This document shows, in pieces, positions 1 to 20,000 of a DNA stretch of 20,000 nucleotides. Made by a program: the position numbers and the translations under genes. The stretch lies in the IMG/VR virus record IMGVR_UViG_3300027749_000091. The stretch is one strand, 5' to 3'. The notes beneath the pieces are model-generated. The model was not told the origin of the DNA. It saw only the letters and a list, made by a program, of their open reading frames with translations, and did no database searches. Each line of letters opens with the position of its first letter. The stretch's first letter is position 1. The stretch comes from an uncultured virus (IMG/VR IMGVR_UViG_3300027749_000091) (taxonomy: Duplodnaviria > Heunggongvirae > Uroviricota > Caudoviricetes).

Positions 1-356
1 TCGCCACCAAAAGCCAAGACCGCAACAGCAGTATTCGCAGTAGAGTTATAAATCAACGCACCGTTAGCTGTGATATTCGCATTAGTCCAAGAGCTATTCG
101 CAAACGACATAAACGCTACGTTACCAGTAGAGGTAGGGCTTGTACTAATCGTTAGTGTATTACCACCAGCGGTGTAGTTTGAGCTAGAGCTAGTCTGCTC
201 ATTTAAAGTCGTATACGCAGTTGTTGCGTTTGATAGGGTTGCTGAACTAGTATACAAAGCAATCTTATATACGGGTGTTGCACCTGATGTTAAATTTTGT
301 TGACCGGCAAGGATTTGTACCTTGAACGAATCACACATTGCTTGTGTAATAGCCAT
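1..356 (-). CDS. Virion structural protein (Thr/Ser/Ala-rich, tail-associated); 3' end outside window
   Basis: Not in ORF track. Manual translation from ATG at 356 gives MAITQAMCDSFKVQILAGQQNLTSGATPVYKIALYTSSATLSNATTAYTT...GALIYNSTANTAVAVLAFGG, open to the window edge. AGGAG RBS upstream (363-367). Confidence 0.8.
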   Translation of the reverse strand, partial: MAITQAMCDSFKVQILAGQQNLTSGATPVYKIALYTSSATLSNATTAYTTLNEQTSSSSNYTAGGNTLTISTSPTSTGNVAFMSFANSSWTNANITANGALIYNSTANTAVAVLAFGG

Positions 357-392
357 ACTATGCTCCTAAAAAAGTTGATTTTACTACGGTTT

Positions 393-1082
393 TCATGGGT
401 TGACCTTGATTTTAGCTTGTCCATCTCTATAGGCATCGCCTCTTTCAAGCCCTGTACCCAAGCGGTTCAGTTGCTGCATTGCTTCTTGGTACTTGGTGTT
501 GTACATTGCTAGCAAATCTGGCTCACCCTTCATGTAAGTATAAGCCTCTACCAAACTACCATACAACAATGCGGGCGAGTAATTATCACCTAACCAAGAC
601 GTACCAGCATCCACAATTGAGGTTGGATAATAGAAGTAATGAAGTTCAACGCCGTAGTTAGCGTCTGGCTTTGGGCCAAGCATAAAGGCTAATTCATTAG
701 GATCATTCAATCTAGAGCCAAAAAGAGCGTAGTAACGGGGTAGTCCTGTTGCTGTTGGTTCCGGATATGATTCACGAATGAAGTTCACATCTTTGTTTAA
801 AAGGTAGGTATAAGAGCCATCAGATCCAATTACCGCCATTGAATAGGTAGATAAGTAGTCGTTAGGACATCCTAGATAGACCGTGGTAGAAGAACAATTA
901 CCCGTAACGTTTTTCCGCAAAGAAGGTATCTGCACCGTATTATAGATGCGAGCTTCTGCCTGCTGAATGAAGGTATTAATCTGCGTTGTATAGCTGACTG
1001 TACTTCCATTGGCAAGATACGTAGCCGGAAATTGGTTCTCCGTATACGATTGGATCTGCGAAAAAAGATCGTTATAGTTCAT
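393..1082 (-). CDS. Putative head-tail adaptor / tail tubular protein
   Basis: 229 aa. Helical N-terminus (INTFIQQAEARIY), beta-rich middle (GLPRYYA, PKPDANYGVELHYFY), C-terminal LLYGSLVEAYTYMK typical of podovirus adaptor-like proteins; lies in the structural operon. Confidence 0.6.
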   Translation of the reverse strand: MNYNDLFSQIQSYTENQFPATYLANGSTVSYTTQINTFIQQAEARIYNTVQIPSLRKNVTGNCSSTTVYLGCPNDYLSTYSMAVIGSDGSYTYLLNKDVNFIRESYPEPTATGLPRYYALFGSRLNDPNELAFMLGPKPDANYGVELHYFYYPTSIVDAGTSWLGDNYSPALLYGSLVEAYTYMKGEPDLLAMYNTKYQEAMQQLNRLGTGLERGDAYRDGQAKIKVNP

Positions 1083-1339
1083 TAGCCCATTGGTCCTCTG
1101 GACATTACGCCTTTAGTAGCCGCACCAGTACCACGGATCTTAATGCCAGAAGTTTTTACTTCATCGTTCTGTGCCTTAAATACTCCGCCTACAGACATTT
1201 TAATTTCGTCTACGCCGTTGCCAGCCTTAACTACGGCAGCCTTTTCGCTTACTGGTCCACCACTCATGGTGTGTGGTTTAGCATATACAGCAGCCGCACC
1301 AACTTCTTTGCCCATTTTTTTTTCGCTAAATTTAGCCAT
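1082..1339 (-). CDS. Small basic Lys/Gly-rich phage protein
   Basis: 85 aa; TAATG overlaps on both sides; C-terminal KIRGTGAATKG motif. Confidence 0.75.
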   Translation of the reverse strand: MAKFSEKKMGKEVGAAAVYAKPHTMSGGPVSEKAAVVKAGNGVDEIKMSVGGVFKAQNDEVKTSGIKIRGTGAATKGVMSRGPMG

Positions 1340-1521
1340 TATCGACCTCTTTGATTTGCGGCACGAGCCATATTACGACCCATAGCTTTCATGTTTTTGT
1401 TTAAGCTACTTTTGCTGGCTTTTGGGCCGCTCAAAATAACATTCTTACCATCGTTTGGAAATACCTGAGCATCAGTTTTACCTGTCTTAGTTACTCCGTC
1501 TGCTGCTTTTTTATATCCCAT
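1339..1521 (-). CDS. Small basic phage protein
   Basis: 60 aa; AGGAG RBS; stop overlaps next start. Confidence 0.75.
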   Translation of the reverse strand: MGYKKAADGVTKTGKTDAQVFPNDGKNVILSGPKASKSSLNKNMKAMGRNMARAANQRGR

Positions 1522-1530
1522 GTCCTACTC

Positions 1531-1959
1531 CTAAGTTATGCTAATTGTTACACTACCTACCTGCCCATAGCCTTTTAAATCGTCTGGCGTTAGGGGATTA
1601 TCAAATAATTTTGATCCACCAACTGGATTCCAATTCCACTGAAACACCCTACTACCCATATCTGGTTCACCAAACCCATAAACCCCGGTGCCACCGTTAA
1701 TATTAATCTGCAACCCGTTAGTACCTGACTGCTGATAACTTACATCTGGTCTTGGATCCCGTACTGCTTGTGGATCATCGACCGGGTACATACCTAATTG
1801 CAACTGCGGCTGGTCTGGGTCCCAACAGCTTGGACATACCTTGATATTATATAGTTTAGTTTTGAGTACTTGCTTTTTTAATTCCTTTAGCTTGAACTGT
1901 TGTCCACAACGATCACAGATTGAAATTGCCCATTTCCCGCTTGCGTATTTAGAGGGCAT
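1531..1959 (-). CDS. Phage protein with putative zinc-binding CxxC...CxxC
   Basis: 142 aa; CDRC and CPSC motifs followed by WDPDQPQL and DPQAVRDPRPD. Confidence 0.75.
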   Translation of the reverse strand: MPSKYASGKWAISICDRCGQQFKLKELKKQVLKTKLYNIKVCPSCWDPDQPQLQLGMYPVDDPQAVRDPRPDVSYQQSGTNGLQININGGTGVYGFGEPDMGSRVFQWNWNPVGGSKLFDNPLTPDDLKGYGQVGSVTISIT

Positions 1960-2617
1960 TTAGATCACCTATACATTCTGGGTATCGCCTCGCATATTCT
2001 GTTGTCCAGCTAGTTCCATAGTTACGTTTCATGTTTGATATTCTACCTGCTTTGCGCCGATTTTCTACTTGTTCTGGGGTACATTTATGCCCTTTGTTGA
2101 AAGCTTTTCCTTTTCTTGCGGCAACTGCATTTGCCCTATATTCTGGTGTAGCCCACAGTTTTTTAGTTCTTTCTGAGCGTTTTATTTTTTCTCCATCAGT
2201 CATTGATTCTTGAATGGCTTTGGTTACTTTTGCTCTATATTCCTGCTCAGACCACAGCCTAACGGATGCTTTTCCTACTTTAATTTTATGCTCATTGGAA
2301 ATTGTAGAGCCAAGCGGAATTCCTGCATAGGCGCTTTTTGACTGGTTATATTTAGGATTTAATTTTTTCATAGCTAGCTGTTCATAATCGCGCATTTTTT
2401 CAGGAGAACAAACTAATAAAACCTTAAATTCAAACGCACTTTTTCCATATTTAGTCCAAGCATTTTGTAAATAACTATTTTGATGACTTTGGTTATTTAG
2501 TGCTGACATATGCTGTTTATATCTTTTATTAATTTTTTTAGATGAGCCAATATACTCATTACCAGACTCAATATGTCTAATAACGTAAACGCCAGAGTTT
2601 TCTAGTCCAGTAAACAT
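1949..2617 (-). CDS. Free-standing GIY-YIG homing endonuclease
   Basis: SGVYVIRHIESGNEYIGSS-x5-RYKQH, HQNSYLQNAWTKYG, conserved Glu (YEQ) and Asn (KYN); basic C-terminal region with two W-x3-EYR repeats. Start moved to ATG 2617, 1 nt after the upstream stop. Confidence 0.9.
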   Translation of the reverse strand: MFTGLENSGVYVIRHIESGNEYIGSSKKINKRYKQHMSALNNQSHQNSYLQNAWTKYGKSAFEFKVLLVCSPEKMRDYEQLAMKKLNPKYNQSKSAYAGIPLGSTISNEHKIKVGKASVRLWSEQEYRAKVTKAIQESMTDGEKIKRSERTKKLWATPEYRANAVAARKGKAFNKGHKCTPEQVENRRKAGRISNMKRNYGTSWTTEYARRYPECIGDLNAL

Positions 2618-2618
2618 A

Positions 2619-3539
2619 TCAATAAAACATCTGTCTTGGTACAAATCTAATCGCAGCCTTTTCACGGTCTTCATCAGCCGCTAATTGAAACTGCTGCTCA
2701 TAATCCGCCTTTAATGCCATTACTCTATTTGGGTCTACTTCTGGCTTTTTCATAGCAATATAGTATGCTAATCCTGCAACCATGCAAGGTAAAAAACGAA
2801 AAGGAATGTCTTGTTCTGTAACACCATTACCGGCATCTTGAAGTCGTCTTAATCTCCAGTACACAAACATATACTGACTTCCCGGTGAATTCGGTGTAGG
2901 CCAGACATTAATGCTAGGTAGGTTAGACGTATAAACTGTTGTAGTTACTAAATGACTAGTTGCTGTAGTACCGTTTTGGCCCCTAGCGCAGTTAATTAGT
3001 TGGTTTCCGCTAACGTTGGCGTAGTAAATTGTTTCTGTGTTTAAATTAATAAACCCATTAGAAGCTACTTGTGTTGCATCACTTACATCAATAGTAGTTG
3101 CTGAGGAGGTTATATTAGCCGTTAAAACAGCCGTGGTAGGGTTTGTTTGGCCTGTCTGACGGTTGATCCACACTTGTATCGGACGGCCCTGTGTAAGCTT
3201 ATTTGGCAGTGTTGAATAGGTAGACTCAGAAATACGGGTAATGTTAATGTCAATCTGATTAGATGTGCCGTTGTTTGTACGGATTACTTGGTCTAATAGG
3301 TCAATGGTATCAACAGGAAACGGATAAGCGGCTTGCCCAGTAACCATAGGGATTTGGCCTTGCTCAATAGTCCAGAGATTAATGCCCCGGTTTGCCCATT
3401 CAATTGTTAATAAATTTAAAGACCTACGGGCGGTACGCATGTCATAACCCGTGCGCAGCTCTAAGCCAGCCCGCTCAAATGCCTCTTCAACTAAGTCGTT
3501 GAGGTCTAGGTTAAATGCATTAGTACCTGTTGTTGTCAT
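2619..3539 (-). CDS. Putative head-tail connector / tail tubular protein with an inserted beta-rich domain
   Basis: 306 aa; LVEEAFERAG...ARRSLNLLTIEWANRGINLW N-terminus, GRPIQVWINR, VWPTP, and CMVAGLAYYIAMK C-terminus resemble podovirus connector proteins. Confidence 0.6.
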   Translation of the reverse strand: MTTTGTNAFNLDLNDLVEEAFERAGLELRTGYDMRTARRSLNLLTIEWANRGINLWTIEQGQIPMVTGQAAYPFPVDTIDLLDQVIRTNNGTSNQIDINITRISESTYSTLPNKLTQGRPIQVWINRQTGQTNPTTAVLTANITSSATTIDVSDATQVASNGFINLNTETIYYANVSGNQLINCARGQNGTTATSHLVTTTVYTSNLPSINVWPTPNSPGSQYMFVYWRLRRLQDAGNGVTEQDIPFRFLPCMVAGLAYYIAMKKPEVDPNRVMALKADYEQQFQLAADEDREKAAIRFVPRQMFY

Positions 3540-3745
3540 AGTGCTGAGGCTGCTTTCATTGCGTTAAGTTCCGCAGTTAGTCTTGCTATTTCTTCATCTC
3601 TCTCGTCTAATTTTCTCATTAGCCCGGAGTTCATATCTGCCCAAAGTACCATATCCTTCATGCGCTCTTTGTGGTCATCAAACATAACTTTAAATAACTT
3701 ATCAGAAGCTTCCATCTGACGGTCAATAAAATCTTCAGGTTTCAT
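3536..3745 (-). CDS. Small coiled-coil hypothetical protein
   Basis: 69 aa; ATGA overlaps at both ends. Confidence 0.7.
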   Translation of the reverse strand: MKPEDFIDRQMEASDKLFKVMFDDHKERMKDMVLWADMNSGLMRKLDERDEEIARLTAELNAMKAASAL

Positions 3746-3918
3746 TTTAAGCCTTTTAATGTCTCCGCTAATCTAGCACGTTTGCCTAATTTACCGGGTT
3801 TCTTTGCCGCAGCAGCCAGTTTGCTTTCCGGAATTGGTTTACCAGCTTTAGCGCCAAGCGCCTTACGCAGTGATCCGGGTTTCTTAATTGCGTCTTGAAT
3901 CCAGTTTTTAGTAGCCAT
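3742..3918 (-). CDS. Small highly basic protein (58 aa)
   Basis: Not in ORF track. MATKNWIQDAIKKPGSLRKALGAKAGKPIPESKLAAAAKKPGKLGKRARLAETLKGLK; fills the gap exactly with TAATG and ATGA overlaps. Confidence 0.85.
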   Translation of the reverse strand: MATKNWIQDAIKKPGSLRKALGAKAGKPIPESKLAAAAKKPGKLGKRARLAETLKGLK

Positions 3919-4232
3919 TATTTTTTCGCTGTTTTTAAAGAGTTAATAAAGTCTTGCTTAGATGGCGCACCTTTAGTTCCGGGTTTTCTCATCTTCTCAC
4001 CAGAACCAGCGGCAATCCGTTTTCTCTTGGCGTTAATATTATCGTAAAGTCCGCCAGAAGCCATTTTTTTAGGTTTAATGCCTTTTTCTTTCATTGATAT
4101 AGCAGTGGCAGCTTGTTGGGCCAATCCACCTTCTTTAAATTGAGTAAAGTCAGTATTATCCCTACGCGGCTTCTTTACGCCACTAGGCATTTTAGATGGG
4201 GCAATATCGCCCATACCGCGGCTAGGTCTCAT
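3918..4232 (-). CDS. Small basic protein with xxxGG motifs
   Basis: 104 aa; FKEGG, MASGG, then LYDNINAKRKRIAAGSGEKMRKPG; overlapping start/stop junctions. Confidence 0.8.
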   Translation of the reverse strand: MRPSRGMGDIAPSKMPSGVKKPRRDNTDFTQFKEGGLAQQAATAISMKEKGIKPKKMASGGLYDNINAKRKRIAAGSGEKMRKPGTKGAPSKQDFINSLKTAKK

Positions 4233-4468
4233 ACCATTTTTCCTTTGGTTTTACCCTTAACGCAACATCCGTCTGCACGAGCAGAGGCTGTACCGCCTTT
4301 TTTCATGCCAGTTACATTGCCCATAGTATCAACGGCAGGAATGTTTTGTTCGGTTGTGCCAAACATTTCATAATCGCGCTGCTTTTCCTGACGGATTCCA
4401 CGCTCTTTATTGGCTTTGTAATAAGCCTCGCGCTTCTCTTTTTCTTTGCCGGTTTCTGTATATGGCAT
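4229..4468 (-). CDS. Small protein with C-terminal KGG...ADGC..KGKTKG motif
   Basis: 79 aa; ends MKKGGTASARADGCCVKGKTKGKMV. Confidence 0.8.
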   Translation of the reverse strand: MPYTETGKEKEKREAYYKANKERGIRQEKQRDYEMFGTTEQNIPAVDTMGNVTGMKKGGTASARADGCCVKGKTKGKMV

Positions 4469-4928
4469 GATTAACAGGCTCCGCCCATTTTCATTTTAAT
4501 CATAGTACCTTTGGTTTTGCCTTTAGTAGCACAACCATCAGCGCGAGCAGATGCAGATCCGCCTTTGGCTAATTTTAAAGTTGTACCTTTACCGCCTTTA
4601 TGCTCTTGCATATCGTGCTGTTTAAAAGCTTTTTTAATCATAGCCGTGTCTTGGGCTTTGTCCATTTTTGTATCTTCTTTCATGTCACTTTTCATAATTC
4701 CACCACCTTTAAATGTTTTGCCTTTATCGGCTTTGTTGAAATCCATTCCCACTGATTGCGGAATACCAACTTTCTTTGCAAATGCTGGGTTATGCGCAAC
4801 TGCCGCCATAAGATTATGCTGTTTTTTAGATACGCTAGGCATTATACAAACCGCCCTTTAGTTTTACCCTTAATAGCACAACCATCGCCCCGCTTGGAGG
4901 CTGAAGATACAGTACCACCTTTAGCTTT
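4232..4928 (-). repeat. Three diverged copies of a ~25-codon C-terminal module (4232-4306, 4474-4572, 4845-4928)
   Basis: Protein consensus KGG-x(1-4)-AS-[AK]-R-[AG]-DGC-[AC]-x-KGKTKG-x-[MF]-[VI]; many DNA differences between copies are synonymous. Confidence 0.9.
4471..4842 (-). CDS. Small basic protein with C-terminal KGG...ADGC..KGKTKG motif
   Basis: 123 aa; ends LAKGGSASARADGCATKGKTKGTMIKMKMGGAC. Confidence 0.8.
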   Translation of the reverse strand: MPSVSKKQHNLMAAVAHNPAFAKKVGIPQSVGMDFNKADKGKTFKGGGIMKSDMKEDTKMDKAQDTAMIKKAFKQHDMQEHKGGKGTTLKLAKGGSASARADGCATKGKTKGTMIKMKMGGAC

Positions 4929-5285
4929 TTTCTTAACAGCGCCACCTTTTTTCATGCCAGCCATACCAGCACTCATAGGTCTACTAACATCTTGACCACG
5001 AAGCATAGGACCCATTTCTAAACCACCGGCAGTTTGTTCATCTTGACCATAATCTTTAGTTGCACGACCAAGTCTAGGAGGAAGACTAGGAGGAAGAACA
5101 GCCATTTGAGGGGGCATAGCTCCACCAAGTCCGCCAGCCATAGGTCTTCCACCACGTAAACCAATAGCAGCAGGGATAGCGGCAGCAACAGGAACGTCAG
5201 CTACAGGAGCGTCATCTACATATGTACCTGAATCGCCGTTCATAACATAACGTCCGCCAGCAGCAAATTTTTTCATCTTTTTCAT
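4842..5285 (-). CDS. Low-complexity Gly/Met/Pro-rich protein with C-terminal KGG...GDGC..KGKTKG motif
   Basis: Ends KAKGGTVSSASKRGDGCAIKGKTKGRFV; start placed at 5285 (ATGA overlap with upstream stop). Confidence 0.75.
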   Translation of the reverse strand: MKKMKKFAAGGRYVMNGDSGTYVDDAPVADVPVAAAIPAAIGLRGGRPMAGGLGGAMPPQMAVLPPSLPPRLGRATKDYGQDEQTAGGLEMGPMLRGQDVSRPMSAGMAGMKKGGAVKKKAKGGTVSSASKRGDGCAIKGKTKGRFV

Positions 5286-5527
5286 TTTTGTCCCCAATAT
5301 CCAGCAATAAACCCAGCCACACCAGTTAAAAAACTAATAAAACCACCAATAGCCATTAATGTTTTCCATCCACCCTTAGCTTCAGATAGGGTTTTTTCAA
5401 TGTTTTGGAGCGTGGTTTTAATTTCAGCCATCTCCTTTATCATCTTATCCATATCTTCCTGCAAGTGTTCAATGTTACTAGCGTGGGTGGCTAATTCTCT
5501 TGCTGTTTCAATTGCGTCAATACTCAT
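5282..5527 (-). CDS. Coiled-coil protein with C-terminal transmembrane helix (XhlA/holin-like architecture)
   Basis: 81 aa; heptad N-terminus, then GGWKTLMAIGGFISFLTGVAGFIAGYW. Confidence 0.6.
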   Translation of the reverse strand: MSIDAIETARELATHASNIEHLQEDMDKMIKEMAEIKTTLQNIEKTLSEAKGGWKTLMAIGGFISFLTGVAGFIAGYWGQK

Positions 5528-5528
5528 T

Positions 5529-5786
5529 TTAACATTTCCATCGAGCTAGACTAGCCGCTTTACGAGTAGGTCTACCCTTCTCGTCTTTCATTGGACCGGG
5601 CATACCAGACATACGTGCGCAGAATGATTTCTTCCTAGCACCACCTTCGGGCTGTGGAGCCTTTAGGTTAGATCCAGTAGCGGCGTTATACTTTGCACGG
5701 CCTTTGGCAGTTAGCCCAGCCCCCTTAGATACAGGAAGCTTTTCACCACGACCTATTGCTAGAGAGGGGCCTTTTTTCTTAGCCAT
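5529..5786 (-). CDS. Conserved small basic phage protein (resembles DUF6321, from memory)
   Basis: 85 aa; GLTAKGRAKYN, RKKSFCARMSG, LARWKC end. Confidence 0.65.
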   Translation of the reverse strand: MAKKKGPSLAIGRGEKLPVSKGAGLTAKGRAKYNAATGSNLKAPQPEGGARKKSFCARMSGMPGPMKDEKGRPTRKAASLARWKC

Positions 5787-6069
5787 AAAACACCGTAATA
5801 GCTGCGTTAGCTGGTAATGTTATATAAACGCCATTATCAAAACGAATACCTTCACCCGGTATTAATGTAGAAATAATAGCAGTATTAACAGTAGTATCAA
5901 GCTGTAAACGTTGTGTGCCAGTAGTAGTATTAGCGGCAGTATCGTAAAAATTAATTTGCCCCGCAGTGCCGCCGGGAGCTACTTGATAGCCTTTTACTCG
6001 TACTGTACCTGTAATAGCTTGTGCATTTGCATTTAAATGCGCCATTTTTACGTCATATTGCATCGTCAT
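5779..6069 (-). CDS. Small beta-rich virion protein
   Basis: 96 aa; AGGAG RBS; IPGEGIRFDNGVY...ITVFYG end; downstream of capsid gene. Confidence 0.7.
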   Translation of the reverse strand: MTMQYDVKMAHLNANAQAITGTVRVKGYQVAPGGTAGQINFYDTAANTTTGTQRLQLDTTVNTAIISTLIPGEGIRFDNGVYITLPANAAITVFYG

Positions 6070-6093
6070 AATTAATCTCCTAAAGATTTAAGT

Positions 6094-6109
6094 GGGGGAC
6101 AAATCCCCC
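6094..6109 (-). other. Intergenic hairpin GGGGGA-N4-TCCCCC
   Basis: 6-bp stem with 4-nt loop between two genes; no U-tract follows on the minus strand, so more likely a stability/pause element than a terminator. Confidence 0.5.
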
Positions 6110-6117
6110 TAGATTAA

Positions 6118-6627
6118 TTAAACGTTTTGCTGACCATTGTCCGCAACGTAGTAACGAATAGATCCAGTAACTGGACCACCAACAGCACCAGCAGTACCAA
6201 TAGCAGAAGTAACAATAAATAAGTTGGTTGCATTAGCAACGTTACCTAAAGAAGCGCCTGCGCCTGTACTGCCTAGAGTAATTGCTTGGCGGGTTGTTAC
6301 GTTACCATTTAATACAAATGCGCCGGGAACGTTAGTACCTAGAACAATTGGTTGTCCGGGGCCGCCACCACTAATTGGGGTAAACCCTATGTTACAGGTA
6401 GAATTAGCGCCTGTAGATGGGGTAGCAATATTAACAGCCAATACAACAGTGTTAGCTGGCAGAATAATTGGGGCCGTATTGGTAGCTGAAACCACTACGT
6501 TTGCGGTAGTAGAAGATGTGTTAGCGATATAAAACTGGGCAACCATGTCCATCGAACCAGCATAAGCTGTACGAGTTTGGTCACCACCTGTTGAACGCCA
6601 TAAAGCTGAGGTAGTTGCTAAAGTCAT
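6118..6627 (-). CDS. Putative capsid-associated/decoration protein
   Basis: Thr/Ala/Gly/Val-rich beta protein; start placed at ATG 6627, downstream of AAGGA. Confidence 0.65.
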   Translation of the reverse strand: MTLATTSALWRSTGGDQTRTAYAGSMDMVAQFYIANTSSTTANVVVSATNTAPIILPANTVVLAVNIATPSTGANSTCNIGFTPISGGGPGQPIVLGTNVPGAFVLNGNVTTRQAITLGSTGAGASLGNVANATNLFIVTSAIGTAGAVGGPVTGSIRYYVADNGQQNV

Positions 6628-6641
6628 GATAAATTGTCCTT

Positions 6642-6709
6642 GCATATAAGATCAGCTTATCAATCAATATGCTGTCTGCCGGGACAGTTTGATAAGCCGG
6701 TTTTCCCGG
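6642..6709 (-). ncRNA. Structured, probably pseudoknotted 5' leader RNA (candidate Polynucleobacter-1-like motif)
   Basis: 9-bp perfect stem (6655-6663/6689-6697) plus crossing 6-bp pairings 6679-6684/6704-6709 and 6642-6647/6667-6672. Family assignment is from memory only. Confidence 0.6.
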
Positions 6710-6717
6710 TTTATACG

Positions 6718-6745
6718 ATCATACTACATTTTAAATTTTGTGCAA
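6718..6745 (-). promoter_or_regulatory. Sigma70-type promoter TTGCAC-N16-TATGAT
   Basis: Lies between the capsid terminator and the structured leader; predicted start about 6711. Confidence 0.6.
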
Positions 6746-6753
6746 GTATTTAC

Positions 6754-6786
6754 AAAAGAAAAACCCCGCCTTTTGAGCGGGGTCTT
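6754..6786 (-). terminator. Rho-independent terminator after major capsid gene
   Basis: Minus strand ACCCCGC-TCAAAAG-GCGGGGT followed by TTTTCTTTT. Confidence 0.85.
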
Positions 6787-6808
6787 CGTAAGTCTTATAT
6801 AAGACTAA

Positions 6809-7717
6809 TTAAGCACCAGCAGATCCAAACATACCAAGAGGATCAGACCAGCCAAAGCTATAACGCTCACGTGACTTGTAGCGGACATTGCCCGTGTCGA
6901 AGTCGCCGTCCATTGACTGAGCCAAAGGCGAGCGCACAAAGTGCTTCATACCGTTTGGAACGTCCGTGGTCAAGAACCAACCATTGGTGTCGGTCAAGAA
7001 ATGGTTAATGGTGTAACCTTCCGAAACAGAACCGTTGTTCTTAATTGCGTTGATATCATTGTCGTTTGTACCAACACGCAATTCAGTTTCGAGCAAGCGA
7101 GTTGCAACGAATTGGAGTGCAGGAGGAACAATCAACTTCTTAGGTTTGGAAGCAATTAACAAACCACGCTCATCCGTCCACAAGCTAATTTGAATAACGG
7201 CGGCTTCTAAAGAAGTCTCGTTTAAGTCAGCAGGGGTTGAAGGAATGTTGCTGTTAACACCGCCGTTTACCAATGGGTGTGATGCGCTGAATAAAGGAAC
7301 GCCGTCGCCACCGTTATAGCCAGTAGTGAAACCGTTGTTTAATACAGCAGCAGCTTTAACCTGTTTGGTATAAGCCATAGCACGAGCTAAGGACTTGGTG
7401 TAGCGAGCTGATAAAGAATCATAGAGGTTATCTTCGATTGCTTCTTCAGTTAAGCTAAAGCCAAGGGCAATAGTTTCGTGGTTGTAGCGAGCTGTCCATG
7501 CTTCTTGAGCATTGTCATAAGCGATGGCAGAACCTTCGTTTTTAACAGGTGCAGCAGAAAAGCCAGAAAGCTTTGTTTCTTCTTCGAAAGAACGCTCTGA
7601 GGTCTCAGTTTCGTAGATCTCTTTGTGTTCTTCACCGTAGCGAGCATACTCTAAACCGAACAATGCATTCAGTCCGGGGAGCAACTCTTTCAGTAGTTGT
7701 GCGCGTGAAATAGCCAT
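6809..7717 (-). CDS. Major capsid protein (HK97 fold, Mu gpT-like family)
   Basis: 302 aa; MAISRAQLLKELLPGLNALFGLEY, TEEAIEDNLY, GGDGVPLFSASHP, PKKLIVPPAL, RERYSFGWSDP; followed by a terminator; AGGAG RBS. Confidence 0.92.
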   Translation of the reverse strand: MAISRAQLLKELLPGLNALFGLEYARYGEEHKEIYETETSERSFEEETKLSGFSAAPVKNEGSAIAYDNAQEAWTARYNHETIALGFSLTEEAIEDNLYDSLSARYTKSLARAMAYTKQVKAAAVLNNGFTTGYNGGDGVPLFSASHPLVNGGVNSNIPSTPADLNETSLEAAVIQISLWTDERGLLIASKPKKLIVPPALQFVATRLLETELRVGTNDNDINAIKNNGSVSEGYTINHFLTDTNGWFLTTDVPNGMKHFVRSPLAQSMDGDFDTGNVRYKSRERYSFGWSDPLGMFGSAGA

Positions 7718-7729
7718 TTAATTAGCTCC

Positions 7730-8356
7730 TTAAACGTAATTCTGGGCCGCAGCCAACAGAATTTGGGGGTTAGTGAACTTCACGATAACTTCCGTGTAGG
7801 CGTTTGAGCCAGAGGCTGTTTCAGGAACTACTGCAATCACACGAACAGGTGCTGTCGCTGCGTTACCGCTACCAACTACGGGAGCAATAAGCGAAACGGC
7901 GGAATCACCAGTAGTGGATGATCCTGTACCTTGACGTAGAGTTTGATTAGTACCAACAACAGACGAGTTAGCTGTAGTAATAGTAGTGTTACCAGAATAG
8001 GTAATAGCTACTTTAAAAGCTGCCATAGGATCGTCAACAACATAAGCAACAGCAGAAGTAGCAGCAGCATTACCGGGGTAATATTGAGCTTGAACTAGCT
8101 GACTTTGACTATTAACGTACTGAACACCCATAAACACACCATAAGTTAAGTTAGCGGTATTGTCTGTGGTTGAATCTACAGTAACGTTAGATTTAATAAC
8201 ATTGCCACCTTTGATCATAACTACGTCACCGTTGTAAATCGCAGTGTTATAAGTACTGGCGATTGGTAGTTGACGTGTAGCCCCAGCATAGGGCATAAAG
8301 TCAGCACGGTTAACGGGGACTAGACCATAGGGAGCAGAAACGGTTGGATAAGCCAT
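7730..8356 (-). CDS. Putative capsid decoration/cement protein
   Basis: 208 aa; APYGLVPV, TAIYNGDVV, GVFMGVQY, AYVVDDP; directly upstream of capsid gene. Confidence 0.65.
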   Translation of the reverse strand: MAYPTVSAPYGLVPVNRADFMPYAGATRQLPIASTYNTAIYNGDVVMIKGGNVIKSNVTVDSTTDNTANLTYGVFMGVQYVNSQSQLVQAQYYPGNAAATSAVAYVVDDPMAAFKVAITYSGNTTITTANSSVVGTNQTLRQGTGSSTTGDSAVSLIAPVVGSGNAATAPVRVIAVVPETASGSNAYTEVIVKFTNPQILLAAAQNYV

Positions 8357-8378
8357 TTAAATCTCCTAGATATAAAAA

Positions 8379-8828
8379 TTAAGAACCTTTACCAAAGCTC
8401 GTCGAGGATTTTCGCTCTGAAAAGAGAGGCATCCTTGGGTCACTTTGGCGCATAAGATTATTATCTACAGCTTCCGTTTGGGCTTGGCTTTGCTTCGCAT
8501 AATGCGCGTTGCGTTGCTGGACAAACTCAGTCGGAGTCTTGCAAAGTAATAATCCACCAATCTCAATATTGTCCTTAAAGCGACTATTGGGATCGATTAA
8601 GAGTTGAAATTTAGGTTGTTCTTCGACTCTAACGGGTTCCCAACCTTCTCTCAGTTTTGCTGAAAGATTGCGAGGATCTGCTACGTTTAGGTTCGAGACA
8701 CGAATCCATCGATACGAAAAACCAGCCTCTTTGTCAGGCTCAGGGAGCAATTCAGGTTGCGACCACTCTGTAGGTCGCTCATAAGTTGCACGGGTTTCTA
8801 CATCACGTTTTGTTCTTACTTCAGCCAT
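8379..8828 (-). CDS. Conserved head-module protein of unknown function
   Basis: 149 aa; YRWIR, LREGWEPV, IEIGGLLLCK motifs; lies between scaffold and decoration genes. Confidence 0.75.
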   Translation of the reverse strand: MAEVRTKRDVETRATYERPTEWSQPELLPEPDKEAGFSYRWIRVSNLNVADPRNLSAKLREGWEPVRVEEQPKFQLLIDPNSRFKDNIEIGGLLLCKTPTEFVQQRNAHYAKQSQAQTEAVDNNLMRQSDPRMPLFSERKSSTSFGKGS

Positions 8829-9798
8829 TTTGGGCCTCCAATTTAGTTAGTTCACGGGCATATTGCTCAGGGGTCAGTCCTAGTTTTTTAGACAAGAGAA
8901 CTTGCGTTTTGCTCAGACGTACTTTTTTAGGAGACGTACTGCGCGTTGCTGGCGCTACTACCGTGCTAGCTTTTGGTCGATTTTCCTTTACAGGTTCATC
9001 TTCCGCGTCGTTAGTATCCTCGAAATTTTCGGGGAATCGTTTACGCATTGTGTTATCAATGCGGTTGTAGTACTCATCAGATCCAGCCGATACACCACTG
9101 CGAACTAACTTTTCATGCAATCCTAGAGCAAGACTGGTCATTTCTTCATCTTGACCAAACCAATCATTTCGTTTTTGCCAGCTTACTGCTTTATGATCGG
9201 GCGTTGTTACTTGCTGATTATTGCTTTGTACCTCGTTTTTCTCTTCTTGTAAAGCTTTTTGATAAACGTGCTGATAATTCTGCGCTTTATCCATCCGCAA
9301 ACTAGCTGCGGTCATTTTTTCCTGAGCTTCTAAAAGCTTGTCTGCATCGCCAGATTCATACGCAGACTTGAATTCAGCTTTTGCCATATCCATTTCTCGC
9401 GCTGTAGCCTGTTTTACTGTGTCAACATAGGCTGTTTCACCGTTGGAAAGGCGTTCTTTGAGGGTTTTATTCTCATCCATAAACCTTTTTGCAACGCGTA
9501 CAGCCTCTTGTTGCTCACGTAAAGCAGCTTCTTTGGCTCTACGTTCGTCATGCCAGACCTTTTTAAGCTGTTTTAGCTTGTCTTTAGCTTCTTCTTGGTA
9601 CTTATCTAGCTCGGTTTCTTCCAATTCCTTAACAACTGATGGATGTAAGTTCTTACGATCACGATCAGCGGGTGGGGTATCGTCTTCAATCTCGATATCT
9701 ATGTCAGATTTAGCTTCAACTTCAGGTTCTGGTGCTTTTTTCTCTTCTATTTCGTCAGGAAATTCAAATTCTTCCATCTCTTGTTGATTTTCAGCCAT
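8821..9798 (-). CDS. Putative capsid scaffolding protein
   Basis: 325 aa; acidic N-terminus, long coiled coil, C-terminal KKLGLTPEQYA helix-turn-helix; position between portal and capsid genes. Confidence 0.75.
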   Translation of the reverse strand: MAENQQEMEEFEFPDEIEEKKAPEPEVEAKSDIDIEIEDDTPPADRDRKNLHPSVVKELEETELDKYQEEAKDKLKQLKKVWHDERRAKEAALREQQEAVRVAKRFMDENKTLKERLSNGETAYVDTVKQATAREMDMAKAEFKSAYESGDADKLLEAQEKMTAASLRMDKAQNYQHVYQKALQEEKNEVQSNNQQVTTPDHKAVSWQKRNDWFGQDEEMTSLALGLHEKLVRSGVSAGSDEYYNRIDNTMRKRFPENFEDTNDAEDEPVKENRPKASTVVAPATRSTSPKKVRLSKTQVLLSKKLGLTPEQYARELTKLEAQNG

Positions 9799-9808
9799 TT
9801 TTTACTCC

Positions 9809-10219
9809 TTAAGCGCGTTTAATGCCGCGAGGATCCTGAACTACGGATTCTACGGAATCGTCGTTGATCAATCTGAATTCACGACCATGAATTAAGAGGC
9901 GTGTTCCAGCGTTTGGTCTAACAATTACAAAGTCGCCCTGCTTACACCAAGGACCCGTAGGGAATCGCTTGTCGTCTTTGTAACAATCAGGCCCCAAATG
10001 AACCACGAATAGGACTGTTGCCAGCTTTTCTTCGAAATTAATGGTGTCGCTAGACTTTAATATGCCACTTTCATACTCTTCTTCAGCCTCTGGGATAGCG
10101 CATAGGATGCGATATCCTGAAGGAATGGGAAGTTGTCGTGCTTTTTCATCTGCTTCTTTGTTGAGTAATGCTGATAAATCTACCGCCCTACCTAAATCTA
10201 CTGCCGTTTGGTCACTCAT
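9809..10219 (-). CDS. groES: Phage-encoded GroES/Cpn10-like co-chaperonin
   Basis: PSGYRILC, mobile-loop-like ESGILKS, VVHLGPD, KQGDFV, GTRLLIHGREFRLINDDSVESVV match the Cpn10 pattern; start 10219 has a GGAG RBS. Confidence 0.85.
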   Translation of the reverse strand: MSDQTAVDLGRAVDLSALLNKEADEKARQLPIPSGYRILCAIPEAEEEYESGILKSSDTINFEEKLATVLFVVHLGPDCYKDDKRFPTGPWCKQGDFVIVRPNAGTRLLIHGREFRLINDDSVESVVQDPRGIKRA

Positions 10220-10406
10220 CCGAGTTCTCCACGTTTTTTGCAAGGTCTGCGATAAAAAGACGTGCGGTCAACAGACCCTGAACTTCACCACACATCTTTT
10301 GGTAGTCGGAATAGTCTTTAGCTGCTCCTGTACCAAGGGATTCCTGCAATCGTTGAACTTTGTCATCTATCTTTTCAGTTAAATGATTAAGCGCTTTTTC
10401 TAACAT
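10212..10406 (-). CDS. Small helical protein downstream of portal
   Basis: 64 aa; DYSDYQKMCGEVQGL motif; GAGG RBS. Confidence 0.75.
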   Translation of the reverse strand: MLEKALNHLTEKIDDKVQRLQESLGTGAAKDYSDYQKMCGEVQGLLTARLFIADLAKNVENSDE

Positions 10407-10408
10407 CG

Positions 10409-12895
10409 TTAACCTCTATTCGTTTGTTTGGACATCATTTGGTTGTGCTTGGCAATATCCACTCCAAGTTTGTTTGCTTCCGTTGTTGATTTAGACATAA
10501 GTCTTGCAGCTTCAATTTCGCGTTGAATTTGTAGATCTGCATTGTCTTTTTGTGCTTTAGCGTTTATTTGCATTCCCGCTATACGTTCTTGTGATGCGAT
10601 TCTTTCTTGCTCAATAGCCATTTGTTGTGCTTTAGCCTGCGCATCAGACTGTGCTTTCATTTGCTTAGTTTGAGCTTCTTGAGCCTTGATTTGTAATTCC
10701 GCTTGCTGAATTTGAATCAATGGATCTTGTGCTGCTTGTTGTGCTTGTTGCGCTGCAACAGCCGTCTTGTCAATTTGCAATAATTTCTGTGCTGCGGGCG
10801 CGGCTAATCTAGCAATCTGAAGTTCTATCTCTTCTGGTAATTCATAGTCTTCTTCTTCGCTATAAGGAATTGGAACGCCAATCATTTCTTCCATCTGTCT
10901 ACGATATGCGTAACCTAAATGCTCTTGAATGTGAGCCATTAAAGAATTCATAATCATTTGAGCTTGTGGGTTTTGACCAATCGTTTGCATGATTTTTGGA
11001 TCTTGCATTAGCGCTAGATGCACTGCAATATGGGCATCGTGATCTTGATATAAGAAAGCCTTTAGGGGTTTACCCTTAAGGTTATCCATGTTCTCCGTAA
11101 TTGGATCGCGCGGTTTTTGATCATCTGGTAAAGGTACTAACTTAGCTGCGTCCTTGATTCCTAAAACATCTAACATCTGGCGATGCAACAAAGGCATGTT
11201 GTAAAGTTGTGGCGCTGATTGAGCTAATTGAAGAGCAGCTTGATACTGCATAATCTTTTGGCTCATCGTAGCTGCATTTGGATCGGATACTGGAATAACT
11301 TCTACATCGTCATAGTCCGATTTTTTAGCCTTACGGTCACCTTCTGCTGGGTCATATGAATACTCTTCAGGGGTGTAATCTGCAATAATAGTCTTTAGTA
11401 ACTTAAACTCACGCTTCATTGAATAATGAATACGGGCTTGTACGGCAGACATCACTTTTAAAGTTCTTTCCAGAATAGCAAGGGTTGTTCCTACCGGGGT
11501 ATTCCCTGACATATCTGCAACTTTAAGATCGGCAGCAGAAGCAAATCTGCGGCCTTCATCTACGATCTTATCTAACAACCCAGCCAGAACCATTGATGGC
11601 TCTTTGTACGGCAGGGTCATAATGTTGTCTTTCATCGTACCGCTTGGTACATCAACGTCGCGGAATTCTCCGGGCGCTATCGGTGTGTCGTCTCCTTTAA
11701 CACGCAAGCCACGGGTCTTAAAGCCACCCGGCAGGTTTGAAAGTGACCCTGCATCAACAAGCTGGCGGAGGATACTAGTGCCTGACTTAGCAAAAGCCCC
11801 GATAAGATGAATGAGACCAAAACAATAAAAGCCAAAACCGGGAATATAGCCGTAATGAACAAAGTGCTGACGTTTCTTATGAGTTTCATCATCTGGGTTC
11901 CAATTTCTCCTGATTGCCAAAACTGAATTGCTACCTTTTTCAATGGTTACAACATAAGGTAAAGCAATCCCTGTAGGTTCTCCATCTTCATCTTCATGCT
12001 CGTAACCTTCTAAGTCAAGGTCAACGTGCATTTCCAAAACTTTAAATCTGTCATCTGAAGTCGCTCTAAAACCAAGCTTCTCTGCAATTTTCTTTTCTAC
12101 TTCATCTAATACGTTGTCTGGTTCACCTAAGTCTATGTCGCGGTAAAATCCGGCAACTTGAAGTTTGCGTAGTTCATTTTCGCTTTTGCGCATAACGTGG
12201 GTAACACGCTCTGCTGATTCAAGACTGGAGGCGCCATAAGGAACCACCATATCTTCAGCAGGAACATACATAGCGACTTGCCGTTGAAGACTTGGATCGT
12301 AATAGATTTTCTTAAATGCGTTACCTGCAATACCCAAGCCCCAGAGTAAACGCTCTTGCTCAGGACGATATTCCTGCATTACGTCTGTTAACTGGTAGTT
12401 CATATCCGCTTGAACACGTTCAGCGGCAGCTTTCTTTTCAGGTGTTTCCTTGCCGATAATCTGAGTCTTTACGGGACCAGAGGCTGGAAACGTTTCCATA
12501 ATGGTTTCTGATTGGAACTTAACGACTGCTTCAGAAAGCAGTGGGTGATAAACACCACAGGCTCCGGGCCACGGTTCCATGCGGTCTTCAATCTTCATGC
12601 CTAAAAGCTCTAGGCCGTCTACATAAGCCTGAATCCAATCTCTACGCGAGGCGATATCCGAATCAAAATCGCCAATTAAATCTCCAGCAATTTCAGTTAA
12701 AGTGCCTTCACTTAAGTACTCCGCTAGGTTAGCGCCAAAGTCTTGATCGCTTTCCTCTTCTGGCTCTAGGGTAATCTCTAACCCATCTATACCAATAGTT
12801 AATGATTCTGGATCTTCAACTTCAATATCAATGGCGGGTTCCTGTGATGAATCCATGCCTTCGGGTAGTTGGTATAGTGCTTTTTCAATTGCCAT
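10409..12895 (-). CDS. Portal protein
   Basis: 828 aa directly after terL; PWPGACGVYHPLL, GNAFKKIYYD, Gln-rich C-terminal coiled coil like the barrel of P22-type portals. Confidence 0.88.
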   Translation of the reverse strand: MAIEKALYQLPEGMDSSQEPAIDIEVEDPESLTIGIDGLEITLEPEEESDQDFGANLAEYLSEGTLTEIAGDLIGDFDSDIASRRDWIQAYVDGLELLGMKIEDRMEPWPGACGVYHPLLSEAVVKFQSETIMETFPASGPVKTQIIGKETPEKKAAAERVQADMNYQLTDVMQEYRPEQERLLWGLGIAGNAFKKIYYDPSLQRQVAMYVPAEDMVVPYGASSLESAERVTHVMRKSENELRKLQVAGFYRDIDLGEPDNVLDEVEKKIAEKLGFRATSDDRFKVLEMHVDLDLEGYEHEDEDGEPTGIALPYVVTIEKGSNSVLAIRRNWNPDDETHKKRQHFVHYGYIPGFGFYCFGLIHLIGAFAKSGTSILRQLVDAGSLSNLPGGFKTRGLRVKGDDTPIAPGEFRDVDVPSGTMKDNIMTLPYKEPSMVLAGLLDKIVDEGRRFASAADLKVADMSGNTPVGTTLAILERTLKVMSAVQARIHYSMKREFKLLKTIIADYTPEEYSYDPAEGDRKAKKSDYDDVEVIPVSDPNAATMSQKIMQYQAALQLAQSAPQLYNMPLLHRQMLDVLGIKDAAKLVPLPDDQKPRDPITENMDNLKGKPLKAFLYQDHDAHIAVHLALMQDPKIMQTIGQNPQAQMIMNSLMAHIQEHLGYAYRRQMEEMIGVPIPYSEEEDYELPEEIELQIARLAAPAAQKLLQIDKTAVAAQQAQQAAQDPLIQIQQAELQIKAQEAQTKQMKAQSDAQAKAQQMAIEQERIASQERIAGMQINAKAQKDNADLQIQREIEAARLMSKSTTEANKLGVDIAKHNQMMSKQTNRG

Positions 12896-12903
12896 AGTTT
12901 TTC

Positions 12904-14391
12904 CTAGTAATACGCGGTTTTGCGTCTAAAATCAATCGGTTCATCTTCTTCGTCCGTGGGTAAACGGATAAATCCACCCTTTCTAAAACGAATCAGACAC
13001 ATAGTCGAGGAGTCAACTAAGTCATCGTGGTCAGAATTTGGAAAGGCTGCCATCTCTTCAATCACTTCTTCTGCCCACCTTTTTCGAGGCGCCCAGACTT
13101 TTCCGGAAGCAAACAAGTCCGTTACCGAATTCATACGCGTGATCTTATCATTACCACGAGTAGGTGTAAACTCTGATACGGGTATACCCATGCGTCTTAA
13201 CTCAAATATAAGAGGGCTTCCTGAAGCTTTCGCCTCTACGATAAACGCATCGGGTTCCCATTCCTTATACATTTGATAGGCTCTTTCCTTTAATTCAGGG
13301 AATTCTAGCCGTTCTTTAAAGGCGTCCAAAAGAATAACGTGGGCATCATTTTCGTTTTCATTCATAAAGAAAACACCCCAAGTTGTACAGGCTGAATAGT
13401 CTGAACGCTCATTCTTGGTAAAGGCGGTGTCCCAACCTTGGATAATAAACTCGCATTTTGGTGGTCTTTCATTCTCCCAGACTTTCCACCATTCCCGTTT
13501 AACTAATGCGCCCTCTTCTGAGGTCGGCTGTTGTTGGTACTGGGCGTTCCACTTGGCAACTGGTAGTTCTTCCTTTAAGGCGAGGAGTTCTGGCAAAGGC
13601 CAAAAGGCTGGCCACAAAGGCTCATGGTTTGGCAATATTGCAGGAAAGTCAATTACTTCCCATTCGTCGCCATCTCTTTCAATTGATGCTTGGAGGATTT
13701 TCCCCGTTAAATCCCGCTTACTCCAGCGGGTCATTACGATAACAATCGCACCCCCTGGTTGAAGACGCTGTCTTGGACCAGACGAATACCACTCATAAAC
13801 TTTATCGTAAACCTCTGGATTTGTGGCTGCTATCGCCGCCTCTTGTTCCGAGTGAGGATCGTCAATAATGAGCAAATCCGCTCCTTTACCGGTAACAGTA
13901 CCGCCAACGCCAATAGCAAAGTAGTCCCCGCCGCCAGAAGTACCCCAGCGCCCAGCAGCCTTACTATCAGATTTAAGAGAGACATTTGGGAATATCTTTG
14001 CATACTGATCACTTCCTACCAAGTTACGAACTTTACGACCAAAGCCCACAGCGAGTTCAGCCGTGTTCGAGCATTGGATAACTTTTCTGTCAGGATATCT
14101 GCCCAGATACCACGCAGGAAGCAAGTAACTAGCAAATTCAGACTTAGTATGACGGGGAGGCATATTAATAATAAGACGCTTGCAAGTTCCATTGGCTATC
14201 TCCTCAAATTTATTTGCCATTACCTTGTGGTGGGCGCCATTAATGAATCCGGGCCACATTTGGCGGGTGTATGTCATAAAGTCTTTTTGGGATTTTTCCC
14301 GCCCTAAAGATGAAATATAGTCTTTAGCAAACTCATAGAACGCATCTTGTTCTAACTCAGGTAGCTGGTTAACGATACTTTCTATGTCCAT
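12904..14391 (-). CDS. terL: Terminase large subunit
   Basis: 495 aa; Walker A region INMPPRHTKS, Walker B LLIIDDP, VMTRW coupling motif, nuclease residues WDTA, VEAKASG, HDDLVDS. Confidence 0.95.
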   Translation of the reverse strand: MDIESIVNQLPELEQDAFYEFAKDYISSLGREKSQKDFMTYTRQMWPGFINGAHHKVMANKFEEIANGTCKRLIINMPPRHTKSEFASYLLPAWYLGRYPDRKVIQCSNTAELAVGFGRKVRNLVGSDQYAKIFPNVSLKSDSKAAGRWGTSGGGDYFAIGVGGTVTGKGADLLIIDDPHSEQEAAIAATNPEVYDKVYEWYSSGPRQRLQPGGAIVIVMTRWSKRDLTGKILQASIERDGDEWEVIDFPAILPNHEPLWPAFWPLPELLALKEELPVAKWNAQYQQQPTSEEGALVKREWWKVWENERPPKCEFIIQGWDTAFTKNERSDYSACTTWGVFFMNENENDAHVILLDAFKERLEFPELKERAYQMYKEWEPDAFIVEAKASGSPLIFELRRMGIPVSEFTPTRGNDKITRMNSVTDLFASGKVWAPRKRWAEEVIEEMAAFPNSDHDDLVDSSTMCLIRFRKGGFIRLPTDEEDEPIDFRRKTAYY

Positions 14392-14615
14392 TACTCGATA
14401 TTCCTAATCCTAATATAAGACGGTCTAATGCTTCTCGCCCGATTAGGAAGACTCTTGCAGTGTCCTAAATCACATAACTGTTTCATAGCACGATGCACAT
14501 TGCCCCGCCCTCTGTCACCAGTAAACTTCATAATGTCATCTATAGAGGGAGCAAACCCAAACTTTCTCCACCATTCGTCTATAGCCATATAGATCTGCTT
14601 TTGCTTCTCGGTCAT
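14391..14615 (-). CDS. LexA-like winged-helix DNA-binding domain, lacking the peptidase domain
   Basis: 74 aa; TEKQKQIY...GFAPSIDDI...LCDLG...PNRARSIR aligns by eye with the LexA N-terminal domain (TARQQEVF...GMPPTRAEI...LARKG...SGASRGIR). Confidence 0.8.
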   Translation of the reverse strand: MTEKQKQIYMAIDEWWRKFGFAPSIDDIMKFTGDRGRGNVHRAMKQLCDLGHCKSLPNRARSIRPSYIRIRNIE

Positions 14616-14785
14616 TCTTTACACCGCTTAATTAAGGCTTCCGTATGAAGCTCGGCAGAGGCTTGGTTTCCAGCTTCCATTTTCTGATGTAGGTTCAACA
14701 TTAAGCTAACAAACGATAGTTCATCTAACAAATCTATGTAGAGAGTCTGTAACTCATCATAAGACATATCGTTGTAATTTATCAA
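14612..14785 (-). CDS. Small acidic hypothetical protein (57 aa)
   Basis: Not in ORF track. TTG start; MINYNDMSYDELQTLYIDLLDELSFVSLMLNLHQKMEAGNQASAELHTEALIKRCKE; ATGA overlap with the LexA-like gene. Alternative ATG start at 14767. Confidence 0.65.
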   Translation of the reverse strand: MINYNDMSYDELQTLYIDLLDELSFVSLMLNLHQKMEAGNQASAELHTEALIKRCKE

Positions 14786-14796
14786 AATATACCCCC

Positions 14797-15609
14797 CTAC
14801 CCTTTTTCACCAGAAATGATGACGGGGGGGTCTTCACATGAAAGAACTTTCATATGATCTTGGGAATTTGTACCCCCCTCCCCCTCTTGTTTCCAATCGG
14901 TATGGGGGACATCGTCTAGATCTGCTATTGGTTTGTCTGGAATACTATGTGTATTCTGAGCGGTACTATTTTTTAAAAAGGGGGTGTCGGGAGTGGGTGG
15001 GGCAGCGGGTTCAGCCTTACGCTTAAGGGCTGGCTTTGAGATCAGGGCGAGCAATTCGTCCGCATCATCCATCCCGCTAGCATCTATCGTCCGCATATTG
15101 TCCGCAATCGCCCGCTTAAGTTGCGCCATCATATCGGCTCGAGCGGTGTCGCTATCCTTGATGACTCTTTGCTCGCTGATGTGTAGGAATGCATCCACGC
15201 CAGCAACTGTGCCAAGCGCTTTCAACGCAGTGAGTCTAGATGCGGGGGGATTCTCCTCGTTAAGCGCCTCTTTTGTTAGTTGCGATACGACCAATGCCCT
15301 CAATTGAGCGGTTGTATGCGATGTTTGGAACGCAATAGCCCTTTTTATAGCCTCTATTTCCAATTGTATTACCTCATTGCCTTTTAGCTTGCTTGCCCGA
15401 TTCCCAGCGACCTTTGGTTTCACAGGTGTCTTGCCTTTCCTATATGCCTTACGATAAGCCTCAGCCCCTGTATCTCCATGAGCCACATTCTTAGCAAACT
15501 GTTGTTGCTTGTGGGTTAATGCTCTCTTCTCAATCCCCATTACATCTTCGAAAGGAACTTGGTCGAGGCTTTCTCTCATTTGCTTTCTTGTTAATCTAGC
15601 GATCTTCAT
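14797..15609 (-). CDS. terS: Terminase small subunit with long disordered C-terminus
   Basis: LTHKQQQFAKNVAHGDTGAEAYRKAY HTH and SRLTALKALG oligomerisation helix; upstream of terL. The track start at 15651 lies inside the -10 element, so 15609 is preferred. Confidence 0.75.
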   Translation of the reverse strand: MKIARLTRKQMRESLDQVPFEDVMGIEKRALTHKQQQFAKNVAHGDTGAEAYRKAYRKGKTPVKPKVAGNRASKLKGNEVIQLEIEAIKRAIAFQTSHTTAQLRALVVSQLTKEALNEENPPASRLTALKALGTVAGVDAFLHISEQRVIKDSDTARADMMAQLKRAIADNMRTIDASGMDDADELLALISKPALKRKAEPAAPPTPDTPFLKNSTAQNTHSIPDKPIADLDDVPHTDWKQEGEGGTNSQDHMKVLSCEDPPVIISGEKG

Positions 15610-15646
15610 GTCTTGGGTATAAGTTGGGAATCTGCAAAATAGGGTA

Positions 15647-15675
15647 ATCATACCATTAACTGTATATCCGTACAG
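15647..15675 (-). promoter_or_regulatory. Promoter for terS operon (CTGTAC-N17-TATGAT, with TGn extended -10)
   Basis: Minus strand CTGTACGGATATACAGTTAATGGTATGAT. Confidence 0.6.
15660..15675. promoter_or_regulatory. LexA (SOS) box, beta/gammaproteobacterial type
   Basis: aaCTGTatatccgtACAGta versus consensus taCTGTatatatatACAGta; intergenic and overlapping a promoter. Confidence 0.8.
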
Positions 15676-15908
15676 TAAAAAAACGCATTCTCGTGCCTTG
15701 CTTTACTTTCCTCTTGTATCTTCTCCTTGTGTATTGCTCTCTACTGCACAAGATAAGCTGACCATTCGGCAATATGGCGGGCTTTTAGTTTTTAGTGGTC
15801 GGCAGCAGAACTTCCGGAATCCTGGAAAACCGCCAAAGTTTATTAAGCCCAATGTTTATAAGGGCTTGACCTTTGTGTGATGTAATAACCCCACAGTTCT
15901 ATCTGTTA

Positions 15909-15938
15909 TTGTACAAATTGCAAAAATTAGATTAAGAT
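15909..15938 (+). promoter_or_regulatory. Candidate rightward early promoter TTGTAC-N18-TAAGAT
   Basis: AT-rich, about 45 nt upstream of the first plus-strand ORF. Confidence 0.35.
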
Positions 15939-15982
15939 CTATCTATGGCATTCAGCCATTACACCTTGAGGAGGGTTAAAGC

Positions 15983-16183
15983 GTGCGATTCAACAAAGAA
16001 AATATGAAAGCTCACATAGTAAAAGAGCTAATTTACCTTGAGAAAAAATGGGGTTTTGACCCCAGAAATGGATACGATCAAGTAAAGGATAGTGATCTTT
16101 ATCGGGTCATGGCTTACGGAGAATATAAGGCTTTAAAAAATTTGTGGGATGCAATTGAATACAACAACATTGGAGAAGAATAA
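15983..16183 (+). CDS. Early-region hypothetical protein
   Basis: 66 aa; GTG start with strong GAGGAGG RBS. Confidence 0.8.
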   Translation: MRFNKENMKAHIVKELIYLEKKWGFDPRNGYDQVKDSDLYRVMAYGEYKALKNLWDAIEYNNIGEE

Positions 16184-16185
16184 TT

Positions 16186-16521
16186 ATGAACATCACAACA
16201 AGCGAGCCAATTTTAGGAATGACCCCAGATTATAAATGGGTCATTGTCATGCCTGATGGTAAGAACTATAAAAAGTCATTCAGTCCAGCGTATGACTTGA
16301 AGTTTCTTGATTTTGAACAGGCTAAATATTTTCTATCCAATATGGAATCAAAAAAGAAACATAAGGTAAAAATTAGCCTTGAGATTGAATTAGAGGTTTC
16401 AACAGATTATTTTGAGAAGTTATGCGATCAACTCTCTTTGGAGGTTGTTCGTAATTGTTTTAAAAATCACAATCGCACCATTAATTCAGAATCAATGACC
16501 ATTATCAAGGAGGAAGTATGA
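16186..16521 (+). CDS. Early-region hypothetical protein
   Basis: 111 aa; GGAG RBS; ATGA overlap downstream. Confidence 0.75.
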   Translation: MNITTSEPILGMTPDYKWVIVMPDGKNYKKSFSPAYDLKFLDFEQAKYFLSNMESKKKHKVKISLEIELEVSTDYFEKLCDQLSLEVVRNCFKNHNRTINSESMTIIKEEV

Positions 16522-16817
16522 CTTATAAAAACGAATTTTCGGATTTTGCTTACGATTTGCCCAATTTGGGCGATGGCTGGGAGGATAACTCTTGGCATAA
16601 CGATTCTTGTCCATCCTTAGACTATCCGCTAGGCGATGGCAAGATGTTGCGCATTTGGTTTCAAGAATCTAACCCTGAAGAGCGGGAATGCGGGGGCAAG
16701 CAGTTTGTTTTAGTAATTGGTGAATATGGCGATTCTGATCATCTTATGGAATCGGACGATTTAGACGAAGTTTTAGCTTATATCAAGGATCACAATTTAA
16801 CTAAGGAAAAATCATGA
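16518..16817 (+). CDS. Acidic early-region protein
   Basis: 99 aa; AGGAGG RBS; WEDNSWHNDSCPS motif. Confidence 0.8.
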   Translation: MTYKNEFSDFAYDLPNLGDGWEDNSWHNDSCPSLDYPLGDGKMLRIWFQESNPEERECGGKQFVLVIGEYGDSDHLMESDDLDEVLAYIKDHNLTKEKS

Positions 16818-17278
16818 CTACATATGCAATTTTTAGCAGTAAACATGACTCTGAAATATGGGTCAATCTTAAGGTCGGAACGCTCGAAAGCATGGAGACA
16901 GTTCGGGAATTAGTTATAGAAGAGATGAACAACGATCCAAGCCTTGAGCGTGGATATGTTGAATCCTATCCATTCTTTCAAGCTGATTGGGTAGTAATGG
17001 GCGGAAGAATAGAGACTCCCTTTGATTTCAATCAGATTTTAGAAGTAGAAAACGATCATGGTACTTTTGAAGAATCAAAACAATTTGAATGCTTTTGGGG
17101 TGATGGTTATCGGGCTGACGATAACAAATCTATTCTCGCTTATTACGATCAGGACTTTTTCAATCAAGATCGGGGATATGGGGAAATGGAATGCCACATG
17201 ATTTCCACTTTAGAAAAAGGCGATAGTTTAGATATTAGCGATGTAAGTGGTCATCATTGGGTAAGGCGGATTAAATGA
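16814..17278 (+). CDS. Acidic early-region protein
   Basis: 154 aa; ATGA overlaps on both sides; Asp/Glu-rich. Confidence 0.8.
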   Translation: MTTYAIFSSKHDSEIWVNLKVGTLESMETVRELVIEEMNNDPSLERGYVESYPFFQADWVVMGGRIETPFDFNQILEVENDHGTFEESKQFECFWGDGYRADDNKSILAYYDQDFFNQDRGYGEMECHMISTLEKGDSLDISDVSGHHWVRRIK

Positions 17279-17487
17279 AAATCTATTACGCACACGCACA
17301 GAGTCGGAATTTTGATTTCCAAGCCTTTGGATTGACTTATAACGAGGCGATTAAGACTCTTCATAAAGGGCTTAAGAAACACGCTAAACAATACAACCTA
17401 GAGCCGAAATGGTTCGAGGAATGGGCGGATATAAGGGTGGAAGAACTAGAGGGGGGCATAGCTTATCGAGATCGCTCGCCACTATAA
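17275..17487 (+). CDS. Early-region hypothetical protein
   Basis: 70 aa; ATGA overlap; stop abuts the hammerhead. Confidence 0.8.
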   Translation: MKIYYAHAQSRNFDFQAFGLTYNEAIKTLHKGLKKHAKQYNLEPKWFEEWADIRVEELEGGIAYRDRSPL

Positions 17488-17537
17488 GCAAGTCTGATGA
17501 GGCTTTATTAGCCGAAACCCCGAAAGGGGTCATTTGC
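17488..17537 (+). ncRNA. Type I hammerhead ribozyme
   Basis: Stem I GCAAGU/AUUUGC, core CUGAUGA (17494-17500), stem II GGCU-UUAUU-AGCC, GAAA (17514-17517), stem III CCCC-GAAA-GGGG, GUC cleavage triplet (17529-17531). Confidence 0.93.
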
Positions 17538-17560
17538 AAACAACCAAAAGAGGAAACAAA

Positions 17561-17851
17561 ATGGCACAGACTCAAATTTTCAGAGGCGTTGAAACGACCA
17601 CCTATTGCGACCAAGATGGGGCGCTTGTGGGTGTATATCGGGGGACTCCTGTAGTTCGCCAACTAGGGAACAAGATCACGCTTAAAACGGGCGGTTGGAA
17701 GTCTCGCACCACTAAATTAAGAATGAATCAGTTCTCTAGATCTTATTGTCAAAATCGGTTCGGGGTAACTCAAGAAAATTATGAATGGTTTTTAATTCTT
17801 AATGATCAAAAAATCCCGTTTGATGGCGATCAGATCTCTTTCGAGGTGTGA
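17561..17851 (+). CDS. Phage protein with GGWxxxTTKxRxN motif
   Basis: Start moved to ATG 17561 with GAGGA RBS; MAQTQIF...TGGWKSRTTKLRMNQ. Confidence 0.8.
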   Translation: MAQTQIFRGVETTTYCDQDGALVGVYRGTPVVRQLGNKITLKTGGWKSRTTKLRMNQFSRSYCQNRFGVTQENYEWFLILNDQKIPFDGDQISFEV

Positions 17852-17854
17852 TCT

Positions 17855-18019
17855 ATGAAGATTTATTACTATTGCGGAATCACTCGACAAGAGCGGGTTT
17901 TACACGCAAGCAAACATTTTGCAAAAGATCAGGCATTTTTTTGGGGCTACCTTGAGCGGTTAGGGGATAGCTTACATTTAATCGAACTAGATGAGGGGGA
18001 AACATGGGCTACACCATAG
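17855..18019 (+). CDS. Hypothetical protein (54 aa)
   Basis: Not in ORF track. MKIYYYCGITRQERVLHASKHFAKDQAFFWGYLERLGDSLHLIELDEGETWATP; GAGGTG RBS. Confidence 0.7.
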   Translation: MKIYYYCGITRQERVLHASKHFAKDQAFFWGYLERLGDSLHLIELDEGETWATP

Positions 18020-18162
18020 ACGATCTATTTATCTCTGTTAATGATATATACGAACAATACGACGAGGGCGAGATTCCGTTGGATGAGGCTAACGACATCT
18101 TAAAACGATGTTGCGAGTCCTTTATTCAAGCGCTAGAGGAAAAGGCTCGCTTGGCAGCATGA
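18004..18162 (+). CDS. Small acidic protein (52 aa) ending in LAA
   Basis: Not in ORF track. MGYTIDDLFISVNDIYEQYDEGEIPLDEANDILKRCCESFIQALEEKARLAA; GAGGGGG RBS. Confidence 0.7.
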   Translation: MGYTIDDLFISVNDIYEQYDEGEIPLDEANDILKRCCESFIQALEEKARLAA

Positions 18163-18165
18163 ATT

Positions 18166-18325
18166 AAATTTAGCCTGAAAAATCTCAGATTTGGGATTTT
18201 TTGGAGTAAGTTTTTTGTTTTTCCGTTTTCTAGTGCGTAGTAATACGCCAAAAAAGGCCAGAACCAGGCTTGAGGCGGTATTTTACTGGTTTCCGGATTG
18301 TAATTCGTAGCACAAGGCTAAATTT
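18166..18325. repeat. 11-bp inverted repeat enclosing several hairpins
   Basis: AAATTTAGCCT (18166-18176) and AGGCTAAATTT (18315-18325). Confidence 0.75.
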
Positions 18326-18339
18326 TAAAAGGAGGAGTC

Positions 18340-18507
18340 ATGCAAAAGAAGTGGTTTGATATTTTTTTTAAAGGCGAGTACTTAGGCGCTATGTTTTTGC
18401 CAGCGTCTAAACCAAAAGCAGTGCAAGAAGTGTGTAATAGGCTTGAAAAAACAGGCTTGCAGTATGTTTCATCAGATTTTTTACTAAAAGAAATGGAGAA
18501 AGTATGA
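18340..18507 (+). CDS. Hypothetical protein (55 aa)
   Basis: Not in ORF track. MQKKWFDIFFKGEYLGAMFLPASKPKAVQEVCNRLEKTGLQYVSSDFLLKEMEKV; AGGAGG RBS; ATGA overlap. Confidence 0.8.
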   Translation: MQKKWFDIFFKGEYLGAMFLPASKPKAVQEVCNRLEKTGLQYVSSDFLLKEMEKV

Positions 18508-18716
18508 AATATAAAGTATATCTAATTGACAAAACTTTAGAGGCAGATACGCCTGTTGATTTGCACAACTTAGTATGGGATTGGCAAATCGACCACCAAA
18601 TATCGGAGGAAGATTGGACTAGCCCAGCAGTCTGGTTCGGTAATGAAGTAATAGGCGTAATTAATTACAACGGGAGGATATGTGCTGAACAAGAGAGAAT
18701 TAAGCAAAAAGGCTAA
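18504..18716 (+). CDS. Hypothetical protein
   Basis: 70 aa; GGAG RBS; IGVINYNGRI motif. Confidence 0.75.
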   Translation: MKYKVYLIDKTLEADTPVDLHNLVWDWQIDHQISEEDWTSPAVWFGNEVIGVINYNGRICAEQERIKQKG

Positions 18717-18876
18717 TGCCATGAAAGACGTTCAAGAATCAATTGATTACTTAACCGCAAAGAAAGAGGAGTACTCAGGGATTGCCCTGGCTATTGTAGA
18801 AAAACATTTAGGTTATGCTTTACTTAAAAAGGAGGAGTTATGCAAATCAACAGAGAATACTTTATCAACCAAATAG
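18682..18876 (+). CDS. Hypothetical helical protein
   Basis: 64 aa; GTG start after GGAGG; fills the gap between neighbours. Confidence 0.6.
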   Translation: MLNKRELSKKANAMKDVQESIDYLTAKKEEYSGIALAIVEKHLGYALLKKEELCKSTENTLSTK

Positions 18877-19079
18877 AACAATATCTACACACAATGGAGA
18901 AAGATGAGATGAAACCATATGCCGTCAAGGTTAGCTACAGAGGAACAAAATATTATTATTTAGATGCGCCCGATGAGTGCGAGGCTGAAGAAATAGCTTG
19001 CGAGATGTTTGAGAGTGAGTTTAAGCTAGATAATGTTGAAACAGAAGGCTATGCCGAGGGAGACAGTGACGATGAATGA
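18840..19079 (+). CDS. Acidic hypothetical protein
   Basis: 79 aa; AGGAGG RBS; very acidic C-terminal half. Confidence 0.75.
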   Translation: MQINREYFINQIEQYLHTMEKDEMKPYAVKVSYRGTKYYYLDAPDECEAEEIACEMFESEFKLDNVETEGYAEGDSDDE

Positions 19080-19152
19080 CGAACTTAAGTTGGAAGATGT
19101 AGTCTGCGTATTTTTATTTGGCCTTTTTGTTGTAGCGTGGTGCTTAGTATGA
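19072..19152 (+). CDS. 26-aa single-pass membrane peptide
   Basis: Not in ORF track. MNDELKLEDVVCVFLFGLFVVAWCLV; GGAG RBS; overlaps both neighbours. Confidence 0.6.
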   Translation: MNDELKLEDVVCVFLFGLFVVAWCLV

Positions 19153-19331
19153 GGCTATTACACGATAGAAACGAACTTATCCATACGGTTGAAAGATTGG
19201 AGGATAAGGGCGGTTTTGCGGTATCATTGGGTAAAGCTGCATTATTGGCTGACGATGACAACCTAAAGATACTTGTAAAAGCGTTCCCCGCTATATTCTC
19301 AACAAGCAATAGCATAAGGCTAATTAAATGA
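19149..19331 (+). CDS. Hypothetical protein
   Basis: Start placed at ATG 19149 (ATGA overlap); GGFAVSLGKAALLADDDNLKILVKAFP motif. Confidence 0.7.
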   Translation: MRLLHDRNELIHTVERLEDKGGFAVSLGKAALLADDDNLKILVKAFPAIFSTSNSIRLIK

Positions 19332-19516
19332 ATGCAGTCATTATCTATCTAAAAGACGGTAAAAACGGCAAAGTAGAGCTTTCTATGGAGCTAATCGGCG
19401 ATCCTGGTCAGTCTTTTTTGGTAGGTAATGCTGTAGTAAACAACCTTGTGGATTTAAATAGCGTTGTTTTCGCTAATAATGAGTTTACCCAGAGACCGCA
19501 TGACCGATTGCAATAA
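19328..19516 (+). CDS. Hypothetical protein
   Basis: 62 aa; ATGA overlap; last gene of the plus-strand array. Confidence 0.6.
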   Translation: MNAVIIYLKDGKNGKVELSMELIGDPGQSFLVGNAVVNNLVDLNSVVFANNEFTQRPHDRLQ

Positions 19517-20000
19517 GCGATAGGCCAGCGGTTTCTGCACCCACTCTTAACTCATAATCATTGAAATCCTCGCCCTCTACTGGCGATACCCAATAAGGCA
19601 TACCCGTTTTCTTAGCTACTTTGATCCCAATCGGATCATTGTCGGCTACGATTAAGCAATCAGGATAGTTCTTTGCTACCTCTAAGATGTTATTAGCCGA
19701 GAAACATACATGGATGGTATAGCGCTTTTTAACAGTCTTTAAAGCCTTTCTAATGGATAGAGCAGTAGCCAACCCCTCACAAAGAATGTGTCTTCCCTTG
19801 GCGTCAATCCTAAATTCAGCACCTTTAGTAATCTGTCCAGAAAGAAACCTTTTGCCACCCTCTTTGTCTATCATCTGACAACCTACCAATGACTGGTTTA
19901 TACGCATTGGAACAATCAGCATTTCTTTCCATACCGACAGTTTTTTATCTCCTGCAAAACCTTTGCTAGCTAAGTAAGGATGAGTTCCTTTTGTTGCGGA
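19485..20000 (-). CDS. TOPRIM-domain DNA primase-like protein; 5' end outside window
   Basis: Frame is open to base 20000 (SATKGTHPYLASKGF...); LIVPM, KRFLSG, ILCEGLATALSI, IVADND and DFND are TOPRIM motifs of P4/TraC-like primases. Confidence 0.88.
   Translation of the reverse strand, partial: SATKGTHPYLASKGFAGDKKLSVWKEMLIVPMRINQSLVGCQMIDKEGGKRFLSGQITKGAEFRIDAKGRHILCEGLATALSIRKALKTVKKRYTIHVCFSANNILEVAKNYPDCLIVADNDPIGIKVAKKTGMPYWVSPVEGEDFNDYELRVGAETAGLSLIAIGHAVSG

What the first reader, a model, noticed from the sequence alone, without database searches (positions are those of the whole stretch)
6642..6709. Doubly pseudoknotted RNA leader between an internal promoter and a virion gene RBS
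Seen (minus-strand RNA): CCGGGA-AAACCG-GCUUAUCAA-A-CUG-UCCCGG-CAG-ACA-GCAUAU-UGA-UUGAUAAGC-UGAUCUU-AUAUGC-AAGGA. A 9-bp stem encloses a small hairpin whose loop UCCCGG pairs with the 5' CCGGGA, and an internal GCAUAU pairs with AUAUGC directly adjoining the Shine-Dalgarno. An alternative CUGUC/GACAG pairing offers a second fold. It has its own sigma70-like promoter just after the capsid terminator. Inference: a cis-regulatory switch or protein-binding RNA that tunes downstream virion protein levels. It resembles my recollection of the functionally uncharacterised Polynucleobacter-1 motif, which is unverified.
Basis: partly seen in the sequence, partly recalled or inferred. Interest (0 to 1): 0.72.

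Follow-up and report, generated by a model that had tools for sequence, protein, structure and literature searches.

The report
Double-pseudoknot leader RNA of phage cement gene
The flagged 68 bases are a real, strongly conserved knotted RNA fold at the very start of the messenger RNA for a capsid cement protein, found in a very abundant group of freshwater and marine phages and matching no catalogued RNA family; what it does is still unproven.

Summary
Observation confirmed. All four pairings are at 6709..6642 (minus strand). Across about 80 distinct relatives each helix keeps pairing through compensatory changes: 88.5% of cells paired against 67% shuffled and 24-39% slid, and 22 of 24 pairs change on both sides. 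Cross-checks and an element-anchored replicate agree.

The fold starts about 8-9 nt after a conserved -10 box, so it is the 5' end of the transcript. Its last helix abuts the Shine-Dalgarno sequence. It occurs once per genome, after the major capsid gene in 55 of 58 element-anchored loci. It precedes a hypervariable gene that looks like a capsid cement protein.

It is present in cultured Pelagibacter phage HTVC023P and Phage DSL-LC04. A weak model match with four helices read by eye lies in HTVC027P.

Rfam 15 gives no match, so Polynucleobacter-1 is rejected.

Best reading (about 0.4): a constitutive cis-acting expression module that buries the mRNA 5' end and presents the ribosome-binding site. 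Near-identical RNAs precede unrelated downstream proteins, which argues against autoregulation by the product. A protein-bound operator, a riboswitch and an xrRNA-like exonuclease block remain open.

The parts
6809..7717 (-). Major capsid protein gene (302 aa)
   Evidence: phrog_371 major head protein at 7e-21. Pfam Phage_capsid_4 at 8e-14. More than 601 relatives in IMG/VR.
6753..6787 (-). Intrinsic terminator after the capsid gene: 12-bp stem, loop, T tract
   Evidence: Terminator scan, stem 6787-6759 followed by T-rich tail. Equivalent G+C-rich hairpins with T tracts are seen in the relatives' upstream regions.
6718..6745 (-). Promoter-like region: TTGCAC (6745-6740), 16-nt spacer, TATGAT (6723-6718)
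   Evidence: Read. A -10-type hexamer lies 8-9 nt upstream of helix a in 43 of the 76 relatives where a TANNNT hexamer was found, out of 90 examined. Many have TTGACA or TTGCA at -35. Not listed by the consensus scan because the -35 matches at 3 of 6. The transcription start is inferred, not mapped.
6704..6709 (-). Helix a, 5' strand (CCGGGA): the predicted first nucleotides of the transcript
   Evidence: Pairs with 6679-6684. Five pairs are supported with changes on both sides, such as CCGGG/CCCGG to CUGGG/CCCAG, CUAGG/CCUAG, CCAGG/CCUGG and CCGAG/CUCGG.
6698..6703 (-). Linker between helices a and b (AAACCG)
   Evidence: Length 4-8 nt in 76 of 88 distinct relatives. It can pair with helix a mainly in the CCGGG clade.
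6689..6697 (-). Helix b, 5' strand (GCUUAUCAA)
   Evidence: 9 of 9 pairs change on both sides. 97.5% paired when fitted and 90.8% when not fitted.
6676..6688 (-). Junction A (6688), then hairpin c: CUG 6687-6685, loop UCCCGG 6684-6679 (the 3' strand of helix a), CAG 6678-6676
   Evidence: Helix c is 100% and 98.3% paired, with CUG/CAG exchanged for CAG/CUG or CCG/CGG. The single A between b and c is present in 58 of 88.
6667..6675 (-). Junction ACA (6675-6673) and helix d 5' strand GCAUAU (6672-6667)
   Evidence: Helix d: 6 of 6 pairs change on both sides, 95% paired. The junction is ACG in 45 of 88.
6655..6666 (-). Junction UGA (6666-6664) and helix b 3' strand UUGAUAAGC (6663-6655)
   Evidence: The junction ends in A in most relatives.
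6642..6654 (-). Loop UGAUCUU (6654-6648) and helix d 3' strand AUAUGC (6647-6642)
   Evidence: The loop ends in UCUU or ACUU in 36 of 88. Pairing.
6625..6641 (-). Shine-Dalgarno AAGGA (6641-6637), 9-nt spacer, start codon ATG (6627-6625)
   Evidence: The Shine-Dalgarno sequence begins directly after helix d in 53 of 88 distinct relatives, and within -3 to +1 nt in 70 of 88.
6118..6627 (-). 169-aa gene, probably a capsid cement (decoration) protein
   Evidence: No Pfam or PHROG family. AlphaFold2 model with a 24-row alignment: pLDDT 64, pTM 0.63. Best solved-structure matches are small chains of phage capsid entries and phage cement proteins: 8h89_J, 7eel_H, 7dn2_1, 7dou_4, E 6e-3 to 0.18, so weak. 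The syntenic gene of Phage DSL-LC04 is annotated 'cement protein'.
6094..6109 (-). G+C hairpin GGGGG-AUUUGU-CCCCC just after the stop codon of the 169-aa gene
   Evidence: Read. Not listed by the terminator scan. Its function is inferred only.

Best explanation
The element is a cis-acting 5' leader. I read it as a constitutive expression module for the capsid cement gene.

Shown:
- It is a compact RNA of about 70 nt with four covarying helices in the order a, b, c, a', c', d, b', d'.
- It lies a fixed 8-9 nt downstream of a -10-type box.
- It ends at the Shine-Dalgarno sequence.
- It occurs once per genome, after the major capsid gene and its terminator.
- It is exchanged independently of the protein it precedes.

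Inferred:
- Transcription starts 0-2 nt before helix a, so the 5' nucleotides are immediately tucked into the loop of hairpin c.
- This hides the 5' end from 5'-end-dependent decay (pyrophosphohydrolase RppH with RNase E, or RNase J).
- Helices b and d stack into one rod. The Shine-Dalgarno sequence hangs single-stranded from the end of that rod, where its duplex with the 3' end of 16S rRNA could stack on helix d.
- The result would be a long-lived, efficiently translated message. Its output would not depend on which of the many cement-gene alleles recombination has placed downstream, so cement protein could be made in amounts close to the capsid protein.
For: Structure: covariation in all four helices, each also supported in an alignment not fitted to it.

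Position at the 5' end: the -10 hexamer lies 8-9 nt from helix a in 43 of 76 relatives with a hexamer found. The promoter stays attached to the element even where about 1 kb is inserted after the capsid gene.

Link to translation: the Shine-Dalgarno sequence starts 0 nt after helix d in 53 of 88, and lies outside the fold.

A generic rather than product-specific role: 26 of 60 RNA pairs at 90% identity or more precede proteins in different BLASTP clusters. 333 pairs below 60% RNA identity precede the same cluster.

Context:
- One copy in each of 5 of 5 virus records, including 3 of 3 that are at least 90% complete.
- A capsid gene upstream in 55 of 58 element-anchored loci.
- The downstream gene looks like a cement protein, which is needed in high copy number.

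Expression: in HTVC027P the gene behind the element (gp62) has 2.4 times the mRNA of the gene before it and 3 times that of the gene after it at the last time point. It exceeds the capsid mRNA at the fifth of the seven time points, 9 hpi by the listed sampling times (Table S3 of PMC12753301, seen). In HTVC027P the element is a weak model match (16.7 bits, E 0.008) plus four helices read by eye.

That base-paired 5' termini protect bacterial mRNAs is established knowledge recalled here (ompA 5' hairpin, RppH and RNase E requirements), not a call.
Against: - No 5' end, half-life or translation measurement exists for this RNA. The transcription start is inferred from promoter geometry alone.
- A single 5' hairpin would be enough to protect an end, so the elaborate and strictly conserved double knot and its conserved junction nucleotides (A; ACG; A; A/UCUU) suggest something more specific.
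- Predicted accessibility of the Shine-Dalgarno sequence is no better in the knotted state than in nested folds: median 0.475 for both, 78 sequences.
- The higher gp62 mRNA could come from the promoter alone.
- In 18 of 88 distinct relatives no Shine-Dalgarno sequence starts within -3 to +1 nt of helix d: it starts 2-5 nt downstream in 13, and none was found in 5.
Confidence: 0.4

Rival explanations
1. Translational operator. A phage or host protein (for example unassembled capsid or cement protein through a conserved part, or a ribosomal protein) binds the knot beside the Shine-Dalgarno sequence. It blocks or traps the 30S subunit, coupling cement-protein synthesis to capsid assembly.
For: A complex, conserved fold with invariant junction nucleotides directly abuts the ribosome-binding site. 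The downstream proteins share a short N-terminal motif across most types. Precedents recalled from the literature, not from a call: the T4 gene 32 leader pseudoknot, the S4 and S15 leader pseudoknots, and P22 scaffold autoregulation.
Against: Near-identical RNAs precede unrelated proteins and divergent RNAs precede the same protein. The RNA therefore does not co-vary with its product. The Shine-Dalgarno sequence and start codon lie outside the fold, unlike the S4 and S15 sites. No candidate RNA-binding protein was identified.
Confidence: 0.25
2. Exonuclease-resistant or end-shielding knot, working like an xrRNA. The two pseudoknots close a ring around the RNA's own 5' end, and this mechanically blocks a 5'-to-3' exonuclease (RNase J) or the 5'-end sensors.
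For: The arc pattern is: 5' strand pairs inside the main helix, and an internal strand pairs just 3' of that helix. As I recall it, flavivirus xrRNA has the same pattern. The fold begins at the predicted transcript start. An RNase J C-terminal domain above the cut-off is present in the Pelagibacter MAG that holds a related contig.
Against: There is no three-way junction, and no Rfam family matched the window or its relatives. The two betaproteobacterial MAGs tested lack the RNase J domain, and the freshwater hosts are unknown. The resemblance in topology is recalled, not computed.
Confidence: 0.13
3. Riboswitch or other ligand- or temperature-sensing switch that alternates between the knot and a fold that hides the ribosome-binding site.
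For: In the window the nested minimum-energy fold pairs UGUCC of the a' region with GGACA of the Shine-Dalgarno region. A helix a:linker hairpin of 4 bp or more is possible in 55% of relatives, against 35% in cross-pairings.
Against: Neither alternative is conserved family-wide. Predicted Shine-Dalgarno accessibility is equal in both states. The gene controlled is a structural protein in every case. No known riboswitch class matches.
Confidence: 0.07
4. Transcription-level element such as a put-like antiterminator, or a self-cleaving ribozyme.
For: It lies immediately after a promoter at the head of the late structural genes. Small ribozymes are common in phages (recalled).
Against: In HTVC027P, mRNA drops about 3-fold after the first downstream gene, so there is no sign of enhanced read-through. 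No ribozyme family matches. In an HDV-type fold the partner of the 5' strand follows the small hairpin; here it lies in the hairpin's loop. The tight junction with the Shine-Dalgarno sequence points to translation.
Confidence: 0.05

Closest known systems
5'-terminal stabiliser structures of bacterial and phage mRNAs (ompA 5' hairpin, phage T7 gene 10 leader); recalled, no call
   Same: A structure at the extreme 5' end of a highly expressed message, followed by an exposed strong ribosome-binding site. In T7 the gene is also a capsid gene.
   Different: Those are simple hairpins. This is a four-helix double pseudoknot with conserved junction nucleotides and a fixed junction to the Shine-Dalgarno sequence. 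No sequence relationship is known.
Flavivirus exoribonuclease-resistant RNA (xrRNA); topology recalled, no call
   Same: The 5' strand pairs with a segment enclosed by the main helix. A second enclosed segment pairs just downstream of that helix. Both sit at the 5' edge of the protected RNA.
   Different: No three-way junction here. The partner of the 5' strand is a hairpin loop. The host is a bacterium and the RNA is an mRNA leader rather than a 3' UTR. No Rfam family matched. Resistance is untested.
Phage T4 gene 32 autoregulatory leader pseudoknot (mentioned in PMC10690425, passages read)
   Same: A pseudoknot near the 5' end of a phage mRNA leader, upstream of the ribosome-binding site.
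   Different: T4's is a single H-type knot followed by an unstructured stretch that the gene's own single-strand-binding product coats. Here the knot abuts the Shine-Dalgarno sequence, the product looks like a cement protein, and the RNA is exchanged independently of the product.
E. coli ribosomal-protein leader pseudoknots (S4 alpha operon, S15 rpsO); recalled, no call
   Same: Complex pseudoknots in an mRNA leader that act at translation initiation.
   Different: Those include the Shine-Dalgarno sequence or start codon and are bound by the encoded ribosomal protein. Here both signals lie outside the fold.
Polynucleobacter-1 RNA motif (RF01718; table entry in PMC2864571)
   Same: Freshwater origin and a presumed cis-regulatory position.
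   Different: The covariance model does not match the window or 20 diverse relatives.
Candidate structured RNAs upstream of phage structural genes (GP20-a and GP20-b in Rfam; the 8,495 IMG/VR candidates of Fremin et al. 2023, PMC10690425)
   Same: Covariation-supported motifs within 25 nt upstream of phage genes, taken from the same data source.
   Different: GP20-a and GP20-b did not match. Whether this element is one of the unnamed candidates could not be checked. The archives mmc4.zip and mmc5.zip could not be unpacked, mmc1.pdf, mmc2.zip and mmc3.pdf could not be read, and the readable tables gave no hit for its words.

Membership tests
Polynucleobacter-1 (RF01718) | Match to the Rfam covariance model at its gathering score | tested here: not met
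   No match in the whole window. None at E up to 10 in 6500-6900. None in 20 diverse relatives.
Any Rfam 15 family (4,227 models, including riboswitches, ribozymes, xrRNAs, GP20-a and GP20-b) | Match at the gathering score over the element | tested here: not met
   Searches gave 0 matches. In one search the minus-strand matches lie on the capsid terminator and its flanks, none on the element. A few weak plus-strand (antisense) matches overlap the element's coordinates at 9-17 bits, far below their gathering scores.
Flavivirus-type xrRNA | Three-way junction whose core pairs with the 5' end | tested here: not met
   The main helix b encloses one hairpin (c) and a single strand (d), not two hairpins.
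Flavivirus-type xrRNA | Two pseudoknots crossing the two strands of the main helix | tested here: met
   Helix a crosses the 5' strand of b, and helix d crosses the 3' strand of b. Both covary.
Flavivirus-type xrRNA | Halts a 5'-to-3' exoribonuclease | not testable with these tools
   Needs an enzyme assay. Only the presence of an RNase J domain in one candidate host lineage was seen.
T4 gene 32-type autoregulatory leader | The encoded protein is the RNA's ligand, so RNA and protein stay together | tested here: not met
   26 of 60 near-identical RNA pairs precede unrelated proteins.
T4 gene 32-type autoregulatory leader | Unstructured spacer between the knot and the ribosome-binding site | tested here: not met
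   The Shine-Dalgarno sequence starts 0 nt after helix d in 53 of 88.
Riboswitch | Conserved alternative fold (expression platform) that hides the Shine-Dalgarno sequence or forms a terminator | tested here: not met
   The alternatives are confined to one clade. Accessibility is equal in both states.
Riboswitch | Binds a small ligand | not testable with these tools
   Needs in-line probing or calorimetry.
HDV-like ribozyme | The partner of the 5' strand follows the 3-bp helix (P1 after P3); P4 hairpin; catalytic C | tested here: not met
   The partner lies inside the loop of the 3-bp helix. No Rfam family matched.
Phage capsid cement or decoration protein (the downstream gene) | Fold like solved cement proteins; gene next to the capsid gene | tested here: inconclusive
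   Foldseek top matches 8h89_J, 7eel_H, 7dn2_1 and 7dou_4 have TM 0.32-0.43 and E 6e-3 to 0.18, from a model of pLDDT 64. Synteny and the 'cement protein' annotation in DSL-LC04 agree.

The most novel reading that the evidence does not exclude
This is a bacteriophage counterpart of the exonuclease-resistant RNAs of eukaryotic viruses. It would be a self-closing double pseudoknot that rings its own 5' end, making late mRNA immune to the host's 5'-end-dependent decay machinery (RNase J, or RppH with RNase E). It would be carried by one of the most abundant phage lineages in oceans and lakes.
Probability: 0.13. Interest if true: 0.9.

Novelty: new variant of a known kind. Interest (0 to 1): 0.68.

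Why it matters
The kind is known: structured leaders of phage mRNAs. This architecture is not. It is a 5'-terminal double pseudoknot welded to the ribosome-binding site, it matches nothing in Rfam 15, and I found no description of it in print (searches; passage searches in PMC9599517 and a 2026 preprint).

It is very widespread:
- More than 601 capsid relatives in IMG/VR.
- More than 120 hits for one narrow pattern.

Cultured phage-host pairs carry it, so it can be tested directly. If it stabilises or boosts mRNA, it is a compact, portable expression part. If it resists exonucleases or binds a factor, it is a new RNA mechanism in bacteria. It also marks a sharp recombination boundary between a conserved capsid module and a hypervariable cement gene.

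Tried and rejected
- **Rfam**: gathering and permissive scans gave nothing on the element.
- **Earlier notes of this scan**: none by place or by sequence.
- **Fremin et al. 2023 supplements**: words from the element were absent from files 3-6. The archives mmc4.zip and mmc5.zip could not be unpacked, and mmc1.pdf, mmc2.zip and mmc3.pdf could not be read. Prior listing there stays open.
- **Nested minimum-energy fold**: it differs from the knot (z -3.6). It is not informative, because the program cannot form pseudoknots and the input included untranscribed bases.
- **Switch tests**:
  - The helix a:linker hairpin is enriched only in the CCGGG clade.
  - The CUGUC/GACAG alternative occurs in 7 of 88.
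  - Shine-Dalgarno accessibility is equal in both states.
  - The sum of helix energies beat the nested fold in 78 of 78, but that sum ignores pseudoknot loop penalties.
- **Metatranscriptomes**: only Logan contigs were available. One 178-nt contig identical to 6522-6699 lies in one lake RNA library, and low depth crosses 6662-6809 in another. DNA carry-over cannot be excluded and no ends can be read. This is no evidence for or against a start site.
- **Host**: the capsid search of genomes returned 48 phage-like contigs binned into MAGs of many phyla. Eight of them, from six MAGs, carry betaproteobacterial labels. The host is unresolved.
- **The 169-aa protein**: the single-sequence fold was useless (pLDDT 32). 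Pfam and PHROGs gave nothing for it, and little for 18 other downstream proteins.
- **Late-promoter word search in the window**: not above chance.
- **Own assembly**: not held.
- **Relatives without the element**: Roseobacter phage CRP-901 and Planktothrix phage Pag-Yong1 lack it.

Full report
**The sequence.** On the minus strand the window reads, in order:
- the end of a 302-aa major capsid gene (6809..7717; phrog_371 and Pfam Phage_capsid_4);
- a 12-bp terminator hairpin with a T tract (6787-6753);
- TTGCAC, 16 nt, TATGAT (6745-6718);
- 8 nt;
- the flagged stretch 6709-6642;
- AAGGA (6641-6637), 9 nt, and ATG 6627, which opens a 169-aa frame ending at 6118.

- helix a: CCGGGA with UCCCGG;
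- helix b: GCUUAUCAA with UUGAUAAGC;
- helix c: CUG with CAG, closing a loop that is itself the 3' strand of a;
- helix d: GCAUAU with AUAUGC.

The order is a, b, c, a', c', d, b', d'. Helix a crosses the 5' strand of b, and helix d crosses its 3' strand.

**Is it more than chance?** The capsid protein has more than 601 relatives in IMG/VR, of which 80 loci at 85-95% identity were kept. A 22-base word of the element recurs exactly in 31 further contigs. Upstream regions of the downstream gene already showed compensatory changes in every helix.

I built a covariance model holding only helices b and c. It found the element in 68 of 81 sources. On its 76-row alignment the full four-helix structure gives:
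- 88.5% paired cells, against 67.4% in shuffles (0 of 500 reach it) and 24-39% with slid partners;
- 22 of 24 pairs with changes on both sides;
- helix b 97.5%, c 100%, a 82% and d 75% paired, the last two in an alignment not fitted to them.

A second model holding only a and d gave 80 matches in 89 sources. There a pairs at 87% and d at 95%, with 12 of 12 pairs changing on both sides. The unfitted b and c pair at 90.8% and 98.3%. Each helix is therefore supported in an alignment that was not fitted to it.

The sixth pair of helix a is not conserved: 40 of 65 cells are unpaired.

**An unbiased, element-anchored check.** Of the 80 loci fetched:
- 78 pass the a+d model at E 1e-3 or better, again with 88% and 95% pairing;
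- of the 58 with at least 1,300 nt upstream, 55 have a capsid homologue upstream on the same strand (62-90% identity, 16 of them below 70%);
- 44 of those 55 lie within 150 nt of the capsid gene, and 10 lie behind an insert of more than 400 nt.

Nine of the 81 capsid-anchored sources gave no match. Of these, one is cut inside the element, and the others carry inserted or reversed genes after the terminator within the fetched range.

Near-complete virus records of 61-65 kb carry exactly one copy (3 of 3; 5 of 5 records overall).

**Spread.**
- The model also finds the element next to capsids of 59-77% identity in contigs from the genome collection (24 good matches).
- It finds it in cultured phages: Pelagibacter phage HTVC023P (53.3 bits, E 3e-11, upstream of gp41) and Phage DSL-LC04 (46.7 bits, upstream of the annotated 'cement protein').
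- HTVC027P scores weakly (16.7 bits, E 0.008), but all four helices can be read upstream of gp62.
- Roseobacter phage CRP-901 and two marine contigs carry a different leader at the same place, and Planktothrix phage Pag-Yong1 has none.

**Anatomy across the family** (88 distinct parsed sequences).
- Helix a is 5 bp in 58 sequences. The linker is 4-8 nt in 76. Helix b is 9-10 bp in 63.
- A single A separates b from c in 58.
- The 6-nt loop of c is almost wholly a'.
- The junction after c' is ACG in 45.
- Helix d is 6 bp in 57 and 8 bp in 22.
- The loop before d' ends in UCUU or ACUU in 36.
- The Shine-Dalgarno sequence starts directly after d' in 53, and within -3 to +1 nt in 70.
- Upstream, a -10-type hexamer lies 8-9 nt from helix a in 43 of the 76 cases with a hexamer (90 examined), often with TTGACA or TTGCA at -35.

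The transcript therefore most likely begins 0-2 nt before helix a. This is an inference from promoter geometry, not a measurement.

**The gene it precedes.** The 169-aa protein has no Pfam or PHROG family. A model built with 24 relatives has pLDDT 64 and pTM 0.63, and is a beta sandwich. Its best solved matches are small chains of phage capsid entries (Ralstonia phage GP4, cyanophage Pam1, Helicobacter phage KHP30) and the trimeric cement protein of KHP40. These matches are weak, with E 6e-3 to 0.18. Together with synteny and the DSL-LC04 annotation, a capsid cement or decoration protein is likely but not proven.

Downstream proteins of the family fall into 10 BLASTP clusters. Most share only a short N-terminal motif.

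The RNA and the protein are not inherited together. 26 of 60 RNA pairs at 90% identity or more precede proteins of different clusters. 333 pairs below 60% RNA identity precede the same cluster. The element thus belongs to the conserved capsid-side module, and the recombination boundary lies at its 3' edge.

**Function.** No tool here measures function, so the mechanism is inferred.
- The fixed distance from the -10 box, the pairing of the first transcribed nucleotides, the single copy per genome and the welded Shine-Dalgarno sequence point to a cis-acting module that acts on mRNA stability and translation initiation.
- Independence from the product argues against classical autoregulation.
- Published time-course data for HTVC027P (Table S3 of PMC12753301, rows seen) show gp62 mRNA at 28,568 TPM at the last point. 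The preceding gene has 11,866, the following gene 9,428 and the capsid gene 74,585.
- At the fifth of the seven time points (9 hpi by the listed sampling times) gp62 (12,786) exceeds the capsid gene (10,371).
- This fits an own promoter and/or a stabilised message, but it does not separate the two.
- In the window a G+C hairpin follows the stop codon (6109-6094). Together with the 5' knot it would frame a discrete, abundant message.

Switch-like behaviour is not supported.

The arc pattern equals the one I recall for flavivirus xrRNAs. An RNase J domain is present in a Pelagibacter MAG, but not in two betaproteobacterial MAGs. This keeps an exonuclease-blocking role open at low probability.

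**Known families.** Rfam 15 gives no match at gathering thresholds in the window or in 20 diverse relatives, and none on the element at E up to 10. Polynucleobacter-1 is RF01718 (table in PMC2864571) and is not met.

Literature searches and passage searches in the HTVC023P-type genome paper and a 2026 preprint on non-coding elements found no description. The 2023 catalogue of 8,495 IMG/VR candidate RNAs (PMC10690425; abstract, passages and tables read) may contain it. The archives mmc4.zip and mmc5.zip could not be unpacked, and three further supplementary files could not be read.

**Verdict.** It is a new RNA architecture within the known kind 'structured phage mRNA leader'. It is very widespread and can be tested directly in cultured systems.

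Noticed in passing
L018:3464-4324 (+); L002:2266-2619 (-); L006, L016, L061, L131 just after the capsid terminator: In about a fifth of relatives, 0.4-1.2 kb is inserted between the capsid terminator and the leader's promoter. By eye, the inserted frames carry HNH-like or endonuclease-VII-like cysteine/histidine motifs. The site therefore looks like a hot spot for homing-endonuclease genes. They were not run through Pfam.
   Followed up: partly
L168:3296-3369 (Roseobacter phage CRP-901); L133 and L135 after the capsid gene: A different conserved leader occupies the same position before the same type of gene (…CCCUGACAG…GACAGGAG…). The model scores it at E about 1. It may be a second, unrelated structured leader.
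   Followed up: no
window 6118-6627 (-) and homologues in L001-L250: The gene after the capsid gene is hypervariable: 10 BLASTP clusters and 35-96% identity within the window's own type. The neighbouring capsid proteins stay at 85-95%. Most variants share only an N-terminal motif of the form M-A-x-T-T-F-x-G-P.
   Followed up: partly
window 6094-6109 (-): The hairpin GGGGG-AUUUGU-CCCCC lies directly after the stop codon of the 169-aa gene. It could be an attenuator or a 3' stabiliser. In HTVC027P, mRNA drops about 3-fold after the equivalent gene.
   Followed up: partly
window 5529-5786 (-): The 85-aa protein matches Pfam DUF6321 (2e-23).
   Followed up: no
L170 (G006:C22:694-3996): The Pelagibacter MAG that holds a related phage contig encodes a 566-aa frame with an RNase J C-terminal domain (43 bits, above the cut-off). 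Two betaproteobacterial MAGs gave no match.
   Followed up: partly
L136 (contig of 465,754 bases labelled Pseudomonas MAG): A capsid homologue of 73% identity lies 7.5-14 kb from the end of a long bacterial contig. This may be a prophage or an assembly chimera. It has no element and a different gene after the capsid gene.
   Followed up: no

Follow-up and report, generated by a model that had tools for sequence, protein, structure and literature searches.

Phages usually sense their host's SOS response through a repressor of their own or through a LexA-controlled antirepressor; in coliphage 186 (Tum), N15 (AntC) and Gifsy, such an antirepressor inactivates the phage repressor. To our knowledge, a switch in which LexA directly controls virion genes has been worked out for a single Bacillus tectivirus. 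The locus considered here raises the question of whether the head and packaging genes of a tailed phage may be placed under host LexA in the same direct manner. It lies in a 20,000-nt stretch of DNA from an uncultured member of the Caudoviricetes (IMG/VR record IMGVR_UViG_3300027749_000091), the whole of which is called the window below. An earlier note had pointed to a CTGT-N8-ACAG box combined with a TGn-TATGAT element facing terS, the gene for the terminase small subunit. The sequence is as it was described, 15647–15677 running from the -10 hexamer to 2 nt beyond the box.

A LexA-type box within a predicted terS promoter

The elements upstream of terS are as follows.
15660..15675, no strand assigned: LexA-type SOS box CTGTATATCCGTACAG; 20.4 bits with a matrix built from relatives only, same place in 13/13 close relatives
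15647..15655, minus strand: extended -10 element TGG-TATGAT, called from the sequence; TGnTAnnnT is found 4–8 nt past the box in 14/14 box phages (the window and 13 relatives)
15610..15646, minus strand: 37 nt from the -10 element to the ATG (leader of ~30 nt), with TATACCC 8 nt before the terS ATG

The box has perfect CTGT-N8-ACAG arms and forms, with its flanks AA...TA, a 20-mer at 15658–15677. Past the box, the minus strand reads TTAA (15659–15656), TGG (15655–15653) and TATGAT (15652–15647), after which come the 37 nt and the terS ATG at 15609. Transcription of terS is predicted to start near 15640, which would place the box at about -37 to -22, over the -35 position and the upstream spacer; because of this location, a bound LexA dimer would block RNA polymerase. 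The terS promoter is absent from the list produced by a simple sigma-70 scan of the window because its -35 is poor, and the call is based on the TGn extended -10 and on the conservation of that element. The 373-nt gap at 15610–15982 is a divergent control region between the minus-strand terS block and small genes on the plus strand, and the promoter of the terS unit must therefore lie there. Rfam gave no match in the terS intergenic region. A terS start at the ATG at 15651 was rejected, since this codon falls within the -10 and the alignment of the relatives begins at 15609.

At the place expected for a Shine-Dalgarno sequence, 7–10 nt before the terS ATG, the window carries TATACC(C) (15618–15624, minus strand). 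By eye, the same motif recurs there in L007, L008, L018/L023, L030, L037 and L038 (7/14 box phages), and another subgroup of relatives has TGTTCCCGTCC at this position. The first gene of the next operon (15983) is preceded by a normal GGAGG.

Compared with the 16-mer SOS consensus, the box matches at 13 of 16 positions (3 mismatches), its CCG centre being the poorest part, and it is single, with no tandem partner. A match with at most three mismatches to that consensus was obtained in 17/200 shuffles of the window, so that the box of the window alone is weak evidence. The CTGT-N8-ACAG pattern is seen twice in the window against 0.20 expected; the second copy, at 6672–6687, has a G+C-rich centre, forms a hairpin in a leader and was rejected as an SOS box. 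The weight matrix, built from the boxes of relatives only, gives the terS box 20.4 bits, and the best sites in shuffles of 37.9 kb (the window joined to the overlapping contig G002) reach 16.7 bits at the 95th percentile and 19.7 bits at the 99th.

Conservation of the box among relatives

A terL search yielded 80 IMG/VR loci at 63–82% identity, of which 20, those with the N-terminus of a terS homologue and upstream DNA, were evaluable; L001 and L002, identical across the promoter, were left aside as uninformative. No close DNA relatives were found in the searched phage collection, and G001, the record nearest to the window, does not include this region. The earlier note had proposed to scan the terS upstream regions of related phages and had named absence of the box from close relatives as evidence against its reading. 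The box was present before terS in all 13 evaluable relatives with 77–82% identical terL, at 56–98 nt from the terS ATG; it is perfect in 12 of them and has one arm mismatch (CCAG) in L038. The terS proteins of these relatives are only 40–65% identical to that of the window, and the conserved box is therefore a phylogenetic footprint rather than the result of recent copying. Over the 20 loci (139,991 nt), 15 perfect boxes were counted, 14 of which sit 56–116 nt upstream of terS, a spot that makes up roughly 2% of the 140 kb, and three reversed or permuted control patterns gave 0–1 matches.

The search had selected the arms of the box; its centre (A-T-A-T-A-T-A), flanks and -10 were not selected. 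In the box-anchored alignment, the only columns rich in information are those of the box, of its A/T flanks and of the TG/-10 element; the content is about zero from -40 to -3, the flanking regions sharing no sequence among relatives. The TGnTAnnnT element is spaced exactly 6 nt from the box in 10 of the 14 box phages. The clade consensus drawn from the unselected inner columns and flanks, aCTGT[A/G]nAtATATACAGt, is that of an E. coli-type SOS box. Paired LexA sites are typical of tightly repressed SOS promoters; a second LexA-like site lies 17–19 or 32 bp upstream in 6 of the 14 box phages, all six being relatives.

The box is absent in all seven more distant evaluable relatives (terL 67–72% identical), in which the best matrix scores range from -7.5 to 9.4 bits, as compared with 17.9–26.8 bits in the box clade. 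By eye, these phages have ordinary -35/-10 pairs upstream of terS. LexA control is thus dispensable for phages of this kind, since 7 of the 20 relatives have promoter-like sequences of the ordinary sort and no box. The box clade may represent one inheritance event; its flanking sequence has nonetheless fully diverged. CTGT-N8-ACAG did not occur at all in four complete relatives totalling 240 kb (HTVC027P, HTVC023P, DSL-LC04 and 023Pt_psg01; terL 50–58%), and the alphaproteobacterial pattern GTTC-N7-GTTC gave one match in these four genomes, no more than a control pattern.

Other motifs were observed around terS in single relatives. Over 160 kb of loci, GTTC-N7-GTTC has just two occurrences (L004 1097–1111 and L005 1994–2008), each within the terS leader and downstream of the CTGT box; a near copy is present in L006 and none in the window. 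In the box-less L040, L042, L048 and L056, TTGAC-n-GTCAA palindromes are found upstream of the ordinary -35/-10 pairs before terS, and L048 also has a repeated 17-mer upstream of its pair. The palindromes may be sites of another regulator or back-to-back -35 elements.

The transcription unit behind the box

The genes downstream of the predicted promoter are listed below.
14797..15609, minus strand: terS, terminase small subunit, 270 aa (phrog_51, E 1.1e-07); start conserved among relatives
14612..14785, minus strand: 57-aa ORF, no family match, poorly conserved in relatives
14391..14615, minus strand: mini-LexA, 74-aa winged helix-turn-helix protein (PF01726 below cut-off, phrog_3502, structure matches)
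12904..14391, minus strand: terL, terminase large subunit (phrog_38, E 1.1e-108; PF17289)
10409..12895, minus strand: portal protein (phrog_1216, E 1.1e-26)
6809..10406, minus strand: 64-aa ORF, GroES-like ORF, three head-region ORFs and major head protein (phrog_3188, phrog_28737, phrog_36003, phrog_371)
6809..7717, minus strand: major head protein, last gene before the terminator
6759..6787, minus strand: intrinsic terminator, 12-pair stem and T-run, ranking first among the terminator-like sites of the window

The stop codon of the mini-LexA gene and the start of terL overlap by 1 nt. The boxed transcription unit likely ends at the terminator at 6759–6787, and because this terminator is strong, the boxed promoter probably serves no more than the genes from terS to that of the major capsid protein. 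The proposal that the box sits on the promoter of the packaging and structural operon thus holds for a conserved operator-like element, but with a unit narrower than that wording implies. On the 3′ side of the terminator, promoter-like hexamers and two leader hairpins were noticed, one of the hairpins being the second CTGT-N8-ACAG. As a terminator and then promoter-like hexamers follow each other within 6672–6787, the genes below 6645 may have a LexA-independent promoter of their own.

On the plus strand, 15983–19516 holds small genes without known function, on which a primase gene converges. A homing-endonuclease-like ORF of the GIY-YIG type (1949–2674, minus strand; phrog_314) lies among the structural genes. 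No tRNA was found in the window.

Late-gene timing and phage lifestyle

The explanation that we consider probable is that the box is a host-LexA operator in the extended -10 promoter of the head-and-packaging operon and that SOS induction is used as a clock for the late genes. A LexA dimer on the box would keep RNA polymerase off the sigma-70 extended -10 promoter of the operon, which would comprise terS, the 57-aa ORF, the mini-LexA gene, terL and the portal gene, on to the major head gene. Early and replication genes would be expressed first. Phage replication and recombination intermediates would then activate RecA, the signal normally coming from the infection itself, and RecA filaments would cause LexA to cleave itself and the terS promoter to open. 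SOS would in this way delay the head and packaging genes until phage DNA synthesis.

No integrase or CI-type repressor was detected in 100 ORF queries of the window plus G002 (12 + 55 + 33), nor in 55 of the 62 ORFs of contig G003. Judging by G003, tail, lysis and internal virion genes are to be expected in the ~20 kb of the genome outside the window plus G002. The cultured relative HTVC027P, whose terL is 54% identical, is described as obligately lytic and as up-regulating host recA, lexA and umuDC during infection (PMC12753301). We favour the SOS-gated timer because no lysogeny genes were found and because this cultured relative is lytic and induces host SOS genes. A host repressor acting on the head genes of a lytic phage would be a cost unless infection reliably induces SOS, and such induction is known only for this distant relative, in another host.

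The main competitor is a dormant element, maintained as an extrachromosomal prophage or in a carrier state, in which host LexA would silence the late genes, and perhaps the replication genes, until DNA is damaged. The Bacillus thuringiensis tectivirus GIL01 works in this way: its late promoter carries LexA boxes, and it encodes a truncated homologue of LexA (PMC6182141). The lack of an integrase and a CI-type repressor in the searched ORFs has the look of a LexA-dependent prophage devoid of its own repressor, and the phage encodes a ParB-like protein (phrog_1033, E 3.7e-18).

Additional boxes also bear on this point. Contig G002 overlaps the window over 7,364 nt with 1 mismatch, and three sites stand out in the combined 37.9 kb under the relatives' matrix: the terS box (20.4 bits) and sites of 26.5 and 19.2 bits. 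The 26.5-bit box lies 18 nt after the rusA stop codon (G002:C1:12656-12671; L107 1501-1516), upstream of ParB-helicase-methylase-primase genes. It recurs in G003 (G003:C1:26962-26977; L105 1501-1516), where it was located by pattern search and where terL is 77% identical. In both contigs a conserved AGGGT-nn-ACCC palindrome adjoins the box, and a hairpin with a T-run comes after the box. Across 302 kb from 80 rusA-bearing phage loci, only the phage's own two copies of this box were found. This second conserved box, close to replication genes, points towards a dormant element, as does the ParB-like gene. The third box (19.2 bits; G002:C1:18980-18995, L109 1501-1516) is not conserved in G003; it is found 19 nt into an ORF of 99 aa that has a signal-peptide-like start and occupies part of a 620-nt gap preceding the genes for a PD-(D/E)XK exonuclease and a Sak-like annealing protein.

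Several observations nevertheless make dormancy a minority possibility in our judgement. The nearest cultured relative is reported to be obligately lytic (PMC12753301). There is no box near the divergent early genes at 15983–19516, the terS site being the only good one in the window. Among 16 loci on genome contigs, mostly short MAG contigs from mixed phyla, there was no case of a relative integrated into a genome or carried as a plasmid.

In the operon divergent from rusA (G002:C1:13689-18810), sugar- and modification-type genes were observed: an alpha-1,3-fucosyltransferase-like gene and genes of the radical SAM/SPASM, FkbM-type methyltransferase, family 2 glycosyltransferase and Anp1-like glycosyltransferase kinds.

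Which protein reads the box

The earlier note had drawn attention to a mini-LexA two genes after terS and had connected it with the box. The protein exists, at 14391–14615 on the minus strand. It matches Pfam PF01726 (LexA_DNA_bind) with E 5.8e-04 and 20.0 bits, under the gathering cut-off of 23.7, over residues 1–61 and profile positions 4–64 of 65. With a profile made from 20 homologues, the top nine solved structures are all LexA (E 0.0012–0.0079), and residues 2–64 align without gaps to LexA 5–67. The AF2 model (pLDDT 85.4) consists of three helices and a two-strand wing only, and its best Foldseek matches are LexA N-domains (TM 0.76–0.78). As judged from profile and model, the 74-aa protein is a genuine LexA-type winged helix. 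It ends at residue 74, without the C-terminal S24 self-cleaving dimerisation domain of LexA; a homodimer prediction, run without controls, scored 0.00 and gave no verdict.

Host LexA would be the simplest reader of the box, because the clade consensus is, flanks included, that of an E. coli-type SOS box. We consider it unlikely that mini-LexA reads the boxes, alone or in competition with host LexA, although this would give the phage autonomous control over its late genes, by autoregulation or through a latch that excludes LexA. The LexA-type winged helix and the position of the gene inside the operon under the control of the box speak for such a role. So does a difference in the recognition helix: residues 41–42 are [H/Q]-R in 14/14 box phages, and S-R, K-K/R or S-E in 12 loci without the box. 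The box-less L014 and L056 equal the boxed L004 and L005 in overall similarity (55% against 55% and 51%), yet differ from them at residue 41. The split in helix and box coincides with the terL phylogeny (77–82% versus 63–72%), however, and therefore counts as a single event.

The box fits the consensus of host LexA, including flanks and A/T centre, and mini-LexA lacks the LexA dimerisation domain. Residues S39, N41, A42, E44 and E45 of E. coli LexA, which reportedly contact bases (3JSO paper), are replaced by G, G, N, H and R in the ungapped alignment with mini-LexA. In L018, moreover, the near-invariant N39 of mini-LexA is changed to H and the boxes are unchanged. In GIL01, the site of the truncated LexA is distinct from the LexA boxes (PMC6182141). 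A mini-LexA gene also immediately precedes terL in 12 loci that show no box; in 7 of these the terS upstream region can be checked. The suggested link between mini-LexA and the box is thus unproven, since the protein is also encoded by box-less relatives and differs from LexA at the recognition-helix positions.

Lastly, a chance match, or a structural element without regulatory role, is a scarcely credible account of the palindrome: shuffles do give sites of equal quality (17/200) and the other CTGT-N8-ACAG, at 6672, is merely a hairpin, but in 13/13 close relatives the box is kept at the same place beside a conserved TGn -10 amid unalignable flanks, 14 of the 15 boxes in 140 kb are concentrated in roughly 2% of the sequence, and terS identities of 40–65% argue against the regions being recent copies of one another.

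Clues to the host

LexA sites of the CTGT-N8-ACAG form are used by beta- and gammaproteobacteria in general, and we infer that the host group bears a LexA of the beta/gammaproteobacterial type. The pattern is the E. coli LexA motif, other bacterial groups having other motifs (PMC8565304). The idea that the box constrains host taxonomy accordingly appears reasonable, and it finds weak side support in a structured RNA of the same phage. A full-length match to Rfam RF02932 (Betaproteobacteria-1 RNA) is present at G002:C1:12242-12366 (minus strand; 90.1 bits, cut-off 49.4), about 24878–25002 in window-plus-G002 coordinates and outside the window, and another at G003:C1:27530-27655 (plus strand; 87.2 bits, cut-off 49.4). 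The RNA lies in the ~450–550-nt non-coding gap from rusA to the ParB-like gene and stands behind the conserved element TGATACACT. As a pointer to the host it is weak, because in one sampled order it was found in 1 of 151 genomes, and that match was not in a prophage. The 16 genome-contig loci with relatives give no host call either, because the MAG bins span many unrelated phyla. The 24 sequencing runs with matching DNA were all DNA samples of freshwater or aquatic origin.

Comparison with known systems

If host-LexA control of the head and packaging operon were confirmed, a simple sequence mark would be available to predict when such phages make particles, their burst timing in nature would be tied to DNA damage, for example by UV light or antibiotics, and the possible hosts of an uncultured phage group would be narrowed down. 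It would also offer a second independent case in which to study the role of truncated LexA copies in phages. It is tempting, if tentative, to go one step further and suppose that a clade of repressor-less lytic freshwater phages times its head and packaging genes by infection-induced LexA cleavage, mini-LexA being an uncleavable relative that latches the promoter open or re-tunes SOS promoters late in infection. Should both the SOS clock and this reading of mini-LexA hold, they would amount to a principle of late-gene timing not described for lytic tailed phages.

The antirepressor switches of 186 (Tum), N15 (AntC) and Gifsy share with the present phage a host SOS box on a phage promoter. They differ in what lies behind it: here terS (phrog_51) comes first, and the searched ORFs included no phage repressor. 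Colicin operons likewise have LexA sites, often two, over the promoter of genes that end the life of the cell (PMC6182141). The colicin delay needs additional host repressors (PMC6182141), and a second repressor site was not identified here.

Related complete genomes are those of HTVC023P-type podoviruses (the Pelagibacter phages HTVC023P and HTVC027P, together with DSL-LC04 and 023Pt_psg01), which have 50–58% identical terL and related head and packaging genes. In HTVC027P, HTVC023P and 023Pt_psg01, the annotated terS lies 3–5 kb from terL, with several genes between. The words 'LexA' and 'promoter' are absent from the genome paper on the HTVC023P type (PMC9599517). In the literature searched for late promoters of virulent phages that carry LexA boxes, GIL01 was the only relevant case; descriptions of boxes so placed in lytic tailed phages, or in this phage group, were not found.

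The circuit had been called possibly undescribed in the earlier note, a claim that cannot be upheld in view of GIL01, whose late promoter P3 carries tandem LexA boxes and which encodes a truncated LexA, gp6, besides the LexA corepressor gp7 (Fornelos et al. 2018, PMC6182141). Both phages have host LexA boxes inside a virion-gene promoter (here a predicted one), neither has a CI-type repressor (here, in the searched ORFs), and both encode a protein of ~70 aa that corresponds to the LexA DNA-binding domain without the cleavage domain. The tandem arrangement of P3 recurs in six relatives among the 14 box phages; the box of the window is single.

The present phage differs from GIL01 in being tailed, at about 60 kb and of the HTVC023P kind, and in having an extended -10 promoter whose box is of the proteobacterial type. 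Its mini-LexA is encoded between terS and terL, within the boxed late operon, whereas that of GIL01 comes from the early region. In GIL01, gp6 is made early and activates P3 from its own, distinct site near -43.5 (PMC6182141); in the box phages no conserved element is found between -40 and -3, counted from the box. A lytic lifestyle is probable here, in contrast to the temperate, LexA-maintained switch of GIL01. The comparison therefore suggests that the logic of GIL01 recurs, with strong comparative support, in a new setting: tailed, probably lytic, lake-abundant phages with a proteobacterial-type operator. What appears to be new is the type of phage, the type of operator, the type of promoter, the position of the mini-LexA gene and, probably, the lifestyle.

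Follow-up and report, generated by a model that had tools for sequence, protein, structure and literature searches.

The early transcript of phage T7 is cut between its cistrons by RNase III, which leaves the upstream messages with 3´-terminal hairpins; this processing needs a host protein enzyme and gives 5´-phosphate and 3´-OH ends. In the synthetic insulator RiboJ, a hammerhead ribozyme placed before the ribosome-binding site gives the downstream message a uniform 5´ end, and the ribozyme body stays on the downstream RNA. Natural hammerheads have been reported by the hundreds from bacteria (Perreault et al. 2011, PMC3088659), and many of these lie close to genes for integrases, which often group with prophages. 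The same survey lists type I hammerheads in the Pseudomonas phages LUZ24 and PaP3 together with 860 environmental type I hits (Dataset S1), and it describes type II as very common in bacteria, with most type II copies able to form a pseudoknot as a tertiary contact. In the prophage clusters of Clostridium scindens, Azorhizobium caulinodans, and Agrobacterium tumefaciens, the hammerheads lie between small, variable genes and point in the same direction as these. Their suggested role is to divide long phage transcripts into mRNAs of gene length, and transcripts of ~2 kb were reported to be cleaved in vitro (PMC3088659). Three tandem arrangements cleaved in vitro, and the processing of long phage transcripts was proposed on that occasion in 2011 (PMC3088659). 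In the haloviruses HF1 and HF2, a hammerhead has its cut site 13 nt upstream of a start codon, and the 5´ end of a transcript maps no more than 3 nt away from this site (PMC3088659); this is the strongest in vivo hint so far published of a message 5´ end made by a ribozyme. In vivo cleavage has been seen by cyPhyRNA-seq for three type II hammerheads of bacteria that lie near phage-like genes (PMC8782182). For phage hammerheads, the literature likewise proposes that they process polycistronic messages (PMC3088659, PMC6765202), and a 2019 review describes the purpose of hammerheads in polycistronic transcripts as still undefined (PMC6765202). Our own literature searches found no paper on the LUZ24 hammerhead, nothing relevant on pelagiphage hammerheads, no new data in the recent literature on phage hammerhead function, and nothing directly usable on RiboJ, 5´-hydroxyl ends, and mRNA stability.

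In this study, we analysed a hammerhead in the window, that is, the whole stretch of 20,000 nucleotides from the uncultured Caudoviricetes record IMGVR_UViG_3300027749_000091. Judging from its sequence, its fold, and its relatives, we consider it likely that the plus-strand segment 17488-17537 is an active type I hammerhead, which would sit in a polycistronic transcript of small, accessory, and probably early genes and uncouple the cistrons on its two sides. The earlier note had described a complete hammerhead with all core nucleotides, three intact stems, and a GAAA-capped stem III, and this description agrees with the sequence, the minimum free energy (MFE) fold, and a descriptor scan.

The 50-nt element reads, from 17488, GCAAGU, CUGAUGA, GGCU-UUAUU-AGCC, GAAA, CCCC-GAAA-GGGG, UC, and AUUUGC. 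Stem I joins 17488-17493 (GCAAGU) to 17532-17537 (AUUUGC) in six base pairs, one of which is G-U. The core heptamer CUGAUGA (17494-17500) is followed by stem II, GGCU/AGCC, in which 17501-17504 pairs with 17510-17513 around the loop UUAUU (17505-17509), by the GAAA core segment (17514-17517), and by stem III, CCCC/GGGG, in which 17518-17521 pairs with 17526-17529 beneath a GAAA cap (17522-17525). A17517 and U17530 form the A15.1-U16.1 pair that closes stem III, and C17 is C17531. All core positions of the hammerhead are present, namely C3, U4, G5, A6, N7, G8, and A9, then G12, A13, and A14, the A15.1-U16.1 pair, and a base other than G (H17) at the cut site, and so is the G10.1-C11.1 pair that opens stem II (G17501 with C17513). 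The assignment to type I follows from the topology, because stem I is open to the flanking RNA and stems II and III are closed by loops. In the canonical hammerhead layout, in which C17 comes after A15.1-U16.1, self-cleavage is predicted at 17531..17532, after C17531 and before A17532. Directly 5´ of stem I stands an unpaired A (17487), a position conserved in the family and here the last base of a stop codon, and directly 3´ of it stands an unpaired AA (17538-17539). When the 50-mer is folded in isolation, both the MFE structure and the centroid structure are exactly this three-way junction, with an energy of -16.3 kcal/mol and a z score of -2.26.

That an intergenic spacer resembles the hammerhead consensus by chance would be in keeping with the shortness of the minimal motif, and the bare heptamer CTGATGA is indeed unremarkable in the window, where it was found four times against 2.1 expected. 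However, a descriptor consisting of CUGANGA, stem II, GAAA, stem III, UH, and stem I, with stems of at least 3-4 bp, matches only 17488-17537 when both strands of the whole window are scanned, and it found no site in 1000 dinucleotide-preserving shuffles of the window. The other three CTGATGA sites are all on the minus strand, and the window holds no further hammerhead copy. In addition, we built a covariance model, R1, from an alignment (A2) of 31 hammerheads of other phage contigs, namely the copies with a 14-nt stem III region, with the window excluded. This independent model gives the window copy 62.3 bits (E 8.4e-15), and the next best match in the window reaches 9.5 bits. In A2, 99.8% of the cells are paired and 10 of the 16 pairs show changes on both sides, values that none of 500 shuffles reached and that are partly due to construction, as the parser required at least 5 of 6 pairs in stem I and at least 3 pairs in stem III, and stem II was fixed by the search pattern. 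Double changes occur in 10 of the 12 pairs of stems I and III among these 31 relatives, and pairing drops to 25-42% when the partners are slid by 1-3 columns. Together with the compensatory changes carried by the orthologous copies described below, the shuffles and the R1 score refute a chance resemblance as far as sequence analysis goes, and we regard it as extremely unlikely.

The absence of an Rfam call is the other point that a chance origin could draw upon. An Rfam search, proposed as a check in the earlier note, returned no family at gathering score anywhere in the window. In E-value mode, with 241 bases searched, the best match was Hammerhead_3 at 19.4 bits, against a cut-off of 48.5 and in a wrong, permuted register, and RAGATH-1-hammerhead (RF03152) matched in the right register at 14.9 bits against a cut-off of 56.3. 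Neither RF03152 nor any of the families of Rfam clan CL00010 (Hammerhead_1, Hammerhead_3, and others) reached its gathering threshold. The curated models of Rfam fail to recognise the small hammerhead form found in the window. Therefore, as the curated thresholds are not reached, we file the element by ribozyme class and topology, and under no single Rfam family.

The identity of the element as a hammerhead, which the earlier note had claimed, is further borne out by orthologous copies, by covariation in all three stems, and by a large family of copies in phages. A search of IMG/VR with the core and stem II fixed (CTGATGAGGCT N3-9 AGCCGAAAC) found matches in at least 121 viral stretches. Among the matches listed, 103 of 113 distinct copies possess, in addition, a stem I of 6 bp in which at least five of the pairs form, together with a stem III and the U-H cut site, none of which is demanded by the pattern, and the remaining 10 mostly have a bulged stem III or are cut by a contig end. 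A second IMG/VR pattern, in which stem II was left free (ACTGATGAG N11-13 CGAAAC), gave 138 distinct copies among the matches listed, 106 of which parse in the same way. Across these 138 listed copies stem II covaries: GGCU/AGCC (20/138) is followed by GACU/AGUC, GUCU/AGAC, GGAU/AUCC, and others, and loop II stays U-N-A-N-U among the matches listed. The 860 environmental type I hits of Dataset S1 (PMC3088659), as that resource is described, may already include this subclass. With the same pattern, one genome each of 185,579 prokaryotic species yielded only 22 matches, spread over many phyla, and the subclass is essentially a phage feature.

The periphery of these ribozymes is strikingly regular. 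In a set of 97 unique copies with a GGCU/AGCC stem II among the matches listed, the base before stem I is A in 92, the first base after stem I is A in 94, and the second is A in 77, while the distal pair of stem I is G-C in 83 of the 97 and the cut site is UC in 83 and UA in 14. Loop II has 5 nt in 85 of the 97 listed copies; within these 85, its position 1 is always U (85/85), its position 3 is A in 80, and its position 5 is U or G in 84. The window copy agrees with every one of these features, and it has the 6-bp stem I, the 4-bp stem II, the U-N-A-N-U loop, the abutting stop codon, and the leader class of ~25 nt that mark the subclass described by R1. Loop II, the exact length of stem I, and the flanking A's are thus conserved far beyond the needs of the minimal core, which argues for a tertiary contact between stem I and loop II and for useful rates in vivo. 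The earlier note had remarked that contacts of loop II with stem I were not obvious and that the rate in vivo was therefore uncertain. As to such contacts, a mutual-information scan identified no specific loop II-stem I contact, pseudoknot, or flank covariation, its signals being weak and confounded by relatedness. The strongest signal in the scan links position 5 of loop II with the distal base of stem I, possibly as a result of relatedness; this association may hint at a contact or may reflect shared ancestry. A G stands at loop II position 5 in six of the eight copies whose stem I begins with A.

Some contigs carry more than one copy. Two or three hammerheads within ~0.3-1.1 kb were observed in L169, L182, L199, and L208, and in L052, L070, L074, L075, and L106. 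On these multi-copy contigs each pair of hammerheads brackets a single small gene, and the lineage of the window has one copy per genome.

For a closer comparison, relatives were chosen by the 96-aa protein encoded downstream of the ribozyme, which gave 20 IMG/VR loci, two of them identical to the window. An R1 match is present in 11 of 19 related loci and absent, at E<=1, from the other 8. Nine loci (L003, L005-L009, and L011-L013) share the stem I of the window, GCAA[A/G]U/AUUUGC, and in the same nine the hammerhead stands behind an orthologue of the 70-aa gene that precedes it in the window. It follows this orthologue (71-76% identity) directly in L005, L007, L008, and L011, and in L003 and L012 one extra small ORF lies in between. 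In the orthologous copies U7 is changed to G or C, several have an extra U between A9 and G10.1, and in L012 the pair C15.2-G16.2 has become U-A and C17, at the cut site, has become A. Position 7 is the one core position of the hammerhead that accepts any base in mutagenesis, and an insertion between A9 and G10.1 has been described in some viroid hammerheads. The differences among orthologues are thus compensatory or lie at tolerated positions only. The natural core variants are those of L003, L007, L008, L011, and L012. L004, whose downstream protein is 73% identical, has a hammerhead at the same spot in which stems I and III are quite different and still pair (stem I GGCUAA/UUAGUC; stem III CUGUC-GAGA-GAUAG); this copy is among the 31 of A2.

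Each of five whole related records, one of them estimated to be 93% complete, contains a single R1 match (5/5). By contrast, none of the three nearest GenBank phages by terminase has an R1 match (0/3); these are DSL-LC04 (58.5% identity), 023Pt_psg01 (57.1%), and Pelagibacter phage HTVC027P (53.9%), in line with a window terminase that is 50-58% identical to those of aquatic phages, including DSL-LC04, 023Pt_psg01, and Pelagibacter phages. At the DNA level, the 1.4 kb around the site has no match in GenBank phages. The hammerhead is therefore dispensable, since 8 of 19 related loci and all three nearest terminase phages do without an R1 match.

The placement of the ribozyme between genes is as regular as its structure. 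As the earlier note had observed, it follows the upstream stop without any gap: the TAA of the 70-aa gene (17275-17487, plus strand) occupies 17485-17487, and stem I starts at 17488. The 29-nt leader given there also follows from our coordinates, because the predicted cut is after C17531 and the ATG is at 17561; this leader (17532-17560, plus strand) is A-rich, contains the Shine-Dalgarno sequence GAGGA at 17550-17554, and by prediction has next to no structure (-5 kcal/mol, z +1.29). Among the 97 listed copies, the stop codon of the longest upstream frame falls within -21 to +4 nt of the first base of stem I in 85, and in 16, as in the window, its last base directly precedes the first base of stem I. 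The stop is often inside the ribozyme, as the UGA of CUGAUGA or as a UAA or UGA within stem I or loop II. Between the cut and the next start codon, the leader measures 25 nt in the median (n=92, among the matches listed), and these leaders are A-rich.

The genes on the two sides of the element are co-oriented, and the word 'early' used for them in the earlier note is a guess from the small ORFs that diverge from the packaging module. The genes for the terminase subunits, the portal protein, and a head protein are on the minus strand below 15651, and from 15983 small ORFs without known function run in the opposite direction. From 16186 to 18162 the genes overlap or abut, and the sole gap is the 73 nt that hold the ribozyme and the leader; this region has no terminator-like site, and its promoter-like sites are weak consensus matches only. 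Co-transcription of the two flanking genes is therefore likely. The upstream 70-aa protein has no PHROG or Pfam family, and the downstream gene (17561-17851, plus strand) encodes a Kyano_Gp96-like protein of 96 aa (PF23790, phrog_554). Across the family, the idea of a fixed partner gene was rejected: 68 of 77 downstream proteins have no PHROG (E<=1e-5), and the other nine belong to families without known function, only one of which is common to two proteins. Among the matches listed, the downstream proteins of these 77 copies are small (42-175 aa) and unrelated.

From the motif, the fold, the conservation and covariation, and the fixed distances to stop and start, we infer that the element cleaves in vivo and influences the stability and translation of the two messages, and protein-free processing of a polycistronic message, which the earlier note had proposed, is on these grounds the explanation that fits best. 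The RNA would fold during transcription and cut itself after C17531. In a type I topology the upstream product would retain 44 of the 50 bases of the ribozyme, end in a 2´,3´-cyclic phosphate, and carry the hairpins of stems II and III as a structured 3´ end, an end that 3´ exonucleases and poly(A) polymerase would probably handle poorly. The downstream product would start with a 5´-OH at A17532 and six ribozyme bases, followed by the open A-rich leader with its own Shine-Dalgarno sequence, so that the downstream gene would gain a defined and accessible leader. Stem I, which is AU-rich and weak at 6 bp, should let the cleavage products separate. The two cistrons would thus be uncoupled, with separate ends, decay rates, and contexts for translation initiation, and without a host nuclease. 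Whether the 5´-OH would stabilise the downstream message, as the earlier note thought it could, or destabilise it depends on the RNases of the host: the 5´-OH product of the glmS ribozyme is a substrate of RNase J1 in Bacillus, and in E. coli 5´-OH ends are poor substrates for the 5´-monophosphate-stimulated RNase E pathway.

This processing presupposes that cleavage is fast enough at cellular Mg2+. If it were too slow, the folded RNA might be kept for its hairpins, as a 3´ stabiliser, a pause or decoupling structure, or a set of stops in several frames, a reading that would be in line with the overlap between the element and upstream stop codons in many family members, and with a stem I that is short (6 bp, AU-rich, one G-U) and for which no specific tertiary contact was identified. 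The fold in context points the same way. In a 173-nt segment stems II and III are retained and stem I gives way to other pairings, one of 17491-17496 with 17568-17573, inside the downstream ORF, and one of 17532-17536 with ~17556-17561, which covers the start-codon region, in a structure that makes up 0.8% of the ensemble (z -0.93). According to this model, the pairings that replace stem I could represent a competing, inactive conformer, over which co-transcriptional folding would give the ribozyme a head start. However, a slowly cutting element would leave unexplained why the unpaired catalytic core is near-invariant across hundreds of copies while the stems vary, and why the changes in the cores of orthologues are confined to tolerated positions. 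Moreover, loop II, the length of stem I, and the flanking A's are conserved as fast natural hammerheads require. We therefore consider it quite unlikely that the folded RNA is retained without effective cutting, and self-cleavage within the transcript remains our preferred reading.

Compared with the described systems, the locus shares its layout with LUZ24, where a hammerhead of the same class and topology (2413-2482) lies between the small genes gp5, which ends at 2409, and gp6, which starts at 2509, in the same succession of stop, ribozyme, short leader, and start. However, the stems of the LUZ24 ribozyme are different: stem I has 5 bp, stem-loop II is longer, and stem III is long. Its score on R1 is only 18.7 bits. 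The window also resembles the prophage clusters in that its ribozyme is intergenic and co-oriented with small genes, whereas, in contrast to those tandem arrangements, its lineage has a single copy per genome, as seen in the five related records. With the HHphage variant of HF1 and HF2 it shares a position shortly before a start codon, which in those viruses belongs to the gene that opens an early polycistronic transcript; that variant, however, belongs to an archaeal virus and has an atypical core with two inserted nucleotides (PMC3088659).

The likeness to T7 would lie in the cutting of a polycistronic early RNA between cistrons, with hairpins at the upstream 3´ ends. In contrast to RNase III processing, the element of the window would act without a protein and would give 5´-OH and 2´,3´-cyclic phosphate ends. 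It also differs from RiboJ in the distribution of its parts, as the type I layout leaves most of the ribozyme upstream and would provide the downstream message with a nearly scar-free leader.

The genes right behind the ribozyme are in a different order in the window and in its relatives. The window has the Kyano_Gp96-like gene first and the genes for proteins of 54 and 52 aa after it, whereas in the nine relatives with an orthologous hammerhead the ribozyme is followed by homologues of genes 17855-18019 and 18004-18162 of the window, and only then by the Gp96-like gene; the change is seen around 1480-2300 in L003, L005, L007, L008, L011, and L012, against 17561-18162 in the window. The leader of the window resembles the 3´ flank of the ribozyme fused to the Gp96 leader of the relatives (AACCAAAAGAGG). 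In two further relatives, L010 (~1885-1925) and L014 (~290-330), a promoter-like sequence recognised by eye, TTGCAA, 17 nt, and TATACA, and no hammerhead, precedes the Gp96-like gene. As this sequence takes the place of the hammerhead, it suggests that promoter and ribozyme may be alternative makers of the 5´ end of the Gp96-like gene.

Such rearrangement raises the question of whether the main role of the ribozyme is that of a portable junction for mobile gene cassettes, with cleavage as a side property or in the service of the cassettes. A near-identical core is common to unrelated phages, the A-rich leader would be a swap point for small accessory genes, the downstream genes of the 77 family copies have little in common, several contigs have three copies within ~1.1 kb, the class is rare in cellular genomes, and the gene order changes at exactly this place between the window and its nine relatives. 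Nevertheless, one rearrangement is an anecdote, and mosaicism is general in the accessory regions of phages, whether ribozymes are present or not. A role in gene exchange would also be compatible with a processing function and would probably depend on it. We therefore think it unlikely that cassette mobility is the chief role of the element and continue to favour the processing of the polycistronic message as its function.

A broader synthesis can also be put forward, although we hold it to be rather improbable in its entirety. In it, the subclass would be a dedicated 'cistron separator' that overlaps the upstream stop, gives the upstream message a protective 3´ end capped by a cyclic phosphate, and provides the downstream gene with a nearly scar-free, A-rich 5´-OH leader of fixed length as a substitute for a promoter. 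The same element would serve as an exchange junction for small accessory genes between phages, and a structurally undescribed tertiary contact would arise from the conserved loop II, a stem I of exactly 6 bp, and the flanking A's.

The hammerhead of the window, which comes from an uncultured aquatic phage, is one ordinary member of a very common class of phage ribozymes, and by itself it adds no new principle. What is added here are the regularities of the subclass, the series of orthologues, the change of gene order behind the ribozyme, and cultured phages that make the processing model testable. The 2019 review presents what the thousands of genomic hammerheads do as a question that is still open (PMC6765202), and the regularities of this family, namely the fixed distances to stop and start, the ribozyme body on the upstream product, the conserved periphery, and the strong enrichment in viral over cellular sequences, give a functional model that is testable. 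Two cultured phages allow such a test: LUZ24, which has the same gene layout, and Pelagibacter phage Jormungand EXVC012P, which has the same subclass. The Jormungand hammerhead (38217-38281; L148 601-665) is a true subclass member with 52.5 bits on R1; it is unannotated as an RNA and lies under the 3´ end of the annotated hypothetical gp49 CDS. It is followed by ~420 nt without an annotated gene and then by the gene of a MarR-family regulator, and this stretch of ~420 nt may hold an unannotated small gene or RNA.

Other non-coding gaps occur in the same gene run of the window, at 18163-18339, 18717-18839, and 19080-19327, and none of these three has a hammerhead-like R1 match. The first of them contains a terminator-like hairpin of 13 pairs at 18175-18204. 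At the end of the small-gene run, a gene on the minus strand (19485-19922) encodes a Toprim-domain protein (PF13362, E 1e-7) and overlaps the 3´ end of the plus-strand ORF 19328-19516.
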